Shown piece after piece: positions 1 to 64,000 of a stretch of DNA of 64,000 bases (positions are counted from its first letter, which is position 1; each line of letters opens with the position of its first letter). The stretch lies in NCBI GenBank assembly GCA_965218435.1, contig CBDCKW010000005.1:352001-416000 (forward strand). Direction: 5' to 3'. Both the position numbers and the translations under genes were made by a program. Source of the stretch: Truepera sp. Lineage in GTDB: Bacteria; Deinococcota; Deinococci; Deinococcales; Trueperaceae. Under the pieces are notes generated by a model that saw only the letters and a list, made by a program, of their open reading frames with translations, ran no database searches and was not told the origin of the DNA.

Positions 1-811
1 AGAGAAGCGTCATCTCGGGCGTCACGCTCCCTTCAGCGGCGGTCTGCAAAAACTGTGACTCGTAGACCATCACCAGCGGCGCTTTCCCCGGTCCCATCAC
101 CAGATAGTCTTCAAACGGTACCGCCGACGAGTATTCTTGAAACCCCTGCCGAAAGAATAGCGGTGAAATGAGGGGCATCACCGTACCCAGCTGCGCGTCG
201 TCTTGCACCACCGCGCCGCCGTTAGCGACGTAACTCATCAGTGACAGATACATCGCCGCCGAGTTGCTCCGCCGCACATCAGTCGAGGTGATCAATACGC
301 CCTTGTCCACATCATAGTTCGGGTTGTCCGCCAGCTCGCTCCAACGCTTTTTGGCCTCCATCAGCTTGAGCAGCGGCTGAAGCTCGAGGTAACGCACCTC
401 GCCCTCACGCCGCACCAGCCCATTGGCTTCTAACACGTCGGCAATCAGCGTCCACGACGCGACCGTCATCGGGGTAAAGAAAACATCGAATGAACTCTGC
501 ACGTCGCTCTCGCGGCGAATCTTTTCAGCGGCTGGGGACCCCGCCGGAAAGACAAAATCGTAATCCGATGCCTGATAATCGGTCGCAATCTGCCTCGAGC
601 CCGCCTTTTCGACCTCGACCTCGAGCCCGTTTTTGCGCAGCGCCGACTGCACCTGCTCATCGAGAAAAAAGTCCTCTTTTTCCGACCCGATAAGGCCCCG
701 CACCGTGATGACGCGGCGAGCACTGAGCTGACCGGTAATCGACACGTAGAGCCCAAGGCCGACCCCCGCGACAAGGAGGACGGTGAGCAGAGGCCCTAAA
801 AATCGTTTCAC
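1..811 (-). CDS. Membrane-anchored substrate-binding-domain protein, runs off the window edge
   Basis: Hand translation from GTG at 811 after an AGGAG RBS: MKRFLGPLLTVLLVAGVGLGLYV...GLIGSEKEDFF...TSTDVRRSNSAAMYL...GPGKAPLVMVYESQF, open to base 1. Not in the ORF track because it has no stop in the window. Confidence 0.65.
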   Translation of the reverse strand, partial: MKRFLGPLLTVLLVAGVGLGLYVSITGQLSARRVITVRGLIGSEKEDFFLDEQVQSALRKNGLEVEVEKAGSRQIATDYQASDYDFVFPAGSPAAEKIRRESDVQSSFDVFFTPMTVASWTLIADVLEANGLVRREGEVRYLELQPLLKLMEAKKRWSELADNPNYDVDKGVLITSTDVRRSNSAAMYLSLMSYVANGGAVVQDDAQLGTVMPLISPLFFRQGFQEYSSAVPFEDYLVMGPGKAPLVMVYESQFLQTAAEGSVTPEMTLL

Positions 812-1048
812 AGTGGTTGCTGGCTCCTATTCGCAAAAGACAAAGTAATCTAATAGTAGACCGAAACTACGTCAGAGGTATGTCAGAACTTTGCTTCCGG
901 GTGATGTCAGGTTCATGTAGTTGGGTAGCTGTCATGTGGGCGGCTCGAGCAAATACGCCAGCAAAAGGACCTCGGAGTGATAAACACTTTTCGGCACACG
1001 CTTTTTCACCTCACTACAGGTGGGTTCTATAAGTACGACATTCATAGT

Positions 1049-1077
1049 AAAAGGCCGGTAGCTTTCAGCTACCGGCC
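1049..1077 (-). terminator. Intrinsic terminator of the 1096..3621 gene
   Basis: GGCCGGTAGCT-TTC-AGCTACCGGCC 11-bp stem followed by a short U tract on the minus strand, just past the stop. Confidence 0.75.
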
Positions 1078-1095
1078 CAAAGGATCAAGGCAACA

Positions 1096-3621
1096 CTACT
1101 CGTCGTCGGCTAAAAACAGCACACTCTGAACCGGGTCGGTGGCAGCACTGCGAAAGCTGTTGATGGCCTCCGGCATCGCCAGCTCAGCGCCTTTGATCGC
1201 GCCCCACAAGATTTCGTTAAAGGTCTGTTCCTCAGCTCTTGAGAACTGGTCAGCTTCTTCATCTAGGTCTAGAGCCAGCGAGTCCTCGGCGCGGTAGGCG
1301 TCCGCTGGGTTCATTTCGCCCAGCGGCTGTTTTGGTGTAATTGCGGTGTACGGTGTCAGGTCAGGTGTATCGGTAAAGGCTGCAAACATCGGCGTGGCCT
1401 CGGCGTCGAACTGCGTCATCGGTGGCAAGCCGAGCATCAGCTCGAGCGTGCGTAAAAGCGAGACTGTCGAGTATTCGGTGTGATCCACGGTGCCACGTTT
1501 GACATAGGGCGAGATAGCGTAGCAAACGGTGCGGTGTGCGTCTACGTGGTCAGGGCCGTTCTGAGCGTCGTCTTCGATAACAAAAACTGCCGTACTCTTC
1601 CAATAGGGCGAGTTTGAGACGTGTTCGACAAGCCGCGCAAGCGCGAGGTCGTTGTCGGCCATCATCGCTTTAGGCGTCGGCATTTCAGGACGCGTCCCGG
1701 CGGTGTGATCGTTGGGTAAGCGGACGATCATCAGCTGCGGCAGGTTGTCTTGCGCCACGTATTTATCAAACTCACGTTTCCAGGCTTCGTAACGAGATTG
1801 GTCGGTGACCTCGAGGTTATACCCGGAGAAGTTCGGCGCGACATTGCCCTCAAGCGCGTTCTCGACCGAGCCGAAAGGTGCCGGTTCGACGTTAGGCGGC
1901 TCAGCCGAGGTAAATTCGCCGTAGACGCGGAAAGATACATTAGCTCTCGAGGCGAAATCCCATAAGTACCCACCTTCGGGAGCCGGGGCCGACGAGCCAC
2001 CCTCCCAATCATAAGCACGGTCGCGCCCGGAATAGCCGGTCGGCCAGGTTTTTTGTACATAGTCGGTAGCGACTGCGCCCACTGACCAGTTGTGCCCGTC
2101 CGGTGAGACTTCGGCGCTGACATAACAGTTGTCGAACAAGACAAACTGCTCAGCCAAGGCGTGATGGTTGGGCGCACTGTCCCGGCCGAAAAGCACCAAG
2201 CTCGGGTCGCCGTCACCTTGGGGTAAGTCGCCTAAAATCTGATCATAGGTACGGTTCTCTTTGATGACGTAAATCACGTGTTTGATCGGCGTTGGATCCC
2301 CCACACGTCGTGGGACAGCCCTGGCTTGCGTTTTCTTGGACGACCGGGTGAGCGTTTGCCTGGTCTCGTCGAAGCCGTTGTTTTGAACTACCTGGGCGGT
2401 GTGGCGGGTTAAAGTGTCCGCACCCGGCACAGGAATTACCGAGATTGTGCCTCGCGCCATGTTGCCGATGTACTGCTCATCGGGCGGGCTTTCGGCAAGG
2501 GTCGGATTGGCTCCCCTGGGGTTCGGCCCGGCCCCCAACCCTTTCATGTTCGTAACGTAGAGCCGCGTGCCGTCGTCTGACAGCGCCAGCGTGCTGGGAA
2601 ACCACGCCGTAGGGATAAGACCCTGCACCTCGAGCGTAGCCGTATCGACCACTGCAACGTCATTGTTGCCGCCGTTGGCGACGTAGAGCGTTTTGCCGTC
2701 TTTAGAAATCGTCAAGGCGTTCGGCATCGAGCCCATCGGCGCGTCCGGATACGGAGCCAGCTCGACTGTGCCCGTCACCTTGTCGGTCGCCGTATTGATG
2801 ACGCTTACGGTGTCGGAGTTTGTGTTCGTCACATAAAGCTGTTTTGCGCCTGGTGACAGCAAAAGGTCGGTAGCGTGTCCCCCCGTAGCGACGTGACCGG
2901 TGCGTTTTTGTTGGGCCACGTCAACGATGCTGACCCCGCCGCCGTTCCACTCCGAGACGTAGAGCTTGCTGCCATTTGGCGTAAGGGTAAGCTGATACGG
3001 CAACACCCCGATGTCTTCTTCGGAAGCGGGCGATGAGAGCCGGATACGTCCCTGCATTTTCCCGTTAGCCGTGTTGATAACGGCGACCGAATTGTCGAGG
3101 TTAAGGGCAGCGTAGAGCGTTTTGCCGTCTTCTGAAAGGGCCAAACCAGCAACAAACAAGTCGCCTTCGTCGTTATTATCGAGCATAATGGACTCACGTT
3201 CTTGAAGCCCTTGCTCACCAAGGTCGTAAACGCGAATCTTGTCGTTGGCTCCGGCTGAGGCGTAAACCTTTGAACCGTCTTGCGAAACGACGACGCCCAA
3301 AAAGAGTGCTTCGGGGGTAGCGTAAGGAATCTCCTGCACCACCTTATCGGTATAGGTATCGAAAAGCACCAAGCTCTGAACGCCCTGGCCGTTGTTCGAT
3401 ACGAGTAGGTAGCGACCGTCCGGGGTCGCGGTCATGCCCATCGGTCTGTCGCCAATTTCGACTTGCAAGCCTGCCGGGGTGAGCTGCCAGTGGTCGGGGG
3501 TTTCACCGGTGGCAACAGGGTTTGGCCCGACACGACCGGGGTCACTCACCATTTGAGCGCTGACGATGCCCAGCGCAGCTAAAAGTACTGTCAAATAAGC
3601 TTTCATCTCTACCTCTTTCAC
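1096..3621 (-). CDS. Secreted YVTN/YncE beta-propeller fused to a phosphoesterase (alkaline phosphatase superfamily) domain
   Basis: Signal peptide; repeated LYVxNxxxxxVSVIDT blades; IKHVIYVIKENRTYDQ, LPNDHTAG and EDDAQNGPDHVDAHR motifs. Confidence 0.85.
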   Translation of the reverse strand: MKEVEMKAYLTVLLAALGIVSAQMVSDPGRVGPNPVATGETPDHWQLTPAGLQVEIGDRPMGMTATPDGRYLLVSNNGQGVQSLVLFDTYTDKVVQEIPYATPEALFLGVVVSQDGSKVYASAGANDKIRVYDLGEQGLQERESIMLDNNDEGDLFVAGLALSEDGKTLYAALNLDNSVAVINTANGKMQGRIRLSSPASEEDIGVLPYQLTLTPNGSKLYVSEWNGGGVSIVDVAQQKRTGHVATGGHATDLLLSPGAKQLYVTNTNSDTVSVINTATDKVTGTVELAPYPDAPMGSMPNALTISKDGKTLYVANGGNNDVAVVDTATLEVQGLIPTAWFPSTLALSDDGTRLYVTNMKGLGAGPNPRGANPTLAESPPDEQYIGNMARGTISVIPVPGADTLTRHTAQVVQNNGFDETRQTLTRSSKKTQARAVPRRVGDPTPIKHVIYVIKENRTYDQILGDLPQGDGDPSLVLFGRDSAPNHHALAEQFVLFDNCYVSAEVSPDGHNWSVGAVATDYVQKTWPTGYSGRDRAYDWEGGSSAPAPEGGYLWDFASRANVSFRVYGEFTSAEPPNVEPAPFGSVENALEGNVAPNFSGYNLEVTDQSRYEAWKREFDKYVAQDNLPQLMIVRLPNDHTAGTRPEMPTPKAMMADNDLALARLVEHVSNSPYWKSTAVFVIEDDAQNGPDHVDAHRTVCYAISPYVKRGTVDHTEYSTVSLLRTLELMLGLPPMTQFDAEATPMFAAFTDTPDLTPYTAITPKQPLGEMNPADAYRAEDSLALDLDEEADQFSRAEEQTFNEILWGAIKGAELAMPEAINSFRSAATDPVQSVLFLADDE

Positions 3622-3891
3622 GTTGGCTTACCAAGTACGGCTGTCCGGACGAGTTCACCTTAGTGCCGCTACGTCAGATGAGCATCAGTTATGGAGGTTC
3701 TACTTCACTAAGAAAACACTTTGTGGTGTTCGTATGAAACTTTCCAAACGTTTTAAGCTAAGCTTTGAAGCTGCGGCCGCAGTTCAGTACAAATATAGCT
3801 ATGACTTCTAACGCCACGCTTTCTACTTTTGTTCTCAAACCTTAGTCAGCGAGAATCGCTCTCTGAACACGTACTACTTACAGCTGTAATG

Positions 3892-3921
3892 CAAGACCGC
3901 TTACAGCTGTAAGCGGTCTTG
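3892..3921. repeat. Perfect 30-bp palindrome (terminator or operator)
   Basis: CAAGACCGCTTACAG/CTGTAAGCGGTCTTG; its core TTACAGCTGTAA is also present at 3878-3889. Confidence 0.7.
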
Positions 3922-4224
3922 TGACATAGATGGCGGGCTCAGGTATGGTCACCAGGCATGGTTGTGGTAACGCCTCACGTGCTCGGCCCACCTTAAGCAC
4001 GTCTAGAAAAGTCTAAAAAAGTATCGCTGCATAGAACGGTCCGGCTGTCCTGCTCGTACATGTTGTTACCGCATACCGCATCGCATTTACGTCAGAAACA
4101 GACAAATCTGTCTAGACGACAGCACCGCAATGCTTTCAGCTACAGAGTCGGCAAGACCACTGCAAAGCATTCTCCAAAATACGCAACGGTTTGGGTGCCA
4201 GCTATGAGGTTCTATGATCCGTGG

Positions 4225-5838
4225 TTACTGGCCACTACCCCCGCTTGCAGCGTTGTCATCCTGTTGTGCCCGCTCGGTTAGGTTTAAGGCGTAGTTCATC
4301 ACCTGAAACAGATAGTTCTGTTCGATCACGCCGCGTACTAAGTATGAACGGGGACCTACGGCGTAGGCTGCCACATCGGTGCCGCCGTGGGTTTCGCTGT
4401 CTAAAGGCACAAGCGCCTGCTGCAAGTAGTCTTTGTCTTGAACTTTCGTACCTGCCAGGTTGGGGCGTTGCGGCGCACGTCCGGTACCCTCTGGGACGGT
4501 ACCGTCGTCGTTTTCCTCAGCGTAGTAGATCGATCCCGGACCGTTTAAAAACCCCAAAGTGGTATAGGGTTTACCGTCTTGGGCCATTACGACTTCGGAC
4601 TTGCCGGTCTCTTCGTTGACCGCCTTGACGAGTCCAAGGATCGGGTTGCCGCGCTCAGGGTAACCGGCAAACGCCAGCGTGTGCCCGTGGTCGGAAGTGA
4701 CGAGGATAAGGGTGTCCTCGAGGTTCACCTTATCGAGCGTCATTTGAATCGTCTTAGCAAACTCGATGTTATCGGTTAGCGCACGGTAGGCGTTATTGGC
4801 GTGCAGCGCGTGGTCAACGCGGCCCGCTTCGACTTGCAGTACATAACCGGCATCATTTTTGGACAAAATGTCAATCGCCTTAGCGGTCATTTCAGAGAGC
4901 GACGGCTCACCCGCAGTGTCGTCCTCGCGGTCAGCTTCGTACTGCATGTGCGAAGGTTCAAAGAGCCCTAACAGATGGTCGGTCGTTGCCGGGTCAACGG
5001 CGTCGAACTGCTTTTTGTTCCAGACGTAGGCAGCGTTGTCGTACTGGCTCGTCCACTTTTTAGTAAGGTTTTGGCCGTCTAGCCGCGCGCCCATCTCTTC
5101 AGAGTCTTCGGGGTCGGTCATTGTCTCGGGTAAGAAGTTCGGACGGCCTCCACCCATCGCGACCTCGAGGCCGTCCCCATAAGGAAACGCCAGCAGCTGC
5201 GCCGCGATGTCTGTACAACCGTTTTGTTTGGCCTCGTCGCTCAGGTCGGCGTCCGACTCCCAGTCGCGATTGGCGGTATGGGCGTAATTGGCAGCAGGCG
5301 TCGCGTGCGTCAGGCGAGCGGTTGAAACCGTACCGGTAGACATTCCAGCTATCTCTGCAAGCTCGAAAATCGAAGTAACCGTATTGCCTTTTTGTGACGC
5401 GCAGTTGTCGTGCTTCACCTGAGCGTTCACGCCAATAGTGCCGTTGTTGCTCTTGACCCCACTGTTCCACGCGGTGGCGGTCGGCGCGGAGTCGGGAACT
5501 TGCGAATCGGCGGTGTAGGTCTTGACCAAGGCGACGTTAGGAAACGTGTCGTAGCTGAGGACGTTCTCCTCACCGCTCATCCCTTTTTGCTGACCGTCTA
5601 AGATGCGCGTCGCGGTAATACTTACCGGGTCGGCACCATCGGCAATAAAGATGATGACGTTTTTGGCCTGATTGGTGTTGGGCTGGATTTTGAGCAGCTG
5701 CTGCAAGGTCTGCTGGCTCTGCTTGTACCATTCGTTCTGGCTTTGGGCAAGTGGACCAGCGCCCTGCGCCGACGCGGTTCCTAGTGCCAGGGCTGGAACA
5801 AGAACGGCTGACACGACTAGACGGGCCGAAGTGCTCAT
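4225..5838 (-). CDS. phoA: Alkaline phosphatase (PhoA family)
   Basis: Signal peptide; AKNVIIFIADG, VPDSAPTATA (catalytic Ser), THATPAA, EAGRVDHALH, SDHGH and ETHGGTDV motifs. Confidence 0.9.
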   Translation of the reverse strand: MSTSARLVVSAVLVPALALGTASAQGAGPLAQSQNEWYKQSQQTLQQLLKIQPNTNQAKNVIIFIADGADPVSITATRILDGQQKGMSGEENVLSYDTFPNVALVKTYTADSQVPDSAPTATAWNSGVKSNNGTIGVNAQVKHDNCASQKGNTVTSIFELAEIAGMSTGTVSTARLTHATPAANYAHTANRDWESDADLSDEAKQNGCTDIAAQLLAFPYGDGLEVAMGGGRPNFLPETMTDPEDSEEMGARLDGQNLTKKWTSQYDNAAYVWNKKQFDAVDPATTDHLLGLFEPSHMQYEADREDDTAGEPSLSEMTAKAIDILSKNDAGYVLQVEAGRVDHALHANNAYRALTDNIEFAKTIQMTLDKVNLEDTLILVTSDHGHTLAFAGYPERGNPILGLVKAVNEETGKSEVVMAQDGKPYTTLGFLNGPGSIYYAEENDDGTVPEGTGRAPQRPNLAGTKVQDKDYLQQALVPLDSETHGGTDVAAYAVGPRSYLVRGVIEQNYLFQVMNYALNLTERAQQDDNAASGGSGQ

Positions 5839-5977
5839 AGTGCCTCCTCGAGACAGCGGGGCAGTCTAGTTAAGCGCCCACCTGACGGTCTCAGAAGCCG
5901 AGCTTAAGTAAGAAATGTCAGCCGCGCGTAAGCTCGGGCGCTGACGCGCAGCTTACAAATAGACATTAGGTTAGACC

Positions 5978-6370
5978 ATGACCCACAAACTGATCGCGTT
6001 TTTGCTCCTAGCAACCTCTATCGTTGGACACGCCGAGAAGGTAGTACCGGGCAGCCTTCAAGACGTGCAGGCACAAAAACTGTTCGAAGCCTTAAACGCT
6101 GTTCAGGTGGAGTGTCCCGCGTCTCTAGCAGGAATAGAGAGTGACGTGCTGTGCGCCACCACCGCCCAAGACGCACCGACCTTTAGAACGATTGTGGACG
6201 CGAACACCGCGCACCTCAAACCGGTCAGCCTCTGGGCGTCGTACACCAATAAGCACGACCAGCAGCGGTCTTACCTCTATAAAGATGGCTTTATGACCCT
6301 GACCTATTTTCAAGACAAGGCCACGGGTCGCAACTTTATAGTCGTCCAGTACGTGATGCCCCACGATTAG
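5978..6370 (+). CDS. Small secreted hypothetical protein, probably leaderless
   Basis: Signal peptide, two Cys; TAGGTT lies 5 nt before the ATG. Confidence 0.65.
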   Translation: MTHKLIAFLLLATSIVGHAEKVVPGSLQDVQAQKLFEALNAVQVECPASLAGIESDVLCATTAQDAPTFRTIVDANTAHLKPVSLWASYTNKHDQQRSYLYKDGFMTLTYFQDKATGRNFIVVQYVMPHD

Positions 6371-7079
6371 ATACAGACCAACCGCAATAGGTTGCTCACT
6401 TAAGGTTGACCTGCTTGGCGACTTTTTCGTACTTCCGCTGACGTGGCGACCTCGAACCGTCGTCTCCTTACAGGCTTAGGAAGCTCTTTGTGCGCTGACG
6501 CTATCCGAACATGTTCGGGTCTACACTGGCTTTAGCTCATGCCCCTTGAGCGGCGTATAGGCGAGCGGTCCTATGCGCTTTTGCTGGCCTCAAGCTGCAG
6601 GTTTTGTTTGCCCTATACCGCCTTCCTAACATACAATTCTTGAGGACGTTTCCCCTAAGTGTTAGCTTTGTATACTCTAAAAGCCGTGCGTGGATTACCG
6701 TCAGTGGTAGACGCACGGCCTTGCTATCCTGATGTTGATGCCACGCTTTATTGGTAGCTTTCCTTACCTCTGCCGCTGACCATACTGCAAACAAAGCCAC
6801 CGACCTACACGAGAGCAGGAGCGGCAACAACGAAACTTTAGAGGCGTGCAACGGGCGCAACGCTTCCTCTTCACTCACGCCGAGGTCGGAAACCTCTTCC
6901 GTCCCACCCGTACAGGCATCTCTGCTCGGCTACGACGGCGCACCTTGATCCGTGGCTTCAACTTGTGGAACGAGCTGTCGCTTTCAGTTCCCTAATAATC
7001 AAACGAGACCGCTGAAATTACCAAGCCGTCGTAGCTTGCCTTGCTCCATCCAAAACAACTTGATCCTGGTATGTCGTTG

Positions 7080-8018
7080 TCAAGTAGAAGTGAGACTCAA
7101 AACAGGATATTTGGTCCGACTCAGATGTCTAAAAAGCTCACGAGCGATATAGGTTTTCAGGATCCGTAGTGAAGCCCGCTGTGTCTTTCCACGAGCTTTA
7201 AGTTTTGCTAACAGTGCCCTGGTCCTTTTATCACAACGGCTTCTCGTCAGCGCAACGATGTGCAGCGCCCAATTCAAGCGACGGTGGCAACCGTAGTTGA
7301 GTTGCATCCGGCTATTTCTACCGCTGCCTCGTTCTACTGGAGCAGCGCCGCAGTAGCTGGCGAACTGGCCTTCGTTGGCGAACCGCCCAATATTGCCTAC
7401 TTCACCTAGGATGACGCTGGCCACCACGGATCCGACGCCTAAAAGCTCCAGCAGTGTAGGAGCAAAGGTCTTCACCATCATCTTCATCTGTGTGGACAAC
7501 TCGGCTAATTGACTCTCTAAAACTTGAATCACCTGCACTAAGGCAGAGCGAGCAGAGGAACCGCCGGCAAGGGCTTGCAACGCCATCTTGTTGGCTTTAA
7601 GTTGCTCGGATAGGCGGCGTTGTGTCCGGGTAAGGTCTTGAAACTCCCGCTGGGATTGGCTAGGTCGAAACACGGGCAGTTCAGGATTTGCTAGAAGCGC
7701 CCTGGCGGCATTTGAAGCGTCCACAACATCATTCTTCTTCCGGCTTAAACGAGCCCGGTATTGACTCGTGAGGTTCGGAGGAATGTGGTGGACGACCTCA
7801 CCGTGCTCGAGTAACGCGCTTACAAACGGCAAGATGAAACGGTTACCTGCGCCTTCGATAGCCCAACGACGCTTCACGAAAGGAAGCGCGAACTGGTGAA
7901 GTCGTGCCAAACCCGCGGCGTCATTCGAGACTGTCAAAGCTGTGAGCGTTACGCCGTTCTTGTCTAGGGCAGCTACGGTATGGCTGTCTGGATGCGGATC
8001 AAGACCTATCGTGATCAT
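7080..8018 (-). CDS. IS110-family DEDD recombinase/transposase
   Basis: IGLDPHPDSH, WAIEG, KKNDVVDA (DEDD); LGVGSVVA, FASYCGAAPVERGSG (Tnp-domain Ser). Confidence 0.93.
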   Translation of the reverse strand: MITIGLDPHPDSHTVAALDKNGVTLTALTVSNDAAGLARLHQFALPFVKRRWAIEGAGNRFILPFVSALLEHGEVVHHIPPNLTSQYRARLSRKKNDVVDASNAARALLANPELPVFRPSQSQREFQDLTRTQRRLSEQLKANKMALQALAGGSSARSALVQVIQVLESQLAELSTQMKMMVKTFAPTLLELLGVGSVVASVILGEVGNIGRFANEGQFASYCGAAPVERGSGRNSRMQLNYGCHRRLNWALHIVALTRSRCDKRTRALLAKLKARGKTQRASLRILKTYIARELFRHLSRTKYPVLSLTST

Positions 8019-8034
8019 GCGCTACCTCCTATGA

Positions 8035-8185
8035 TGAGGCAGGCACAGCGTACGCATGTCTGAACGGATCATGCCAACGTATCGGCACCCTGGTATCCGG
8101 CGATGCGCCGTGCCCCACTCATAGCGGGGTGTGCAAATCAAGTTGTGGCCATAAACGGCTGACGGAACCTGGGCAACACCCCATG
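8035..8185 (-). ncRNA. Putative IS110 bridge RNA 1 (ends approximate)
   Basis: Structured non-coding end with segments matching the element's flanks (GGTTCCGTC, reverse complement of TCAAGTTG) and its donor ends (ATACCAGG, reverse complement of TCTG). Confidence 0.8.
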
Positions 8186-8198
8186 CTTGTTATACAGA

Positions 8199-8372
8199 CG
8201 GAGCCCCCTGCCGCTTGCGCTCGCCACACTTCGGGGCCTGTACCCGGGGCAGGCCGAGTGGAACCTCATCATGGCTGGCGCAGTTATCACCGTTCTTCCA
8301 ACGATCCTTGTGTTCTTGTTTGCCCAACGTTGGGTGGTCGAAGGTGTGGCTGCTTCGGGGCTGAAGGGGTAG
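8199..8372 (+). pseudogene. 3' fragment of a carbohydrate ABC transporter permease
   Basis: LPLALATLRG...WNLIMAGAVITVLPTILVFLFAQRWVVEGVAASGLKG* is a typical MalG-type C-terminus; the 5' part is missing. Confidence 0.8.
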
Positions 8373-8629
8373 ACGTACCGTTCTCGCCCTATGCAGCTAC
8401 GGTGTGACTGTTTGGGTGGGGATCAAGACCAATGGCAATCATGCTGCCTTACATCTCATATGAGAAGGCGGACACGGCATGCGCACGTCTGAAGGGATCA
8501 AGCCTTATGGCACCCTGTTATCTGGCGATGCGCCGTACCCCACTTATGGGTGAGGGTATGCAGATCAAGTTATGGCCACACTGTCGGGGCTGACGCAACC
8601 CGGGCAAAACCCTCAGCTTGTTACACAGA
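8373..8629 (-). mobile_element. Truncated second IS110: intact non-coding left end plus about 24 transposase codons with a premature TAG
   Basis: From 8442: MIAIGLDPHPNSHTVAA*GENGTS versus MITIGLDPHPDSHTVAALDKNGVT in the full copy; upstream non-coding region homologous to 8019-8198. Confidence 0.85.
8465..8617 (-). ncRNA. Putative orphan IS110 bridge RNA 2 (ends approximate)
   Basis: Same scaffold as 8035-8185 with altered loops; guide GGTTGCGTC (8592-8600) is identical to its own flank plus core (8628-8636). Confidence 0.75.
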
Positions 8630-8702
8630 CGCAACCCATAAAGGTGCTGGGCATGCTCCACGTTAGGAGAGCGAACGGCGTACGGTCGCCGCGAGCCTCG
8701 AG

Positions 8703-9611
8703 TTACCGACCGGCGGGCACCACGATGCGAGCGCGGGCGCGGCGGCGTTTTCCCTCAGGGATAAGCAGCACGAAGTTGGAGAACCGGCTCTTGAAGACGT
8801 GCACCACGCATGGGACGGGGCCGTGGAGTCCCAGCAACGTCAGATCGGTGTCGACGTCTTCGAACGCGCCGCCTCTCGGACCGGCCAGGGGTTGGAGGAA
8901 GTCGACGCTCGCAGGCAGACCTTCGGGGCGCAGCCAGGCAGGGAAGGTGCGCGTGAACGCCGCCGACTCGTGCAGGCGCGTCACAGGGTAGTACGCGCCA
9001 ACGCTAGTGACGAGAGGGGTCGTGCCGAGAACCAGCATCGCGCAAGATTCGGGATGACGCTCGACGTAGCGGCGGAGGGTGGCGTGGACCGAGCCGCCGT
9101 ACACCCGGGACAGCTGAAGCGGCGTGCGCAACTCCAGCGAGAGATCCCGGATGTCACGGTCGAACCGTCCGCCTTGAAACATAACCTCGGACGCGAACCG
9201 GTTCGCCTCGGCCTCGAACAGGTCTTTCACGTCGTCGGAGAGCGTCGATTCATTGTCGAGGTGCAGCATGATGTCGCGTTGCCAGGGGAGAACCTTATGG
9301 CCGATCTCGTGCAGCGTGACGAAGTTCTGCTTGGCAGCGTTGACAGTGGTGTCGAGGTAGATGACGCGCTCGCGCAGGTCGACCATGCCCATGGCCTTGC
9401 GCAAAGCGGACGCGAGCAGCTTGTAGTTGCGCGTGAAGAACCCCTCGTGCGGCTCGGTCAGGTTGATGTCCTGGGAGACGACGAGTTCCGCGCAGGCGAG
9501 CAAGTCATCAATGGGGGTGGGAAGGCGGTCGCCGACGCCAGCGCGCTCCAGAAGCAGGCGGGCGTAGCGCGCGACCTCGTCCTGCTCAGCCAAGCTTTGC
9601 CTTACGGGCAC
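8703..9611 (-). CDS. ImmA/IrrE-family Zn metallopeptidase (CapP-like)
   Basis: NFVTLHEIGHKVLPW (HExxH) and FEAEANRFASE; overlaps the upstream HTH gene. Confidence 0.88.
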   Translation of the reverse strand: MPVRQSLAEQDEVARYARLLLERAGVGDRLPTPIDDLLACAELVVSQDINLTEPHEGFFTRNYKLLASALRKAMGMVDLRERVIYLDTTVNAAKQNFVTLHEIGHKVLPWQRDIMLHLDNESTLSDDVKDLFEAEANRFASEVMFQGGRFDRDIRDLSLELRTPLQLSRVYGGSVHATLRRYVERHPESCAMLVLGTTPLVTSVGAYYPVTRLHESAAFTRTFPAWLRPEGLPASVDFLQPLAGPRGGAFEDVDTDLTLLGLHGPVPCVVHVFKSRFSNFVLLIPEGKRRRARARIVVPAGR

Positions 9612-9969
9612 GCAGGAACGTCAAGTACTCGGCGAGCGCCTCTTCTTCTTCAAAAGTCAGGTTCTGCAGGGTGGACATCGCGGCACCGGCCAGTGAACGG
9701 TGTTGGTCGGCCTGCCTCTTCACGAGGTACCCGGCGGCCTGCATGAGCTGGTCGTAGTTTACTTGGTACAACTCGGCGAGCTTGTACAGCTTGTCGGGCG
9801 ACGGCTTCTCGATCCGTCCGGTCTCGACCTGGCTGAGATAGGCGTTGCTGATGCCCGTCGCTCGCTCGACGTCCTTGAGCGTAAACGCGTGCAGTTGCCG
9901 TAAGCGGCGTAGTTCGGCCCCGAGGACGTTCTCGGCGGCCGGGGTAACGGCTTCGGTCGTGGCCATCAT
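9586..9969 (-). CDS. XRE-family HTH repressor (CapH-like)
   Basis: LRRLRQ...TLKDVERATGISNAYLSQVETG HTH; C-terminal LTFEEEEALAEYLTFLR helix of SinR/CapH type. Confidence 0.88.
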   Translation of the reverse strand: MMATTEAVTPAAENVLGAELRRLRQLHAFTLKDVERATGISNAYLSQVETGRIEKPSPDKLYKLAELYQVNYDQLMQAAGYLVKRQADQHRSLAGAAMSTLQNLTFEEEEALAEYLTFLRARKAKLG

Positions 9970-10155
9970 CTTCCTCCTCGTTGCTGACGCTGACGCGCGG
10001 CACCCTTCTGACCGCGTCGAGCGGCACGGAAGGGGTAGGCACCGTGGACAGAACTGCCGGAAGCGACGGCGTCGTGCATATACGATACACCAAGCGCGGG
10101 CGGGAATTATGTCCCCTTTGCCCTGCTAGTCCTCATCCAGTTCTAAGCAGGGCTA

Positions 10156-10190
10156 TTGCATCTAAGTAGACTTAGATTTATACTTGAGTC
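10156..10190 (+). promoter_or_regulatory. Sigma70 promoter of the Ubl operon with a palindromic operator in the spacer; leaderless
   Basis: TTGCAT (10156-10161), 17 bp, TATACT (10179-10184), ATG at 10191; ATCTAAG-TAGA-CTTAGAT at 10160-10177. Confidence 0.75.
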
Positions 10191-10475
10191 ATGAGCATCC
10201 ACCGCGAGCAGGACCAGAAGCCCCGCGACCCCAAGCCCCGACCCCACGACGTAACTATCAACGTCAACGAGATGCCTGTGACGCTCCCCGGTCCCAAAGC
10301 CACGGGCGCGAACCTCAAGTGCGCGGCGATTGCGCAAGGCGTGCAGATGGACATGGATTTCATCCTCCAAGAGGAACTGGAGAACGGCCGCACTCAGCAG
10401 ATCGGCGATGACGACGTCATCACGATCAACAAAAACTCGCAATTCCTCGCCGTCGCGCCGGACGACAACTCGTAA
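10191..10475 (+). CDS. Ubiquitin-like (multiubiquitin-type beta-grasp) protein, BubA-like
   Basis: VTINVNEMPVTLPGPKATGANLKCAAI...IGDDDVITINKNSQFLAVAPDDNS; first gene of an operon with E2-like and JAB-E1 genes. Confidence 0.75.
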   Translation: MSIHREQDQKPRDPKPRPHDVTINVNEMPVTLPGPKATGANLKCAAIAQGVQMDMDFILQEELENGRTQQIGDDDVITINKNSQFLAVAPDDNS

Positions 10476-10477
10476 CC

Positions 10478-10891
10478 ATGCCCCTCACCGCCCCCGTTGA
10501 CAAAGCCATTGCCGAATTGCGCCAAGCCTTCCCGGACGCCCAGTTGGGCGTCCGGGAGGACGGAAGCGGGGGAGCGTACGTCCTCCTTGACCCGGTCGAC
10601 CCGGGCTCCGCGTACGCGCAGCGGGAGACCTGGGTCGGCTTCCACATCGCCTTCAACTACCCGTACGCGGACGTCTACCCGCACTTCGTTCGCCCCGACC
10701 TCACGCGCATCGACGGCCGGCCCATAGTGAACCCGGGGATGGGCATCCAGGCAGTCAACTGGCCCGCTTGGGACAACCGCGCGGCGCTTCAGCTGTCGCG
10801 CAGGTCTAACCGCCTCAACCCCCGCACCGACACGGCGACCACCAAGCTCTTGAAGGTGCTCGACTGGCTCGCGAAGCACGGAGGAGGCTGA
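10478..10891 (+). CDS. Prokaryotic E2/UBC-like protein lacking cysteine, BubB-like
   Basis: VGFHIAFNYPYADVYPHFVRPDL resembles the UBC FxxxxxYP motif; QLSRRS; operon position. Confidence 0.7.
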   Translation: MPLTAPVDKAIAELRQAFPDAQLGVREDGSGGAYVLLDPVDPGSAYAQRETWVGFHIAFNYPYADVYPHFVRPDLTRIDGRPIVNPGMGIQAVNWPAWDNRAALQLSRRSNRLNPRTDTATTKLLKVLDWLAKHGGG

Positions 10892-10893
10892 CC

Positions 10894-12339
10894 ATACGCA
10901 GCCCCGTCACCCTTACCCTGACCGAGGCGCAGCACACTGCTCTCCTCGCCCACCTGTTCCCTGGCGACGACGACGAGCACGGTGCTGTCATCGCCGCGAG
11001 CGTCGTCATCACCGAGCGGGGCACGCGCCTGATCGGTCGCGACGTGTTCCTCGCCGAGGACGGCACCGACTACGTGCCCGGCCAGCGCGGCTACCGCATG
11101 CTCACCTCGAGCTTCGTCAGCGAGAAGATCCGGTACTGCCGCGACCAGAAGCTCGCTTACTTCGCCGTACACAACCACGGCGGGGACCGCAGCGTCCACT
11201 TCAGCAGCGATGACTTCGCTTCACACGAACGCGGCTACCCCGCCCTCTCGAAGATTTCCCGCGGTCAGATCGTGGGCGGCCTCGTCTTCGCCAAGCGCGC
11301 CGTCGCCGGCGACTTGTGGCTGCCTAACGGCAGCCGGGTGGAGCTGGAGAGCGCACGCCTGCTCGGCCCGTCAGTGCGGACGATCTACCCGGAGCCGCCC
11401 GTCGCCGCCCGTGACGCCCGCTTCGACCGCCAGGCGCGCCTGTTCGGCGACGAGGGCCAGCGGCAGCTAAGCGCCATGAAGGTCGGCGTGATCGGCGCGG
11501 GCGGTGCGGGCTCACTCCTCGTGGAGTACCTCGCGCGCCTCGGCGTCGGGCACCTCGTCGTCGCCGACTTCGACCGGGTAGACCTCACCAATGTCCCGCG
11601 CATCACTGGTGCCACCTACGGCGACGCGCGCGCCGTCCTCACCAACGAGCGGCGTCCCCACTGGATGCGCCAACTCGGCAAGCGGTTTGCTACCCGCAAA
11701 ATCGATGTGATGCGCCGTATCGCGCGCCGCGCGAACCCGCTCGTGACCTTCGAAGGGATTTTCGGCGACGTCTGCGACGACCCCGTCGCGCGGCGCTTCA
11801 CCGACTGCGACTACCTCTTCCTCGCGGCGGACTCGTTCGGCGCGAGGCTGGTGTTCAACGCGATTGTCCATCAGTACCTGATCCCGGGCGTGCAGGTCGG
11901 CGCGAAGGTCCCGGTGGACAAGACCAGCGGCGACGTGGGCGAGGTGGTGGTCGTCGTTCGCCCGGTCCGCCCCGGCGAGAACTGTCTTTGGTGCACCGGG
12001 CTGATCCCCGCCGCGAAACTGACGGAGGAGGCCACCGCCCCCGAGCAGCGCGCGTCCCAGCGGTACGTGGACGACCCGACCGTGCACGCCCCTAGCGTCA
12101 TCACCCTAAACGCCGTCGCCGCGAGCGCCGCCGCCGACGGCTTCCTGTTCACCATGCTAGGCCTGACGCGAGACAAGGCGACACGGGAGTACATGAGCTA
12201 CCGGTCCCGCAGGCGTACTTGGAAAATCGACGCACCCCGACGGGATGACGACTGCCCCTGGTGCAGCCCGCGCGGCACCCTCGGGCGTGGGGACGCCGAG
12301 AGTCTGCCAACCCGTCCTTTACGGAAGCGCGAGAAGTGA
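10894..12339 (+). CDS. JAB/JAMM peptidase fused to a ThiF/E1 adenylyltransferase (BubCD-like); start probably the non-canonical ATA at 10894
   Basis: Frame is open upstream of 11044 (HLFPGDDDEHGAV); HNHGGDRSVHFSSDD (HxH..S..D); GAGGAGS, DFDRVDLTNVPR, AADSFGAR, CLWC and CPWC. Confidence 0.88.
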   Translation: MRSPVTLTLTEAQHTALLAHLFPGDDDEHGAVIAASVVITERGTRLIGRDVFLAEDGTDYVPGQRGYRMLTSSFVSEKIRYCRDQKLAYFAVHNHGGDRSVHFSSDDFASHERGYPALSKISRGQIVGGLVFAKRAVAGDLWLPNGSRVELESARLLGPSVRTIYPEPPVAARDARFDRQARLFGDEGQRQLSAMKVGVIGAGGAGSLLVEYLARLGVGHLVVADFDRVDLTNVPRITGATYGDARAVLTNERRPHWMRQLGKRFATRKIDVMRRIARRANPLVTFEGIFGDVCDDPVARRFTDCDYLFLAADSFGARLVFNAIVHQYLIPGVQVGAKVPVDKTSGDVGEVVVVVRPVRPGENCLWCTGLIPAAKLTEEATAPEQRASQRYVDDPTVHAPSVITLNAVAASAAADGFLFTMLGLTRDKATREYMSYRSRRRTWKIDAPRRDDDCPWCSPRGTLGRGDAESLPTRPLRKREK

Positions 12340-12412
12340 CGAGGACGCGACTGCAACGTAATGCAGGAACCCGAACAAGGGGGTCAGAAGCGGATGTCTG
12401 AGCCGAAGCAAC

Positions 12413-12645
12413 TTAACCACTACCGACTCGAAGTCGGTAGGTTGAGGAGCTAGGCTGGAAGCCGGAAGCTACTCTAAAGAGATATTCTCCTCACCGTTTT
12501 GCTTATGAGCGTCGTAGTGGGTGTTGATGTATTCGTCTATCATCTCATCAGTGACGTTCCCGCTCGTGGCGCTGAAGTAACCCCGTGCCCAGAAGTGCTG
12601 CCCCCAGTACCGCTTCCTTAGCTCCGGAAACTCCTGCTGTACTTT
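12413..12645 (-). mobile_element. IS200/IS605 tnpA 3' remnant with right-end hairpin
   Basis: QEFPELRKRYWGQHFWARGYFSATSGNVTDEMIDEYI; hairpin CTACCGACT-CGA-AGTCGGTAG at 12420-12440. Confidence 0.8.
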
Positions 12646-13120
12646 CCGCGACCTCGGGCCGTTCACGTTTAGGACAGTACTTCGGTGTGCTCACAGCATA
12701 CAGTCCTTCGCGTCGCATTAACCGTTTGACCCTGCCTAAAGAGCAGGTTACTTGCTGTTTCTTAAGCTCGGCGTGAACCCAAGGGCTCCCATAACGCTCC
12801 TTATGCTTGGCGAATACCGCTTGGACTTGCACCAGCAGCGTGGCATTTGCCTTTTCGCGTCCACTGGGGGGCCGTAGCTGACGTTTGCGCTGATGGTAGT
12901 AACTGCTCTTCGGCACCCCCAGCACGTCACACAAGACGCTGACCGGAAACTCGCGCTGGTGTGCCTCGATAAACGTACTTTTCAGGTCGAGTGTCTCGCA
13001 AAATAAATGGCGGCCTTTTTTACAATCGCCAACTCCATTTCGAGCCGCTTCACCTTATCCTGCGACCGCCTCAGCTCGGCTTCCTCAGCCGTTGGTTGCG
13101 CCCGCTTGTGTCCTGGTGTG
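12646..13120 (-). mobile_element. IS3-family internal remnant (orfA end and orfB start), related to the element at 52901-54195
   Basis: [20 protein letters not shown] and LCDVLGVPKSSYY...RYGSP..HAEL...RVKRLMRREGL closely match the later IS3 copy. Confidence 0.85.
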
Positions 13121-13441
13121 CTGAAGGTCATCTTTCCCGAGGCGCTCGACGTCATAGGCGTCGCCATGGGTAACTCGAGTGACAACGCCTCCGAAGACCT
13201 CCAGTACTTCGACGCGCGCATGTGGACTGATGAGGATCAGCGCGACGCCGAGGCGCTGCAGCGCGAAACGGGCTTCTTGACCGACCTGAGGCGTAGCGAG
13301 ACCGTTGTCAAGACCTACCCGGACGTCTTACCTCGAAGTAGGTTGGTCGCAACAACCTTTGGTAAGGGCGGCCAGCGCAACAAACCTTGCCCGTGCGGTA
13401 GCGGTCGCAAGTACAAACATTGTCATGGGTACTTGACGTGA
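13121..13441 (+). pseudogene. C-terminal fragment of a SEC-C motif protein
   Basis: [20 protein letters not shown]; the 5' part is replaced by IS3 sequence. Confidence 0.7.
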
Positions 13442-13535
13442 GACAAGCAGAGTTTCTGAACACAGATAAGAAATGAGTTTTGCAAAACCTCAAGAGCAGC
13501 TTTCGGCGATTACAAGCTGTCTACCTCAGGTAAAG

Positions 13536-14424
13536 TAGACCTATTGCGAAAGTCATGTTTCAAGACCAAGCTCGAAATTGTAGAAGCCGGAGATGAGGTT
13601 AAAGCGTAAGCCGAAGCGTTTGCGGCGGCCTCTATAACGCTTGGAAAGGATTTTGAAGACCTTGAGTTTGCAGTTGACGTGTTCAATGCTTAGGCGCAGT
13701 TTAGCTAGTGCCTTGTTGTAGCGCTTCTCGTCGGGTTCGAGTTCCCCGCCTTTACGCTTTTTACAGGGTAGTTCGCTGTTCTGATGAAGCGTTTGTAACC
13801 CTTGATAGCCCGAATCAGCCAGCCAGAAGCACGTGGGGTGCAAATGCACTCGGCTCGCCTGAAAGAGCTTGAAGTCATGCGTCTTACCCTTGCTGAAGCT
13901 TGTGCAGATGATTTTACGACTCTGCCAGTCAACGACGACTTGTGCTTTTAACGTATGGCGCTTCTTCTTCCCACTGTAGAACTGCCGCTGTTTTTTTTCG
14001 GCCTCTCGATCGGTGTTTCAGTTGCGTCTACAACCACAAAGCTTAGTTCTGCACCACCCTCCTGCACTCGCCGCTTACCTGAAAGGCTGAAAACCTCGGC
14101 CTTGCTTAAGGTGTCCTCTACTCGACGGATAATGCGGAAAGTGCTAGAAGTGTTGAGCCTATAGGTATGAGCGATATGGAAGTAGGTGCGGTGCTCGCGC
14201 AAATACATGAGGGTCATTAACACCTGATCTTCCAAGCTTAACTTACTCGGCCTACCTGATTTACGCTTCTTGAGCCCCGTCTCTCGCAAAATCTCAACCA
14301 TCACCGCAAACGTCTCGGCCTTCACGCCTGTCAGCCGCTTGAACTCCTCAGCTGCCAACTCTTTTGTCTGTTCATAGAACATTCTTTACTTCAGCACTTA
14401 AACCCTACTTTCGCAATAGGTCTA
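13536..14424 (-). mobile_element. IS5-family element (ISL2-like), two ORFs joined by a probable -1 frameshift
   Basis: 18-bp perfect inverted repeat TAGACCTATTGCGAAAGT at both ends; orfA 13948..14382 (HTH_Tnp_4, VVDATETPIERPKK) with an A8 run at about 13991-13998; orfB LADSGYQG...RLSIEHVN. Confidence 0.9.
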
Positions 14425-14501
14425 CTGAAATTAGTAATTTTCAAAAAATATGTTAAGAGGTTATCGAGGTGCCAAACGCTAAGGCCTTGTAAAATAGTTA
14501 A

Positions 14502-15083
14502 ATGTCAATAGACAAAGCAACAGTCGAAGTCAGGCTTATCAAGGAAACATTTGACGATTGGTTAGACAAATCTCATATAGACAGCGAGTTAAGAGAACAG
14601 CTAACAAAAGCAAACCTTTGGATTGCTCCTGAGGAGCCGCGTAACGGTGTTGAACGGCCCTTTTTCTATGAAGGTACTCTCGACACATTCAATTTTCTAA
14701 AGGACAACTCCTCCGAAGAAGTCAAAGTGGACCTTGCTGTTAAAGATGACGAGTACGTTGAGCTCGCGCTTCACTTCGACTACGCCATGCTGGGAACCTT
14801 TGTCGTTGAAAACGTTATCTTACCTATTGCCGTTAATCTAATCTACGACGCAATAAAAGATCGCCTTGGGCCGAAAACCGCAAGCACAGTCGTTAAAGTC
14901 AAGCTACGCGTTCTTCTACATGAGGAAGTAGACCTTAGCGATAGGCTGTCTGTGCAGCTAGAGTACGAAGGCACCGCAGAAAACCTAAAAGAGGTACTTC
15001 TACAGTCTTACGAGGCATCGGCGGAGCTTAAGGCCGAAGGTGAGACGACCCGCAAACACCTTGAGTTCCCCTCGAAGTGGTAG
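14502..15083 (+). CDS. Hypothetical protein coupled to the downstream SEC-C gene
   Basis: 193-aa ORF; TAAAAT 6 nt before the ATG; overlaps the next gene. Confidence 0.7.
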   Translation: MSIDKATVEVRLIKETFDDWLDKSHIDSELREQLTKANLWIAPEEPRNGVERPFFYEGTLDTFNFLKDNSSEEVKVDLAVKDDEYVELALHFDYAMLGTFVVENVILPIAVNLIYDAIKDRLGPKTASTVVKVKLRVLLHEEVDLSDRLSVQLEYEGTAENLKEVLLQSYEASAELKAEGETTRKHLEFPSKW

Positions 15084-15943
15084 CTACAGAAAACGTTCGG
15101 GCTTATCTATTTAGTGTCAAAGTGAATTGGTCGGATCGAGATTCGGAGCCGGTCATGGTCAAGCTCGCCGAGGCTAAGGCGGAGGCAGTCGCGGCAAGTA
15201 AACAAGATGTCGCTAAAGAAGTGTGGTGTCTCGAAACGGTTTTAAAGATACAGGACGGGTACATAGAGGCTTTCAGATTAATGAAGGCTCAAGATTTCTA
15301 CAAAGCGTGATGTGTCCTGGAACAAGTCGAGCTCGCGCTTTTAAGATTGTACCGACACTTTCGGGGCTCCGCCGACCACTACCAGCTCAATTTCATTTAC
15401 GCGCACACAGAACGGTTTCAATCCATTTTTCCGTACAGAATTTTCGCCAGCCCAGAATACTTGAAGACGGAGGTTCGCTGCGGCATCTGTGACGCTATCA
15501 TCACACCGAGAAACTCATGTGACCATCGTAAGGGCGAAATCTATGACGGAGAGATATGCGTACACCACGTGACACAAGCGCAACTACTCAACATCGCGAT
15601 GGTAACCTCTCCGAGCCAGCGGTATTCAGTCGTGTTTGCAACCGACAACCAGGGTAATAGAACAGATTTCGACTACTCGGTTCTAGACTACGTTTTGCGA
15701 GGGCTTAACTCGCCTTTCCACGGGTGGCGTTGCACCCGGACGGTCACCGACGTGCCGCATGAGCTTTACAGAGGAGTCGGTCGTAATCAAGATTGCCCGT
15801 GCGGCTCGGGACGCAAGTATAAACACTGCTGCTTAATGAAGGCAGGGGTCACCCGACCTCATATAGAGATTCAATACGACATACCACCCGACACTGATAT
15901 GCCCGAACAGATGTTTATAGGTTTTAGGAGGAATAACCCTTAG
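15077..15943 (+). pseudogene. Zn-finger / SEC-C motif protein with one in-frame TGA at 15308-15310
   Basis: ORFs 15077..15310 and 15347..15943 share a frame (FYKA*CVLEQVE); CGIC...CDH...C and [18 protein letters not shown]. Confidence 0.75.
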
Positions 15944-15957
15944 AGAACCACGGCGGT

Positions 15958-16983
15958 TTAGCCGACGCTATCCCCTAACGCCTCTTGCGCCTTTCTCGCC
16001 CGCTCCGAGGCTTTACGTGAGGTCACCTTGCTGTAACGCATCGTAGTGGTGAGGCTGTTGTGACCGAAGAGTGCCTGAGTCTCCAAGGCCCCCACCTGTT
16101 CTTGCATCACAACCCCAAAGGTGTGTCGGAAGGCGTGAACGCCTTTATAGCCGTTCGGTGTCCCCTCAAACGGGTTGACGCCAAACGCCTTAAGACACAT
16201 GCGTTTGATCCTAGCTCTAAGCCCAGCTGCTTGATACGGTGCCCAGGCTTTCGCGTAGTAGCGCATCAACACATGGTCGCCTGCGTGCGGCACGTCGCTC
16301 ATGGCTTTACCGGTGGCGGTAGCGAGCGGCACCAACCGGACTTTTTTACCCTTGCCGTGAACCCGGATCAGCCGCTCGCGAAAGTCGATGTTAGCCCACT
16401 TAAGCGTGACGATTTCCTCGATACGGAGGCCTGAAAGAACCGCTAAGAGAATCGCGACTTTCGAAACCGGATCGTCGTAGGTGTCGCAGGCGTGGACGAG
16501 TTCCTTGACCGTGTCGAGGCCGTACTCGCTGCGTTTCTCCTCGGGCTTGACCGGGTCGGGCCTAATCATCACCTTCTCGAAAGGGTTCTCGAGTTCGAAG
16601 CCGCACCACTGTAAAGCCTGATAGAAACGCCTAGCTGCTGCCGCACGGAGCTGCACGGTGGCGGGAGACTTGGGCTTGACCTCTTCACTACCTTGCTCGA
16701 GCTCCCGTACATAGGTCTGGGCTTCGTCGGGAGAGACCCGAAGTATATCTGCGCCTCCTATATAGATAAGGTAATCGAGGACGCCGCGCCGGTATGCTCG
16801 TAAGGTGTGCTGAGAGATACTCGTGCCCTTTTTACCCTTGAACTGCAAATACGCTAATGTCAGCAGCCAGAAGTCGTCGTGGTTCTCGGCTTGGATTGCC
16901 TTGGCCGCTCTGAGTTTGCGTTCGCCCACTTCGAGTGCTGACCAGTCTTTCCAGGTGTCGGGCGCGTAGACGAGGTTAGTCAT
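15958..16983 (-). CDS. Tyrosine recombinase/integrase
   Basis: SGLRIEE, GKGKK, HAFRH, FGH, TMRY give a full catalytic set; ATG at 16983 overlaps the PIN stop (TGATG). Confidence 0.9.
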   Translation of the reverse strand: MTNLVYAPDTWKDWSALEVGERKLRAAKAIQAENHDDFWLLTLAYLQFKGKKGTSISQHTLRAYRRGVLDYLIYIGGADILRVSPDEAQTYVRELEQGSEEVKPKSPATVQLRAAAARRFYQALQWCGFELENPFEKVMIRPDPVKPEEKRSEYGLDTVKELVHACDTYDDPVSKVAILLAVLSGLRIEEIVTLKWANIDFRERLIRVHGKGKKVRLVPLATATGKAMSDVPHAGDHVLMRYYAKAWAPYQAAGLRARIKRMCLKAFGVNPFEGTPNGYKGVHAFRHTFGVVMQEQVGALETQALFGHNSLTTTMRYSKVTSRKASERARKAQEALGDSVG

Positions 16984-17363
16984 CAGCGGATGGCCGTAAT
17001 CTTGAGCTCTAGAGCCACATTTGTCCAAATACCCTCGGCGGTATAGACTTCCCGGTTCGTCTCGAGCCCCAAGGCTAAGCAAGCCCGGTCGCCGAGCGAA
17101 AGGCCGTAAGCTTTCGTGTCTGGGTAGAGTGCGGCCGCACGCTCGGCGTGTTCAGCACTAAACGGCACGATGCTAACCCCTAAACCACCAAAGAGCTGCC
17201 TGAGGTGTAAGGTGTCGCCAGCACGTGCCGCGACCTTTTGCATGACCTCCGACCAGTTGACGCTGCTCACCAAACTACCCCGCAGGGCGGCGCGAGCCTT
17301 ATCGGCTCCCGGTTCACGGAAAGCAACGGCCAACAAGCTCGAGGCGTCATGCACCACGCTCAC
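16983..17363 (-). CDS. vapC: PIN-domain VapC toxin
   Basis: VVHDASSLLA, SSVNWSEV, GLSLGDRACLALG. Confidence 0.9.
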   Translation of the reverse strand: MSVVHDASSLLAVAFREPGADKARAALRGSLVSSVNWSEVMQKVAARAGDTLHLRQLFGGLGVSIVPFSAEHAERAAALYPDTKAYGLSLGDRACLALGLETNREVYTAEGIWTNVALELKITAIR

Positions 17364-17614
17364 AGCTCAGCTGCTTCACGTCTAGCTTCTTCACGCCGTT
17401 CGCGCAAAAGTTCATCACTGACCAATTTACCTTCGGGGGGTTCACCTACAGCTTGATAGAGGCGCTCGAGTAGAGCTGCCTCGGTCTCGAGAATAAGCCG
17501 CTTATCATCCAGTGTGACCAAAAGCTCGTCGCCTTCTTTAAGATCAAGGTTGTGACGAAGCTCAGCGGGTATAATCATACGTCCGTTTTGACCAAGTTTA
17601 ATAGTTGTAGTCAT
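17360..17614 (-). CDS. AbrB/MazE/SpoVT-family antitoxin
   Basis: MTTTIKLGQNGRMIIPAELRHNLDLKEGDELLV; GTGA overlap with vapC. Confidence 0.88.
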   Translation of the reverse strand: MTTTIKLGQNGRMIIPAELRHNLDLKEGDELLVTLDDKRLILETEAALLERLYQAVGEPPEGKLVSDELLRERREEARREAAEL

Positions 17615-17690
17615 ATCATCTCCATATGACAGTATAGGCGTTACTTGCCCAGCTTTGGAAGCTCTAACAATCCAACTACTGTCACTCATT

Positions 17691-17723
17691 TATATTACGA
17701 TAATAGCATATTATCGTAATATA
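17691..17723. repeat. 33-bp AT-rich palindrome, candidate tyrosine-recombinase crossover site
   Basis: TATATTACGATAATA-GCA-TATTATCGTAATATA, perfect 15-bp arms (or 13-7-13). Confidence 0.7.
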
Positions 17724-17797
17724 GATTAAGGTCCTAAAAAAGGTGTATATATAAGAACCGTTTACCAAAAACTAGCTATAATGCCAAATGAGGTGTT

Positions 17798-18052
17798 ATG
17801 AGCACAATTCTTAAGTTAGGTCAAAACGGCCGCATGATTATACCCGCCGAGTTAAGACACAATCTCGAGCTTAAGGAAGATGACGAGCTACTGGTCACAG
17901 TCGAGGGTAAGCGGCTGGTACTAGAGACTGAAGCCGCACTGCTCGAGCGTCTCTACGCTACCGTAGGTGAACCGCCCGAAGGCGAACTGGTAAGCGACGA
18001 GCTCATACGCGAACGCCGTGAAGAAGCCGAACGCGAAACGGCCGACCAGTGA
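17798..18052 (+). CDS. AbrB/MazE/SpoVT-family antitoxin (second copy)
   Basis: MSTILKLGQNGRMIIPAELRHNLELKEDDELLV; TATAAT upstream. Confidence 0.88.
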   Translation: MSTILKLGQNGRMIIPAELRHNLELKEDDELLVTVEGKRLVLETEAALLERLYATVGEPPEGELVSDELIRERREEAERETADQ

Positions 18053-18429
18053 GCGTGGTACATGACGCCTCGAGCCTGTTGGCCGTTGCCTTCCGAGAAC
18101 CAGGCGGCGAGGTGGCGCGGGCTGCACTCAGGGGCAGCCTAGTCAGCAGCGTCAACTGGAGTGAGGTGATCCAGAAGGTGCAGGCTCGAGGTAAGGACAC
18201 CAGGCAACTCGCTCAGCTTTATATCGGCTTGGGGGTCACCATCGTGCCATTCGGTGTCGAGACCGCCGAACGCTCAGCGTCCCTCTACGGTGAAACTCGA
18301 GCCTTTGGATTGTCGTTAGGTGACCGGGCGTGCCTGGCGCTGGGGCTCGAGACCGGTCGTGAGGTCTACACCGCCGACCGACCCTGGACCGAGATCCCCC
18401 TAGAGATTAAGGTCACTGCGATCCGCTGA
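18049..18429 (+). CDS. vapC: PIN-domain VapC toxin (second copy)
   Basis: Paralogue of 16983..17363 with the same motifs. Confidence 0.9.
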   Translation: MSVVHDASSLLAVAFREPGGEVARAALRGSLVSSVNWSEVIQKVQARGKDTRQLAQLYIGLGVTIVPFGVETAERSASLYGETRAFGLSLGDRACLALGLETGREVYTADRPWTEIPLEIKVTAIR

Positions 18430-19386
18430 TGAGCGACCTCTAAAGCGATCCAGAGCGGGGAGCACGACGACCTCTGGCTGATGACCCTGGCGTACCTGCA
18501 ATTCAAGGGACGTAAAGGCACCAGCATCAGCCCCCACACCTTACGGGCGTACCGACGTGGCGTAGTCGATTACCTTATATATATAGGAGGCTCCGACATC
18601 CTCAGGGTCTCCCCCGACGAAGCCCAGACCTACGTCCGGATACTCGAGCAGGGCAGCGACGAGGTCCAGCCCAGATCACCGGCGACGGTTCAGTTACGCT
18701 CGGTCGCCGCCAGGCGCTTCTACCAGGCGCTGGCATGGTGCGGCTTCGAGCTCGACAACCCTTTCGAGAAGGTGATGATCCAGCCCGACCCGGTCAAACC
18801 GCACGAGAAACGCAGTGAGTACGGGCTCGACACCGTCAAGGAACTCGTCCACGCCTGCGACACCTTTGAAGACCCCATCGCCAAGATAGCCATCCTGCTG
18901 GCTGTTCTCTCCGGACTGCGCATCGAGGAGATCGCTACGCTCGAGTGGGGCGACATCGACTTCAGGGAACGCTTGATAAGCGTGCGGGGTAAGGGTAAGA
19001 AGATACGGCTCGTCCCGCTCGACACGGTTATTGGCAAAGCGGTAAGTGAGGTGCCGCATACCGGCAAGCAGGTGCTGATGCGCTACTACCGTAAGAGCTG
19101 GGCACCTTACACTACGGCGGGTCTCAGAGCGAAGATCAGACAGCTCTGCTTAAGGGCATTCGGGATTAACCCTTTCAGCCAGCAACCCAACGGCTATAAG
19201 GGCGTGCACGCTTTCCGGCACACCTTCGGCGTCATCATGCAGGAGCAGGTCGGTGCGCTGGAGACGCAAGCCCTCCTAGGCCATGAGAGCCTCACCACCA
19301 CCATGCGCTACAGCAAGGTCACCTCTCGTAAAGCTTCGGAGCGAGCGAGAAAGGCTCAGGAGGCTCTGGGGAAAAGCGTGGAGTGA
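18429..19386 (+). pseudogene. Tyrosine recombinase (second copy) with a 68-bp frameshifting 5' deletion; may restart at 18481
   Basis: The coupled ATG at 18429 reads MSDL*; 23 codons of the left copy are replaced by 1 nt; the rest is intact (SGLRIEE, HAFRH, TMRY). Confidence 0.8.
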
Positions 19387-19469
19387 AAGGGTGACAGAGG
19401 CATAGCTGCGCCGTTATGAACTGACACGAGCGCACCAGCGAAGGTTACACCTTATATATAGTATATATA

Positions 19470-19902
19470 GTGCTACTTGGCGCACACGCTGGCCTACGGG
19501 TAAGTGAGATGACCGCACTCAGGTGGGAAGACATCGACCTGGGTAGTGGGACGCTCAAAGTAGTCGCCGGTAAGGGGGGTAAGACCGCCCGGGTCAACCT
19601 CTCCTCTACCCTGGTTGACACGCTCGAGCAAGTTCCGTTAGAAAAGCGCAGTGGCTATCTGCTACCTGCCCGCTCCCGGATCGCCGTCTACAAGCGGCTC
19701 GAGGCCGCCTGCCGGGTCGCTAAGGTCAAGTTCAAGGGGGTTCGTTCATGCACTACGACACGCTGCGGGAACAAGACTCAGAGATGAAACTGGAGATCTG
19801 GCGTTGGTTGCCGACCACTTGCGTCACTCGAGCTTAGATACCGCCCAGGGCTATGCCAAAGCCAGCAATCAGCAGCTTAAAAAGGCAGTCGGGGACTGGT
19901 AA
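19470..19902 (+). pseudogene. Tyrosine recombinase catalytic-domain remnant, frameshifted
   Basis: HAGLRVSE...GKGGK in one frame, HALRHAAG...DHLRHSSLDTAQGY in another. Confidence 0.8.
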
Positions 19903-20142
19903 GAATCACTACAGCTTGTGCTAGTAGGAAAAAACTTCACCTAGACTGAATAACTGTTGTGCGTTCGATGCGCTCATCTACCGCATAAGCTTATACGGTT
20001 CTCCATAAACCTCTAACTCCATTTCGAATCGAAAGCTTTGCGTAGTAAGTGACGGGGTGGTACGACGCGAGTACCCTCGTAGAGCAACCTAGCGTTGGGC
20101 CTTTCGCTACACGCTCCAGCTCAACGCTGCCGTGAATGCTTT

Positions 20143-21048
20143 CTAATGACCCACAGCCATAAGTAGGTCTTCGATATGCCTCAGCTCGTCGTCACTGAAC
20201 CTCACCCCTACCGCGCCCAAGTGTTCCTCGACCTGCGCAGGGCTTTTCGCGCCGACTAAAACACAGGTCACCGCCGGAAGCCGCAGTAGCCAGGCCACCG
20301 CGAGCTGCATCAAGCTGAGCCCTTTGTCTTGAGCAACTGCCTCTAGACCTTTCGCTACGTCTAAATAGTGCTTGAACGTGTCACCCTGGAACCGAGGCAT
20401 CTGAGCACGCTCGTCGTCGTCGGGAAAGCGGTAGCTTGGCGAGTACTTGCCGGTCAGTAAACCCTTGGCCAGCGGGCTGTGAGCCAACAGGCCGATCCCG
20501 TGCTGTTCGCAGAAAGGGATATCTTCTCGTTCGATCTCCCGGTCGAACAGATTGTAGCGGGGCTGATTCGCGTGGAAGTGCGCGGTTTGCAGCGCCTCTC
20601 GCATCTCTTCGGCGCTAAAGTTTGATACCCCGAGGTAGCGTGCCTTGCCCGCCGCCCGCAGTTCGGCCATCGTCTCCATGCTTTCTTGGATGGGGTAACG
20701 CGCATCTGGGCTGTGGATCTGGTAGAGATCTACGGCGTCTACCTCTAGAGCTCGCAGGCTATCGTCGATAGCTGAAAGGATGCCCGCGCGTGAGTAGTCA
20801 CCGCTCACCTTAGTGGCGAGAAAACAGCGCTCGCGGTAGCCGTCCTTGAGCGCTTTGCCGAGTGTGGCCTCGCTCGAGCGGTACGCCTGAGCCGTGTCGA
20901 GCAGCGTGATACCGTTGTCGATGGCGGCGCGGACGGTGTCGATTGCTGTCTCCTCATCCACCTGACCCATGCCGCCGCCCAGAGGCCATGCGCCTAGACC
21001 CAGAACCGATACCTGCGGGCCGTCTTTGCCGAGTTGTCGGTATTCCAC
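20143..21048 (-). CDS. Aldo/keto reductase
   Basis: LGLGAW, LDTAQAY, LATKV, DLYQIH, GVSNF, SPLAKGLLTGK. Confidence 0.92.
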   Translation of the reverse strand: MEYRQLGKDGPQVSVLGLGAWPLGGGMGQVDEETAIDTVRAAIDNGITLLDTAQAYRSSEATLGKALKDGYRERCFLATKVSGDYSRAGILSAIDDSLRALEVDAVDLYQIHSPDARYPIQESMETMAELRAAGKARYLGVSNFSAEEMREALQTAHFHANQPRYNLFDREIEREDIPFCEQHGIGLLAHSPLAKGLLTGKYSPSYRFPDDDERAQMPRFQGDTFKHYLDVAKGLEAVAQDKGLSLMQLAVAWLLRLPAVTCVLVGAKSPAQVEEHLGAVGVRFSDDELRHIEDLLMAVGH

Positions 21049-21138
21049 TTTGCCTCCCTATGCCCCATAAGTGTCTATTTTTGCTGCGAACTTCGACTTG
21101 TATTTGTCAGAGCCACAACTGTCAATGAGCCAAAAACC

Positions 21139-22056
21139 CTACATCGACCAGGGTTCTGCATGAATGTCGAGTTCGTCGGACCAGCGGTAGTGCAGCTGGG
21201 TAATCTCTTCTACGATGTTTTGAGGAAGCGGCTCGAGCTGCTCTGCTGCGCGGAGAAACTCTGCTAAGTTCTCTCTACGAGCGGTAGCGCCAACCGTGGC
21301 ACAAACTTGGGGAAAGCTGTGTGCGAAGCGAACGCAAAACTCCGTCCAGCTTTCGATTCCCGAACGCTCAAAGATTGGAGCGACTTCGACGGCCCGCTTT
21401 TGCAGGTAGTCCTGCCACGCTGCGCCGGGCACGTCGCGCAAACGGTGCACGGGTCCTCCCGCCACGGTGCGCATGGCGATGATGGGTTCGCTCCGCTCGA
21501 GCAAAAGGTCCCAAAGCTCATTCGAGGCGAAACGTTGAAGAGGGTTGAGGTAAAAGATATAGCCGTCAATCAGGTGCTGGGCGTTACCGCTGCGCAGCGC
21601 CCCGAGCGCCACGGGTGAGGTCCAGGGAAACACCTCGAGCACAAAGCGTTTTACTAAACCCTCGTCTTTGAGCGCAGCGAGGGTTTCATAAGAACCGTCA
21701 CCGCCAGCAAGCTCATTGGCGAGCTGCCCCTCCGAACCTAAACAGAGCTGTCCTAGCTCCAAGCTCTCCAACCCTAGAGGCTCGAGATTCTGACGAACGA
21801 CCTCCCTGATGTCAGCGGGACTATTCCCGATAAGCTTGACAATAAGCTTAGGTACCTTCGACCGGTCTTGATCGAAGGCGTTACGCAACACCTGTAGGGC
21901 GTCGCCGTAGGTGTGACTGGTATGAAACCAGACGCCGGTGTCCATAGCTGCGAGAGCAATTTCTACCCGGTTGTCGAACGGTATCTGATCGTCGCCTAAG
22001 CGCGTAGTACCGTAGATGTAAGGTGTTACGTCAGTAAGGGGTGCTGCTTGGGCCAT
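21139..22056 (-). CDS. Aldo/keto reductase-like oxidoreductase
   Basis: YGTTRLG, WFHTSHTYG, AMRTVAGG, ATVGATAR; AKR-like layout. Confidence 0.65.
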   Translation of the reverse strand: MAQAAPLTDVTPYIYGTTRLGDDQIPFDNRVEIALAAMDTGVWFHTSHTYGDALQVLRNAFDQDRSKVPKLIVKLIGNSPADIREVVRQNLEPLGLESLELGQLCLGSEGQLANELAGGDGSYETLAALKDEGLVKRFVLEVFPWTSPVALGALRSGNAQHLIDGYIFYLNPLQRFASNELWDLLLERSEPIIAMRTVAGGPVHRLRDVPGAAWQDYLQKRAVEVAPIFERSGIESWTEFCVRFAHSFPQVCATVGATARRENLAEFLRAAEQLEPLPQNIVEEITQLHYRWSDELDIHAEPWSM

Positions 22057-22468
22057 GTTGGTTGCGTCCTTTCGGCGGTTGCACACGTAAATAGGATCAG
22101 TTTATCGAGCGGTCACGCATATCAAAGATGATAAACGCTCGTTAAGCAAACTAAGCTGGCTCGGCCTACTCGACTAGAGGAGTGGCCCACACTTCCTTGA
22201 TAAAGCTCACTTGCTCCTGCATAAGCGAGGACATAAGCAAGCTGTCATGTCGTATAACGGTCCGTTACACACGTAAGCCAGCGCTTGCTCTCCCAATCAC
22301 ACGGGTGCAGATGGCAAAGCCTTGGACGTGCGCCGCTACGATCCCCTTGCGGTCGGTCCGGTGCGTCATGATGCTCGTAGTAGCCCTCGCCTGCCCTACT
22401 GTGCCGACTTCGACAGCGTCAAAGGTCAACGTCTCGGAGAGAAAAAGCGGAAGAGATACAACCCTTAC

Positions 22469-23182
22469 GTGCTGCAAGGCACCCAAGAAGGTACTCAGGT
22501 CAATCACGCCCGTTTTCCCTGGTAAGCAACGTACACTGTCCACTTGCTCGTCGATGGGAACGCCCGCAGGCGCGTCGTTGATGTGAACATCTACTACGTT
22601 CTTGGCAGTGAGGAGTTCAAGATCCGCCTGATCGTGGCCTGCGGTGTACCAGTGCCAGGCGTCGAAAAGCAGCCCTACGTTTGGTCCGACCGCGTCACAC
22701 AGCTCGAGCATCCCCTGAGCTGTATGGATGAAGGAATAGGGGTGTCCGTCACGGAGGGTCTTAGGGCCAAGGAACTCGAGGGCGAGGCGTATGCCGTGCT
22801 CGGCCAAGATGGCCGCCGGAGGCACCAAGTGCTGGCGGTGGAAGTCAAAGTTGGCCCCGTAGTCTTTGTCGTCGCTCCACGAGAAGATATAGGTCGAGGC
22901 ACGGCTACAACCCACTTGCTGCGCGGCCTTAGCGATAGGCTCGAGGCGTGCCAGGAATGTTTCGAAAGAAGCGTCGTCGCCCCGGATGTCGACAGGCAGG
23001 CCGAAGGAGCCAGGTTTCAGGTCGTGCTGGGCGAGCATGTCGTGGACACTGTCGGTACCCGCTTTGAGCAGGTGTCCTGTATCGAGCGCCAAACCTTCAA
23101 AGCCGTAACGCACCGCGAGCCGGGCGCTTTCCTCAAAGCTCACGGAAATGTCAATAGCACCGGGACTAAGGGTTCGGTACAT
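22469..23182 (-). pseudogene. Sugar phosphate isomerase/epimerase (TIM barrel), C-terminus replaced by unrelated sequence
   Basis: LALEFLGP, GLLFDAWHW, VHINDAP, RCLPGKTGVID; the expected final GYxGxxxxE segment is absent after LQH. Confidence 0.7.
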
Positions 23183-23283
23183 ACGAGCCTCCTCTAGATA
23201 GCGCGATTGTAACCTGGTTGCTGGAGCAGCGGATGGTCGTTACCTCAGTTCACTCCCCTCTATGCGCAAGTTCGACTGACGCG

Positions 23284-23623
23284 CAGGGCTACCGCAAAGT
23301 TAGGAAGCGAGGAGTTTAAGGAGGTAAGCCAGATCCCAACCTGCGCGTAAGCGTTTGGCCTCGACTCCCGCTTTGATGGACTTGTCGCGTTTAAGCAGGT
23401 TTACAGCGAGATGCCTAAGCGCAACCCAGGTAGCTTGGACGTTTTTGAGACGTGCTCGTGAGCGGTCTTCTTCAAATGCCACACCGAAAACCCAGTGCAA
23501 GCCGTTTTCGATGCCCCAATGAGAGCGGGCTGCTCGGAGAATACGTTCGGCATCGAGTGGCAAACTGGTGATGAAGTAACGGCTGTGCTCGGTGGTGTGG
23601 GTAGATACTGCTCCAGAAATCAC
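23284..23623 (-). mobile_element. ISAs1-family transposase 3' remnant
   Basis: RYFITSL...RSHWGIENGLHWVFGVAFEEDRSR; terminal CAGGGC at about 23284. Confidence 0.85.
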
Positions 23624-23624
23624 T

Positions 23625-24340
23625 TCAAGCGGCTAAGCGAGGGGTTGCTGCTCCAGTTAGTGTAGCCCAAGGGGTGCAATAGCCAAGAGCTGAGTGCCGC
23701 CGCGTTTGGCTATACCAGCGGTGAAAGTCAGGCAGGGCGATCTGCACCTCGGCGAGCGACTTCCAATCGTGTCTGAAAGCAAAGGCGTACTTATAGGTGC
23801 GGTTAAGTCGCTCCAAAATGCCCATACCACCCCGTTGCGAAACTTTGCACCTGACCCACACGCCATAGCTGAGGCAGGCGGTCTGGAACACCTCCCCAGT
23901 GAAGTCCGAGCCGCCGTCGCTCTGTACGAGCACGTTGCCGTGAAGGCCGAGCGAGTGCAGTACCGCGACGCCTTCGTCCAAGGCAGCCTTGGCGAGTTGC
24001 ATCGACAAGCCGCGAACCGCCTTGCTCGCCAGTACCACCCGCGATTGGACGTCAAGCACGTGATAGACCCAGCACACCCCGTCAGCTAACGACAAACGGG
24101 TGGCGTCAATCTGGACGCGTCTGCCTGCTGGCCAGTCGGGTGGCGCTACAACGTCTGCGGAGGGCCACCGGGTCTTGCGAGGTGCGACGGGTTGAACCCG
24201 AGTTCTTTTAGCAGCTCCCTGACGCGGTGCAAACCGACGACTTCTCCCTGGTCGCGCAGCTCTCGATCGAGCCGACCACCACCTTTGCTGTAGCGTGCCC
24301 GGTACCTGAGGCGCTGCCCAGCAGCACCGCTCGCTTGCCT
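23625..24340 (-). mobile_element. rve/DDE integrase-core transposase remnant (IS3/IS481-like), frameshifted
   Basis: VQIDATR, VQSDGGSDF, ILERLNRTYK, RRHSALGY. Confidence 0.7.
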
Positions 24341-24347
24341 GCCAGCG

Positions 24348-25350
24348 TCATTGCCGCTCCGCTCTCGCTTCTGGACGGACGGCGCTGGCAATCGCAATTG
24401 CGAACAGACCAACGATGGCCGCGGCGGGCGCGAGCGCGGTTGGCCCGACCAGGGCCAGTACGCCGCCGCCTAGAATAGAGCCGAACGTGGTTGCGAGGTA
24501 GATCGCCGAGCCGTTGAGACCTACCGCGACCTGGGCCGTCTCAGGCACGAGCGCGAACAAGCGGTTTTGCTGCGGCACGACCGTGAGGCCCATACTGAAG
24601 CCGAACGCGATCATCGTAGCTACCGCCCCGATTTCTGCCGTCCGCGTTACCGCCAGCGTCGCCGCGAAGACGGTGACGCCGCCCGCACCGAGAACCAGAG
24701 CGAAGCGGGCACCACGCCAGCGGATAAGCCGCGGCACGGCGATGACACCGGGGACTTGACCGGAGCCGAAGGCGACCACTGCAACTACAACCAGTGTGCC
24801 AGCAGCGCCCAGGATCGCCGGCAGATACACGATGATAAGAAAGGACGGGATCAGCACGGCGACGGTGCCGAAAAGGATGCCCAGCACACGCTTGTCTGCA
24901 AGTACCTGCAGCCGTTCGCGCAAACCGGTGCGCGCCGCGTACACGGCTGGGAGGCGTCCGACCAAGAGGCCAGAAATCACGGCTAGCGCGGCGAGGACCC
25001 ACATGGCGCTGCGCCAGCCCAACGCCTGACCGACGAGGATGCCGAACGGCAGGCCCGCCACCAGCGCCAGCGAACTGCCGCCCGCAACGACGGCCAGCGA
25101 CTGGGCGCGGTGCGTGTCGTCGCTGAGCAGACCGGCGGTGCTGTAAGCGTTCGCTTGGTAGGCAGCCGCCCCGAGGGCGGCGATCACGCGGCCGACCGCC
25201 ACCATGAAGAAGTTCAGTCCGGTGGCCTGCACGACCATGCCGACGACAAAAATCGCCATCCCGCCTGCGAGGAGAACCCGGCGATCCCAGCTGCCGGTCA
25301 GCGCGGCGATTGTCGGCGACCCGACCGCGAGAATCAGCAGATTGGCGGTC
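24348..25350 (-). pseudogene. MFS transporter (DHA1/sugar-efflux type), 5' truncated
   Basis: WDRRVLL, GRVIAALGAA, GLPFGILVGQALGWR and many TM segments; first helices missing. Confidence 0.75.
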
Positions 25351-25733
25351 GTCAGACGTTTTGGTGCTGCCGTAGGCGGCCTATCGCCGACTGAACTCAT
25401 TGCGTCATCGCTGGCAGGAGCCGACTGGTCTGTGTTTCGCTGCGGAGCACCAGCTGTCGCTCGCTCGGCAGCCGCGCCCGAGCACTCGCCGGCCCAGGGC
25501 AGTCTGTCCACTTATGTGACCGAGCTTTCAAAGTAGCGGCCCTCCTCCAAATCTGCGCTCAGTGCAGGGCAAGCTGGCCGCCGCCTGAAGAGTTTTTGCG
25601 CCTCTCACCGATGCAGCGGCTTTGTTCAAACGGGTAAACCCTACCACCCTGTGTCTAACTCGGAAGAGTTTGGAGACGAAGGAACCAATGCGCCCAGTTA
25701 CGCCGGTGACAACCTCGCGCCTTGATCCGGGAC

Positions 25734-26183
25734 TTAAAGCTGTGAGCCGCCCCCGTCCACGGTGAACTCGGCTCCGGTCGTGAACGTCGCCCCGAACGCG
25801 AGGAACGCTACGGCCTCCGCGACCTCCTCCATGCGGCCGAGGCGGCCCATGGGGGTTCCCTCGCGGTACTGGCGTTTGGCCTCTTCAGCGGCGTCTGCGG
25901 GCATCGTTCTCTCGAGGACCCCCGAGTCAATAGCCCCCGGGCTCACCGCGTTGACGCGGACGCCGCGCGGCAAAAGTTCGCGGGCGAGTGTGCGCGCCAC
26001 CGAGCGGAGCGCGGCCTTGCTGGCAGCGTACGCGCTGAGCATAGGCAGCGACATCTCGTTCGCGACCGAGGTGGTGAGGACGACTGCGCCCCCCTCGCGC
26101 AGCAGCGGCGCAAGCTTCTGCACAGTAAAGTACGGACCCTTGGTGTTGACGGCGATCTGTTCGTCGAAGTCCGCCTCGGTCAT
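25734..26183 (-). pseudogene. SDR oxidoreductase, C-terminal half
   Basis: YAASK, VRVNAVSPG, TGAEFTVDGG; Rossmann N-terminus missing. Confidence 0.8.
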
Positions 26184-26185
26184 GT

Positions 26186-26365
26186 CCTCGAGCTGCCCAC
26201 GCCGCCTTTCCCAAAGGCCACCGTTACTTAACGCTCCGGGATGAACTAGGCACCATCTTCACCGACGAAATGTTTGCTGACTTTCCCACAACCGGGCACT
26301 CAGTAAAAGCGCCGTGGCGGTTAGCTCTAATGACCACCGTGCAGTTTGCTGAAGATCTATCCAAT
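26186..26365 (+). mobile_element. IS1182-family transposase N-terminal remnant
   Basis: Hand translation: AAHAAFPKGHRYLTLRDELGTIFTDEMFADF...APWRLALMTTVQFAEDLS. Confidence 0.7.
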
Positions 26366-26458
26366 CTTTACCCACCACAAGTCTCAAGCGTCCAGCCAAG
26401 CTATAAACAAACATTTCACAAGCAGGAGTATCATGAAATAAACCACTAACTCATGCGT

Positions 26459-26715
26459 CTACCATTCACTCACGGTCTTTTTAAGCTGCTGATTATCCGT
26501 TTTAGCGTAGGTTCTGGCGGTATCTAAACCGTTATGCCGCAAATGGTCGGCGACATAGGCCAGATCACCGGTTTCTTGGTGAAGCCGCGTACCGCACGCG
26601 TGCCGGAGGGCGTGAACGCCTTTGAAGGTGACGTTGGCGGTGCGGCAGGCGACCTCGAGCCGTTTAGACACGACCTGCCGGTTGCGCATCGGCAAAACGT
26701 AGCCTTGGCGCTTCG
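26459..26715 (-). pseudogene. Tyrosine recombinase C-terminal remnant, paralogue of 19470..19902
   Basis: FKGVHALRHACGTRLHQETGDLAYVADHLRHNGLDTARTY. Confidence 0.8.
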
Positions 26716-26929
26716 CTCCTGCCTGACCCCGTGGACCCACGCAATCTGCACATTTATCCCTACTAAGACAAGCCCCACATCTCTCACGCGGTAGTGCTTC
26801 TCAGTCTACCCGTAACCTAAACGCTGACCGTATTGGTAAGGCTCACTGAAGCGGTCGTCGTCACACGCCTCGAGCCGGGCTAAGCTCTACTCGAGAACGC
26901 CTAACAAAACACTCAAGCAACTACAATCG

Positions 26930-27101
26930 TACATCTTATTAAAACGTACAGCCACTCACACCCTCGAGCACTCATTCTCTCATCCTCCCTCCTTGGGTCT
27001 GGTCTCCTCATTGGTAAACCATCTGGTAAACCAAATGGGGAAAGCTCGAGTTGTTATAAGGGGTTTGGCGGAAGCAGGGTTGTACGTTTTAATAAGGTGT
27101 A
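26930..27101. repeat. 21-bp inverted repeat pair (20/21 match) 130 bp apart
   Basis: TACATCTTATTAAAACGTACA (26930-26950) and TGTACGTTTTAATAAGGTGTA (27081-27101); TGGTAAACCA twice in the spacer. Confidence 0.8.
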
Positions 27102-27124
27102 TAGTGATTTAGGAGGTAAGAGTT

Positions 27125-27883
27125 GTGGAAGGCGTTGAAAGCCGAGCTGATAGGACCTACGCCCACTTTCACCGGGTTTTAGGGACGTTGCTGACAGAGC
27201 TGGGGGCGTTGCCAGGGGTGATCTGGCTGACCGACCAGCGGCACGTGTTACGTGGTGGCGGGGAGCGTAACGACTACGCCTGGGCGATCTACCGGGTAGG
27301 TGAGTTGGGGCCTTACCTCGCGTCGTTAGCTGAACTGGAAGCGGTGCAGCAGCGAGCCGTAACCGAGATGGGCTTAGGACGGGTGCCTAGAGAGCTGCTG
27401 TTACCGCAGGTGATCGAAGGGGTGACCTATGTCCAGCTAGGGGAGAGTGGAGGCTACCGGAGTTCTCCTAAGGAGAAGAAGGCTGTGCTGGCCATCCTCG
27501 AGACCGCCCTTAAAACCACCCGGAAGAATCTAGGTGAGTTCCAGCGGTATGGAGGGGAAGACGAAGGTACCCGGCGGTTAGGGGCTGAAGTCGAGGCCAT
27601 CGAAAAGGTTAAAGAAACGGTGTTAGGCGCACCCGAGCAGCCCTACCGCGTCAGGGTCTGGCAACCCCAACGGTTTAATCCCTATATCTACCAGAGTGAC
27701 GCCGAGCCCAGACAAGTCAGGTGTCGGAAACATGGGCTGATTCTAGTAGGTAAGTCCATCGGGATGAGGCCGCCCCGTCAGGTAAGACGGGTGCGGAGCG
27801 ATAAGCGGGAACTCGAACCTCTATTCGCGTTTGGTAGGACGGAAGTCTATCTTGAAAGCGACTGGCAGGAGGCGAAGGGGTGA
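27125..27883 (+). CDS. Hypothetical basic protein, possibly Tus-like (replication terminus-binding)
   Basis: Strong AGGAGG RBS; LPGVIWL, VLAILETALKTTR and RRVRSDK resemble Tus-family segments by eye. The CDS is solid, the product tentative. Confidence 0.45.
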   Translation: MEGVESRADRTYAHFHRVLGTLLTELGALPGVIWLTDQRHVLRGGGERNDYAWAIYRVGELGPYLASLAELEAVQQRAVTEMGLGRVPRELLLPQVIEGVTYVQLGESGGYRSSPKEKKAVLAILETALKTTRKNLGEFQRYGGEDEGTRRLGAEVEAIEKVKETVLGAPEQPYRVRVWQPQRFNPYIYQSDAEPRQVRCRKHGLILVGKSIGMRPPRQVRRVRSDKRELEPLFAFGRTEVYLESDWQEAKG

Positions 27884-27955
27884 GATGAGGAGCAGCAAAG
27901 TTGGGCTAAGCATGTTATAGTTCGACTAGACAGACTAGTTAGATAGGAAGAATAT

Positions 27956-28210
27956 ATGGATAGAACCTGGCAGCTTCAAAAAGCGAAAAGTCATCTGTCG
28001 GAGGTCATTGAACGGGCTAAAACAGGGGAGACGCAGGTCATCACTCGGCGTGGCGAAAAGGCTGTGGTGGTAATCGACTACGAGCGTTACCTAAACCTAA
28101 CCGGACAGACGAAGCGTTTGCTCGAGGTCTTGCGCGGTGCGCCGCCTTTTACCGATGAATTACTGGTCGAACGTGATTTGAACCCCGGACGCGATGTTTC
28201 TTTCGAGTGA
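27956..28210 (+). CDS. Phd/YefM-family antitoxin
   Basis: WQLQKAKSHLSEVIERA...QVITRRGEKAVVV. Confidence 0.9.
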   Translation: MDRTWQLQKAKSHLSEVIERAKTGETQVITRRGEKAVVVIDYERYLNLTGQTKRLLEVLRGAPPFTDELLVERDLNPGRDVSFE

Positions 28211-28638
28211 GTTATCTGCTCGATACCAACGTGGTGTCCGAAGCCAGACGAATACGTCCAAACGAGCATGTTTTACACTGGCTGGCCCATCAACCGCTTA
28301 CCGCAACCTACCTATCAGTCATTACTTTGGGGGAACTCGAGGAAGGCATCTCGGCGCTCGGTGAAACGCACCGAGCTGAAGCGTTACGAGCTTGGCTGAC
28401 TCAGCTTGAAGAGAGTTTTGTTGGGCGTATTCTCGATGTCGACCGGAGCGTCGTGAGGACTTGGGGACGTATCCAGGCAGAGGCGAAACGGCAGGGCCGT
28501 ACCCCACCAGCGATCGACGCACTAATTGCAGCCACGGCCATCACCCATGAGCTAGTGCTGGTCACTCGGAATATTGAGGACGTGGCCGCACTCCCCGTCG
28601 AGACGTTGAATCCTTGGATGTTTGGAGACAGTGAATGA
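28207..28638 (+). CDS. vapC: PIN-domain VapC toxin
   Basis: YLLDTNVVSE, SVITLGEL, IDALIAATA, LVTRN. Confidence 0.92.
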   Translation: MSYLLDTNVVSEARRIRPNEHVLHWLAHQPLTATYLSVITLGELEEGISALGETHRAEALRAWLTQLEESFVGRILDVDRSVVRTWGRIQAEAKRQGRTPPAIDALIAATAITHELVLVTRNIEDVAALPVETLNPWMFGDSE

Positions 28639-28931
28639 GCGACATCGGGGAGAGGATGATTCGTGAGTTGCAGGCGATTTGTAAGGTACCCGAGGCTTCT
28701 CAAACGCTAGGATTTAGTAAGAAAGCGCAACCGGTTTATGTGTTCGTCAAGCATTCACCAGAGAGCCTCTGGTACAACCGGGATAAAGCAGTAGGGGAGA
28801 ACGTACCGATTCTCGAGCGTGACCTGACCGGCTACCTGGTCAACCTCTGGCGGTATGAAAGACAAGACGACGCGACCGGTGAAGTCGTACCCAAACTCAT
28901 GGTGCAAGTTCACGCCGACCGGGAATACTGA
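28635..28931 (+). CDS. Hypothetical protein, probably truncated
   Basis: ATGA-coupled to vapC; 98 aa; no recognised family. Confidence 0.45.
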   Translation: MSDIGERMIRELQAICKVPEASQTLGFSKKAQPVYVFVKHSPESLWYNRDKAVGENVPILERDLTGYLVNLWRYERQDDATGEVVPKLMVQVHADREY

Positions 28932-29001
28932 GCTTACGCATGAATGTTTGTCCTCCGTATTGCTGGCGTCCGAAAACAGGTTCGCTCTCTGACAGTGGTG
29001 T

Positions 29002-29544
29002 CTAAACTCGGTAGCTTAGTAATACAACACCTGAATCGAACGTTTGAGTACCTGTTAGCTGCAACTTGCTATCAATGCCATTTTGGAAAAGTCGCCGCCC
29101 GCGACCAAGAATCTCTGGGTAAACGAACAAGCGATACTCGTCCACCAGTCCAGCTTGTGCAAGTGACTGTGCAAGGCTAATACTGCCGGAAACAACAAGA
29201 TCTGCGCCTTCTTGATCCTTTAGTGCCGCAATCTCGTCAGTAAGTTGCCCCCGCAAGATTGTGGTGTTTTGCCAGTCCGCCTCCTTGAGTGTCGAGGAAA
29301 AGACGTACTTTTGCGTGCGATTGAGGTAATCGGTGACGCCGGTTGTGTCGTTCGTTTGTTTCGGCCAGAAGCTTTTGAACTCTTCATAGGTGGTGCGACC
29401 CAGCAACACCGCGCCCGTCGTCGCCATCTGCTCGCGGTTGGTTGCCGCCATGTCGTCGCCGCCTTCAGTGGGCGAAAACCACTTGTCCATTTCATCCGCT
29501 ACACCGTCTAACGTGATGTTTGTAGTGACGACGAGCTTACGCAT
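29002..29544 (-). CDS. Dihydrofolate reductase / RibD C-terminal domain protein
   Basis: ITLDGV, LLGRTTY, KYVFSSTL, GLVDEYRLFVYP.ILGRG. Confidence 0.88.
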   Translation of the reverse strand: MRKLVVTTNITLDGVADEMDKWFSPTEGGDDMAATNREQMATTGAVLLGRTTYEEFKSFWPKQTNDTTGVTDYLNRTQKYVFSSTLKEADWQNTTILRGQLTDEIAALKDQEGADLVVSGSISLAQSLAQAGLVDEYRLFVYPEILGRGRRLFQNGIDSKLQLTGTQTFDSGVVLLSYRV

Positions 29545-29610
29545 ATTTGTCCTCCTTAGGAAATAGTCGATGCTCTATGGATCAGCTTCCGACGGACCGG
29601 CTGATCGCGC

Positions 29611-30165
29611 TCAGCGGACGGTCGGGACGTAGACGAGCTGCTGCACGCGCCCGTCGTACAGCCGTGAGTCGACGAGCTCGAGGTCGATATCGGGCAGGCC
29701 GGCCAGGATCGGGTTCGTTCCCGACACCCCGGTAATGACGGGGAACACCATCACCTCCAACCGATCCACCAAGCCGGCAGCGAGCAGTGCGCGGTTCATC
29801 GAGATGCTGCCATGGGAGTACAGCGGGACGGACGACTCTGCCTTCAAGCGTGGAACGGCCTCGAGCGCATCCGCCGCAATAAGCGTCGAGTTTGCCCACA
29901 TCAGCGGCTTCTTCAGCGTTCGGGAGATCACAATCTTTTGGGCCGCGCTGAGCGACGCAAAGTTCAGATCATCCTCAAACTGCGCAGCGAAACGCGCCAT
30001 CATACGGTAGGTATTTGCCCCGAATACCAGCGTCTGGTTCTTTCCCGCGAAGAAGCTCTCGGTATGCCACGCACGCAACTCTGGGCCACCCTTGCCCCAG
30101 TACCCAACAGTTCCTGTGCCGAAGCCGTCCAGGGTGGTGAACAGGTTAACCGTGAATGTCGCCAT
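29611..30165 (-). CDS. Dihydrofolate reductase / RibD C-terminal domain protein
   Basis: FTTLDGFG, FGANTYR, GSISMNRALLAAGLVDRL. Confidence 0.85.
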   Translation of the reverse strand: MATFTVNLFTTLDGFGTGTVGYWGKGGPELRAWHTESFFAGKNQTLVFGANTYRMMARFAAQFEDDLNFASLSAAQKIVISRTLKKPLMWANSTLIAADALEAVPRLKAESSVPLYSHGSISMNRALLAAGLVDRLEVMVFPVITGVSGTNPILAGLPDIDLELVDSRLYDGRVQQLVYVPTVR

Positions 30166-30359
30166 AATGCTTATCCTCCTTATCACTGCGAGTTGAACCA
30201 CTCGATCTGGGCCTTAGCATGAATAGCGCAGCCTCGACGCGATGCGGCTAACGCCTGCTTGTCGAACAGATGTCCAAAAAAACTCGTGTCAGGGTGCTTT
30301 TACAACGTTCCACAAGACGACTTGCATCTATAACTTCGCCTTCCTCTCTTTGGGCGACA

Positions 30360-30779
30360 TTAGCTGTTTTGCTCCGAATTGTACGCGTCGAGCGGCGTCG
30401 TAACCGCGATACGGCGCGTTCCGTCGGGAAGGGTCACGATCTGGTAGGCGTTGCGCTCCTTGCCGACTGGAGCACCGTGCTGGTCGAGGTTCTCGAGCAC
30501 AAGATGCCCTACCCAAACGCCGGGTACCTCAATCTCAGTGACGATGTCGCGGGCGCGGACGCCTTGAATTTGGCGTGAGCGGTAGAAGTCCTGACCCTGG
30601 TGAAAGAAGTCGCGGGTCTGTTGCGGCTTGATGATAGCTTGACACCCCATGGCGGTGACAGCTAGGGCTGGGTAGTTGTAGATGTCGGCAAGGCCATCGA
30701 GGTTGCCTTCGGTGAGATACCTGGTATAGCGGTCGAAAAAAACTTCGATGGGTTCGGTCGCTTCAGCGATGTGCGTCAC
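30360..30779 (-). CDS. NTF2-like fold hypothetical protein
   Basis: FFDRYTRYLTEGNLDGLADIYNYP; RBS present. Confidence 0.6.
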   Translation of the reverse strand: MTHIAEATEPIEVFFDRYTRYLTEGNLDGLADIYNYPALAVTAMGCQAIIKPQQTRDFFHQGQDFYRSRQIQGVRARDIVTEIEVPGVWVGHLVLENLDQHGAPVGKERNAYQIVTLPDGTRRIAVTTPLDAYNSEQNS

Positions 30780-30937
30780 GTTTTCTCCCTTCCGCAGTTT
30801 CTCTTAAGCGTACCGATGCATCCTTCGCAACAAATTTTTTCGGTCGCTCAACGGAGTCATCCATGTCTGTATACTCCAACCAATTTTGATTTCGCGCAGA
30901 CTCTTTTGGCTTCACTGCGTCAATCAATACCTTTTTG

Positions 30938-31312
30938 TCAGGAACTGCCGCTCGTTTCTAGGTGTCCTATAACTGTTACCCGCACGCCGTTAGGATCAAT
31001 CACTGAGAAACGACGTATGCCCCAGGGTTTGTCCTCGAGCGGCTCGACGAGCGGAAATCCCTGCTTCGTGAGTCTTTCATAGAGTAATTGAACTTGATCG
31101 GCATTCCCGACATCTATAGCAAAACCAGGCGGAAGGCTGGGATGTCCGTTATCATTCACAGTCAATTGGGCGGTGGGATTTGTTGACGAGTTTAGCATTA
31201 AAAACATGCCGTCCTCCATACCGATCTCGAGGCCCAGCAAACTGCAGTAAAAAGTTTTAGTAGCCGCGAGGTCGCGGGAGCGGAGTTCCGGAATGATACG
31301 CGGGATGGGCAT
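30938..31312 (-). CDS. VOC/glyoxalase family protein
   Basis: DLAATKTFYCSLLGL...DKPWGIRRFSVIDPNG. Confidence 0.88.
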   Translation of the reverse strand: MPIPRIIPELRSRDLAATKTFYCSLLGLEIGMEDGMFLMLNSSTNPTAQLTVNDNGHPSLPPGFAIDVGNADQVQLLYERLTKQGFPLVEPLEDKPWGIRRFSVIDPNGVRVTVIGHLETSGSS

Positions 31313-31321
31313 AGTCTCGTC

Positions 31322-32581
31322 TTATTCCTTTCCAATCTCGAGCGTCACTTTAGGCATCGTGTCCAGCCTCAACCCTGGCAGGTCGGGCTCGAGATAGCAC
31401 TCATCCGCTCCGTCTCCCTGTAAGAACCTCCCGAAAAACGCCGTGGCGAAATGCTTGATCAGCGCGTGCGCCTGAGATTGGCTCCACACCGGGTCAAAGC
31501 AGTTCTCGACCCCGCGCACCGACTCGGGGCATTCGGCGTAAGGGTTATGCTCCGCACCCTCTAAGGTCAGCAGGAACTTACTTTTTGAACCGGCGCGGCG
31601 GAAGTATTCGAGCCCGTTTTGCGCGTACACGGCCACCGTGTCACCGCTCCCGGCAGCGACGAAAAAGGGCACCTTGAGCTTGGCTAAGGACGCCGCCCCG
31701 AGCCAAGGCTCGCCGTAAGGGGCCATGACGAAGATCGCTTTAATCCGTGGGTCAGCCTTGATGGTTGCGCCTCGAGACGGCTCGAGGTCGTCAAATGCGG
31801 GCAGTGCAAAACACGGCGCTTCATCGTTCGTTTTCCGGCAAAAAGCCGCGAACGCTTCGCCGTTGAGGGGCACCCCGGCGGCGTTGACAGCGCTATAACC
31901 GCCGTAACTGTAGCCCACCAAGCCGACGTTCGTGTTGTCGGCATTGGCGACATGTTTGGGCAACTCATTTACGGCAAAGAGGATGTCTTCGGGGCGGTAG
32001 ACAAGGCTCGTCACGTAGTCCGCGTCGGTAGTGTCTTGGTAAGTTGAGCCGGTGTGCTCGAGGTTGGCGACCACGAAGCCGTAAGAGGCGAGATGTTCCC
32101 CTAAATACGCGAGCTGGTAGCGGGTGCCCGGTTGTCCGTGCGAGGCGATGATCAGCGGAAATATCTTGGTTGTAGGCTTAGCGTCCCGTTTGGCGCGGCC
32201 TAGCAGTTTTGCGGGCGTGGGGCCGAGCATCGCGTCGTAAAAGGTTGCTTCGTCCTGCTCGTCGGTCGGGTACCAGACCTCGACTTTCAAGGTGCGCGAG
32301 CGGGCGGTATCGGTAAGGTTCAAGGTTTGCACGCCGACGAAGTGAGAGCCTCGAGCCGCTAGGGGGGGCAAGTTCACGCCTGTCTCTTGGGCTTTAACGA
32401 AGGGAAACATAACAGCTAGCATGGTTAAGCAGCTCGAGAGCCACCTTGTGCGTTTCAGGCGGGCAGGTTGAAGACGAGAAGCGTAGCCCTTCAGAGACCT
32501 CAAAGAAATTCTAGTCGTGTCCACATTACAAGAACGAATCTCTCGTGCGGGACATATGAGAGTCATCATTGCCTCCTTCAC
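31322..32581 (-). CDS. Alpha/beta hydrolase (PAF-AH / dienelactone hydrolase-like); true start may lie downstream
   Basis: VEVWYP, SHGQPG, GYSYGG nucleophile elbow, GAEHN. Confidence 0.8.
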   Translation of the reverse strand: MKEAMMTLICPAREIRSCNVDTTRISLRSLKGYASRLQPARLKRTRWLSSCLTMLAVMFPFVKAQETGVNLPPLAARGSHFVGVQTLNLTDTARSRTLKVEVWYPTDEQDEATFYDAMLGPTPAKLLGRAKRDAKPTTKIFPLIIASHGQPGTRYQLAYLGEHLASYGFVVANLEHTGSTYQDTTDADYVTSLVYRPEDILFAVNELPKHVANADNTNVGLVGYSYGGYSAVNAAGVPLNGEAFAAFCRKTNDEAPCFALPAFDDLEPSRGATIKADPRIKAIFVMAPYGEPWLGAASLAKLKVPFFVAAGSGDTVAVYAQNGLEYFRRAGSKSKFLLTLEGAEHNPYAECPESVRGVENCFDPVWSQSQAHALIKHFATAFFGRFLQGDGADECYLEPDLPGLRLDTMPKVTLEIGKE

Positions 32582-33295
32582 TTAGAGGACCCTCCGGATA
32601 AACTCGAGCACTTTTTTGCTCATTCCCGGCTCTTTTAGCAGCTCGGTACCGTGCACGTACCCCGGTACGACGAGAAGTTTTTTATCTTTAGTAGGGGCCA
32701 GCTTGTAAAGCTGCGGGGTTGCTTCGTCCGAGCCGTAGGCGTCGCTTTTCGCGGTGAGCATGAAGATTGGCAGTGCGATCTTGGCGGCATACGGTGCTAG
32801 CTCCTCGCCTTGCGAGGCCAGCACCCGCGCTTCAGCCGATAGCGTCACCGCCGCTTCCACCCCTGGTAGAGTCTGGCTGCTCGCGATCAGCGTGAGATTG
32901 GCTCCTTGCGACGCCCCGACTAAAACGAGGTGCTTTACGCCTTGCTGATGAAAAGCTCTAATAGCAGCCTCGAGGTCGCTCAGACGGTCGGCGCTTGGGT
33001 CGGCGCTGGCGTACTCGTAGAGGAGCACCCGGAAGCTACCCTTCGCCAGCGTTTGAGCAAAGGGGAACCAGCTACACGCGCCGTTGCCACTATCGTTGGA
33101 AAGCACGACCCCGGTGGTACCTGTGCCTAACAGCGCACCCTCGAGCGGCTGACCTGAAGCGTTCTCGAACGCTAGGGGTTGCGCCTGCACTCGGTCGGCT
33201 GAACAGAAGTCGACGAATGTGCTTGCTATAGCTATGTGGACAAACACGAGTGCGATAAGCACTACGACAAACTTCGTTGTTACGTCTGTTTTCAT
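32582..33295 (-). CDS. Secreted alpha/beta hydrolase
   Basis: Signal/TM segment, GASQGA, HGTELL. Confidence 0.8.
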   Translation of the reverse strand: MKTDVTTKFVVVLIALVFVHIAIASTFVDFCSADRVQAQPLAFENASGQPLEGALLGTGTTGVVLSNDSGNGACSWFPFAQTLAKGSFRVLLYEYASADPSADRLSDLEAAIRAFHQQGVKHLVLVGASQGANLTLIASSQTLPGVEAAVTLSAEARVLASQGEELAPYAAKIALPIFMLTAKSDAYGSDEATPQLYKLAPTKDKKLLVVPGYVHGTELLKEPGMSKKVLEFIRRVL

Positions 33296-33314
33296 CCGCG
33301 AGCCCCATCCGAGC

Positions 33315-34076
33315 CTACCCATGTTGCTCCTCGCTTTGCTTAATAAAGTCGTTCATGACCTGATTGAACGCCTCAGGTTTGTCTAGGTGTAACCAGTGTC
33401 CGGTTCCCTCGAGCGTTTCATACGGTAAGTCGGCGCCGAGGTTATGCAGACCGAACGGCGTGTCGTTCGCAGGCGTAATCACTGAGCGTTTGAGACCTTC
33501 GTAGCGACGGAGCGGCAAGCTCGGGTCATACGCAACTTGCACTCTGAAAAAGCCGACGACGGTTTCTTTGGGGATCACGCGCAGATCAGCCATGACCTGC
33601 TCTCGCACAGCATCTTTAGCACCGGTGAGGAGTAAGTTCCAGTACCCCTCTATAGTTTCCGCATAGGCATCTGAAGCAAGACCCTCTAAAAATGACGCCA
33701 TTTGCGGAATGCGCCTAGCGTCGCCTGCAGGGTCGGCGAGCAAAAGCCCAGCTACACGCTCAGAGTGATCTGCCGCATACTGGAGCGCCACCAACCCGCC
33801 GCCGCTATGCCCGACAAGCACAAACCTTTTGGTGCCGAGCCGCTTGACGGCTTCGTCTACATCCGCCGCCATCGCGGGAAACGAATAATCTCCATCGGTG
33901 GGCAGGTCGGAGCGGCCATGACCGCGCCATTCCAAAGCAACCGCGCGCCGCTGAGGGCGCAAATGTTCCAACTGCGCCGCCCACTGCCACGCATTACCCG
34001 CGGTTGAATGTAAAAAGATAACTGGAAGCAGAGTTCCGGTTCCACCATCGTCAGCGTACAGTTCAACGGTTTTCAC
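33315..34076 (-). CDS. Alpha/beta fold hydrolase
   Basis: RGHGRS, GHSGGG, GTGHWLHLDKP. Confidence 0.88.
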   Translation of the reverse strand: MKTVELYADDGGTGTLLPVIFLHSTAGNAWQWAAQLEHLRPQRRAVALEWRGHGRSDLPTDGDYSFPAMAADVDEAVKRLGTKRFVLVGHSGGGLVALQYAADHSERVAGLLLADPAGDARRIPQMASFLEGLASDAYAETIEGYWNLLLTGAKDAVREQVMADLRVIPKETVVGFFRVQVAYDPSLPLRRYEGLKRSVITPANDTPFGLHNLGADLPYETLEGTGHWLHLDKPEAFNQVMNDFIKQSEEQHG

Positions 34077-34102
34077 GTTCTACTCCTTCATCTCGTTCAA
34101 TC

Positions 34103-34837
34103 TCACTTAGCGAGGAATGTTTGGAGAAATCCCTGAACCGCCGCCCAATAGCCTTTTTGGACAAGGGGTGTAGAAGCGACGAGCGCGAGCGAGCCATGAA
34201 CGCCGATGCCGTCGGGTTCGTACTCGAGCTTGTCCCGGCTCGCTACCGCTTCGAAGATGGCGTGGGCCTCAGCGATTTCGCTCCCTCCCGCAGAAGTGAC
34301 GAACACGGGCACCTTCACCTTTTCCGCCGCCTCTCTGATAAGGTTGGGTTTGGCGAAGTACTCGCCAGGTGAAAAGGAGAGGACGCCAGCAATCTCAGGA
34401 TGTTCTGCTGCTAGTAAAAATACCAACGATGAAGAATAACTACTGCCCCATACAAGGATGGTTTTATAGCCCTTGTCTTTTACCCAAATTAAAGCGGCCT
34501 CGAGGTCAGGGAGAGCCTCGAGATAACCCGTAGATTTACCCAGGGCGTTGACCGTAAGGTTTTCACCGCCATAGGCGTTACCGCCGCTACGCTGGTCTAC
34601 GGCTAGTGCGTTAAAGCCTGCTTCGACGAGTCGAGGAGCAATCCCTGCATACTCTTCTTTGTTATAGTCCGCCTGGTGAAAGAGCAGCACGATAGGTTTG
34701 GACGTGTCAGCTGCCGCGTAAAGATTGGCAAAGACTTCTGCGCCGTCAGAAGCTTCAAAGCTCACGGCTTTTTGAGCCAGCGCGAAGTTGAAAGTCAGGC
34801 AGATGAGGCTTAGAACCAGCGATCCGGTTTTTTGCAC
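34103..34837 (-). CDS. Secreted alpha/beta hydrolase
   Basis: GTG at 34837 after GGAGG; signal peptide; LLFHQA, DQRSGG, WGSSYS, HGS. Confidence 0.8.
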   Translation of the reverse strand: MQKTGSLVLSLICLTFNFALAQKAVSFEASDGAEVFANLYAAADTSKPIVLLFHQADYNKEEYAGIAPRLVEAGFNALAVDQRSGGNAYGGENLTVNALGKSTGYLEALPDLEAALIWVKDKGYKTILVWGSSYSSSLVFLLAAEHPEIAGVLSFSPGEYFAKPNLIREAAEKVKVPVFVTSAGGSEIAEAHAIFEAVASRDKLEYEPDGIGVHGSLALVASTPLVQKGYWAAVQGFLQTFLAK

Positions 34838-34919
34838 TGCTTCCCTCCTGTCGTGACGCCGCCCTTTTCGCTCTCCCTCGGCCGTCAGCTGCTGCACGCC
34901 GAACGAGTTGAAGCGCCCG

Positions 34920-35369
34920 CTACCCGATTCGGGTCGAAATCGACTCATAACCGCCGCCTCCCGGGTAGTGCCAAGCACCAATAAGGGTGTTGCCGTTGTC
35001 TGAGAAGGTGCCCTGGTAGTACGCCGGAGAGCCCCGTTCCCCACTCCAAATCGTGAGGGTGTCTCCTTTGAGTTCGTAGGTGTAGTCGAGCGTTTCGCCC
35101 TCGGAAAAGCCGTAGTAGCGCGAGCGAATATCCGCGCTCGGCTCCTCGCCGAATTTCCGCTCGTGACCGATCACCTCGAGCCCTTTGTTGCCGCCTAAGT
35201 CAACGTGTTGAAAGAGGAAGAACCCACCCTCGGCCCATTCATAGCGGACCGTTCCTGCCGCGCCACCGGACACTTTCCAAGTGCCAACCAACCGGTCTAA
35301 GCTTCTGAGATCAGGGTTCGGCTGAGTTGGCTGCTGTGGCGTTTGAACGTCTTCAAAGTTATCGTCCAC
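34920..35369 (-). CDS. Beta-barrel hypothetical protein (DUF1579-like)
   Basis: LDRLVGTWKVSG...YEW..GGFFL...GAWHYPGGGGY. Confidence 0.55.
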   Translation of the reverse strand: MDDNFEDVQTPQQPTQPNPDLRSLDRLVGTWKVSGGAAGTVRYEWAEGGFFLFQHVDLGGNKGLEVIGHERKFGEEPSADIRSRYYGFSEGETLDYTYELKGDTLTIWSGERGSPAYYQGTFSDNGNTLIGAWHYPGGGGYESISTRIG

Positions 35370-35449
35370 AACGATGTCTCCTTAAGATGATGTCAGTCAG
35401 CTTCTTTGCCGACGACATTTGGCGCTGCTTGTTCTAAACGGCTTACCAG

Positions 35450-35911
35450 CTAGCAAATACGGTTTAGTGGCTGGGCGGCCTGCCGAGGAGGGCTCTGGCT
35501 CGCGGCAGGAGGCCCCAGGCGATCAGGTGCGCTTACTACTAGAAAGCCGACCGGGAGCCAAGGGTTCGTGTTGAGAATGAACGTGTTGGTAGCGGCTGCA
35601 CCTAGCATCAGGCCGACCAGCCCAAGCGCGGCTAGACCGGACAGGCGAGGGATCAGCAAGCTGACCGCTCCGGCCACCTCGAGCGCGCCGACCACATAGC
35701 GCAACCACTGGCCTGCGCCAATCGCGGCGAACATGTCCACCATCGCCGGGTTGCCGCTCAGCTTGAGAAACCCGCCCGCCACAAACTGCAAGGCGAGCAG
35801 GACTTGAAGCGCCCATAACCCGAGGCTGAGGCTACGCCTACGGCTCGTCGCGCGGCGGGTCTGCGTAGCCAGATGTTCTTGAACTTGAACGGTTCCAGTG
35901 CCTTCTTCCAT
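35450..35911 (-). CDS. DoxX family membrane protein, probably frameshifted near the 3' end
   Basis: WALQVLLALQFVAGGFLKL...GALEVAGA..LLIPRL. Confidence 0.8.
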   Translation of the reverse strand: MEEGTGTVQVQEHLATQTRRATSRRRSLSLGLWALQVLLALQFVAGGFLKLSGNPAMVDMFAAIGAGQWLRYVVGALEVAGAVSLLIPRLSGLAALGLVGLMLGAAATNTFILNTNPWLPVGFLVVSAPDRLGPPAASQSPPRQAAQPLNRIC

Positions 35912-36141
35912 ATTTTCGCCTCCTTAACTTCCTTCGTTTAACAGGACCGCCTATGTCTACTCCAAACAATCTTGATTTTGTAAGAGCGCCTTTTGCTTAA
36001 GTGAGCACAGGCTTGTGCCCGTCACCGTAGGCTAAGTCTATAAGGGAGTGCACTAACACACAATTCAAATAAGCGTTAAATCACCAACCTTCTATTAAGA
36101 TCTTTCATAGAACCTTTTATTTGTTTTGGTAAACTCTAGAG

Positions 36142-37098
36142 ATGAATATGGCGCAGCTGCGAACGTTTTTAAGCATTGTCGAGGAGAGCGGGTTCTCACG
36201 GGCGGCGCTAAAGCTTGGCGCTACCCAGTCGGCTTTAAGTCATGCGGTCGCCGAACTCGAGCGCGACTTAGGAGTAAGGCTTTTAGAACGCGGGCGCTTC
36301 GGGGCACGGCCTACCCGAACCGGAGTGGAGATCGCCGCGTATGCGCGGCAGATACTTACGCTCGAGGAGGCCATGCGCCAGGAGGCAACTTTAGCGCGTG
36401 GCGCACTCCAGGGAACGCTGAGGGTCGCCACCTTTAGAAGCGCCGCAAGTCACATTTTGCCCAAGGCGATTGGCTGGCTTAGATGCAAGCATCCAGAGCT
36501 TGAGGTGCGGCTGCTCGAGACCGACGGTGGTCTCGACGAGTTAACCGAGACGCTACACGATCAGCGCACCGAGATCGCGTTTTTCGCGGTTCCTCCCTAT
36601 CCGGCCGGGATCGTAACCTGGGACTTATTGCGAGACCCCTACTATGCACTGCTGCCCAAAGGCCATCCGCTCACTGACCGTGTCGTGAGCCGCGCCGAGC
36701 TGCTCGAGTGGCCGCTCATCCTTTACGACCCTGACATCTGCTCAGTCGTTGTCGATGCGTACTTGAAAGGGGTGAGTGAAAAGAAGCCCAGGCGTGCCCA
36801 CTACAACGTTCGCGAAGACTCCACCTTGGCAAACCTGGTAGGTCAGGGGCTGGGGGTCAGTGTCGTGCCCGAGCTAGCGTTTCGAGAGCTTCCCGAGAGC
36901 GTCGTGCGTGCACCTCTGGAAGTGCCTCTCGAGCGGGTTATCGCGGTGGGTATCTTGCCGGGGAGTCTTAAGTTCCCAGCGGTGCGGGCGTTTTTAGACG
37001 CTCTCAGAGTACAGTTTCCTAACAGCAAACTGCCACCTCTCGCATCTGATGCTACGTCGAGGGCTCGAGTCCCTATCGGTTTAGGGTGGGAACGGTAA
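36142..37098 (+). CDS. LysR-family transcriptional regulator
   Basis: QLRTFLSIVEESGFSRAALKLGATQSALSHAVAELERDLG. Confidence 0.93.
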   Translation: MNMAQLRTFLSIVEESGFSRAALKLGATQSALSHAVAELERDLGVRLLERGRFGARPTRTGVEIAAYARQILTLEEAMRQEATLARGALQGTLRVATFRSAASHILPKAIGWLRCKHPELEVRLLETDGGLDELTETLHDQRTEIAFFAVPPYPAGIVTWDLLRDPYYALLPKGHPLTDRVVSRAELLEWPLILYDPDICSVVVDAYLKGVSEKKPRRAHYNVREDSTLANLVGQGLGVSVVPELAFRELPESVVRAPLEVPLERVIAVGILPGSLKFPAVRAFLDALRVQFPNSKLPPLASDATSRARVPIGLGWER

Positions 37099-37137
37099 AT
37101 CGAAAGTGTCAACGTGCCAGTCTGCGCTTTAACGGCC

Positions 37138-37470
37138 TTAAAGTAAGCCGCGTAGACCGGCAAGCGTGGGATCATCTACCTCGAGAACAACATCTGTGTA
37201 GTGTGTGATAAAACCTAAAACGGTACGCCGAGGTCCCTCCCGCCATTCCGAGCTGCTGTAAAAGGCGTCCTGACTTCCTTCACGTTCAGCGAGCGTGTCG
37301 TAATTGCGGATCAAATAGGCCGCGTCGGGGTCGTGCTGAGAGAGGCCGCAAGCCACCACGTCGATACCCCACTTTGTAAGGAGAGGCAGTACATGGGTGT
37401 AAAAACACGCGTAAAATCTAGCGCCAGAGTCGGGTTTGAGCTTATAGGTGCGGATTTCTATGATGTTCAT
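37138..37470 (-). CDS. NIPSNAP family protein
   Basis: IEIRTYKLKP...AFYSSSEWREGPR. Confidence 0.8.
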   Translation of the reverse strand: MNIIEIRTYKLKPDSGARFYACFYTHVLPLLTKWGIDVVACGLSQHDPDAAYLIRNYDTLAEREGSQDAFYSSSEWREGPRRTVLGFITHYTDVVLEVDDPTLAGLRGLL

Positions 37471-37516
37471 GCCAGCCCTCCCTTACCAACTACTCTCAGC
37501 TCAGCGGCCGAAAAGT

Positions 37517-38719
37517 TCACTGCCGGCTACGCGGATCGAAGGCGTCACGCAGCCCGTCGCCTAAAAGATTCCAGGTCAACACCGAGACAAAGATAAAAGC
37601 TCCTGGCAAAAAGACCCACCAGCGAGTCGCAAGTCCCGACACCCCGGCGAAGCCCTGCGCAGTTGCCAGCATCAGCCCCCAGCTCGTTGAAGGTGGCTGA
37701 ATGCCTAGTCCGAAAAAGCTCAACACGGATTCGGTAATGATAAAACCGGGAATTACGATACTCATGTAGACGATGACGAAGCTGAGCGTGTGCGGCAACA
37801 TGTGACGAAAGATGATCCGGCCGTTACTGGCCCCTAACGACCGGGCAGCATAGGCAAAATCGCGTTCACGTAAGGAAAGCACCTGACCCCGAATGGTGCG
37901 TGCAACACCACCCCAACCGATAACCGATAAAGCGATGACGACTAGTATAAAGACCGTTGACGACGGAAGATTAAGCGGGTAGAAGACCGCTGACAAGGTG
38001 ATTAGGAGAAAAAGGTCGGGAATAGCCGAGAGTGCCTCGATAAAACGCATAATCAGCTCGTCAATCCAACCCCCGAAAAATCCGGCAATTCCCCCCATGA
38101 TCATACCGATGATGATAGAAACGAGGGCGGCCAAAATGCCGATCGTCAGGCTGATCCGTGCCCCAAACAAAATTTTGCCGAAGACGTCACCACCGAGGTC
38201 GTCTGAACCCCATAGGTGAATCCGCCCCGGTTCAGCCACACCAAAAAGGTGAAGCGTCGCCCACGGCCGAATTCCCAGAGTTCTGCGAAGTGGCTCGGGG
38301 ATGAGGTTGACGGGGAACGGTACGTAACGCTCCCGGACGCCTTCACGCCTAACCAAAAACTCTATGGGGTACCGTGTTGACTTGTCCTCTGTCCAGGTCG
38401 TTTCAAACGTTTCCATGTCGAGTGTCTGCGTACTCGCGTAGATAAAGGGCCGGACGAACCGCCCTTCGTTCCAAAAGTAAATCCGGTTGGGAGGCTGAAA
38501 GGTCGTGTTGGGGTTGATGTAGCCTTCCGAGTAGGGGGCAAAAAAGTCGGCGAAAGCGGCTAAAAAATACAAGATACCCAAAATGACCAGCGCAGTTCGT
38601 GCTAGGGGATGTTTGCGAAACTGCCGCCAAGCAATCGAGCTGAGGCTTTCACCCGACCTAGCAAGTGTTTCTTCAGGCGGTTGCGACGTGCCCGTGGGTA
38701 TGACCGGAGCATCGGCCAT
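37517..38719 (-). CDS. Peptide ABC transporter permease (OppC/DppC-like)
   Basis: GSDDLGGDVF, GARISLTIG, AARSLGAS...RHMLP, LGDGLRDAFDP. Confidence 0.92.
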   Translation of the reverse strand: MADAPVIPTGTSQPPEETLARSGESLSSIAWRQFRKHPLARTALVILGILYFLAAFADFFAPYSEGYINPNTTFQPPNRIYFWNEGRFVRPFIYASTQTLDMETFETTWTEDKSTRYPIEFLVRREGVRERYVPFPVNLIPEPLRRTLGIRPWATLHLFGVAEPGRIHLWGSDDLGGDVFGKILFGARISLTIGILAALVSIIIGMIMGGIAGFFGGWIDELIMRFIEALSAIPDLFLLITLSAVFYPLNLPSSTVFILVVIALSVIGWGGVARTIRGQVLSLRERDFAYAARSLGASNGRIIFRHMLPHTLSFVIVYMSIVIPGFIITESVLSFFGLGIQPPSTSWGLMLATAQGFAGVSGLATRWWVFLPGAFIFVSVLTWNLLGDGLRDAFDPRSRQ

Positions 38720-39699
38720 CAGTACCGAATCCTCGGGTCGATCAGCGCGAGCGCAAGGTCAGAAATCAAATTACCAACCATCAGCAAAAGGGTCAGAATC
38801 GTGAGCAGTGCCATAATGACGTAGGTGTCTTGGGCGTAGATCGAGCTGAGAAATAGTGGCGTGATCCCAGGCCAGCGCAATACGTATTCGACCGAGCCTG
38901 CGCCGCCGATCAGACTGGGTAACAAGCCGCCGATAGTTGCAACGATAACAATTACTGCGTTTCTAAGCGCATGCTTATAGTTGACTGAGCGTTCAGAAAG
39001 ACCTTTAGCACGGGCTGTGCGCACGTAATCCTGCGCAAGAACCTCGAGCATCTCCCCGCGCATAAACCTCGAGACCGACGCGAGGCCCGCGAGCATCACC
39101 ACAATCGTGGGTGCAATCAAATGCCAAGCAATATCACGAAACTGCCCCCACGCGCCGATCTGCCCAAAGTTTTGACTTGTCATGCCTCCAACTGGAATTA
39201 AAAAACTGTTCGTCGACTGAAACCACTGCACCGCGAAGGCTACGACGAGCAGCGCGAGAAAAAAGTTAGGGATAGCCAACCCGATAAGGCTAAATACGGT
39301 CAATATTCTGTCACCGATTGAGTATTTGCGAACGGCCGAGAAGACGCCGATCGGAACGGCAACAAGATAGGTCAAGAGAGTTGCGGGCAGCAGCAGTCGC
39401 AAACTGTTGATCATGCGCGGCACGATAAGCGCCGTCACGCTTCCTTTAGAAGTCATGCTGGTGCCAAAGTCAAAATCTGTTACGACGTTTCTGAGCCAGT
39501 AGAAATAGCGGACAAACCACGGTTGACCGAGCCCTAAAGCCTCACGGATACGCTGCGCCTTATTCGGGTCAACTTGGTCAAACGCAAACTTGCTAGCGAA
39601 ATCGCCGGGGGCGATCTCAATGACAATCCAAGCTAGCAAGGTCGCCAAGATAAATGTTGGGATAAGGTTGATAAAACGTCTGAGGATGTAGGTTGTCAC
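38719..39699 (-). CDS. Peptide ABC transporter permease (OppB/DppB-like)
   Basis: YILRR, DYVRTARAKGL, HALRNA, DPRIRY. Confidence 0.92.
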   Translation of the reverse strand: MTTYILRRFINLIPTFILATLLAWIVIEIAPGDFASKFAFDQVDPNKAQRIREALGLGQPWFVRYFYWLRNVVTDFDFGTSMTSKGSVTALIVPRMINSLRLLLPATLLTYLVAVPIGVFSAVRKYSIGDRILTVFSLIGLAIPNFFLALLVVAFAVQWFQSTNSFLIPVGGMTSQNFGQIGAWGQFRDIAWHLIAPTIVVMLAGLASVSRFMRGEMLEVLAQDYVRTARAKGLSERSVNYKHALRNAVIVIVATIGGLLPSLIGGAGSVEYVLRWPGITPLFLSSIYAQDTYVIMALLTILTLLLMVGNLISDLALALIDPRIRY

Positions 39700-39782
39700 A
39701 ACTTGCTCCAGAAAAGTGGTGTTGCTTCTAACCAGGGGTATAGCGGTTTGAAAACATCCAAACCGCCTTGATCTTTAGACGT

Positions 39783-41576
39783 CTATTGTGGAGAGGTCAG
39801 ATTGGCTCGGAACCCCCCGGGTCTGTAGGGAGACTCGATTGCATTGGCATCAAGCGCCTCTTTCGGCCAGAGGTTGCCCATGTTGCCGTAAAAGCTAAAT
39901 GCGGGGCTAATAAGTGGCGTCATCGGCAGATACTGTCGCATCAGCTTGGCCCGCTCGTTGTAGATCGCTACGCGCTCGTCTAAGTCGAGCGTGCGATCCA
40001 TCCGGCGGCTGAGACGGTCCATCGAGATTTCCCACGGTTCGGCGTTGTTCGGGTCCTTGTTCCACGAATTGAGGTTTTCGCCTAACCCTAGGACGTTTAC
40101 AGCCGAGGGGTTATCGACGTCACCCCCAGCCAGGCCCCATATCTGCGCGTCGTAATCAACTTTGGTCCCTTCGGCCTCGGTGCCGGTAATCGAATCCGAC
40201 CAGATTTCCGAGGAGACCTCACGTGGGTTCACGCGGACGCCATACTGCGACAATGTTTGGGCGATAACCTGTGCCTCTTGGCTGCGCCGGTCGTTACCGG
40301 AGGGGAACTGTAAGTCGAAGGCGACACGGCAGCCCGTGTCAGGGTTTTTCAGCACGCCGTCCTGCCCGGTTTCGGTAAAGCCTATCGAGTTAAGGAGTTC
40401 GACGCCGCGCTCGGGGTTGAGTTCAAACGGCTCGAGGTCGGGTGCATCAAAAGGCGCTGCTGCATCGCTATTCCAATCACTGGCAGGAAAACCAAGACCA
40501 CCTAGCGCTGCTTGAATCAGCGCTTGCCGGTCGATCATGATGGCAATCGCCTGACGAAACTCGGGCGTTTTGAACATATTGCGCTTGCACTCATTTTTCT
40601 TCTGGAAGTTATAGGTGATGAAGTCAACGAGCGTGTCGGGGCCGATGTTGGGATAGAAGGTGCCACCGATGGTGCCGTTTTGCACCGCTTGCTGCACCGC
40701 GCGCACGTCGTCTACCGTTTGTGGCCAGTCGAAGCTGGCTTGACCCGTAGTGACGAGCGCAACCTGCGCGTTACGGTCGGCAACGAAATCTACGGTCCAG
40801 GTGTCGGGGCCGGGTAAGGGGGAGCCGTCAGCAGCGTGGACGTTTTTGCCGTATTCCGGGTTTTTAGAGAGTACAATGCGCTCACCCGAACGAAACTCGG
40901 TGATCTTGTAGGGGCCGCCTGAAACGAGCTGATTGACGGGTGTGTCAACGCCCCAAAGCGCCAAGATGCCCGCTGCACCTTTGTCTCTATAAACTGGCAT
41001 AAAGATATGCGCGGGAACGGCCCCTAAACCGGCGATGTTCCCTATCAGATTGACCTGTGGCTGAGGTGCGGTGACGCGGAACTGGTACTTGCCGAGCTTT
41101 TCGTACACGATGGGCTCTTCGTTGTCGCCAACCACCGTTGCACTGTAATCGTTTGACTGAACGTCCGGATCACCTTTGATGGTGCGCGCGGCGATATAAT
41201 CGTCGGCTGTTATCTCAGTGCCGTCCGACCACTTCCACCCCTTTTTCAAGGTAATAACAAATTCTTGCTCGGGGCGCACCTCCTCGATAGACGCCGCGTG
41301 TTCCAGATTAAACAAGCCGTCTTCTTTGCGAAACGAGCGGTTGCCGAGCCAGTCGCGGTAGACGAGATCCGGTGCGCCGGCTAGCTCGAGGACGGCAACC
41401 TCCTGTGCGGTTGAGGTGAGCACCGGGTTAAGTGTCGAAAAGTCACCGAACAGCGCTTCGTTAACTGTCCCGCCCTGCTTTGCTGTCGGTGCGTAATTTT
41501 CCGGCCACTGGAAAGGTTGCCCAAACGCCACGCTCACCGTAACCAGTGCAGCGGCTGTCAGATACCATCTTTTCAC
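39783..41576 (-). CDS. Peptide ABC transporter substrate-binding protein (family 5)
   Basis: Signal peptide; LKKGWKWSDGTEITADD, SGGPYKI, FRQAIAIMIDR. Confidence 0.9.
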   Translation of the reverse strand: MKRWYLTAAALVTVSVAFGQPFQWPENYAPTAKQGGTVNEALFGDFSTLNPVLTSTAQEVAVLELAGAPDLVYRDWLGNRSFRKEDGLFNLEHAASIEEVRPEQEFVITLKKGWKWSDGTEITADDYIAARTIKGDPDVQSNDYSATVVGDNEEPIVYEKLGKYQFRVTAPQPQVNLIGNIAGLGAVPAHIFMPVYRDKGAAGILALWGVDTPVNQLVSGGPYKITEFRSGERIVLSKNPEYGKNVHAADGSPLPGPDTWTVDFVADRNAQVALVTTGQASFDWPQTVDDVRAVQQAVQNGTIGGTFYPNIGPDTLVDFITYNFQKKNECKRNMFKTPEFRQAIAIMIDRQALIQAALGGLGFPASDWNSDAAAPFDAPDLEPFELNPERGVELLNSIGFTETGQDGVLKNPDTGCRVAFDLQFPSGNDRRSQEAQVIAQTLSQYGVRVNPREVSSEIWSDSITGTEAEGTKVDYDAQIWGLAGGDVDNPSAVNVLGLGENLNSWNKDPNNAEPWEISMDRLSRRMDRTLDLDERVAIYNERAKLMRQYLPMTPLISPAFSFYGNMGNLWPKEALDANAIESPYRPGGFRANLTSPQ

Positions 41577-41641
41577 TTGATCGACCTCCTTAACTACTAA
41601 GACAAAACCTATGTGCTAAAAATCTCTATGACAAGGTGACC

Positions 41642-42112
41642 TTATGGCGACACTAAAGAATTTTTAACAAGCTTGACCGCTGTGCTTTCTACGAGGTACT
41701 GCAAAGCAGCACGCTGGTCGTTCTCTCCGTGCAAGACACCCCGCCACACCACCCGTCCAGTAACGTCGGTAACCAACAGCTCGGCTTTCCAAGAGAATGG
41801 CGTGACGACAAAAGCCATCTTGTAATGAAGTTGCAACGATGCAGGAGTACAGTTTCGAACCGGACTCGAGTCCGCAAGGGCTGCTGTTATAACCCGCATT
41901 GACGCCTTTTCGAAAGCCGGTATCCTGTAGGTACCTAGCGCAACGTCGGTATTTAAGCAGACGCTTCTATCCTGCTCTTGTAAACCCATCCTGTCGTCCG
42001 GGCCGTCGAGCTTGGCGCAACCTGTGATGAAGGCGCTGAAGAGCAGGGCTATCGCAGCTAGTCGAAGAGAAGTTGCGTTGGACCGACAAGCGACTCGACA
42101 GGGTTGACGCAC
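41642..42112 (-). CDS. Putative lipoprotein
   Basis: GGAGG RBS; LLFSAFITGC lipobox-like. Confidence 0.55.
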   Translation of the reverse strand: MRQPCRVACRSNATSLRLAAIALLFSAFITGCAKLDGPDDRMGLQEQDRSVCLNTDVALGTYRIPAFEKASMRVITAALADSSPVRNCTPASLQLHYKMAFVVTPFSWKAELLVTDVTGRVVWRGVLHGENDQRAALQYLVESTAVKLVKNSLVSP

Positions 42113-43063
42113 GGTTTGGCCTCCTAAATGTCTTAAATCATCAACTTCACAAAGCTAAGAGTGGGGATTTACGACTACTCACACCACCTTCCGGCTAAAT
42201 CAGCCATCGTCGTCATAGCTATCGAGCAGCAACGGTTGCAGACCAGAAGCAGTCGGGTTATCAGCTCGCAAAGATTATGGTAGAAGGCAGCCGGGTACAA
42301 GTACAAATCAAATAAATGTTGAAAGTAGCGTTTTGTATCAATATCTTTCATAAAAACAAATCGAAGCAGTCTGTTTCGGACTTGCATTATCGCGAGCCTG
42401 AAGCAGTTTTCTACGACCTCATTGACGAAAATATCGTCCAGCTCGACGCCTTGTGGAAACAAAGTGACAAAAACCCAGCTGTCACGTGGTGCCGCGAAAG
42501 CTTGGTGAAGCGTGAAAACCAAGGGGAATAAAGAGACTCGACACCCGTTCTGGTGAATGTCCATGACGTGTGTAAAGTAGATTAGCTAAAGCCGTTGATA
42601 TCGAGACGCGTCTTGGTAGGTTTGAAGTGACTGGGCTGCTCTCGAGGTTAGACACGGGACCATGCTCGCGCGAATCATGGAACTCGAGGAGCTAGCCCTG
42701 AAAGGTTGCACTCGGTCGCTGAACTTGTCCTTATATATAGGGTATGCCCACCGCCCACGCCGCACCTCGTTTCCGTTTGTCAACACTACCAACATAATGC
42801 TGATTCTTAGCTTAGAACTAACGAGCTGCTTTCAAATTAGTAACCAACTACGTTATAGGTGTAAGTCTCGCAAGAAAACGTCTTAATTTTTGTAACGACA
42901 ATAGCGCGTTATTATAGCTATTTTGGAGAAGGTAATTCTACAAACAACGTTTTTAGAGAGTTTTGTTTTAGTTTACTAAGGAGTTGGCGGGCTCGAGCCT
43001 AGGTAGCTTAGGTCTTGAACCGAGGGCTCAAGCGTATCCATAAGGCCAGAGCTTCGCCTTATC

Positions 43064-43941
43064 TAACCATTGGTGCTAGTTCATAGGGAGAACTCAGCAA
43101 TGCTCATTCTGAAGGGTCAGTTTCAGGATGGAGCTTGTGAAAAAGACGTAGAAGTACGTTGAACATGGCGGTAACGAAGACCAAGCGCATCTCGATGTAA
43201 GCGGCTAAGCGGTGCCAGATACGTTTGAGGTCACAAACAGTTGTCACCATAGAGAGTGCTGTTTCCACCACCATGCGTTCATTCCAGGTCCCCTTGGCAC
43301 AGAGTTTGAGATTTTCAGGTACGCCCTTGGCAGCTCTGAAACCCAAGTCCGAGAGCACGATGGTCTGCCCGTCGAAGCACTCAATCAGTGGGTGAAACGT
43401 CTGGTCGTGCTCGTTCATCCCTGCCCAGTCCCAGCCGACCACCTGACCCAGGTCATTCAAGAACCAACAGAACTTGATGCCTACGCTCCACCTCCCCTTG
43501 TCTCTGCCTTTCTTGCCTACTTGCTGCTCGCTCCATCCTTGGCGGATGGGGAAGAGCAGTTCGATGGGATAAGAGTCGACTACCGTGAAAAAGCTCGGTT
43601 TGGCAAGCAATGCCTCACACGAATCCTGATGTGCCCGGAGCAAACGCTGCAAACGTGAACGCTCAGGAAGTCCAGCAAACAGATCATCATAGTCGCGCTT
43701 GAGCCAACGGTAGAAGGCCCGAAACCCTCTGCCTTTGAGGGCGAACAAGATGCCGATAGTCACAAGTTCGCTCGGATACAGTTTAGCTTGGGGGTGCTTG
43801 GCAAGTTTAGGCATAGTGTCATCGACTTCCATAAAGATACGGATGATAATGTCCTCGGTGGTCATAGGTGCTCCTCCTGTGTTTGTCGCTATTCACAGTT
43901 TCAGAGTTCTCTATGACCGCTTCAACTAGCACCATTGGTTA
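43064..43941 (-). mobile_element. Small IS with a DDE transposase (43104..43865), IS982-like
   Basis: 18-bp inverted repeats TAACCATTGGTGCTAGTT and AACTAGCACCATTGGTTA (1 mismatch); KLYPSELVTI, VVDSYPI, LSDLGF, RMVVET. Confidence 0.8.
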
Positions 43942-44000
43942 TTAGCCCTCGGTGAACGTGATGCGGGCCGTGCTCCCCGCGACGCATGACGCGCTGACCC

Positions 44001-44915
44001 TTGCTAAACTCATCCATGACCAACCCAACGGGCTTCACCAGCCCAGACCCGGCTCGTGAGCTATCCAAGCGGGCCGTCACCGCCGCCGTCGCCCTCGCCC
44101 GAAAGCATGGCGTGAGGGTCGTCGAGCCGACGGTCCTTGCCGACTACTACTCCGTCGCCGTTCACCTCAAACCTGCCCCGGTCGTCGCCCGCGTCTCGAC
44201 GCTCACAGCGCAGCTGCGTGACCCCATCGAGCCGTGGCTCGAGCGCGAAGTCGCCGTGACCTCATTCTTATCCCGTCAGGGCGCACCCGTCGTCGCGCCG
44301 AGTTCTGAGTTACCCCCCGGGCCGCACCGTCACGGCGGTCTCACCGTAACCTTCTGGACGCACTTCCAGGCCGAACCAGGGCGGGAAACGACGATGGCGG
44401 ACTGTGCGGCTATGCTCGCCGACCTCCACGCCGCGTTGCGGTCGTATGCCGACGAATTGCCCGTCCTCGCTTCGGTCGGCCGCGACATCGAACAGGGCCT
44501 GGTTCACCTGCCCCGCACCCGCGACCTGTTGAGCGAGGTCAAAGTCGACCAGCTGCGGGAACTCGCCCGAGACCTCGAGCCACTGTGGGAAACGCCAAGG
44601 GGCGAGTTGCGCCCGCTGCATGGCGACGCGCATCCCGGGAACCTGATCGTGACCAAAGCGGGTCCGGTGTGGCTCGATTTCGAGGATGTCTGTTCGGGGC
44701 CTGTCGAGTGGGATCTGGCGCTGCTGAACTGGTTCGACGCGGACGCGGTCGCCCAACACCATCATCCTGATCCGGAACGATTGGAGGAATACTCGCGGCT
44801 GCGTGCGCTCCACGTGGCGATGTGCCAACTTGTGTTCTACGACGTGTTTAAAAATGATGCCGAGCACCGGACGAACCTGAGCTGGGCCATAGATAAATGC
44901 CTGCAAGGCGATTGA
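44001..44915 (+). CDS. Aminoglycoside phosphotransferase / choline kinase family protein
   Basis: LHGDAHPGNL, WLDFED, GPVEWDLA. Confidence 0.85.
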   Translation: MLNSSMTNPTGFTSPDPARELSKRAVTAAVALARKHGVRVVEPTVLADYYSVAVHLKPAPVVARVSTLTAQLRDPIEPWLEREVAVTSFLSRQGAPVVAPSSELPPGPHRHGGLTVTFWTHFQAEPGRETTMADCAAMLADLHAALRSYADELPVLASVGRDIEQGLVHLPRTRDLLSEVKVDQLRELARDLEPLWETPRGELRPLHGDAHPGNLIVTKAGPVWLDFEDVCSGPVEWDLALLNWFDADAVAQHHHPDPERLEEYSRLRALHVAMCQLVFYDVFKNDAEHRTNLSWAIDKCLQGD

Positions 44916-45129
44916 GAGCACCGTTAGAGCGATGATGGCATAGGGGTCATCAAAGGGCACTGCACCGAGTCTACAAAGCCCACTAGCGTCCTTTGCTAGA
45001 GACGAAACAACCGCCTTGTCCCTGTGCAGCTTATGCGGTCTTTGAGCGCGAAGACGCAGTAGCGATGGCAAACTAAGTGAGCTACGCCTATCAATGTTTC
45101 TAGTGCATCAAGTATGTTGATGCCAAAAC

Positions 45130-45555
45130 TTAGATAAACAGTTCGCTGCTCACGCCGAAGTAGGCCGCCAGTTTCTTAGCGACATCTTTGCTGATCTCAC
45201 GGCGCTGGGCGAGAATGGCGCTCAGCGTAGGCTGGGGAATTCCCGTATCTTTGGCGACCCGGTAGGCGCTCACGCCACGCTGCTCGAGATAATAAGCGAG
45301 CATCCGGTAGGGCGGCACCACGCCCTCTAAGATGTCGGCGTCATGCACCTTCTCCCACTCGCCGATATAGAAAGCTACGAGGTCGTAAAGCGGCGCGTGT
45401 TCGGGGTCGTTGCAGTTATAGGTGCTGGTCAGTTTGTCGGTAAACGCGACCAGCGCCTCGTACTGCGCTTCGGTCTGAGGCATCTCCAGCACGAGGTCGT
45501 CTTGGGTAGCCTGGGTAAACGTTTCCCAGGCGGTTACGACTTGGTTGACGTTCAT
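45130..45555 (-). CDS. higA: HigA-type HTH antitoxin
   Basis: GIPQPTLSAILAQRREIS...KLAAYFGV; ATGA overlap with the toxin. Confidence 0.8.
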   Translation of the reverse strand: MNVNQVVTAWETFTQATQDDLVLEMPQTEAQYEALVAFTDKLTSTYNCNDPEHAPLYDLVAFYIGEWEKVHDADILEGVVPPYRMLAYYLEQRGVSAYRVAKDTGIPQPTLSAILAQRREISKDVAKKLAAYFGVSSELFI

Positions 45556-45860
45556 AACGGCCTCCCTTGGCGGTTCCAGCGGTCGTACTGGGCGTGCGTC
45601 ATCACGAGCTTGATAAAGACCGATTGAGCACGGTAGCGAACAAAGGTGACGACGCGGTATTTGTTGCCCCCGACATCGAAGATGGTGATCTCAAAACCGC
45701 GTTCGCTAAAAAAGTCGGCGCGGGGGTGGTCGGCGCGAAGTTCATTAAGATTCTGGTAACTCGCTTTTTGAACGTCCTTAAACCACTCGCGTAACGGCGT
45801 CTCGGCTTGGTCGTGCTCAGTCCAGAAAGCGCGTAGCGTTCTGAGAGCGATGACGTTCAT
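45552..45860 (-). CDS. higB: HigB-family toxin
   Basis: MNVIALRTLRAFW...IFDVGGNKYRVV...THAQYD. Confidence 0.9.
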   Translation of the reverse strand: MNVIALRTLRAFWTEHDQAETPLREWFKDVQKASYQNLNELRADHPRADFFSERGFEITIFDVGGNKYRVVTFVRYRAQSVFIKLVMTHAQYDRWNRQGRPL

Positions 45861-45894
45861 AAGCCATTATGTAACATAGCGTTATGCTTGTCAA
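45861..45894 (-). promoter_or_regulatory. Leaderless higBA promoter
   Basis: TTGACA, 17 bp, CATAAT, 5 nt, ATG; TATGT-N-ACATA palindrome overlaps the -10. Confidence 0.75.
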
Positions 45895-46149
45895 TGCGTT
45901 AAGTAATGATCGACTATCGACGCGCCCGTACCGCGTTCAGAGCCGCTTCATCCACGCCTCGAGGGTGCTTTTAATGCGCTCGCGTAGCCTCGGGCCTCGG
46001 CCTCGAGTCCGGGCAGCTCCGCAGGCACGACGTCGTACTGGGCGGCCTGTTCGGTCAGCTGCTCGACGCGCCGCTGCACCCGGAGGTGTTGCTGCACGAG
46101 TCCCTCGAGACCGTCCAGATCATCTACACCGATCAGCGCCCGCGCCACA

Positions 46150-47313
46150 CTAGCCCCCGGACGGCCCAAGTCTGGCGAGTTCTACCAGGAGCTGCTGGCG
46201 GTCGTGGGTTTTGAGCCAATCGCGCACGTCGCCCGCCGGGGGGAGTCCCGGCAACCGAGCGATTCGTAACCGCTTGGCGACGCCTGCGAGTTCACCGTAA
46301 ACCCTTCGCGCGTGGTCTTCCCCGGCCTCGTCAAAGTCCGGCACGATGATCACGGTCCCCCCTTGCAACGTTTCGGTGTAGGCTTCATCCCATTTTCCTG
46401 CGCCCCCGGCGTTACACGTGGCGACGAGCCCGAGCTGCTCGAGCGCATGAACGTCCTCCTCACCCTCGACGACGTGGACCGCTAGGCCGTCCTCAGCAGC
46501 AGCCATCACATTCGGCAAGCGGTATAAGACTTGCCTACAGGCGTCCAGCTGCACGCGTTCGGCGTCCGCGGGAGCATCCTCGTCCAGGTAGAGGTTGCCG
46601 CTCTGTCCCGGCACGTAAACGTCCTGGGTGACTCCCCACGCCCAGGCGTCCCCGTACGGCCTGCGCTGCGAGAAGCCTTTGGGCTCGAAGCGCACCACCT
46701 GGTAGAGCAGCTTCCCCCGCTCGTCCACATAGTCGTAATAAGCTACCGGCTTGCCCTCACACCGCCGCTGCCGCTTCTTACGCCGCAAGGTTCTTGAGCG
46801 CAGCGTGAGCCGCCTCCAGGATGCGCTGGCTGTCCCTGGAGGGTGCCTCGAGGGCGCTGCGTACACACGCGAGCGCGTTCTCATGTGAGAGTAACGCTTG
46901 GCTCAGCGGGTGGTTGAAGGGCACGATGCGCCCCTCGTTCACCGCACGCCAGAGCGCCTCATGAACCGCGTCGCCCGCCTCGATCTTCGCTTTACGCCCC
47001 CGCGCTTGAGCTGCGGTGGGGGCGGTTCCGCACCGGCTCCTGCTTTAAGCTGCGCGGCAGCCTCGGCCTTACTGAGGCCGCAGATGTCCGTCAGGAAGCC
47101 GAAGGCGTTACCACTCTCCCGGGTTCTATGATCACGGTAAAGCCAGGTGCCGCCGTCACCCTTGAACAGCGAGAAGGACTCGTGTTCGTCGCCACGCCAG
47201 ACGGCGAAGACAACCTCTTTGCGGCCCGGTTGTGCGCCCGAGTCGGGGTAGTAGCGGCCTACCAGATCTGGCAAGTCGGTCTGTTCGATGGCCATACGTA
47301 GCGCGTCGTCCAT
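46150..47313 (-). pseudogene. Phage/plasmid primase region (N-terminal domain plus Toprim), broken by frameshifts
   Basis: WRGDEHESFSL...GNAFGFL; YDYVDERG.LLYQVVRFEPKGF, LYRLP, VVEGEED, PDFDEAG. Confidence 0.7.
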
Positions 47314-47359
47314 ACGCTGCCGATACTTTAGAGCACCGCCGCGCGGCGTGACAAGCGCG

Positions 47360-47569
47360 CTAGTCGTAGCCGCCGTCATCGTCGCCGTCCAGGACGTCCT
47401 CCTGCGTCGGGTAAGGGTAGCTGGCACCAGGATCGCTCTGCTGTCCTGAAGCGGCCACGCCCGGCGCGAGAAATGAGGCGACGCCGCCGATGAGCATCAC
47501 CAGGCGGATGCTGGCGGGTAGGGCGTCGCCTGACCAGATGGCGACGCCGATCAGTATAAAGCCGGTCAT
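47360..47569 (-). CDS. Small membrane protein
   Basis: GGAGG RBS, two hydrophobic segments, acidic tail. Confidence 0.5.
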   Translation of the reverse strand: MTGFILIGVAIWSGDALPASIRLVMLIGGVASFLAPGVAASGQQSDPGASYPYPTQEDVLDGDDDGGYD

Positions 47570-47595
47570 AATCCCTCCTGTCTCCCCTTTGCACG

Positions 47596-48181
47596 TTAAT
47601 CGTGCGTCTTTTGCAGTTCGTCCAGGGAAAGAGAAAACGCCTCCCCGAACACCCTGAGAAAGTGCTTCACCTCGGGCAGCTCGAGCGCATCTACCTGCGC
47701 CTTAAGGGCAGCTTCGGCTTGCGTGAACTCGCGGTTTCCTGCTTTGGTTTCCTGCACAGCCTTCAGAAGGCCACAGAGCTTGTCGGCAGCCTTGACGAGC
47801 TTGTATCACCTCGGGGTCGGTTGGCGTGAGCAGCGGCGCGTACTCCCTCTGCAAGCCCTTGGGCAACATGCTCAGCAGCCTCTGGGTGGCTGCGGTCTCG
47901 AGTTCCTTGTACGCCGTCCTCATTTCGGTAGTGGCGTACTTGACGGGGGTTGGCAGGTCGCCGGTGAAGACTTCGGAGGCGTCATGGAAGAGTGCGACCA
48001 CAGCGACGGTGTTTGGGTCGAGGGTACGGTTGTGGAAGCGCACCCCGATGACTGTCAGGGCGTGCGCGACGACCGCGACCTGATGCGAGTGCTCGGCGAC
48101 GTTTTCGGGCTCGGCGGCGCGCATGAGTCCCCAGCGCTGCACCAGCCGCAAGCGCGCGAGGTACGCGAAAAAGGCGCTCAT
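47596..48181 (-). pseudogene. HD-domain 5'-deoxynucleotidase (YfbR-like), frameshift near 47805
   Basis: RWGLM...ENVAEHS, ALFHDASEVFTGDLPTPVK; KLVKAADKLC...GNREF continues in another frame to TAA at 47596. Confidence 0.8.
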
Positions 48182-48435
48182 AGGTTCTCTGTGAGGACGT
48201 TCCAGTGTGCATCAGAAAGTGCGCGGAGGACAAACCCGTTGACGGGGAAGCCGATGACGGGAATCCACCAGATGACGTCCCTGGCATTTTCAGGAAGGCC
48301 GATCCTGGTGTGGAAAGCGGCGACGAGCGCGAGCAGGAGAAACACCACGTTGACGCCGTAACCGGCATACTGAGCGCGGACCAGAAACCGCAGGTAGCCG
48401 CGCCGGGTACGAAACCGTCTCCTGAGCCAGGTCAA
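48178..48435 (-). CDS. Small membrane protein
   Basis: AGGAGG RBS; two TM segments; coupled to the HD gene. Confidence 0.5.
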   Translation of the reverse strand: MTWLRRRFRTRRGYLRFLVRAQYAGYGVNVVFLLLALVAAFHTRIGLPENARDVIWWIPVIGFPVNGFVLRALSDAHWNVLTENL

Positions 48436-48506
48436 CGTTTACCTCCTTTAAGCTCGGGGGTCCTGACATCCTCTGCCGGGCATCATGACCCCCTTTGGGC
48501 TGAAGT

Positions 48507-49259
48507 CTAGGCGCTTATGTGCTGACGGGACGCTCTGGGTTCGTACCTGCCCGAGGCTTTGCGCTGGGCGTCGAGCCGCTTGACGTAGGTAAGCACCGTC
48601 AAGGCGTCGCTCTCGAGCATCCCGGTGAAGCTATCAACCGCTCGGCCCAGAGCCTGACCTGCGAGCACGTGATGTTCGTGGGCATGGATGTAGCGGAGCT
48701 TGCCCAGCTCCCTGTGCATCGAGCTGGCGCGGTTGCTGTCGAGCTTCACCTCCGCCGTGGTTGCCGGGGGCGGTACCTGCACCTTTTTGGGCGGTTCGGG
48801 CAGCGTGGGCGTTTCGGTCAGGCGGCGGCTGTTTTCGTCGTAGCCTACCCAGGCGATGGGAATGTCGTACAGATACCTCCCCAGCCCAAACTTAGAGCAC
48901 GCCCGCTTGAACGCTTGCGCCTCGGCGACCGTTCCCTGCGCGATCTTGTCGCCGCTGTCGAACTCGCCGGTGCTGGTGCGGGTGACCTCCCGGGTGGTGT
49001 ACCCAGAGGGCAATTCACCATCTTCCTGCGTGACCCGGATGGTCAACTCACAGATGAGGCGCTGATCGCCCCAGGTTTTGAAGCGGCAGCTCCATTCCGG
49101 CCCGAGCACCGCGTTGAGCCGGTCTTCGTACACTCTAGGCTCGGCGTAAGGAAGAGCCTGCGCCCGCTTTTTGTCACGGCTCACCGAGCCTGCCCGCCAG
49201 GAGACGGCCGCTGCCGGGAAGGGCTCAGCCAAGCGCCTTTGTATCTCGTTCCAGTTCAT
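48507..49259 (-). CDS. Rad52/Rad22-family single-strand annealing protein (DdrA/Sak-like)
   Basis: LAEPFP...ALPYAEPRVYEDRLNAVLG, QAFKRACSKFGLGRYLY. Confidence 0.88.
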   Translation of the reverse strand: MNWNEIQRRLAEPFPAAAVSWRAGSVSRDKKRAQALPYAEPRVYEDRLNAVLGPEWSCRFKTWGDQRLICELTIRVTQEDGELPSGYTTREVTRTSTGEFDSGDKIAQGTVAEAQAFKRACSKFGLGRYLYDIPIAWVGYDENSRRLTETPTLPEPPKKVQVPPPATTAEVKLDSNRASSMHRELGKLRYIHAHEHHVLAGQALGRAVDSFTGMLESDALTVLTYVKRLDAQRKASGRYEPRASRQHISA

Positions 49260-49754
49260 ACTTTCTCCTCCTCAGTTTGGTGGCGTCCTACCTTGTGGAC
49301 GCTCGCTCCTTTCTGCGCGCTCCTGCGATGCTGTTGCACAACTCCAAGCGTGTTGTTTCACGTTGATAAGAACTACTCCCTTCTCATCAAAAAGTTGCAC
49401 GGCTGCTCCTTAAGCAGCCGTGGGTACCTTGAACTTCGACTTTTGAAGCACGATGCGAAATCTATAGGCAACAGATGTCCCCGGTAGCCGTACATTCGCT
49501 GCTACCTCAACAAGAAGTTACCGTCAGCTGAGCGCTAGGCTCTGAGCGCCGCGAAACTTGGCGTCCGCCCTGATCTTGTGCGAGGTTAGTAGGTGACGCG
49601 TCGGCAGCCGAACCATCGTCATAGCGAGCTTGAGCCTCGGGAAGCTCCCCGGTGTGAGCGCTATTCCAGTGCATAAGGGCGTAGAGCGGTGTGGTCAGGT
49701 CTCGCCAAGCTCGGTAAGGGTGTAGATGACCTGTGGAGCCACGCCGATCTGCGA

Positions 49755-49900
49755 TGTTTAACAGCTCGCTGACGCTGGCTTTCTGCTTGCAGTGCTTGGG
49801 TAGCTGAGCTTGGTAAGGCTCGAGCCAGTCGTCGATGTAGACATAGACCCGCAAAACCAGCTCGTCGAGGCTACGCTGGTAACGGGGGTGATGGGCCATG
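49755..49900 (-). mobile_element. IS982-family transposase N-terminal remnant
   Basis: VYVYIDDWL...QKASVSELLNIA. Confidence 0.6.
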
Positions 49901-50001
49901 TAACCCCACCCCCCCCTTTCTCCACCCTCAAACCAGATAGCAAACGACGTAATTAACAACTGCATAAAGGTTCAAGCTTAAGGGTGTAGAATTGTCCCGC
50001 T

Positions 50002-50638
50002 TCAGTAGGCGAGGGCAGGCGTTTGCCGAACAAACGTGCCTTGCTCGAGCTGCTTGAGCATGAAGTCCGCGACGTCCGCTCGTGAAATACGAATGCCACC
50101 CTCGGGAATGTAGCGAGGCGCAACCCGGTACACGCCTTTCTTCTCGCCGTTGGTGAGCTGAGAGGGTCTGACGATGATCCAGTCGAGGTCGGTCGCCATG
50201 AGGTTTTGTTCCATACGCGCCAGGTCGACATAGACGTTGATAAGTAAGCGTCGTACCAGCCATAGGTACCACCGGGGCTCATCGTTGGTCGGATCTGTAC
50301 CGACTGAGGAGACGACGATGAGGCGTTTAAGGTTGGCCTTGCTCATCGCCGCGATGATCCGGTCGGTACCTTCCGAGTAAAGTCGGGTGATATCGTCGCT
50401 TTGTACCTGTCCCAAGCGACGATATCACCACCTCGCTCGGCCCGAACTTCTCGGCTAATTCGTCTGCGGGCTCGTTCATCATGTCGGCTTTGACAACCCC
50501 GAGTCGCTCGTGTTGCGTCTGAACTTTTTCGGGGGAACGTACGAGCACCCTCACTGTGTGGCCTAACGCCAGAGCTTGTTTCGTGAGTTCTTGTCCTGTT
50601 CCACCCGTTGCACCAGGAATTGCAAGCTTCATGCTCAT
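50002..50638 (-). pseudogene. NAD(P)-binding flavin reductase-like oxidoreductase, frameshift near 50400
   Basis: GATGGTG...VRSPEK in one frame; RLIVVSSVG...DWIIVRP...ISRADVA in another. Confidence 0.8.
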
Positions 50639-50741
50639 CCTCCAATACAGCTCGTTCCTATAAATTTGACGGCGGTTCAATTTGCGCCAGAGCTTATAAG
50701 CTCTAGTCTTTTTCCAAAGTCGCGTTCAAATGAGTAGCAGG

Positions 50742-51135
50742 TTAGTTGGCTTCTGTAATCGCCTCGTCTACGACTTCAACCGCCGTTTGATCGTCGCGCA
50801 GGTGGGTTCGCACAATTTTGAGTAGGGTCACGAGTTCTCGCTGCTGGGTCTCGTTAAGACCCAAATCTAAGGCCGCAAAGTGCGCGTAGAGCGCTCGTGG
50901 TACCTCATCTTTTAGCAGCTGACCCAATTTGGTGGGGTGGACGAAGAAGGCCCGGGAGTGTGGATCAGGGTGGCGCTCAAGCCAACCTTTGGCTTCTAAA
51001 CGCCGAACCATCCGTGAGATATTGGGTTTGTCTTTCGCTAACAGCTGGGTGATGTCTTGTTGGTTGAGGGGCTCGGGGCTGTACCAAACGAGCGCCATGA
51101 TCTGCCACTGTTCGGGGGTGAGATCGTAACGGGTC
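50742..51135 (-). pseudogene. MarR-family regulator, 5' truncated
   Basis: YDLTPEQWQIM...DKPNISRMVRRLEAKGWLER. Confidence 0.75.
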
Positions 51136-51536
51136 AGCGCCCGTATAAGCTCGAGGCACCCGAGGGACTACCCAGGCTGCGCCGGTTTTTTGAGGGCTTC
51201 TTGGGCTGGGCACCGAAAAGCGGGCTACCCGGCGGGTGTCCTTTCGTGGGTGCCGCTGCCGAATTCGATGATGTGCCAGGGCCGGTACGCGACCTGCTGG
51301 CAACTACTATAGAACGTTTGGTCGGCACCCTCGCCGAGCTGGTCGGACAAGCGGCGGCACTCGGCCAAATTCGTAAAACCGACACGGTGCAGGTTGCTTG
51401 GCAGCTGCTCGGCCTTTACATGGCGCACCACACCTCGCAGCGACTCCTCAACGATCCGAGCGCCGATGCCCGCGCCCATGAGGCTTTCGAGATGCTCGTG
51501 GTGCAGTTACAGCCTGAGTGCTCGATAAAGATTTGA
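51136..51536 (+). pseudogene. TetR-family regulator C-terminal fragment
   Basis: GLPRLRRFFEGFLGW...GGCPFVGAAAEFDD; HTH missing. Confidence 0.7.
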
Positions 51537-51682
51537 AGCCCAAAGCTTGGAAAGGCTGGCGGCGTAGGCCAAACTCTTATTGTCCGTCGGACCCCCAGCA
51601 ATTCCAGTGCGGGACTCACGGCCGTTAAGCCACCCCTGCCGTCTTCAATTTGTCGAGCCAGTTGATCATACCGATTGTAGGC

Positions 51683-52810
51683 TCAGCCTAGACGCAACGG
51701 TAGCCGCATCACGCCGGAAAGCATGGAGCTCGGGAGCGGCTCTAATGGGGCGTCCTCGATCTGCCACAGTGGCAAGCGGTCGAGCACCGCGTTCAAGGCG
51801 ATGCTAGCCTCCAGCCGTGCCAGCGGCGCTCCCAGGCAAAAATGTACACCATTGCCGAACGCCAAGTGGCGGTTGGGGCTGCGCGCCGGATCGAAAGTGT
51901 CCGCCCGCTCGAACTGAGCCTCGTCGCGGTTGGCCGAACCGATCCAGCTTATGACTGGGCTGCCCGCCTCGATAACCTGCCCGCCCAACTCCACGTCCTG
52001 CGCCGCTACCCGTAACATGGACTGCACCGGCGAGCGGTGGCGCAAGGACTCCTCGATGCTGCTGCCCAGCAGCTCACGGTCGGCCAGCACCTGCTCATAC
52101 GCCCCAGGCGCGTCCCGCCAGCACAGCAGCGTGTTGGCCAGCAGATTGGTAGTGGTCTCGTTACCCGCCGCCAGCAGCAACATGCAGAAACCGAGAAGTT
52201 CCTGAGGGTCCAAGTGCTCGCCCCCCACCTGCGCCGCCATCAAGCCGCTGATCAGGTCCTCACCGGGGTTCGTGCGGCGCTCCTCGACCAAGCGGGCGAA
52301 ATAGGCACCCATCTCGCGGCTGCCGTTCGGGTCACTGTTCACCAGGGCGTCGGACCAGCGCTTGAAGTCGGCGCGTTCGGACGCAGGGATGCCCAGAATC
52401 TCCGCGATCACAATGACCGGCAGCGGCTCGGCGAAGTCGTGGATGAAGTCAATACGGCCCTGGCCCTCCACCTGTCCCAGCAATTCGTCGACCAACTCCT
52501 CAATGCGCGGTGCCAGGGCGCGCACCTGCTTGGGCGTAAAGACCTGCTCGACCAGCGCGCGCAACTGGCGGTGGCGCGGCGGATCGGTCGAGATCATACT
52601 CGAGGCGATGGCGTTCTCGACCGTCCGGTTGCGAGGCCCACTCCGCTCCGACGAGAAGGCCTTCCAGTCGGATAGGGTGCGCTGCACCCCGGCGTAGTCG
52701 AAGATCATCCACTTGCCGGACTGCGAGTCACGCACAACCGGCGAGCGTTCGCGCATCGCGGCGTACCAGGGAAACGGATTGAGAAGGGAAGAAGGTGCTG
52801 TTACGGTCAT
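51683..52810 (-). CDS. Cytochrome P450
   Basis: DPPRHRQLR, AGNETT, EESLR, SANRDE, FGNGVHFCLG. Confidence 0.95.
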   Translation of the reverse strand: MTVTAPSSLLNPFPWYAAMRERSPVVRDSQSGKWMIFDYAGVQRTLSDWKAFSSERSGPRNRTVENAIASSMISTDPPRHRQLRALVEQVFTPKQVRALAPRIEELVDELLGQVEGQGRIDFIHDFAEPLPVIVIAEILGIPASERADFKRWSDALVNSDPNGSREMGAYFARLVEERRTNPGEDLISGLMAAQVGGEHLDPQELLGFCMLLLAAGNETTTNLLANTLLCWRDAPGAYEQVLADRELLGSSIEESLRHRSPVQSMLRVAAQDVELGGQVIEAGSPVISWIGSANRDEAQFERADTFDPARSPNRHLAFGNGVHFCLGAPLARLEASIALNAVLDRLPLWQIEDAPLEPLPSSMLSGVMRLPLRLG

Positions 52811-52900
52811 AGGGTGTCCCCCCAGTCCTCTTTCCCTTGCCGTAGCGGTGCAAGATGTTGGATACGGTCAAGCATGGTCTCCTCATTTCTCTGACTAGAG

Positions 52901-54195
52901 TGGTCTTGGCCTGCACCTTTGGACAACCGAAGTATAACCTAAGCCGCCAGCGGAGCTAAAGCTGCTGGCGCTTGCGTCAAGCTTTCGTAAGCCTCCGGGG
53001 TCTGATAGCCCAGCGAGCTGTGCAACCGCTCACGGTTGTAGTAAATCTCGATAAACTCGAAGATGGCAGCGCGAGCCTCGTCTCGGGTAGCAAAGCGTTC
53101 CCGGGGATAAACCAGTTCCCTTTTGAGCGTCGCCCAGAAACTTTCGATCACGGAGTTATCGAAGCAAGCCCCCTTGCCGGTAAAACTGGCGCAGATGGCT
53201 TGGCTGGCAAGTTCTCTTTGATAGCGGTAACTGGTGTACTTGCTCCCTCGATCCGACTGCTGGATCAGTCCAGGCGCAGGCTTTCGCTTGGTGACAGCAC
53301 TCCGCAATGCTTGGACCACGAGGTCGGTCTTCATGTTGCCGTCCATAGCGTAGCCGACGATGCGCTTTAAAAAAACGTCGATCACGCCCGCTAAGTAAAG
53401 CCAGCCCTCATCGGTGGGGATGTAAGTAATTTCGACGTGCCAGAGCTGATTGATGGCGGTAATCTCGAGCCCTTCTTGCAGTAGATTGCGGGTTTCGGTG
53501 ACTTCGGGGCGTTCGCGTTTGGGACGGTACTTAGGGGTATTCACGGCACAAAGCCCTTCACGCCGCATCAGCCTTTTAACCCGGCCCAGCGAGCACGCCA
53601 CCCGCTGCTTGTTGAGTTCGGCGTGAACCCGAGGACTGCCGTAGCGTCCCTTGTGCTTGGTGAACACCGTTTTGATCTGCCCGAGCAGCGCGAGATTAGC
53701 CTTTTCGCGTTTACTTGGCACTTGCCGCCGAAGAGCATGGTAGTAACTGCTCTTCGGCACCCCCAGCACGTGACAAAGGACGCTGACCGGAAACTCGTTT
53801 TTGTGGGCTTCGATGAAGCCGCATTTCAGGTCGAGTGCCTCGCAAAATAAATGGCGGCCTTTTTTACAATCGTTAACTCCATCTCGAGTCGCTTCACCTC
53901 GCTCTACAAACGCCTTACCTCAGCCTCTGCCGCCGTCGGTTGCGCCCGCTTGTATCCCGGCAGCAAACGACCTTCACGGTATTGTCTACGCCAATTCGTG
54001 AGGTTCGCTTGCGGAATCCCCAGGCTATCAGCAGCTTCTGAAACGGTGTAGCCCTTCTCCTCGAGCAGTTTCACCGCGTCAACCTTAAACGCCATCGGAT
54101 ACTGCCTGACTACTCTTTTGCCCTCTGACATAATCTCTCTCCTTGGCAGGATTCTAGACCCTGCTAGTTTTGTCCAAGGAAATGAACCAAGACCA
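52901..54195 (-). mobile_element. IS3-family element, full length but probably inactive
   Basis: TG...CA ends, imperfect 25-bp inverted repeats (TGGTCTTGG...TTGGACA); orfA from 54131 has an internal TAG at 53904; orfB 52939..53769 has EITY where DITY is usual. Confidence 0.9.
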
Positions 54196-54476
54196 TTGCG
54201 GCTTGGGTTGAGCTGACGGTTCAGAACATCCCTGATACTCAAGTCGAGATTATCGAAGCCTTCAGGGCAGGCGACCGAATCGCGGTGAAGTGGGTATTTA
54301 GCGGTACGCCTGAGCGCATGGGACCCGTCGAAGGAACTGGGGCATCCTTTTCAGTCCCGGCCGTGTCGGTCTTGGAGTTGAAAGGCGACCTGATTGCTCG
54401 CTTAGGTGACTACTACAACCGCGCCGATGTCCTGGGACAGCTCGGCTACCCCGACCCATTTGCCGACCCTCAATGA
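54196..54476 (+). pseudogene. SnoaL-like ester cyclase 3' fragment cut by the IS3
   Basis: PDTQVEIIEAF.AGDRIAVKWVFSGT...DYYNRADVLGQLG. Confidence 0.65.
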
Positions 54477-54531
54477 GGTTCAGACTCTAAAGCTCGCACG
54501 CTTCACGAAACGTACGGAGAAAGGAATGACT

Positions 54532-55569
54532 ATGGCAACCTCAAATCAATCCTCAAACCGAACAGCCCTCGTTTTAGGCGCGACTGGTGGCATCGGCGGC
54601 GAGACCGCCAACGCCCTCGAGCGTCACGGCTGGACCATCCGCGCCCTCTCCCGGCGGGGCAAGCCCGAACATGACCTCAGCGGCTGGGACTGGATCAAGG
54701 GTGACTCGATGGACCGAGCCTCTATCGTCGCCGCAGCGGAGGGTGTCCAGGCCATCGTCCACGCTGTAAACCCGCCCGGTTACAAAAACTGGGGTGAATT
54801 GGTGTTGCCGATGCTGGACAACACGGTTGCCGCCGCCCAAGCGAGTGGAGCCAGGATTCTGCTGCCGGGTACGGTTTACAACTACGGTACCGACGCTTTC
54901 CCCGTCCTTAAAGAAGACTCGCCGCAAAACGCCACGACCCACAAAGGAGAGATTCGTATCAACCTGGAGAAGAGGCTGAGGGACGCCGCTCAAGCGGGTG
55001 TCAAAACCCTCATCGTACGCTTCGGGGATTTTTTCGGACCCAACCCCGGCAGCAGTTGGTTTTCGCAAGGCATGGTCAAACCAGGAGGGCCACTTAAAAG
55101 CGTCAGCTATCCCGGCAAAAAAGGTATCGGTCATGCCTGGGCGTATCTGCCCGACGCGGGCGAGACCTTCGCGCAGCTTATGGGTCGTGAAGGAGGACTC
55201 GAGACCTTCGCTCGCTTTCACTTCGGCGGGCACTACGATCCGGACAGCACGCGGATGATAGCGGCTATCCGTGAGGTGGTAGGCAAACCTTCGCTACCGG
55301 TGAGGCCGATCCCCTGGTTCATCTTTCGGATAGGTGGCCTGTTTAACGAAACGATGCGTGAGCTTTACAAGGTGCGCCCTTTGTGGGAAACAACCGTTAA
55401 ACTTGACAATACGCGGCTCGTTCACTTTCTCGGTCAAGAACTTCACACGCCCTGGGACGAGGCTCTGAAAACTACCCTCGTCGGCCTGGGCTGCCTACCG
55501 CCCGAGGCTGCTAACAAAACATCTCAAGCACCTTTTTCCTCGCTCAAAGAAGAAAACGGTAGCCGTTAA
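54532..55569 (+). CDS. NAD-dependent epimerase/dehydratase family protein
   Basis: ALVLGATGGIG, HAVNPPGY, PGTVYNYG, HAWAYLPD. Confidence 0.85.
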   Translation: MATSNQSSNRTALVLGATGGIGGETANALERHGWTIRALSRRGKPEHDLSGWDWIKGDSMDRASIVAAAEGVQAIVHAVNPPGYKNWGELVLPMLDNTVAAAQASGARILLPGTVYNYGTDAFPVLKEDSPQNATTHKGEIRINLEKRLRDAAQAGVKTLIVRFGDFFGPNPGSSWFSQGMVKPGGPLKSVSYPGKKGIGHAWAYLPDAGETFAQLMGREGGLETFARFHFGGHYDPDSTRMIAAIREVVGKPSLPVRPIPWFIFRIGGLFNETMRELYKVRPLWETTVKLDNTRLVHFLGQELHTPWDEALKTTLVGLGCLPPEAANKTSQAPFSSLKEENGSR

Positions 55570-55658
55570 GGGGTCCAGGTATAGCGATTACACCACAAGC
55601 TTACTCGAGCTGTACCCTGCCGAACATGAGACCTGACCTGGCACCAACCTTGCGGTCC

Positions 55659-56249
55659 TTACTTCTCTTGCAACAGCCCGGACGCAAGATGCTTAAAGAC
55701 GTCGACCGCCTTGATAAAAATAGCGTGGGGGTCATCGGCGGCTGCAATTCGGAGTGAAGCGTTAAGCGCCGCCCCGTTAAGCAGTAGTGCGGCAGCTTCC
55801 GCGTCAACCGGTTTAAGTGTGCCCTCGTCAATCAGCGTTTGTATAAGGTTCGTTACTCGGCGGAGGCACGCGGTCTGGTTGGGCCACCCCGCCGGATCCC
55901 CGAGGACGGCGGGTCCGTCGAGCAGCATGATGCGCTGGATTTCTGGCTCTAGAGCCATCTCGATATAGACAATGTTTTCAGCCAAAAAGCCGAGCCATAA
56001 GGTCTCCGCTCGATCGTGCGCGGCGTACATTCGAGCAAGCATCTCCTCGTCAAGCTGGTCAACGACAGCCCGTAGTAAACCCTTTTTGTCGCCGAAGTTG
56101 TGGTAGAGCGCCCCGCGCGTTAATCCTACTTCGGCGGTCAGCTCGTCCATCGACGCTGCGACGTAGCCTTGGGTCGCAAAAGCTTTCCGAGCCGCCTGAA
56201 TGAGCTTGGCCCGGGTCGCCTCCATCTGCGTGTGTCGCTTCGTCATCAT
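55659..56249 (-). CDS. TetR/AcrR-family regulator
   Basis: ARKAFATQGY...GLTRGALYHNFGDK. Confidence 0.92.
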   Translation of the reverse strand: MMTKRHTQMEATRAKLIQAARKAFATQGYVAASMDELTAEVGLTRGALYHNFGDKKGLLRAVVDQLDEEMLARMYAAHDRAETLWLGFLAENIVYIEMALEPEIQRIMLLDGPAVLGDPAGWPNQTACLRRVTNLIQTLIDEGTLKPVDAEAAALLLNGAALNASLRIAAADDPHAIFIKAVDVFKHLASGLLQEK

Positions 56250-56275
56250 CTCCTACCAGTGTATACGGTTGAACC

Positions 56276-56324
56276 TTGACATACGCGCCGTATGTTGTAA
56301 TACTTTGGCATACGCGGCGTATGT
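56276..56324. promoter_or_regulatory. Tandem palindromic TetR operators over divergent promoters
   Basis: ACATACG-CGC-CGTATGT (56279-56295) and CATACG-CGG-CGTATG (56309-56323); TTGACA at 56276. Confidence 0.75.
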
Positions 56325-56377
56325 TAAAGAAGACTGCGTGGAAGCTCGGCAATTTGGTTTTGACAAGGAGTGAAGTG

Positions 56378-56791
56378 ATGAGCAAACGTGATGCAATTTT
56401 CCCTGTTCGTCAGCAGGCTTTATACGACATAAACAGCTATTCGGCAGCAATTCGCTCAGGCGATCTGTTATTCGTCTCAGGACAGGTCGGTAGCCATGAG
56501 GATGGGTCGCCTGAGACGGACTTCGGCAAGCAGGTCGCGCTTGCGTTCGACAATCTCAGCGAAGTTTTGCAAGCAGCCGGGTGTACCTTCGACGATATTG
56601 TGGATGTGACGACTTTCCATACCGACCCCGAAGCGCAGTTCGAGAGAGTCATGGTCGTCAAGCAAAAGGCGTTCGGTAGGCCGCCCTATCCAAACTGGAC
56701 GGCGGTAGGGGTGAACTGGCTCGCTGGCTTTGATTTTGAAATCAAGGTCATCGCGCGTATTCCTGAGTCTAGAATTCCTGGGGCTAGCTGA
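56378..56791 (+). CDS. RidA/YjgF family protein
   Basis: YSAAIRSGDLLFVSGQVG, PNWTAVGV, FEIKVIA. Confidence 0.88.
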   Translation: MSKRDAIFPVRQQALYDINSYSAAIRSGDLLFVSGQVGSHEDGSPETDFGKQVALAFDNLSEVLQAAGCTFDDIVDVTTFHTDPEAQFERVMVVKQKAFGRPPYPNWTAVGVNWLAGFDFEIKVIARIPESRIPGAS

Positions 56792-56901
56792 GCGGTTTGT
56801 GCCGTGACATGGTCGGAGACAGAGAATCTTTGGTGGATCTCGCCACGGTTGTCAGTCTACTGCGTCCCGACCGAAGACTTGTTTGAACAAAGGAGAGGCA
56901 C

Positions 56902-57249
56902 ATGTCAGAGCAAAACAAAGCGATTTTAGAAAAGGGCAACGCAGCTATTGCTGAAGGCGACAATGAGGGATTCTTGTCTTTTTGCGCCGACGATACGGTA
57001 TGGACGTTTGTAGGCGACAAGACCCTTAGAGGAAAAGAGGCGGTTCGCCAGTGGATGGCAACGGAGTATGTCGAGCCGCCCAAAAACACGGTCACGAATT
57101 TAATCGCTGAGGGTGATCTTCTTACGGCACTCGGCGATATCACCGTAAAAGACGAGGACGGGAAGGCGGCTCACTACGCGTACTGCGACGTCTGGCGTTT
57201 TCGCAGTGGTAAGATTGTTGAATTAAGAGCTTTTGTCATAAAAACCTAG
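56902..57249 (+). CDS. SnoaL-like NTF2 protein
   Basis: ADDTVWT...IAEGD...YCDVWRFRSGKI. Confidence 0.85.
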   Translation: MSEQNKAILEKGNAAIAEGDNEGFLSFCADDTVWTFVGDKTLRGKEAVRQWMATEYVEPPKNTVTNLIAEGDLLTALGDITVKDEDGKAAHYAYCDVWRFRSGKIVELRAFVIKT

Positions 57250-57616
57250 TGCGACGAGGAGGCTTAGTAAGGTCACGGCATCCCCCATTCTGCTTATTGG
57301 CAGTTCCGGCGTCATCGGTCGCTTGAAGGCAAGCTGTCGGCGACGTGCAGGCTGACTTTAGTGCCGATCCAGACGCTGCAGGGAACGGTGGCAAAGCCCG
57401 CCGCCACTGAGCTTGGTCGTTATGCGGTCATTGAGCGCGTTCAGGGCAAATCCTTTATGCGTCTGTCGGGCCGGTTAAACGCGTAAGAGTTTCGGTATTG
57501 ATCGCTGAAAACTACTCGGTGGGCCTATGTAACGGAGGAAAGGACATGAAGGTGCCGATCTCGCTGAGATCGGCACCAAGCTCATCACTGTCGTACACTT
57601 ATCCCCAATCAGCCGT

Positions 57617-58579
57617 TCAGTCAGCCCTCCCCCCATCGGTGAAACGCGGTTCCGCCGCTTCCAGTCGCGGTACCGAGACACCCAACCGTCGTGCCTCCGC
57701 TAGGGTGTCTCGGCAGATCTCACGCGGCTCCTTGGCCTCGAGATCGGCGTGCGCCTCAAAATTTACGCGCACCGGCGGGAAATGGGCGAGCAGCCAGGCG
57801 AGCGCGGGGGCCGTTAGCCAGGTGGGCGCACGGAACGGCAGCACACCACCCCGGTGTCGCCGCAGGTCGACGCCGCGCGCCTCAAGGAGCGGCAACAGCT
57901 CGCGACTCGTCAGCAGCGCCTCGCGCAAGTCGCCCGTCGCCCCGACCAGCTTGGCTAACGACCCCAGCCTCAGGCCCTGCGAGTGCAGGCCCGCGTCCGA
58001 CACGAAGTGGAGCCACAGCCAGCCGCGGAAGTCGGGTTGCTCCTGGAGCCGGAAGCCGGCGTCGCGAAACGCCTGGCGCACGGCCCGCTCACGTTCGGTC
58101 GGAGGCTGGCCGAAGGTGCCGAAGATGACCGACGGCAGCACTGTCCCGCGGAGCACGCCGTCCTCGCCGAAGCCGCCGCCGGCTTGGGGAAAGCCCCAGG
58201 CGACCTGGTCGAGGGGAAGGGGGCTGATCGCGGCCTGCGGCTCGGACCAGATGTTGCTGAAGACCAGCACGGTCGCGTTGCCGACGCGCGGTGCCAGGAA
58301 GGCGGCTGCCTCCGCGAGCCGGTAGTGCGGCACGCTCAACACGATCAGGTCGAAATCGTGGTCTGGCTCTAGCACCTCGCGGTAGCGCACCGACCATTTC
58401 CGGACGATGCGCTGCCCCCACACGCGTCGCCGCGCATCGAGCAGATCGAGGTTGATCGTTTCCCCGTATACCGCCGTGCGGCCCGGCCGGACATAGAACT
58501 CGATGTCATGTCCGGCCTGTTCCAAGGCCCAGCCGTACATGGTGGCGATCACGCCTCGTCCGAACATCAGGATCTTCAT
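57617..58579 (-). CDS. Ketopantoate reductase family protein
   Basis: MKILMFGRGVIA, FDLIVLSV, WLWLH. Confidence 0.75.
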   Translation of the reverse strand: MKILMFGRGVIATMYGWALEQAGHDIEFYVRPGRTAVYGETINLDLLDARRRVWGQRIVRKWSVRYREVLEPDHDFDLIVLSVPHYRLAEAAAFLAPRVGNATVLVFSNIWSEPQAAISPLPLDQVAWGFPQAGGGFGEDGVLRGTVLPSVIFGTFGQPPTERERAVRQAFRDAGFRLQEQPDFRGWLWLHFVSDAGLHSQGLRLGSLAKLVGATGDLREALLTSRELLPLLEARGVDLRRHRGGVLPFRAPTWLTAPALAWLLAHFPPVRVNFEAHADLEAKEPREICRDTLAEARRLGVSVPRLEAAEPRFTDGGRAD

Positions 58580-58669
58580 GCTGCTCCTCATGGTGTACAA
58601 TTGAATCGGAGGTTATCTCCACTTACAAGAATATGGAGATTGTTTCCGTTTGTCAACACGAGGTATCTT

Positions 58670-59281
58670 ATGACCGCGCCCAAGCCGTTACGTGCAGACG
58701 CCCAACGCAACCGCGAGGCCTTGCTGGCCAAGGCCCGAGAGCTATTCGACGCCGGAGACTTCGACCTGCGGTTCGATGATTTCGCCCGTTTGGCCGGTGT
58801 GGGCATCGGCACACTGTACCGCCATTTTCCTACCCGAGAGGCGCTGGCCGAGGCGGTCTACCACGAGGAGATCGCCACGCTGTGCGACCGAGCCTGCCAG
58901 TTGCAGGCCACGCTTCCCGCAGAGGAGGCCTTGATGACCTTTCTGCGTGGCATGGTCGGCCACATGGATGCCCATCAGGGGCTCGCCCGGACACTGGCCA
59001 CGCTGATGGCCACCCGCTCGGGTGCCCTCGCTGAGGGCAGTCAAGTGCTAGAACGAACCGTCACTAAGCTGGTGGCCGCCGCCGTGAGAGACGGTGCGAT
59101 CCGCGACGACGTAGGGGCCGGTGCCGTCATGATGGTTTTACATGGCGTCAGTGCGGCCCGTGACCACCCTGGTTGGCGGGCCACGGCCGACGGTGTCATC
59201 ACCCTCATGCTAGACGGGCTGCGCTGGCCGTATTCAGACGGTAGTCAGCGTGAGCGCGGGCAAGAGAATGTCGGCGAGTAG
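58670..59281 (+). CDS. TetR/AcrR-family regulator
   Basis: LRADAQRNRE...AGVGIGTLYRHFPTRE. Confidence 0.9.
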   Translation: MTAPKPLRADAQRNREALLAKARELFDAGDFDLRFDDFARLAGVGIGTLYRHFPTREALAEAVYHEEIATLCDRACQLQATLPAEEALMTFLRGMVGHMDAHQGLARTLATLMATRSGALAEGSQVLERTVTKLVAAAVRDGAIRDDVGAGAVMMVLHGVSAARDHPGWRATADGVITLMLDGLRWPYSDGSQRERGQENVGE

Positions 59282-59500
59282 CTGAGCATCCACGGCAGCC
59301 GAACGAAGCCGAGGAAGTGCTGAGCCTCATGCTCGTCGCGGGCGCGGACCCGTCGGAAGGACCGAAGCCAAACGATGGTCCGTTCCACCTTCCAGCAACG
59401 TTGGTAGCGTCTCAGCGGGCGTCCATCCCGGGTTTTGCGTTTCCTGTTCTTCCGGTTGAGGGCGATCATCAAGGTGCCGATCTCCGCGAGATCGGCACCG
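59282..59500 (-). mobile_element. IS5-family transposase 3' remnant
   Basis: DGRPLRRYQRCWKVERTIVWLRSFRRV. Confidence 0.7.
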
Positions 59501-59849
59501 AGTCCATCACTAAGGAAGGCTCGTCTTGAGCCGCTCGCGGCGTCGGAGCCCTGCTGACATTACTTCCTTGGGTCGGTGGTGGAACCTCCGGGTGGCGGGT
59601 GCCCCGGTCGTCTGGTTAGTCGAGGCGAGGGCGATTCATCGCAAGCTTTCAGGTGATCCCTGCGTCAAGGCACACGCCCGGGCACATCTCGCGGCGGCGG
59701 GTCATGTACCGACGAAGCGCTTGCCAAGGCGTGCGGGCCTATCTACAGGAAGGTCGGTCGGACACGACTTCAAGAATCGGTCACAAGCGCGGGCAGTCGC
59801 TGAAAACCTGTCCGTGCGAGGATGCCGGTCGGCAGAAGGAGCCTGAGGA

Positions 59850-60946
59850 ATGAACCCCGTGTACATCCACCGGCTCGCGACCGCCGTGCCGCCCTACGCG
59901 GTGCCGCAGACGCACGCCCGCGACACCCTCAAGGTGCGGCTCGACGACCGTTTGGCGCAGCGCCTGATCCACCGCCTCTACACCCAGTCGGGCATCGACA
60001 CGCGCTACAGCGTCGTCCCGGACTTCGCCCCGGACAGCCCGCAAGGCGCGCCGCACCGCGGGTTGTTCCTGAACGAGCAGGGCTACGCCGCGCCGAGCAC
60101 GAAGGTCCGCAACGACCTCTACACCGCAGCGGCGCGGCCCCTTTTCAAGGAGGCCGCCGAAAAGGCTCTGGCGGATTCCGGCTTTTCCCCAGGCGAGGTG
60201 ACGCACGTCGTCACAGTGTCGTGCACCAGCTTTTTCGCGCCGGGGCCGGACTACTTTCTGGTCCGCGACCTCTGCCTGCGCCCCGACACGCAGCACTTCC
60301 ACGTCGGCTTCATGGGCTGCTACGCAGCCTTTCCGGCGCTCAAGATGGCCAAGGCGTTTTGTCAGGCGGACGAGCGCGCGGTCGTGCTCGTCGTGTCGCT
60401 CGAGCTGTGCACCCTGCACCTGCAGCTCGGCGGCGACCCGGACGGGCTATTGGCGAGTTCGGTCTTCGCCGACGGCGCAGCGGCGGCTTTGGTCAGTGCT
60501 CGAACCCCGGCGGGTCCGGCGTTCGAGCTCAACGCTCTCGCGACGACCCTGACCGAGGACGGCGAGGGGGACATGGCGTGGTCGGTCGGCGACCAAGGGT
60601 TCGACATCGTGTTGTCGAGCTACGTCCCCGAAATTCTGGAGGCGAACATCGGCGCGGCGCTTTCGCCCCTCTTTGCCGAGTACGGTTTGGAGCCCGCCGA
60701 CCTCGAGCGCTGGGCCGTGCACCCCGGCGGGCGATTCTGGACAAGGTCGAGAAGGGGCTGAACCTGCCGGAGACGGCGCTGACCCCCTCCCGCGAAATTT
60801 TGCGCTACTGCGGCAACATGAGCAGCGCGACGGTGCTGTTCGTCCTGCAGAAAGTTCTCGAGAACTCGAAACGCGGTGAGCGCGTCTGTTCGGTCGCCTT
60901 CGGCCCCGGCCTGACGGTCGAGAGTGCGCTGCTGACGCGCTGCTAG
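59850..60946 (+). pseudogene. Type III polyketide synthase, frameshift just after HPGG (about 60730)
   Basis: VSCT, MGCYAA (Cys), FADGAAA, HPGG; ILDKVE...GNMSSAT...AFGPGLTVE in another frame. Confidence 0.85.
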
Positions 60947-60974
60947 TACCGCTGGTCTTGCGGCAGTGAGTGAC

Positions 60975-61070
60975 AGGGTTGCTCGAGCGGATGGACACCT
61001 AACGTGCGATTTGCAGAAGCTGCAGGCGACCTATGCGCGGTTCGGGACGGTCAACCGGATTTTCTACGTT
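60975..61070 (+). pseudogene. N-terminal remnant of a PKS-associated methyltransferase
   Basis: LLERMD...CDLQKLQATYARFGTVNRIF directly after the PKS. Confidence 0.45.
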
Positions 61071-61282
61071 AGGACCACGCACGCGGGGACACGGAGGTGC
61101 CCTCGTGCATAAGGCCCCACCGAGTTACTTCGGCCGAGCTGGGCCGCCGAGGTGTCCGACGCAGCCTAGCGTCCCATATGGTGTGGTCTCGGGCTGCTTT
61201 CAAGAAGACCCGAGAGGCGTTTGTTGTGTTGGGCGGGCGGAAGCTGCCAATGCCGAAGCAACCAAAGCTGGGGTTACGGTGG

Positions 61283-62146
61283 TCAGGTGGAAGCGGGCGT
61301 TTGCGCTCCGACGAGCGAGCTGATTCGCTCGTCGTCTGCCAGGGTTGTCGGAGTGTAGATTACCATGCCGAGGTCAGGCTGGCCGTCAACTGCAAAAGCT
61401 GAATACTCGAGCGCGATCACTCCGACTAGCGGATGCCGCAGACATTTGCTACCCTCGCCGTAGGTACGCACTTCGTTGTCATGCCACATCGCTCTGAATT
61501 CGGCGCTGAGCCCGCTAAGCTCATCAACCAGGGCTTGACCCTCACTCATCAAGGCCCCGGTTCGCGCTGCCTCCGCTCGAAACGCCGCCACCATGAACCG
61601 GGCCTCACTCTCCCAATCCGAAGTTTTGGTCCGAACGTCAGGGTCACGAAAGAAAAGGCGCAAGATGTTACGCTGCTCGGCCAGGAGTGCGCCGTAGTCA
61701 GTCAGTACCGCGGCGGCGGCGCGGTTCCAGGCAACCACATCCCAGGTGGAGGTCTTCAGATAGGCCGGGCTGAGTTCCAGCGCGTCGATCACACGTTGAA
61801 GGCGCGGGGTGGCCTCCTCGGCCGCCCGGTAATAGACCTCCGGTGGCCGGTGCTGCGCCAGCAAGAAGAGATGCTCGCGCTCGACCGCCGTCAGCGCCAG
61901 CGCCTCAGCGATCTGCTCGAGCACGGCTGCGGAGGGTGTCCCGCCGCGCCCCTGCTCGAGCCAGGTGTACCAGGTCGCGCTCACGCCGGCACGCTGGGCC
62001 ACCTCTTCACGCCGCAGCTCGGGCGTCCGCCGCCGCGTTTTGGAAATGTCGTAGGCTGCCGGATCGAGCCTAGCGCGGCAAGCCTTTAAGTAGGTGCCAA
62101 GCGGGTTGTCGTCCGTACCGGTCCCGCTCAGCCTGTTAGTCGCCAT
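61283..62146 (-). CDS. XRE HTH regulator with MmyB-like ligand-binding domain
   Basis: RRRTPELRREEVAQRAGVSATWYTWLEQGR, WDVVAWN, HPLVG. Confidence 0.9.
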   Translation of the reverse strand: MATNRLSGTGTDDNPLGTYLKACRARLDPAAYDISKTRRRTPELRREEVAQRAGVSATWYTWLEQGRGGTPSAAVLEQIAEALALTAVEREHLFLLAQHRPPEVYYRAAEEATPRLQRVIDALELSPAYLKTSTWDVVAWNRAAAAVLTDYGALLAEQRNILRLFFRDPDVRTKTSDWESEARFMVAAFRAEAARTGALMSEGQALVDELSGLSAEFRAMWHDNEVRTYGEGSKCLRHPLVGVIALEYSAFAVDGQPDLGMVIYTPTTLADDERISSLVGAQTPAST

Positions 62147-62200
62147 ACCGGTATTGTGCCACGACTTGTATGGTGAGCGCCACAGGTCAATAATAGCGAA

Positions 62201-62415
62201 GTGCGTGTTTTTTTAACCGGCGCAACTGGCTTTATCGGTTCTGCGGTCGTCCAAGAGCTGATCGGCGCGGGCCACCAAGTGCTCGGTCTCGCCCGCTCGG
62301 GAGCGTCCGTCCGCTCGCTCACCGGCTTGAGTGGACCGCAGACGGCGCACGAAGGCAGCGACGCGATCGTGTACCTGGCCCCGGTCGGCACCGACGGCCC
62401 CACCGGCACCGACAT
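62201..62415 (+). pseudogene. Chimeric SDR remnant
   Basis: [18 protein letters not shown]-terminus joined directly to a GPQT..EGSDAIV.LA.VG.DGPTG C-terminus. Confidence 0.6.
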
Positions 62416-62599
62416 CAACATCTCCAGGAGGCACAGGCGTGACCATCCGAGCTCCGCGCGGTCCACCGGTCGTCGAAGTTCAGAAGCGTCGCGGGGATTG
62501 CTCTACCGAAAGACCGATCTCTAAGCCTTGACCGACGATCCTGCGGACTCCGCCGAAACCCGCACCCGACTGACTCTCACAAAACGAAAGGGACATCAA

Positions 62600-63583
62600 A
62601 TGCCCAAAACAGCAACCCACGAAACCCCCAGGATGACCGACGAGCAGCTCGACCAGCTACTGAGCGGCATGGCCGAGGGGTTCGCCACCCAGGACCGGAC
62701 GCGCGCTCCCGTGCTGCACACCCCCTCGGAAGCGGGACTCGACTTCGAGGACGTGACGTTCCCGTCTCTGGACGGCGTCCAACTCGAGGGCTGGTTCATT
62801 CCCGCCGACGGTTCCACGCGCTTGGTGATCGCCAACCACGCGATGGGCTTCAGCCGCTCCGGTCAGCCTACGCACCTCGAGCCGTGGGTCCACGAGTGGG
62901 GTCAGGTCGCCGACGGGGCGAACGCGAAGGAGGTGAACTTCGTCCCCGACTTGAAGATCCTGCACGACGCCGGGTACAACGTGCTCACCTATGACTTGCG
63001 CAACCACGGCCTGAGCGGGTCGGCCAACGGCGGGGAGTCGACCAGCGGCTGGTTCGAGGCCCGCGACGTCGTCGGCTCGCTGCGCTTCGCCCGCCAGGAC
63101 CCCCGGATGCGCGAGATGGCAGTGGGCCTGTTCAGCCGCTGCCTGGGGTGCAACTCCACCTTCGCTGCCATGAAGCAGTACCCAGCCGAGTTCAAGGGCG
63201 TGCGCTGCCTGGTCGGGGCTCAGCCGGTGCAGACCGAGATCATCATCCGGCACCAGTTGGCCCTCGCTGGGGTGCCGGAAGAGCGCCTCGACAGCGCCAT
63301 TGCCGACCTCGACCAGCGGATCAAGGTCACCACCAGCCTGGGCTTCGCGGCCCGGGACAGCCAGGAGTGGGCCGAGCACGTCATGGTCCCGACCCTGTTG
63401 TACGGGGTGCACGACGACGTGCTCACCGACCACACCGACCTGGAGACGGTGCTCGACAATATTCCCGTGGCCGACAAAGAACTCTACTGGGTCCGCGACT
63501 CCGTCGCCCGCTGGGACGGGTACCTGGAGTTCCAGCGGCACCCGCAGCGGTCGCTGGACTGGTTCGACAAGCACATGAAGTGA
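62600..63583 (+). CDS. Alpha/beta hydrolase
   Basis: DGVQLEGWFIP, YDLRNHGLS; SRCLG at the nucleophile position. Confidence 0.8.
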   Translation: MPKTATHETPRMTDEQLDQLLSGMAEGFATQDRTRAPVLHTPSEAGLDFEDVTFPSLDGVQLEGWFIPADGSTRLVIANHAMGFSRSGQPTHLEPWVHEWGQVADGANAKEVNFVPDLKILHDAGYNVLTYDLRNHGLSGSANGGESTSGWFEARDVVGSLRFARQDPRMREMAVGLFSRCLGCNSTFAAMKQYPAEFKGVRCLVGAQPVQTEIIIRHQLALAGVPEERLDSAIADLDQRIKVTTSLGFAARDSQEWAEHVMVPTLLYGVHDDVLTDHTDLETVLDNIPVADKELYWVRDSVARWDGYLEFQRHPQRSLDWFDKHMK

Positions 63584-63715
63584 CCCCGAGGCGGCCAGGC
63601 AGCCGCCTCGGGCGCACGGGGCACGCCGGGCACCTGGACTCACCGTCCTGAGGAGAAAGCATGGAATTGCAAGAAATCCTTTGTGAAACAGCGGAGCTAC
63701 AAGTGGAGTCAAACT

Positions 63716-64000
63716 ATGAGAACAGCACGGTTGAAGCGGCAGCCCGGGCACCTGCACAATTTCACTGGCTTGAGCGTGTCACAGTTTGAGCGATTGGTTG
63801 CGGCGCTAGCGGCAGAAGTCGGTAGCGGCCAGGGCATAGTCAGACCGAGGCGGCGGTCGGTCGGGGGCGAGCGTAAAGCGAAGTTGGGGCGCGAGGACCA
63901 GGTGGTGCTGACGCTGATGTACTACCGGCTTTATTTGACACAAGTGTTGCTGGGCTATTTGTTCGATTTGGACGACAGCAACGTCAGCCGTATCGTCACC
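63716..64000 (+). mobile_element. IS5-family transposase (HTH_Tnp_4 N-terminus), runs off the window edge
   Basis: Hand translation: FTGLSVSQFERL...GGERKAKLGREDQVVLTLMYYRLYLTQVLLGYLFDLDDSNVSR. Confidence 0.8.

Follow-up and report, generated by a model that had tools for sequence, protein, structure and literature searches.

The window, the stretch of 64,000 nucleotides from Truepera sp. analysed here, contains an IS110-family element at 7062-8198 on the minus strand, with a length of 1,135 bp when one core copy is counted. A recombinase gene is enclosed by a non-coding left end of 178 nt and a right end of 16 nt, and the whole element sits in the terminal inverted repeat of an IS6-family element, of which a remnant is preserved. 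The features of the locus are the following:

6780..7061, plus strand: remnant of the IS6-family element that was hit, comprising the C-terminal 70 residues of the transposase (6780-6995) and the inner right inverted repeat
7055..7061, minus strand: right target (RT) AAGTTGT, positions 10-16 of the IS6-family inverted repeat
7056..7072, minus strand: right junction, read as ATACCAGGA (7072-7064), TC (7063-7062) and AAGTTG (7061-7056)
7062..7063, minus strand: right copy of the TC core, read from the sequence
7064..7072, minus strand: left donor (LD) ATACCAGGA, the final bases of the element
7078..7083, minus strand: -35-like TTGACA of the right end, overlapping the stop codon
7080..8018, minus strand: IS110-family recombinase of 312 aa (Pfam, NCBIfam NF033542, alignment, IS621 profile alignment)
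8025..8030, minus strand: Shine-Dalgarno sequence AGGAGG, preceding the ATG at 8018-8016
8029..8195, minus strand: bridge RNA region, full-length match of covariance model R1; the RNA itself likely runs from about 8185 to 8040
8042..8114, minus strand: donor-binding stem-loop (helices 3 and 4), 15 of 17 pairs with compensatory changes
8057..8058, minus strand: donor-loop handshake guide CA, the first nucleotide pairing with the target base directly 5' of the core (G 8199)
8059..8062, minus strand: right donor guide (RDG) CAGA, short, complementary to TC+TG at the left end
8089..8096, minus strand: left donor guide (LDG) ATACCAGG, matching the element's right end at 8/8 positions
8126..8182, minus strand: target-binding stem-loop (helices 1 and 2), 11 of 12 pairs with compensatory changes
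8136..8137, minus strand: target-loop handshake guide UU, the first nucleotide pairing with the donor base directly 5' of the core (A 7064)
8138..8146, minus strand: right target guide (RTG) ACAACTTGA, 9/9 complementary to TC+AAGTTGT
8161..8169, minus strand: left target guide (LTG) GGTTCCGTC, 7 nt plus core
8189..8194, minus strand: -10-like TATAAC of the left end, conserved in position in relatives, with a putative promoter function
8189..8205, minus strand: left junction, read as GGCTCCG (8205-8199), TC (8198-8197) and TGTATAAC (8196-8189)
8197..8198, minus strand: left copy of the TC core, the sole string common to both junctions
8199..8205, minus strand: left target (LT) GGCTCCG, the outermost 7 bp of the IS6-family terminal inverted repeat, separated from the remainder when the element inserted

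A preliminary description of this DNA had given the span as 7056-8205. All the strings it named were found in place when read on the minus strand, but this span includes the flanking target halves, and the element itself, with both core copies, is 7062-8198. Its proposal of a TC core was borne out, since TC is the only string that both junctions share and the guides have the expected core ends, TC in the left target guide and GA in both right guides. Of the 20 aligned relatives, 19 likewise have a left junction whose core is read as TC, and one, L036, has CT. As in other members of the IS110 group, terminal inverted repeats are lacking, the core occurs once in the element and once in the target, and the non-coding left end is long. 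Both junctions are precise and are covered at full depth in contigs of two likely source sequencing runs, and a contig of lower depth with homology to 8206-8375 diverges exactly at 8206.

The two target halves were identified by alignment with IS6 inverted repeats from the same replicon. Together with the core they account for the 16 bp at the very tip of an IS6-family terminal inverted repeat, GGYTSCG-TC-AAGTTRT, and this also holds for relatives in other phyla. The transposase remnant next to the element is 54% identical (E 1e-23) to the IS6-family transposase of L048, whose family was assigned with Pfam and NCBIfam.

The recombinase carries an N-terminal RuvC-like domain (Pfam PF01548 DEDD_Tnp_IS110, E 5.3e-19) and a C-terminal Tnp domain (PF02371 Transposase_20, E 1.5e-18), and it scores 150.3 bits against NCBIfam NF033542, 'IS110 family RNA-guided transposase', for which the cut-off is 140. 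Residues D7, E55, D97, D100 and S232-G233 are invariant in an alignment with 13 relatives. In a profile alignment (8wt6, E 1.2e-25) they correspond to D11, E60, D102, D105 and S241-G242 of IS621, the catalytic residues named in Hiraizumi 2024, PMC11208158; the match to S241-G242 is taken from this profile alignment, the single-sequence alignment being offset by two residues at Ser-Gly. The recombinase had been called compact. Its length of 312 aa was confirmed, but it is only slightly shorter than the 326 aa given for IS621 in the same paper.

The left end is predicted to encode an RNA of about 155 nt that folds into two stem-loops, both containing an internal loop. In the target-binding stem-loop the outer stem pairs 8182-8173 with 8134-8126 and the inner stem 8159-8157 with 8150-8148; in the donor-binding stem-loop the corresponding pairings are 8114-8100 with 8055-8042 and 8086-8084 with 8075-8073. 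Across 20 related left ends from several phyla, compensatory changes were found in 26 of the 29 pairs, a number that was not reached in any of 500 shuffles, and 92.3% of the cells were paired, compared with 25-48% when the partners were slid. G:U pairs are found on the minus strand only. Covariance model R1 was built from 14 left ends only, the group of six to which the window element belongs (five copies in the genome and L007) having been kept out, and it nevertheless matches the left end in the window over its full length (102.6 bits, E 1.1e-29). The arrangement of a target loop followed by a donor loop, as claimed in the preliminary description, is thus upheld by the covariation of the stems among homologous ends, by guides that change along with the flanks and by an independent model match.

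The single sequence folds no more stably than its shuffles (z = -1.23), and in its minimum-energy fold the two target guides are paired with each other, so that the loop is not open. A stem-loop ahead of the target loop is absent, only 6 nt (8188-8183) separating the -10 box from the first stem. Most relatives have the same short spacer, the sole insert at this place being that of L014. When 6000-10000 was scanned by E-value against Rfam, nothing relevant emerged, the only match being a chance IRES. Among 128 family genomes, matches of the model and matches of the recombinase occur mostly in a ratio of 1:1 (8 and 8 in G024, 3 and 3 in G026); G000 stands out with 7 left-end matches and 2 recombinase matches. 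For the relative with 7 copies in G024 the junctions were read by analogy with the ends of the window element, because the flanking target is itself conserved and the alignment of the copies alone cannot place them.

In the target loop, the left target guide agrees with the left target and core at 8 of 9 positions, as had been claimed, and the sole difference, a guide U against a top-strand C, becomes a U:G wobble when the guide is paired with the bottom strand. At 8145-8138 the complement of TCAAGTTG is present, and here the match can be extended beyond the earlier reading to 9/9 (8146-8138 against TC+AAGTTGT, 7063-7055). The longer right target guide is therefore real, with 7+2 nt, and some orthologues with a longer one are already contained in Durrant 2024, PMC11208160. 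When the left end (178 nt) was shuffled 20,000 times by mononucleotides, a match of the left type (9-mer with at most one mismatch) arose in 703 (3.5%) and one of the right type (exact 9-mer) in 6 (0.03%).

The guides also follow their targets in the relatives, as determined by permutation among representatives (20,000 rounds). Matches of the left target guide to the left flank amounted to 83/105 (shuffled 40.0 ± 5.5) and those of the right target guide to the right flank to 61/77 (shuffled 29.4 ± 4.7), and 0 of 20,000 permutations were as high in either case. Individual relatives match poorly, on the left L032 (3/7), L012 (4/7) and L014 (4/7), on the right L009 (3/7). The changes can be followed even within the genome: copies B and D have TTGCG in both flank and guide, and copies A, C and E have TTCCG or TTCTG. 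In L007, an element with 83% identity, the flank reads AAGTTAT and the guide is altered to match, and where guide and target disagree in A, C and L026, the pair is a U:G wobble. The tests on the right side comprise 12 elements with a recognisable right end; that of copy C is disrupted, and B, D and E have none. Beyond the second element, which abuts copy C, a displaced IS6 repeat was not found by BLAST with the IS6 copy within the loci examined. Set aside from the guide counts were L036, the right end of which lies off the contig, L010, a near-copy of L024 with a disrupted ORF start, L028 and L029, which are truncated at the left end, and the partial or distant L031, L035, L038 and L040-L047.

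In the donor loop, ATACCAGG was found at 8096-8089 with the claimed 8/8 match to the left donor, and an exact 8-mer of this kind appeared in 59 of 20,000 shuffles (0.3%). Among 11 representatives this guide matches the right end at 87/88 positions (shuffled 76.4 ± 2.4; 4 of 20,000 permutations as high). Pairing of this guide with the core is not evident: its 8 nt are followed by one unpaired base and then by the inner stem UGCC, with no conserved TC. The right donor guide was correctly located, CAGA being present at 8062-8059, but with only 4-5 contiguous nucleotides it is weak alone, and such a match arose in 8,725 of 20,000 shuffles (44%). Three of the four guide matches in the window are hence individually beyond chance and the fourth, of 4 nt, is not. 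Across relatives, the right donor guide matches the left end at 45/75 positions (shuffled 39.0 ± 2.1; 89 of 20,000 permutations as high), and in 18 of 19 relatives, as read from the strings, its second base (A or G) changes in step with the first donor base past the core (T or C).

The positions directly 3' of the two right guides correspond to the handshake guides described for IS621. The one in the target loop is complementary to the donor base in 12 of 12 elements by Watson-Crick pairing, with three pair types, and the one in the donor loop is complementary to the target base in 17 of 19, with one wobble and one mismatch (L027). Against their cognate DNA, the handshake positions gave 0/19 and 0/12 Watson-Crick pairs.

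A promoter-like site upstream of the left end was not found in the integrated state by a promoter scan of the locus. In a circular form, TTGACA (7083-7078) and TATAAC (8194-8189) would be 18 nt apart, and CTTGACA is located at an equal distance from the core in relatives. Neither a circle junction nor an empty site was seen in the contigs of 4 sequencing runs; apparent joints in these contigs proved to be other left-end copies placed across A and B.

We put the probability at roughly 90% that window 7062-8198 is an intact insertion sequence of the IS110 group, with a DEDD/Ser recombinase and a left-end bridge RNA that reads an IS6 repeat and the element's own ends. In the target loop, the two 9-nt guides would together read the IS6-family inverted repeat over its 16 outermost bp; in the donor loop, the 8-nt left guide and the short right guide would read the right and left ends of the element, and one nucleotide 3' of each right guide would complement the pre-core base of the other DNA. 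By analogy with IS621, the element may excise as a circle, in which the right-end -35 and the left-end -10 would be joined to a promoter that drives RNA and recombinase. A recombinase tetramer holding the RNA would then join the circle junction with an IS6 inverted repeat, strands being exchanged at the TC core via a phosphoserine intermediate, and the element would land in a single orientation, 9 bp inward from the IS6 end. Judging from the natural retargeting among relatives, the guides are probably programmable.

It might also be possible, though we think it rather unlikely, that this genuine bridge-RNA element is by now a resident relic, which has kept its features and lost transposition in this strain. 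Only one intact copy of its exact sequence is present, the other full-length relative in the genome being 75% identical in DNA, and the recombinase gene is missing from 5 of the 7 left ends in the genome. Furthermore, IS6-type inverted repeats on the same contig are unoccupied, among them a perfect 16/16 target at C5:534939 and near-perfect ones, and the integrated state has no promoter-like site upstream, as described above. A single intact copy beside a perfect unoccupied target leaves current activity unproven. An intact ORF in which all catalytic residues are invariant, guides that all match the present flanks and ends, and precise junctions speak against a relic. According to PMC13626964, weak bridge RNA expression and inefficient excision are also found for integrated IS621, so that few copies do not show an element to be dead.

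It is very improbable that the four segments are DNA sites read by a protein, with stem-loops that merely regulate translation of the recombinase, even though the minimum-energy fold extends the second stem toward the Shine-Dalgarno region. Each loop has one sense and one antisense segment around a hairpin, the mismatches in A, C and L026 are wobbles, and the bases at the handshake positions vary in step with the other DNA molecule; these properties are predicted by RNA-DNA pairing and would not be needed by a protein-read site. In addition, the protein is homologous to IS621 and ISCro4, both of which have been solved with bridge RNA. A chance likeness of the non-coding end to its flanks would account for the 4-nt right donor guide (44% of shuffles) but not for the other three matches (3.5%, 0.03% and 0.3%), and this reading, to which we give practically no weight, is already refuted by the recurrence of guide matches in relatives with different sequences.

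For the intact bridge-RNA element, the biological target is the tip of IS6-family inverted repeats; relatives in other phyla have the same target, with guides changed to match. Guide reprogramming in nature is clearly seen here, with one mobile element homing on another. We consider it somewhat more probable than an even chance that a coherent group of IS110 elements with bridge RNAs is specialised on IS6-family ends, elements which insert 9 bp inside the terminal inverted repeat and the target loop of which has been naturally rewritten for each local variant. Such a group would span Deinococcota (the window element, L007 and probably L008) and Acidobacteriota (L030, L033/L039). Its members would be RNA-guided hyperparasites of another transposon family, likely disabling the IS6 end that they hit, and being adjacent to IS6 elements they might travel along with them. 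The window element would represent a minimal format, with a 155-nt RNA lacking the 5' stem-loop, a TC core and guides of 7+2 nt on both target sides. A limited literature search for IS110 elements that target IS6-family inverted repeats, and for a TC core in bridge RNA systems, found nothing relevant in either case.

The use of another mobile element's inverted repeat as a specific target by an IS110/IS1111-type element has a parallel in IS4321/IS5075, for which the terminal inverted repeats of Tn21-family transposons serve as insertion sites. These belong to another group, IS1111, have their non-coding region downstream and use a different host element.

Among the closest known systems is IS621. 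According to Durrant 2024 (PMC11208160) and Hiraizumi 2024 (PMC11208158), the left end of IS621 encodes the RNA ahead of the recombinase gene. This RNA has two internal loops, and in each the bottom strand is bound by the 5' side and the top strand by the 3' side. The 2-nt core is part of the left target guide of 9 nt, and each right guide is followed on its 3' side by a handshake position. The window element is read in the same way on all these points, its strand rules included, and has the same DEDD and Ser-Gly catalytic residues; a promoter divided between the ends, as in IS621, is predicted for it.

The two elements are distant in sequence (phmmer E 2.7e-8, the E value of 1.2e-25 being reached only with a profile), and the core is TC here and CT in IS621. 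The right target guide has 7+2 nt, whereas 4-7 nt are given for the 3' side of the IS621 loops in Durrant 2024, PMC11208160. Compared with the published IS621 model, the left donor guide of 8 nt is shifted outward and lacks core pairing, and in contrast to the 103-orthologue consensus of Durrant 2024, PMC11208160, the 5' stem-loop before the target loop is missing; the RNA has about 155 nt, that of IS621 177 nt. The target example for IS110 in Durrant 2024, PMC11208160, is REP elements and here it is an IS6 inverted repeat. The guide logic of IS621, four guides and two handshake positions, can be read from raw sequence in a very distant recombinase. More bridge recombinases could become usable through this natural example, in which the core is TC, the target guides are longer and the RNA is shorter.

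ISCro4/IS622 (Perry 2025 preprint; PDB 9t56) is of the same family and is described with the same guide logic, including handshake guides; it aligns with the window element at a profile E of 1.3e-23 and has a CT core. For ISEc21, an IS110-type element with a seekRNA (Siddiquee 2024, PMC11187229), the upstream non-coding region is reported to give rise to an RNA that matches both target strands, and, as here, there is no target duplication after one repeat copy is assigned to the IS; element and target are different, and the likeness is one of description. RNA-guided recombination is an already known system, of which the window element is a well-supported natural example.

Both junctions of element A, the IS110-family insertion at 7062-8198 (minus strand), were found as the preliminary description had written them, and its four internal guide segments all lie where it had placed them. 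The recombinase ORF is preceded by 178 nt and followed by 16 nt of non-coding sequence, and the right-target match is longer than described, with 9 of 9 positions (8146-8138 against 7063-7055).

8018-7080, minus strand: recombinase ORF, 312 aa, from sequence reading
8205-8189, minus strand: left junction, GGCTCCG (8205-8199), core TC (8198-8197), TGTATAAC (8196-8189)
7072-7056, minus strand: right junction, ATACCAGGA (7072-7064), core TC (7063-7062), AAGTTG (7061-7056)

Among 20,000 shuffles of A's left end, 703 contained the left-target segment, 6 the right-target segment, 59 the left-donor segment and 8,725 the right-donor segment. Three of the four proposed guides thus stand out from chance, but the 4-nt right-donor segment taken alone does not.

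Five related left ends, A to E, are located on the same contig (C5) of this genome: copy B is truncated, lies 230 bp upstream of A (about 8443-8640) and is 76% identical to it, copy C is full-length with 80% amino-acid identity, and D and E are left ends without the rest of the element. Further relatives were obtained from genomes of the same family and from a bacteria-wide set with a single genome for each species; the closest named one is in a Truepera metagenome-assembled genome (83% identity), others were found in Acidobacteriota, Chloroflexota and Rubrobacteraceae. Single relatives occur in identical copies, one with seven in the family genome G024 and another with three in G026. The G024 copies are identical even into the flanks because the target itself is conserved, and their junctions, when placed by analogy with A's ends, would carry TC on both sides.

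In the consensus of 20 aligned left ends there are two stem-loops, both of which contain a large internal loop and a short inner hairpin. Paired cells amount to 92.3%, compared to 25-48% with partners slid by 1-3 columns; both-sided changes at 26 of the 29 pairs, and the fact that none of 500 shuffles matches the observed value on any pairing measure, back the two-loop layout that had been proposed. A covariance model trained on 14 left ends, leaving out A to E and the relative L007, finds A's left end at full length (8029-8195, 102.6 bits, E 1.1e-29) and scores copy B with 78.2 bits. The single-sequence fold of A's left end was uninformative (z = -1.23), and the minimum-energy fold pairs the left and right target guides together.

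According to Durrant 2024 (PMC11208160), 4-7 nt on the 3´ side of the loop, core included, are paired to the top strand; this strand rule of IS621 also holds for the segments of A. In 19 elements (L036 excluded), 12 of them with a readable right end, the alignment columns defined the guide segments, which were then set against the flanks and ends of the same element, and significance was obtained by permutation among representatives. Over the 7 nt adjoining the core, the left target guide matches the left flank at 83 of 105 positions in 15 representatives (shuffled 40.0 +/- 5.5), and the right target guide matches the right flank at 61 of 77 in 11 representatives (shuffled 29.4 +/- 4.7). For the left donor guide and the right end the count is 87/88 (shuffled 76.4; 4/20,000 as high), for the right donor guide and the left end 45/75 (shuffled 39.0; 89/20,000 as high). 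Guides in the relatives do therefore covary with their flanks, neither target-side count being reached in 20,000 shuffles, although the permutation figures overstate significance somewhat since the relatives are non-independent. Left target matches are poor in L032 (3/7), L012 and L014 (4/7 each), and the right one in L009 (3/7). Several mismatches, A's included, place a guide U against a top-strand C; on the opposite strand, to which the guide really pairs, this is a U:G wobble.

Directly 3´ of each right guide, Hiraizumi 2024 (PMC11208158) describes "handshake" nucleotides, which after strand exchange pair with the pre-core base of the other DNA and whose pairing with the cognate DNA must be absent. 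The nucleotide following the right target guide is Watson-Crick with the last donor base in 12/12 elements, with three pair types, and with the cognate target base in 0/19. For the nucleotide following the right donor guide, 17 of 19 are Watson-Crick with the last left-target base (one wobble, one mismatch) and 0/12 with the cognate donor base. Beyond the four guides first described, the predicted RNA of A has both handshake positions.

When the guide-predicted 16-bp target was searched in the genome, the matches were inverted pairs on C5. One pair flanks an element of 854 bp that encodes an IS6-family transposase (Pfam DDE_Tnp_IS240, E 3.8e-33; NCBIfam IS6, 197.6 bits, threshold 125); therefore, the target corresponds to the terminal inverted repeat of IS6 from position 1 to 16, with the core at positions 8-9. 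In the window, A is bordered on the left by 7 bp that form the tip of such a repeat, beyond which lies a permease gene end, and on the right by the inner portion of the repeat and then a transposase remnant. A lower-depth contig homologous to 8206-8372 departs exactly at 8206.

6780-6995: last 70 residues of the IS6 transposase, 54% identity
8206-8372, strand opposite to copy B: MalG-like permease gene fragment, 3´ end
8373-8640, minus strand: copy B left end, covariance model match 8458-8626, bridge-RNA region intact
8703-9969, minus strand: HTH_3/HTH_31 regulator (127 aa), then IrrE-like M78 peptidase-domain protein (302 aa)

An IS6 transposase ORF directly adjoins the right end in five further loci (L007, L008, L030, L033, L039), whose target guides vary, each fitting its local repeat. 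Thirteen others (L034, L027, L026, L024, L016, L011, L017, L019, L012, L029, L028, L009, L010) have different neighbours or none at the right end. The neighbour in L027 (Chloroflexota) is an IS3-type ORF (rve, HTH_21) on the opposite strand, and the recombinase frame there (923-2800) has no stop in the element and continues into the flank for 626 codons. At L050 (C5:534939-535098), IS6-type terminal repeats form an inverted pair of 160 bp that encloses no transposase and resembles a miniature inverted-repeat element; its end at C5:534939 matches A's target guides at 16/16 and is unoccupied.

The recombinase gene of copy B ends after about 26 codons against the opposite-strand permease fragment, and its left flank, GGGTTGCG-TC, fits its own left target guide at 10/10. 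A recombinase gene is absent at 5 of the 7 bridge-RNA-type left ends of the genome, with breakpoints at most about 80 nt from the start codon or within the donor loop.

C5, 313910-314081: gene-less left end
C5, 423733-423905: gene-less left end
C5, 360458-360626: gene-less left end
C9, 1403841-1403998: gene-less left end (L051)
C9, 773924-774082: gene-less left end (L052)

Unlike here, model and recombinase matches are mostly 1:1 in the remaining family genomes; with whole-element DNA as query, no ORF-only fragments were found in this genome. Copy C is broken at its right end two bases short of the core (…ATACCAG; L002, about 1452-1515, C5 near 96.9 kb) and is abutted on the same strand by a different IS110-family ORF (242 aa, DEDD_Tnp_IS110 only); one IS110-type element appears to lie inside a second one or at its end. 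In L010 and L051, from different genomes, the recombinase ORF is broken at its start, directly after ATGGTCAT, and the inserts begin alike, which suggests a small repeat element inserting after this sequence. C5 (685 kb) carries the five left ends nearest to A as well as every IS6-type repeat examined, and C9 (3.9 Mb) carries none of these; C5 may be a replicon of its own, rich in IS elements. The regulator and M78 peptidase-domain gene pair adjoins the IS cluster.

Two promoter-like hexamers are located at the ends of A and occupy the same positions in relatives.

7083-7078, minus strand: TTGACA, overlapping the stop codon, 14 nt to the right core
8194-8189, minus strand: TATAAC, 2 nt past the left core

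With the ends joined, the sequence would read TTGACA-N18-TATAAC, and in the integrated state no promoter-like site was found ahead of A's left end. Durrant 2024 (PMC11208160) describes a promoter that is reassembled in the circle, and integrated copies are reported to express their bridge RNA weakly (PMC13626964); the putative promoter arrangement in A would fit both.

The 312-aa protein contains Pfam DEDD_Tnp_IS110 and Transposase_20 and passes the NCBIfam model "IS110 family RNA-guided transposase" (150.3 bits, threshold 140). D7, E55, D97, D100 and S232-G233 are unchanged throughout an alignment of 13 relatives, and align on D11, E60, D102, D105 and S241-G242 of IS621, the catalytic residues according to Hiraizumi 2024 (PMC11208158). 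With the profile of this alignment, E was 1.2e-25 for the IS621 transposase of known structure and 1.3e-23 for ISCro4; with E 2.7e-8 in the single-sequence search, the relationship to IS621 is distant.

The rules of strand pairing, the handshake guides, a promoter split between the ends and the occurrence of longer right target guides have already been published (Durrant 2024, Hiraizumi 2024), and A, with its predicted bridge RNA and guide function, belongs to the known class of IS110 bridge RNA/seekRNA elements as a new, distant member. Our searches returned no literature on a TC core or on IS6-end targeting, and the supplementary tables of Durrant 2024 may contain such elements. A is characterised by a core of TC, target guides of 7+2 nt on either side and a predicted RNA of about 155 nt. 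Unlike IS621 as described, its 8-nt left donor guide enters the inner stem without core complementarity, and the first stem is not preceded by a 5´ stem-loop.

Follow-up and report, generated by a model that had tools for sequence, protein, structure and literature searches.

Positions 8373–8636 of the window, i.e., of the whole 64,000-nt stretch of Truepera sp. DNA that was analysed, very probably represent a solo left end in decay, left over from a second and diverged ("B-type") IS110-family element. This orphan (copy 2) keeps its left end (LE), has lost its right end and most of its recombinase gene, and carries a bridge-RNA gene situated 430 nt upstream of copy 1, an apparently intact element. 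The original prediction had raised the possibility that the two bridge RNAs feed one and the same enzyme, and no positive support was obtained for it: no promoter-like site was found for the orphan, the A of its −10 box is lost, its donor change is decay-like, the recombinase of its lineage is dead, and the predicted target of its RNA has no genomic site within one mismatch. The RNA of copy 2 would thus most likely neither be expressed at useful levels nor serve the recombinase of copy 1.

Anatomy of the Two Elements

The layouts of both copies are read on the minus strand. Copy 1 is preceded by GGCTCCG (8205–8199) and the core TC (8198–8197), which together (8197–8205) form the 9-nt tip of the right inverted repeat belonging to an IS6-family element. 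Its LE and bridge-RNA gene span 8019–8196, include a −10 box (TATAAC, 8194–8189), and score 157.1 bits with the covariance model R1, copy 1 itself being one of the training sequences. The adjoining gene (7080–8018) encodes an apparently intact IS110-family DEDD recombinase of 312 aa, which matches PF01548 (E-value, 5.3e-19) and PF02371 (E-value, 1.5e-18), and aligns from residue 1 to residue 312 with the recombinases of the related loci L020 (83% identity) and L067, L071 and L073 (82%). The right end (RE) and target of copy 1 (7055–7083, with the RE extending to 7064) contain a −35 element TTGACA (7083–7078) that overlaps the recombinase stop codon, the left donor ATACCAGGA (7072–7064), the core TC (7063–7062), and the right target AAGTTGT (7061–7055). 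The right ends of eight loci share the motif CTTGACA-N6-ATACCAGG-(A/T)TC, and the donor guide (LDG) of copy 1, ATACCAGG, is identical to its own right end at 8/8 positions.

In copy 2, the left target (LT) GGTTGCG (8630–8636), which makes up the terminal 7 nt of an IS6-family inverted repeat, is directly followed by the core TC (8629–8628) and by the LE with the orphan bridge-RNA gene (8443–8627; R1 score, 117.5 bits). Located within the latter are a −10 remnant TGTAAC (8625–8620), the left-target guide (LTG) GGTTGCGTC (8600–8592), the complement of the RTG (8565–8573, tcaagttat on the plus strand), and the LDG ATAACAGG (8521–8514). Next comes a recombinase stump of about 22 codons (8376–8442), homologous to the recombinase genes of copy 1, L002 and L014. 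It begins with an ATG at 8442–8440, has a TAG at codon 18 (8391–8389), and retains 66 nt of coding sequence, its homology to IS110 recombinases stopping at about 8375–8376; the remainder of the gene is deleted. A second IS110 left end with a full scaffold and a transposase that ends at codon 18 and is then deleted, as originally described, was found again (LE, 8627–8443; TAG, 8391–8389; end of homology, about 8375). The same description had left room for a decaying nested insertion. Decay proved to be the better of its two readings, while nesting of copy 2 in copy 1 was rejected, since copy 2 has an IS6 end of its own, and its proximity to copy 1 would be due to a deletion that brought a separate insertion near.

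Bridge-RNA Fold and Family Membership

Model R1 was built from 12 full-length relatives only. It matches copy 2 over the full model length with an E-value of about 1e-28 to 1e-30, a resemblance far beyond chance. The consensus fold consists of two stem/internal-loop domains, and compensatory changes are found at 25 of its 36 pairs among the 12 full-length relatives. In a set of 19 model-aligned sequences (18 distinct), the share of paired cells was 90.0% versus 74.1% in shuffles, none of 500 shuffles equalling the observed value, and 27 of the 36 pairs change on both sides (slid controls, 30.7–51.5%), all counted on an alignment that was fitted to R1 and in which 12 of the 19 rows are R1 training sequences. 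Copy 2 keeps 30/36 of the consensus pairs and copy 1 keeps 32/36. The mean column identity of the two left ends is 79%, or 74% (46 differences in 177 columns) on the model-fitted alignment, and a comparison of both confirmed that the hairpin loops vary and the closing stems stay. In single-sequence folding, neither copy differed significantly from shuffles (MFE z-score: copy 2, +0.32; copy 1, −0.33), a measure that is not informative where an RNA has large internal loops. A search of Rfam 15, which may hold no bridge-RNA family, gave no matches in the whole window at gathering thresholds.

According to the description of IS621 and the IS110 group, the RNA originates from the left end, upstream of the DEDD recombinase gene, and the IS621 bridge RNA has two internal loops, one of which reads the target halves around a 2-nt core, and the other the element's own ends (Durrant et al. 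2024, PMC11208160). An RNA in the left non-coding end, on the same strand and directly 5' of a DEDD gene, is what was found in full in copy 1 and, before the 22-codon stump, in copy 2. On sequence grounds, both the orphan and the copy 1 RNA genes are of the IS110-group bridge-RNA kind.

IS6-Family Inverted Repeats as the Target

This IS110 clade targets the terminal inverted repeats of IS6-family elements and inserts 9 nt inside them. The left ends of copy 1 and copy 2 each lie 9 nt inside such a repeat. The sequences of the two 9-nt flanks had been given correctly in the original prediction; in fact, they are the 9-nt tips of IS6-family inverted repeats. The flank 9-mer of copy 2 also opens an IS6 inverted repeat at G000:C5:493650, an example of the G-type repeat variants present in this genome. 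Unoccupied GGTTCCGTCAAGTTGT-type sites come as inverted pairs that bound an 854-bp element with a PF13610 transposase. The element at G000:C5:241392–242245 (854 bp; ends GGTTCCGTCAAGTTAC and GGCTCCGTCAAGTTAT) contains a 245-aa ORF with a match to PF13610 (DDE_Tnp_IS240; E-value, 3.8e-33) and has the features of a member of the IS6 family.

When copy 1 is removed in silico, 8205–8197 becomes contiguous with 7061–7045, and the joined sequence is like the right IS6 repeats C5:242230(−) and C5:494820(−). The remnant of the IS6-family element that was struck by copy 1 lies at 6789–7054 on the plus strand and comprises the transposase C-terminus together with the inner portion of the right inverted repeat. 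Its C-terminal 68 codons (6789–6992) show 54% identity to residues 178–245 of the 245-aa transposase (tblastn; E-value, 1e-18), and this fragment and the repeat are all that the window holds of the IS6 element. A half-match origin of the left flank of copy 1, with the neighbouring permease supplying its GGCTCCG, was considered and rejected: a related permease contig shows permease homology from 8206 only, and hence the GGCTCCG-TC 9-mer is the tip of an IS6 inverted repeat and the insertion of copy 1 is canonical.

The association extends to other members of the clade, which was found in Deinococcota-related and Acidobacteriota records. Coding sequence for an IS6-type transposase is located 30–190 nt past the right end in L020, L025, L028/L034 and L051, and is also present in L067 and L073. 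An IS110 clade that targets IS6 ends was not found by title or abstract opening in the literature searched. A member of the IS110/IS1111 family is similar in that it specifically targets another transposable element at the terminal inverted repeat, and is unlike the present clade, which belongs to the IS110-type subgroup (RNA upstream of the gene) and has an IS6-family element as its host. An IS110 clade residing in IS6 ends is a case of one transposon parasitising another, and homing to IS6 tips accounts for the side-by-side piling up of its copies.

Guides and Their Flanks

The left-target guide of copy 2 (GGTTGCGTC) and its flank (GGTTGCGTC) agree at 9/9 positions, core included, and so the identity that had been predicted for 8628–8636 was recovered. 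The guide of copy 1 (GGTTCCGTC) agrees with its flank (GGCTCCGTC) at 8/9. Among 16 close-clade copies, LTG and flank match at 9/9 positions in six cases, at 8/9 in eight and at 7/9 in two, which makes one-mismatch insertions (8/16) the commonest class in the clade; a C-guide is found in a G-site in L074 and L014. Guide position 5 is concordant with the target in 14 of these 16 copies, and the specificity of copy 2 is for this reason genuinely unlike that of copy 1. Position 6 is concordant in 10/16 only, with all six copies that have a T on either side being discordant. It had also been claimed that guide and flank change together at the same position. The co-variation is real, but it is not an event private to this locus, being a single change shared within a sub-lineage that includes copy 2, L003, L020 and others.

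The left-target 7-mer and the guide of the same copy agree on average at 5.2/7 positions, versus 2.8/7 in cross pairings, means that include two rows judged to be misregistered (L025 and L024). For the right target, the corresponding means are 5.2/7 and 3.1/7, including two rows to be set aside, namely the degenerate right end of L002 and a spurious regex match in the case of copy 2. The core and right target of copy 1 match the reverse complement of RTG1 at 9/9 positions, seven other loci reach 7–9/9, and the right flank of copy 2 is deleted.

Divergence and Decay of Copy 2

Copy 2 deviates from the clade at 4 of 52 conserved columns. Two of these deviations constitute a compensatory change from a G-C to an A-U pair that is shared with siblings, and the other two are private: an A to G change at the −10/RD position, where the A is invariant in 12/12 full-length relatives, and a C to A change in the LDG, at a position that is conserved in at least 11/12 full-length relatives and is also altered in the second orphan, L004. 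The donor guides of copy 2 (ATAACAGG) and copy 1 (ATACCAGG) do differ, as had been reported, and are one base apart; the LDG of copy 2 is one base off both the right end of copy 1 and the clade consensus, its own right end being lost. Reprogramming of the donor guide, however, is not borne out, and the change, private as it is and located at a conserved position that was hit in L004 too, looks like decay.

Copy 2 is the most diverged of the five left ends that its genome contains, and also the one with the lowest R1 score. It differs from the A-type copies by 24–28%, whereas its siblings L003 and L014 are only 17–18% different from L020. Its consensus-fold energy is −15.6 kcal/mol, in comparison with −31.6 kcal/mol for copy 1. 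Between copy 2 and L014, the difference amounts to 19.2% over the RNA gene and to about 10/69 (hand count) over the dead recombinase stump, which means that the RNA gene of copy 2 is no better conserved than the stump.

The GCA-TAG-GGC of codons 17–19 is common to copy 2 and L014, a pseudogene that resides in another genome and has a different flank. Intact relatives read Ala-Leu-Asp at these codons, and the intact B-like L067, L071 and L073 are free of the TAG. The nonsense codon being common to copy 2 and L014, the recombinase of the sub-lineage was dead before copy 2 was truncated.

The points that were counted against decay include a largely intact scaffold, a 9/9 LTG, an LDG that is one base off, the trans-acting RNAs of IS621, and a stretch upstream with no terminator-like site.

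Expression and Target Sites of the Orphan RNA

The sigma-70-type promoter described for IS621 has its −35 element in the right end and its −10 element in the left end, and is rebuilt once the element has become circular (PMC11208160). The natural promoter needs a right-end −35 element joined in the circle, and copy 2 is without a right end; for copy 1, the predicted junction promoter would be TTGACA-N18-TATAAC. A search of both strands of 7900–9000 revealed no promoter-like site. Read-through into the RNA of copy 2 (RNA 2) has only one evident source, an upstream gene for an M78/IrrE-like peptidase (8703–9611, minus strand; PF06114, 8.2e-08), which ends 67 nt before the flank of copy 2; the stretch between this gene and the flank (8703 to 8636) gave no terminator-like site.

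By way of such read-through, or from an unrecognised promoter, RNA 2 might act as a working second guide, which would be loaded in trans by the copy 1 recombinase and would add the G-type repeat GGTTGCG-TC-AAGTTAT to its targets. We regard this as very unlikely. The lack of a terminator-like site between the same-strand upstream gene and RNA 2 does leave read-through possible, but the search revealed no promoter-like site, and the −10 A is lost. The scaffold is full-length (117.5 bits) and keeps 30/36 pairs, but its consensus-fold energy amounts to about half the copy 1 value, copy 2 is the most diverged copy, and the cuts in other remnants fall anywhere in the RNA gene. A bridge RNA supplied in trans works for IS621 (PMC11208160), but the LDG of RNA 2 has a mismatch to the right end of copy 1 at the position conserved in at least 11/12 full-length relatives. 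As for targets, the guide differs from that of copy 1 at the position that follows the target in 14/16 copies, and G-type variants of the IS6 repeat do exist in the genome (e.g., C5:493650); however, the predicted target GGTTGCG-TC-AAGTTAT has no genomic site under two mismatches and seven sites at two. The predicted target of the copy 1 RNA (RNA 1) has one perfect and one one-mismatch genomic site, and since one-mismatch insertions are the commonest (8/16) and L074 and L014 each have a C-guide in a G-site, RNA 1 may reach G-sites anyway. If RNA 2 did work, it would steer copy 1 circles into G-type IS6 repeats despite one donor-loop mismatch, and one recombinase gene together with scattered guide genes (three orphans here) would follow the sequence variants of the IS6 hosts. 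Natural multi-guide bridge recombination would matter; the evidence favours ordinary IS wreckage, and the hope is marked down. In the decaying left end that we favour, the two-loop scaffold and the flank-matching guide would be a fossil of copy 2's own insertion.

Deletion Junction and Neighbourhood

The stump of copy 2 joins the 3' end of a permease gene at 8373–8375, where ACG (plus strand) may be assigned to either side, i.e., at a 3-nt microhomology. A related permease contig in metagenome run X1 aligns up to 8375, and the homology with L014 runs to about 8376. The permease fragment (8206–8372, plus strand) consists of the last 54 codons and the stop codon of a gene for a binding-protein-dependent transport permease, the left side of which is cut by the IS6 end. 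It shows 46% identity (E-value, 2e-14) to the last 52 residues of a paralog, L076:65-940(−), which itself matches PF00528 (3.2e-20); a Pfam search with the fragment alone gave no match, and the paralog L075 has no suitable ORF. A contig of the unrelated metagenome run X4 spans the deletion junction (8297–8510, 3 differences). Both junctions of copy 2 recur in contigs of an unrelated metagenome run, and the layout is therefore a stable one in at least one near-identical strain. Two kinds of aberrant joint in the metagenomes were discarded: a joint in run X1 that skips from 8120 to 8546 is not a deletion variant, its loose end being the flank of L003, and two joints in run X3 that go back derive from low-depth contigs of other copies.

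We propose that two IS6 ends in the same orientation, situated in an IS-rich region, each took in an IS110 element, and that the B-type recombinase already bore the inherited nonsense codon. A later illegitimate deletion at the 3-nt microhomology would have removed the rest of the gene, the right end, the IS6 host and the intervening DNA, leaving the bridge-RNA gene of copy 2 430 nt upstream of that of copy 1. The tandem layout would thus result from two clustered IS6 ends and the later deletion.

Alternatively, the orphan might be a product of the recombinase, namely a partial IS110 module that consists of a left end alone and was moved or duplicated through half-match recombination. There are 468 reported cases of tandem non-coding repeat units adjoining an IS110 transposase, as well as partial circles in which the left terminus is used again and which reintegrate (Hu et al. 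2026, 10.64898/2026.08.14.744561). Like these expanded loci, as far as they are described there, the present one has more than one non-coding module by one recombinase gene, and partial fragments persist. Unlike them, its modules are diverged siblings, each in its own IS6 tip, which are joined by microhomology with no donor-half match at the junction, and the left ends, being only 74–79% identical, speak against a local duplication. The dinucleotide TC does occur at the 3' junction of copy 2 (GGTACG-TC-TACCCC), but it is expected by chance about once in 16 positions; the TACCCCT that follows is unlike the predicted right target AAGTTAT, and the preceding sequence is unlike the left donor. The left flank is the tip of a normal IS6 repeat, which is what an ordinary full insertion would have, and the stump holds 66 nt of coding sequence with the inherited nonsense codon, which makes such an origin very unlikely. 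The DNA encoding the LTG resembles the left half of the target, and two remnants elsewhere (L018 and L066) break exactly in it, which fits the recently proposed half-match recombination.

Remnants in This and Other Genomes

A search of the genome for a complete sibling of copy 2 and for other orphan ends had been suggested. It yielded three matches, all of them left ends, and consequently no complete sibling; orphan ends do occur, with three in all versus two full copies. A complete sibling was not found in the plasmid collection either. The exact 23-nt string spanning the TAG had 0 metagenome matches, and a degenerate 22-nt pattern of the 5' stem found 14 loci, with 11 R1 hits and three intact 312-aa genes. 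None of these degenerate-pattern loci has a TAG at codon 18; L074 has another nonsense codon, at codon 20. In a phylum-wide scan, 6 of 151 sampled genomes had an R1 match, which is too few for an estimate of orphan frequency.

All three remnants in the genome (3/3) keep the whole RNA gene and are cut 3–66 nt after the ATG, positions that by themselves look non-random. Within the clade, however, remnants end at about 33 nt (L066), 45 nt (L018), 135 nt (L050), 188 nt (L004), 215 nt (L003) and 252 nt (copy 2), and L068 ends inside the RNA gene. Selection for retention of the whole RNA was dropped as an explanation because truncation points in the remnants from other genomes and from metagenomes lie at about 33, 45 and 135 nt, as well as inside the RNA gene. 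L003, the third left end, is like copy 2 in its 5' half and like copy 1 in its 3' half, and the orphans L003 and L004 carry different, unrelated defects. That the orphan RNA is a regulator or decoy, which titrates the recombinase or occupies IS6 ends without recombination owing to a mismatched donor loop, is hardly credible, since its intact target loop beside an altered donor loop and the three orphans versus two full copies would suit such a role, but the promoter search of 7900–9000 gave no expression signal, the defects of L003 and L004 differ and are unrelated, remnants elsewhere are truncated within the RNA gene, and conservation of the RNA gene does not exceed that of the dead coding stump.

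Comparison with Known Systems

The core of IS621 is CT. The core of the present clade is TC, its target is an IS6-family inverted repeat and not a REP element as described for IS621, and copy 2 is without a recombinase and a right end; the left-end RNA, the two loops and the split promoter are features that the clade has in common with IS621. Stand-alone copies of an RNA module are also found in the genome in the case of ssr9 of the IS110-family element ISPpu9, and these were proposed to be mobile with the transposase acting in trans (PMC12288879). As it is described there, ssr9 is a downstream small RNA, and its copies are MITE-like with both IS-like ends, unlike copy 2, which has a left end only and for which no donor junction is possible. 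The sixteen natural guide/target pairs of the clade provide data on the tolerance of mismatches by guide position.

Organization of the Two Left Ends

Copy 1, on the minus strand, is apparently an intact IS110-family element: its left end (LE) starts at 8196, its 312-aa recombinase (PF01548, 5.3e-19; PF02371, 1.5e-18) is encoded at 8018..7080, and its right end (RE) stops at 7064. Copy 2, an orphan left end on the same strand (8627..8443), lies 430 bases upstream and aligns to the left end of copy 1 with a mean column identity of 79%. The alignment runs past the ATG at 8442 into 22 recombinase codons, of which codon 18 (8391..8389, minus strand) is TAG, and the homology ends at about 8375, abutting the stop codon of an opposite-strand gene fragment. 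Thus, the original prediction of a second IS110 left end with a dead, soon deleted transposase was confirmed. The abutting fragment (8206-8372, opposite strand), consisting of 54 final codons, shares 46% identity (E 2e-14) with the C-terminus of a PF00528-matching paralog, by which it is identified as the tail of a binding-protein-dependent transport permease gene; a Pfam search of the fragment by itself gave no match.

Directly upstream of copy 2 (8703-9969, minus strand) lie two genes arranged like ImmA/IrrE-type regulator pairs, one for a protein labeled by eye as XRE-type helix-turn-helix (127 aa), the other for an M78/IrrE-like peptidase (302 aa, PF06114 at 8e-08). The approximately 390 nt (6400-6788) between a small secreted-protein ORF (5978-6370) and an IS6 transposase fragment contain no notable ORF, and an Rfam search of this region matched nothing.

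Bridge RNA Fold

A search of public genomes with the copy 1 recombinase yielded 23 related loci from Deinococcota-related, Acidobacteriota, Chloroflexota and other records. RNAalifold analysis of the aligned left ends of 12 full-length elements revealed two stem/internal-loop domains with 36 pairs, 25 of which show compensatory changes. A covariance model (R1) was trained on these 12 left ends, and 19 sequences were then aligned to it. In this alignment, which is fitted to R1 itself and includes the training set as 12 of its rows, 90.0% of the cells are paired, as against 74.1% in shuffles (0/500 reach the observed value) and 31-52% in slid controls, and both sides have changed in 27 of the 36 pairs. 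An Rfam search of the whole window gave no match. In its layout, the locus conforms to the IS110-group bridge RNA described by Durrant et al. (2024), and the left end of copy 2 is, by its predicted fold, a bridge RNA gene. For IS621, bridge RNA expression from genomic loci is reported to be only weak (Hiraizumi et al. 2026).

The bridge RNA gene of L014, a pseudogene copy of the B-type sub-lineage to which copy 2 belongs, is enlarged in the donor-binding domain by an insertion of 39 nt that forms a separate hairpin (L014:1383-1602, minus strand). Two weak R1 matches on the main chromosome of the genome under study (G000:C9:1403839-1404012, 42.3 bits; C9:773919-774032, 37.7 bits) have no adjoining copy 1-like recombinase; they were probably left behind by an IS110 lineage that is more distantly related.

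Guides and Junction Promoter

The first loop repeats, within its 5' strand, the 9 nt that precede each left end (9/9 in the related loci L028 and L020, 8/9 in L022). The right ends have in common CTTGACA-N6-ATACCAGG-(A/T)TC, and the sequence right after TC is complementary to the 3' strand of this first loop (9/9 in copy 1 and L020, 7-8/9 in six further loci). Own guide/target pairings average 5.2/7 on the left and right alike, and cross pairings 2.8/7 (left target) and 3.1/7 (right target), where the left-side means take in two rows judged misregistered (L025, L024) and the right-side means two rows to be disregarded (the degenerate right end of L002 and a false regex match in copy 2). Judged by these pairings, the first-loop strands behave as target guides. 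The first strand of the second loop contains ATACCAGG, the same as the right-end tip. When RE and LE are joined, TTGACA and TATAAC come to stand 18 nt apart; a promoter of this type is described at the RE-LE junction of IS621 (PMC11208160), and the copy 1 junction corresponds to it.

The second full-length copy of the same genome, L002 (G000:C5:about 96900-98047, 312 aa), terminates in a degenerate right end (ATACCAGATGG...) without a matching right target. It adjoins a truncated PF01548 ORF from another, different IS110-family transposase and is probably immobile. The orphan left end L003 (G000:C5:423732-423920), with TT in place of TC in the guide core, has a 5' half similar to that of copy 2 and a 3' half similar to that of copy 1, which suggests recombination or conversion between left ends; an apparent "skip" joint in contig mapping was false and caused by L003.

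IS6 Inverted Repeats as Target

The genome was scanned for the targets predicted from RNA 1 and RNA 2, the bridge RNAs of copies 1 and 2. RNA 1 matches one unoccupied site perfectly (C5:534939) and one other site with 1 mismatch. Near-match sites come as inverted pairs spaced 0.16-1.2 kb, and one pair bounds an 854-bp element (G000:C5:241392-242245), whose 245-aa ORF matches PF13610, the IS6/IS240-type DDE domain, at 3.8e-33. The 16-nt target therefore coincides with the tip of IS6-family inverted repeats, which IS110 elements of this clade enter 9 nt from the outer end. The sequence past the copy 1 right end carries on as an IS6 repeat, and further on, 6789-6992 encode the 68 C-terminal residues of an IS6 transposase (54% identity, E 1e-18). 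Since permease homology, according to a contig of a related organism, starts only at 8206, the 9-mer at 8197-8205 belongs to the IS6 tip rather than to the permease gene. Coding sequence for IS6-type transposases occurs 30-190 nt past the right end in L020, L025, L028/L034, L051, L067 and L073, relatives from several phyla, and GGTT(C/G)(C/T)GTC-type 9-mers precede all five left ends of the genome and nine from metagenomes. IS4321 and IS5075 are known to home into the inverted repeats of Tn21-type transposons, and the present clade resembles them in homing into the inverted repeat of another transposon; a literature search of titles and abstract openings found nothing on an IS110 clade homing to IS6 ends.

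Outside the window, IS6-tip target sites lie at G000:C5:493650-494835 and 534939-535098. The latter is a 160-bp ORF-less element between IS6-type repeat tips in inverted orientation, of which one is a perfect RNA 1 target and the other has 1 mismatch; in appearance it is an IS6-derived MITE.

Probable Decay of Copy 2

Copy 2 is very likely the decaying, solo left end that remains of a dead sibling element; insertion of both copies into IS6 tips, together with a deletion, would account for its position next to copy 1. The original prediction had raised the possibility of two guides serving one recombinase, and the reading of RNA 2 as a trans-acting spare guide does have points for it. Its gene scores 117.5 bits against R1 across the whole length, keeps 30/36 pairs (copy 1, 32/36), and departs from conserved columns at four positions, two of which form a compensatory pair common to its siblings. 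The 9/9 match of the left-target guide to its own flank was found again, and at guide position 5, where copy 2 differs from copy 1, guide equals target in 14/16 close copies. Bridge RNAs are able to act in trans (PMC11208160), and no terminator-like site was found between the upstream same-strand gene and copy 2.

Such a guide is nevertheless very unlikely. Codons 17-19 read GCA-TAG-GGC both in copy 2 and in L014, a frameshifted pseudogene with a different flank in another genome, while L067, L071 and L073 (intact, 312 aa, 82% identity, same 5' stem type) encode Ala-Leu-Asp; because L014 has the same codons, the recombinase of this lineage is taken to have been dead before copy 2 was truncated. 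Copy 2 differs from A-type copies by 24-28% (L003 and L014 from L020 by 17-18%), has the lowest R1 score among the five left ends of its genome, and reaches a consensus-fold energy of -15.6 kcal/mol versus -31.6 for copy 1. From L014 it differs by 19.2% across the RNA gene and at about 10/69 positions in the stump (manual count); by this comparison, the RNA gene is conserved no better than the dead stump. Two changes are private to copy 2: one affects the A of the -10 box TATAAC, which does not vary among the 12/12 full-length relatives, the other the C of ATACCAGG, which at least 11/12 retain. The donor guide does differ, as the original prediction states, and the difference lies in a conserved C, but the orphan L004 is altered at the same base, which looks like relaxed constraint, so that the difference is better read as damage than as reprogramming. 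A search of both strands from 7900 to 9000 gave no promoter-like site, and the native -35 is in the right end, which copy 2 has lost. The genome scan for the predicted RNA 2 target found no site closer than 2 mismatches. Moreover, insertions with one mismatch form the largest class in the clade (8/16) and C-guides occupy G-sites in L074 and L014, so RNA 1 may manage G-type sites without RNA 2. A literature search of titles and abstract openings found nothing on orphan bridge RNAs as working guides. With the most diverged left end and private changes at key positions, decay, which the original prediction had named as its alternative, is preferred. In L074, a further copy of the clade on a metagenome contig, codon 20 has independently become a nonsense codon (GAG>TAG).

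In the decaying-left-end reading, copy 2 would have inserted in the tip of a second IS6 end abutting 8637, its IS6 host having the same orientation as that of copy 1, and a deletion would have produced the present 430-nt spacing. IS6 copies are clustered in this part of contig C5, and the side-by-side layout would be due to this clustering, not to a functional operon. That the recombinase itself made copy 2 as a partial module has a very low probability. Tandem or partial IS110 modules beside a recombinase, and half-match recombination, are described in two preprints (Hu et al. 2026; Xie et al. 2026); in contrast to those loci, the modules here are diverged siblings that an ordinary deletion would have joined, and the junction at 8373-8375, with three bases assignable to either side, has no likeness to core-plus-target or donor end. 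A decoy role for the copy 2 RNA is likewise very improbable.

Orphan Left Ends in Other Loci

The genome holds other orphan ends: three of its five left ends are orphan (copy 2, L003, L004), all cut less than 70 nt from the recombinase start. Selection for retention of the whole RNA, suggested by the three similar cuts, was rejected, as remnants in other records break off at widely scattered positions. The break falls at about 33 nt in L066 and at about 45 nt in L018, in each case within the DNA encoding the left-target guide; L050 stops at about 135 nt and lacks a recombinase; L068 is truncated within the RNA gene; and L014 and L052 keep frameshifted genes. In L018 (G003:C30) and L066 (metagenome contig), the guide-encoding breakpoint resembles the left half of the target plus core, and the L066 break is joined to an inverted copy of a flank/left-end junction; these breaks may be due to self-directed half-match recombination.

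Follow-up and report, generated by a model that had tools for sequence, protein, structure and literature searches.

Which pathway does a compact block of five genes in Truepera sp. encode, and does its ubiquitin-like modifier (Ubl) take part in protein conjugation? We analyzed this block within a 64,000-nucleotide stretch of contig CBDCKW010000005.1 (assembly GCA_965218435.1, positions 352,001 to 416,000), hereafter the window. The list of open reading frames (ORFs) bears out the layout described in an earlier note on this DNA: genes for a helix-turn-helix (HTH) protein and an HExxH protease, whose ORFs overlap by 26 nt, diverge from a tight operon of Ubl, E2-like, and JAB-E1 genes with gaps of 2 nt between them (Table 1). 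Also as described there, the block at 8703-12339 holds no separate effector or E3, and it likewise lacks a DUF6527 gene. The cassette is probably a horizontally acquired CapH/CapP-type switch joined to a Bub-related conjugation machine of a BubE-less clade.

Table 1. Coordinates of the cassette and its flanks in the window.
Feature	Position	Strand	Evidence
Left flank, IS110-family transposase	7083-8018 (element region 7080..8547)	-	Pfam DEDD_Tnp_IS110/Transposase_20
Left flank, second partial copy of the 5' end of the IS110-family element	8378-8547		Direct repeats D1, D4, 78-90% identity
CapP-like M78 zinc peptidase (302 aa, HEIGH motif)	8703..9611	-	Pfam Peptidase_M78 8.2e-08; PADLOC capP 9.9e-17
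CapH-like XRE-family HTH repressor (127 aa)	9586..9969	-	HTH_31 6.7e-13, HTH_3 5.6e-12; PADLOC capH 5.2e-10, residues 13-117
Divergent intergenic control region	9970..10190		Palindrome search and sequence
Ubl (94 aa)	10191..10475	+	Pfam Multi_ubiq 3.9e-06
Cysteine-free E2 (137 aa), Prok-E2_E type	10478..10891	+	UBC fold by AF2/Foldseek
JAB/JAMM peptidase-E1 fusion (481 aa if from ATA at 10894)	10894..12339	+	ThiF 5e-32 (Pfam); PDB 9ea4 match
Right flank, IS200 Y1 fragment	12469-12663		Pfam Y1_Tnp
Right flank, IS3-type HTH_21 fragment	12551-12934		Pfam HTH_21
Right flank, DDE_Tnp_4 element (27-nt inverted repeats)	13534-14426		Pfam DDE_Tnp_4, HTH_Tnp_4; inverted repeat I1 13534-13560 / 14400-14426

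We compared the operon proteins with BubA, BubB, and BubCD by profile and structure, as the earlier note had proposed. The AF2 models of the two small proteins show the expected folds, a UBC fold for the E2 and a beta-grasp for the Ubl. The top Foldseek match of the E2 model (pLDDT 92) was Citrobacter BubB (9eae_C, E=1.7e-05, TM 0.69/0.73), and those of the Ubl model (pLDDT 81) were the multi-ubiquitin (BubA) proteins of E. coli ZDHYS365 and Citrobacter. The Ubl consists of 19 disordered N-terminal residues, one beta-grasp domain, and the C-terminal tail A-P-D-D-N-S. By sequence, JAB-E1 matched Citrobacter BubCD (PDB 9ea4) over residues 7-421 (E=9.1e-22) at low identity, with ThiF and MoeB as the next-best E1 families; its JAB domain extends to about 11390 and is followed by the E1 adenylation domain. 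The window's E2 matched nothing in Pfam, NCBIfam, or PADLOC and the Ubl nothing in the latter two, and phmmer against the PDB yielded nothing useful for either, while one E2 homologue (L012) matches Prok-E2_E at 1.6e-09. The predicted complex of JAB-E1 with Ubl residues 18-94 scored 0.24 against a mark of 0.32, without controls.

Much of what defines Type I Bub (Citrobacter BubAB, BubCD, and BubE) is found here: a JAB/JAMM-E1 fusion, a Multi_ubiq beta-grasp Ubl, a Prok-E2_E-type UBC fold with an invariant Ser, the lack of an E3, and frequent CapH+CapP neighbors. With JAB-E1 numbered from the codon at 10891, the zinc-site E, HxH, and D are present, and the JAMM residues E29, H94, H96, S105, and D108 are invariant in 39/39 sequences. 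So is the crossover-loop Tyr392 (12064-12066), which lines up with the Tyr of R-G-Y-I in BubCD; R180, GxGGxG, D226, and C365/C368 are further invariants. As in Type I Bub, the crossover loop has no catalytic Cys, and no conserved Cys outside the CxxC pair. JAB-E1 conserves Cys only in two such pairs, C365/C368 (invariant) and C455/C458 (in at least 90%), whereas Citrobacter BubCD has none at the aligned positions. By analogy with MoeB and UBA5, we take these pairs to form a structural zinc site.

Other features set the cassette apart. The earlier assignment to Bub holds for folds and families, but BubE, the Gly terminus, and the S-x-H motif are missing. In Type I Bub, JAB cleaves BubAB and thereby exposes a conserved Gly at the Ubl C terminus. 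Here the Ubl ends in Ser, invariant in 37/37 aligned sequences and in 9/9 database homologues. Ubl and E2 are also split in the window, whereas the split forms of Table S1 in the Bub preprint always occur with DUF6527; fused Ubl-E2 forms do exist among the relatives, and 9/13 long matches carry D-D-N-S or D-E-[AS]-S at the junction. The E2 of the window contains zero cysteines. We aligned it with 34/36 relatives, leaving out L010 (in-frame stop in the coordinates used) and, as a precaution, L020, and found G32, P62, Y67, P68, S107, R108, and K123 to be invariant, Ser107 (Q-L-S-R-R-S-N; codon 10796-10798) in 35/35 sequences. The His that lies two residues past this Ser in BubB is replaced by Arg or others: among 124 E2 representatives of at least 120 aa, 97 bear the motif and 0 of these read S-R-H, the third place being R, or K/S/A/V. 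In a weak profile alignment (E=0.42), S-R-R pairs with the BubB S-R-H one residue out of register, and the position of BubB Asp299 falls on the invariant Tyr67.

The remaining known systems fit less closely. Type II Bub (BubA, BubBD, and BubE) shares the cysteine-free Tyr/Ser relay and the Multi_ubiq Ubl, and it is the ZDHYS365 protein of E. coli that the window's Ubl model resembles most in fold. Type II, however, has an E2-E1 fusion, typically no JAB, and always BubE. Bil (BilABCD) and Type II CBASS Cap2/Cap3 are alike in their bacterial Ubl or E1/E2/JAB conjugation logic and their mobile or defence contexts. However, Bil has a separate JAB, an IAD-AAD-CYS E1, and thioester chemistry, and the single adenylation domain fused to JAB together with an E2 free of Cys rules out Bil membership. 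Type II CBASS conjugates a CD-NTase, of which there is none here, and the PADLOC E1-E2 matches are weak and fall on the nucleotide-binding loop.

Ubl, E2, and JAB-E1 occur in the same order as separate genes in 36/41 related loci from many phyla; of the other five, four are cut by contig ends. The E2 family numbers 327 representatives at 50% clustering. As defined in the preprint, all Bub operons possess bubE/DUF6527 (10.1101/2024.11.21.623953). We found no match to DUF6527 (PF20137) at E<=1 in the whole genome (100% complete) and none beside the cassette in the 41 related loci; 8/41 cassette-bearing genomes do have a match, always away from the cassette. One of the related genomes (L060) also carries a canonical Type I operon with a BubAB fusion, S-R-H, and DUF6527. 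Because Bub was catalogued solely from DUF6527-containing operons, a BubE-less clade would escape that census, and the Ser-terminal clade is indeed not in the DUF6527-seeded catalogue (preprint, Table S1). The literature we searched, where Bub is known from preprints, describes no BubE-less or "Type III" Bub, and the journal version (Ye et al. 2026) may differ. We read the cassette as belonging to a widespread BubE-less, Ser-terminal Bub-like clade, usually beside HTH regulators with or without M78. More tentatively, the locus could well stand for a third type of Bub-like pathway, so far uncatalogued, in which BubE is dispensed with and the Ubl is conjugated via its invariant C-terminal Ser. 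Two of the related cassettes (L016 and L034) adjoin dCTP-deaminase-like genes.

We infer every chemical step, the inducibility, and the biological role of this pathway as follows. By analogy with characterized CapH+CapP, the CapP/CapH switch would de-repress the neighboring operon after DNA damage. The Ubl would be made already "mature," with Ser94 as its free C terminus, and the E1 domain of JAB-E1 would adenylate the Ser94 carboxylate; we know of no E1-type adenylation of a Ubl's C-terminal Ser. The Ubl would then form an oxyester first with the crossover-loop Tyr and next with Ser107 of the E2, which has no Cys, and end on a lysine of a target protein. The JAMM site, the sole peptidase present, would remove conjugates and, in fused Ubl-E2 relatives, cut after Ser. 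The oxyester chemistry is an extrapolation from Bub, since the residues accompanying Ser differ from those of both Bub types.

The same proteins could be read without protein conjugation, with the E1 activating the Ubl tail for sulfur transfer (ThiF/MoeB) or peptide modification (MccB) and the E2 serving as an inert RWD-like module. A Ubl C terminus other than Gly, an E2 without Cys, and the next-best E1 families would suit such a scheme, and Iyer et al. 2006 took 6e-type E2s of this kind as inactive. We regard this reading as very unlikely. The BubCD Tyr, Y370, is essential (Ye et al., preprint 10.1101/2024.11.21.623953), and Cys-less Bub-type E1 and E2 conjugate through Tyr and Ser in the same study; both positions are invariant here. 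The conserved JAMM site fits processing or deconjugation, as do the Ubl-E2 fusion precursors, whose tail is the same, and we found no conserved sulfurtransferase or biosynthetic neighbors among the related loci. Conjugation by a Bub-related relay is the reading we retain. Should the locus indeed be a third type of Bub-like pathway, its Ubl family would be the first among ubiquitin-like modifiers to be activated at a terminus other than glycine, and JAB would take over deconjugation. The invariant Ser terminus and the S-R-R site of the E2 offer a test of how far oxyester (Tyr/Ser) ubiquitination chemistry generalizes, and with a Ubl that comes pre-cleaved next to a JAB domain conserved in full, processing and deconjugation become separable roles of the peptidase. 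Three genes with two regulators, kept across many phyla, are also compact enough to be practical for reconstitution.

The 3.7-kb module was acquired horizontally. As the earlier note had remarked, the block is rich in GC: 8600-12400 has 65.5% GC against 57.0% for the genome, a value that only 0.06% of the 4777 windows reach when the genome is scanned at 3.8 kb. The cassette was not found in any of the 40 related genomes searched, and this absence (40/40) together with the outlying GC content upholds the foreign origin that had been proposed. Pfam and repeat searches confirmed IS debris on both sides of the block (Table 1). The debris starts 130 bp beyond the 3' end of the operon, so loss of a downstream gene is possible in this copy.

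The start of JAB-E1 bears on the state of this copy as well. Homology begins at about 10894, where the window reads ATA and homologues of 90% and 87% identity have Met (ATG). The frame offers no ATG, GTG, or TTG ahead of 11044, and the public gene call begins at GTG 11044 (431 aa). With ATA in place of the homologues' ATG, full-length JAB-E1 may be poorly made, or translation may begin at GTG 11044 and leave out the JAMM Glu. A strong GGAGGAGG precedes the ATA by 6 nt, and the stop codon of the E2 gene precedes it by 2 nt, so that coupled initiation at ATA is conceivable. Two runs of a single sample, which is probably the source, yielded contigs with 0 differences over 8600-11415, though these contigs are not independent of the assembly. 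Contigs from two other studies are about 85-97% alike to the cassette region, and one of them covers 10556-12345 with 77 differences.

Taken with the adjoining IS fragments and the IS and recombinase hotspot in which the region lies, the ATA could mark the cassette as a decaying remnant, that is, a Bub-type operon that lost a downstream gene to IS activity, suffered a mutated JAB-E1 start, and is non-functional here. We consider this improbable, as all three ORFs are intact and retain every family-invariant catalytic residue. The lack of DUF6527 is moreover the rule of the clade, so no loss is required, and the remnant reading must also contend with coupled initiation and with the identical letters of the two runs.

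Upstream of the conjugation operon, a CapH/CapP-type pair had been proposed, and the PADLOC capH and capP models were indeed the best for both proteins. The small XRE-type HTH protein and the M78 HExxH peptidase adjoin the operon and diverge from it, as in CapH+CapP and the homologous DdrO/IrrE; the window's CapP may likewise be activated by ssDNA or damage and cleave CapH. In the control region, a perfect palindrome, ATCTAAGT-AG-ACTTAGAT, spans 10160-10177 between TTGCAT (10157-10162) and TATACT (10179-10184), the latter ending 6 nt 5' of the Ubl ATG. We propose the palindrome as a putative operator and TTGCAT/TATACT as a candidate promoter for a leaderless transcript; a promoter scan of the region returned 0 sites by its criteria.

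Among the related loci with usable upstream DNA, Pfam placed an XRE-type HTH upstream of the cassette in 28/35 and an M78 peptidase in 18/35, leaving out L018, which has <600 bp upstream. We counted by Pfam only, as greedy ORF calling in high-GC loci gave antisense artefacts (cluster c1, mixed with real HTH genes). These regulators belong to the same Pfam families as the window's pair with no detectable sequence similarity to it, and neither CapH nor CapP of the window found a match in the 41 related loci by tblastn. In a subclade, the regulators would be an HTH protein and a 490-533-aa putative Cys/His peptidase in place of HTH and M78. One neighbor family (c5), without a Pfam match, falls into "hypothetical protein" clusters in the Atlas, with a weak Peptidase_C39_2 lead.

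What Bub-type systems are for is a question that the cassette does not answer. The anti-phage role suggested in the earlier note stays conjectural, and we hold it possible, though roughly half as likely as another stress response or an unknown role taken together. The authors of the Bub study observed no phage protection and themselves raise a stress-type role (10.1101/2024.11.21.623953). A DNA-damage or general stress device, or one serving a mobile element, is accordingly a serious contender. In the window, Pfam identified IS elements, recombinases, and PIN toxins near the cassette and no recognized defence system, which also agrees with such a device. Pulling toward defence instead are the CapH+CapP-type regulators, reported mainly beside defence operons in the same preprint, and the dCTP-deaminase-like genes next to L016 and L034.

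The host belongs to the Deinococcota, as had been supposed, the nearest named relatives of its RpoB being Truepera, Trueperaceae, and Deinococcota. The further supposition that it already uses IrrE/DdrO found no support, and DdrB was not found in the genome. Of the M78 proteins found in it, just two stand alone, the cassette CapP and a 193-aa protein on the same replicon; the others are HTH-M78 fusions or ArdC-like.

The gene anatomy that had been described for 8703-12339 was confirmed by ORF listing and family scans (see table). A 221-bp intergenic region separates the minus-strand regulators from the plus-strand genes, the latter following one another with gaps of 2 nt each. As the earlier note had claimed, no separate E3 is present in the cassette.

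Genes of the cassette and elements on its flanks
Feature	Position	Strand	Evidence
M78 peptidase, 302 aa, HEIGH motif	8703-9611	-	Pfam Peptidase_M78 8e-08; PADLOC capP 1e-16
XRE-type HTH, 127 aa	9586-9969	-	PADLOC capH 5e-10
Ubl, 94 aa	10191-10475	+	Multi_ubiq 3.9e-06
E2, 137 aa	10478-10891	+	no family match in family scans
JAB-E1, ThiF-family	ends 12339	+	ORF listing and family scans
Left flank: IS110-family element, its end repeated in a second, partial copy
Right flank: IS200, IS3-type and DDE_Tnp_4 pieces; beyond these, two tyrosine recombinases and PIN toxins

Among its relatives, the JAB-E1 matched Citrobacter BubCD (PDB 9ea4) over residues 7-421 with E=9e-22, followed by MoeB, TcdA and UBA5 at 1e-06 to 1e-08. 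The E2 model, built from 35 sequences (pLDDT 92), has a predicted UBC fold, and its best match was Citrobacter BubB (9eae_C; E=1.7e-05, TM 0.69/0.73, 21% identity), ahead of canonical E2 and UEV proteins. One E2 homologue, from the related locus L012, also matches Pfam Prok-E2_E (1.6e-09). For the Ubl, the model is a beta-grasp (pLDDT 81, residues 1-19 of low confidence) that best matched the multi-ubiquitin (BubA) proteins of E. coli ZDHYS365 and Citrobacter, then ubiquitin-like domains. The beta-grasp and UBC folds on which the earlier reading of the two small proteins depended are thus both present in the predicted models.

Scanning one genome per species, we identified relatives of JAB-E1 (42-64% identity) at 41 loci, spread over Acidobacteriota, Nitrospirota, Chloroflexota, Actinomycetota, Cyanobacteria, Pseudomonadota, Planctomycetota and other phyla. 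Separate Ubl, E2 and JAB-E1 genes in the window's order occur in 36 of these; of the remaining five, four are truncated at contig borders and L029 is without a detected Ubl. The last residue of the Ubl is Ser in all 37 aligned sequences, within a tail D-[DEH]-[NDS]-S, and the stop codon directly follows this Ser in 36 of them, so that the Ubl is encoded in a pre-cleaved form; the Ubl of locus L041 runs on with G-G-F-I. The nine Ubl homologues retrieved from databases all have D-D-N-S as their last residues. In the E2 alignment (35 sequences, two relatives having been dropped), G32, P62, Y67, P68, S107, R108 and K123 are invariant and there is no conserved Cys; the window's E2 contains no Cys. 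In the JAB-E1 alignment (39 sequences), the JAMM residues E29, H94, H96, S105 and D108 are invariant, as are the nucleotide-binding glycines, R180, D226, C365/C368 and Y392, with C455/C458 near-invariant (numbering counts from the codon at 10891; subtracting 1 gives numbering from the ATA discussed below). Searching 1.84 billion representatives with the E2 profile returned 327 proteins at E<=1e-3, 228 of them at E<=1e-10. Among the matches listed (150 of 327), most E2 representatives are 125-140 aa, and nine of the 13 with at least 200 aa are Ubl-E2 fusions, joined at D-D-N-S, D-E-A-S or D-E-S-S. The window cassette is part of a coherent, widespread clade.

In Type I Bub systems, the Ubl and E2 are fused as BubAB and the JAB domain cuts after a conserved Gly; BubCD joins JAB and E1 in one protein, in which the crossover Tyr370 is essential and a catalytic Cys is missing; the E2 has Ser333, His335 and Asp299; and BubE (DUF6527) is placed in "all Bub operons" (Ye et al., 10.1101/2024.11.21.623953). 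Like BubCD, the window's JAB-E1 has a conserved Tyr, which aligns with the BubCD Tyr. The E2 site differs from that of Type I, the Ser context being Q-I-S-R-R-S-N-x-x-N-P in the window's clade and Q-R-W-S-R-H-R-S-W-N-P in BubB, although this profile alignment is weak (E=0.42) and one residue out of register. Again among the matches listed (150 of 327), the Ser motif could be found in 97 of the 124 E2 representatives of at least 120 aa, and the third motif position gave S-R-R in 63, S-R-K in 11, others in 23 and His in none. PF20137 (BubE) had no match in the window's genome. It did match in eight of the 41 cassette-bearing genomes (seven above the cut-off), in every case elsewhere and never overlapping the loci, and three of these matches adjoin JAB-E1 or E1 proteins that share just 24-28% identity with that of the window. 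One such place, L060, presents the canonical Type I picture in full: Ubl and E2 are fused in a 254-aa protein that carries Q-Q-W-S-R-H-R and a linker containing Gly, the JAB-E1 has 469 aa, and the DUF6527 ORF is 116 aa long and rich in Cys. On present evidence, and by analogy, the window cassette would work like Type I Bub, yet it lacks both BubE and the terminal Gly that help to define this type, and its E2 site is a third difference. A canonical Bub operon is ruled out, since there is no BubE and the Ubl ends in Ser; the cassette belongs instead to a Bub-like clade that has no BubE and a Ubl with terminal Ser. Its earlier assignment as a Bub system was largely right in kind, as the folds and the JAB-E1 match to BubCD indicate, but did not foresee the missing BubE, the Ser terminus or the S-R-R motif. 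As far as the accessible parts of the catalogue go, Bub operons were gathered from DUF6527-containing operons; Table S1 of Ye et al. includes Type I operons in which Ubl and E2 are separate genes, and each of its rows consulted has a DUF6527 gene. In those parts, the DUF6527-seeded catalogue does not contain the BubE-less, Ser-terminal clade.

By analogy with CapH/CapP, DNA damage would lead CapP to cleave CapH. Bub biochemistry suggests that the carboxylate of Ubl Ser94 would then be adenylated, and that the Ubl would pass through a Tyr oxyester and an oxyester on E2 Ser107 to a target lysine. The JAB domain probably serves as a deconjugase, because split-gene members need no processing but keep an invariant JAMM motif, and there is no other peptidase. 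In the portions accessible, the Bub authors describe no protection against phages and weigh a part in stress responses (Ye et al., 10.1101/2024.11.21.623953; 2026 EMBO J).

The JAB-E1 frame is open from 10810 and JAB homology starts at ~10894, with no ATG, GTG or TTG in this frame upstream of 11044. At 10894 the window has ATA where its nearest homologues (481 aa, with 90% and 87% identity) have Met, their N-terminus being M-R-G-P-F-T-L-T-L versus I-R-S-P-V-T-L-T-L in the window. Positions 10889-10896 comprise the E2 stop TGA, CC and then ATA in place of the homologues' JAB-E1 ATG, and GGAGGAGG ends 6 nt upstream of the ATA. The public gene call begins at GTG 11044, 150 nt downstream, and its 431-aa product would be without the JAMM Glu. 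Either the JAB-E1 starts at a rare ATA, possibly via coupling to the E2 stop 2 nt before, or the ATA is a lesion; this codon makes the function of this particular copy uncertain.

The regulator scan took in 109 ORFs from the 35 loci that have 600 bp or more of upstream DNA. An XRE-type HTH lies just upstream in 28 of the 35, and an M78 peptidase was found in 18, as a separate gene in 13 and fused to the HTH in five. Sequence likeness between these regulators and the window's pair was not detectable; therefore, the HTH/M78 pairing recurs with different versions. Eleven of the 41 loci encode a conserved neighbour protein of 490-533 aa, c5 (e.g., L001:7397-8998 (-) and L003:3160-4632 (+)), which belongs to no Pfam family. 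Ten of these loci fell within the regulator scan, and none of the ten had an M78 match. The Cys and His motifs of c5 are reminiscent of papain-like or C39 peptidases, and in the Atlas its hits were clusters of hypothetical proteins plus a weak Peptidase_C39_2 lead; tblastn did not find c5 in the window's genome. Other neighbours include dCTP-deaminase-like genes directly upstream of the regulator (Pfam DCD, 3e-26 and 1.5e-31; L016:4184-4804 (+) and L034:3176-4297 (+)), large proteins of ~1040 aa (c7) near the L030, L031 and L032 cassettes and, upstream of another related cassette, a 1145-aa ORF (L024:338-3775 (-)) that, read by eye, has an HExxH (HEIAH) start and an apparent UvrD-type helicase after it. 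In the window's control region, TTGCAT and TATACT stand on either side of a perfect 8+8 palindrome (10160-10177), and the Ubl ATG follows after 6 nt. No Shine-Dalgarno precedes this ATG, and a consensus promoter scan gave no promoter. From this layout we propose that the Ubl promoter may be leaderless and occluded by CapH.

The cassette is of foreign origin. Its block (8600-12400) has 65.5% GC versus 57.0% in the 4.8-Mb genome, a value reached by only 0.06% of 4777 genome windows of 3.8 kb, and IS pieces stand on both sides, so the GC-rich block with IS debris at its borders was correctly seen. The horizontal acquisition claimed with it agrees with this GC outlier and with the absence of a full-length JAB-E1 homologue from all 40 related genomes searched (five from the window's genus, 19 from its family and 16 from its order), where one extra match covered the E1 part only. 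Contigs 85-97% alike occur in one freshwater and one sediment metagenome from two other studies. The guess of a Deinococcota host holds because the nearest named relatives of RpoB are first an uncultured Truepera (93%) and next, at 81-83%, MAGs of Trueperaceae and Deinococcota. Host use of the IrrE/DdrO switch, also claimed, was not shown: DdrB was not found in the window's genome (100% complete), while a control search found it in D. radiodurans, and of the genome's six M78 matches, three are fused to an HTH, one is ArdC-like, one (193 aa) has an HTH neighbour of its own and the last is the cassette CapP.

Between the two IS110-like ends, a short ORF (8187-8372 (+)) resembles, by eye, a sugar ABC-transporter permease C-terminus and reads like a gene fragment left by insertions. 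Two ORFs, 13007-13441 (+) and 15347-15943 (+), end in SEC-C motifs (Pfam 1e-09 and 6e-09), share a 47-nt repeat, are surrounded by IS elements and adjoin the tyrosine recombinases (15961-17082, 18481-19383) and a PIN toxin (18049-18426). Outside the window, on the same 685-kb contig, lies a second, divergent Bub-like cassette (G000:C5:147368-150602; L044, L055, L062). It encodes a 97-aa Multi_ubiq Ubl, again with a terminal Ser (…T-P-T-P-V-S), a 125-aa Prok-E2_E protein (3.7e-10), a 466-aa JAB-E1 (BubCD E=1e-20) and, after it on the same strand, a 367-aa regulator in which HTH and M78 are fused.
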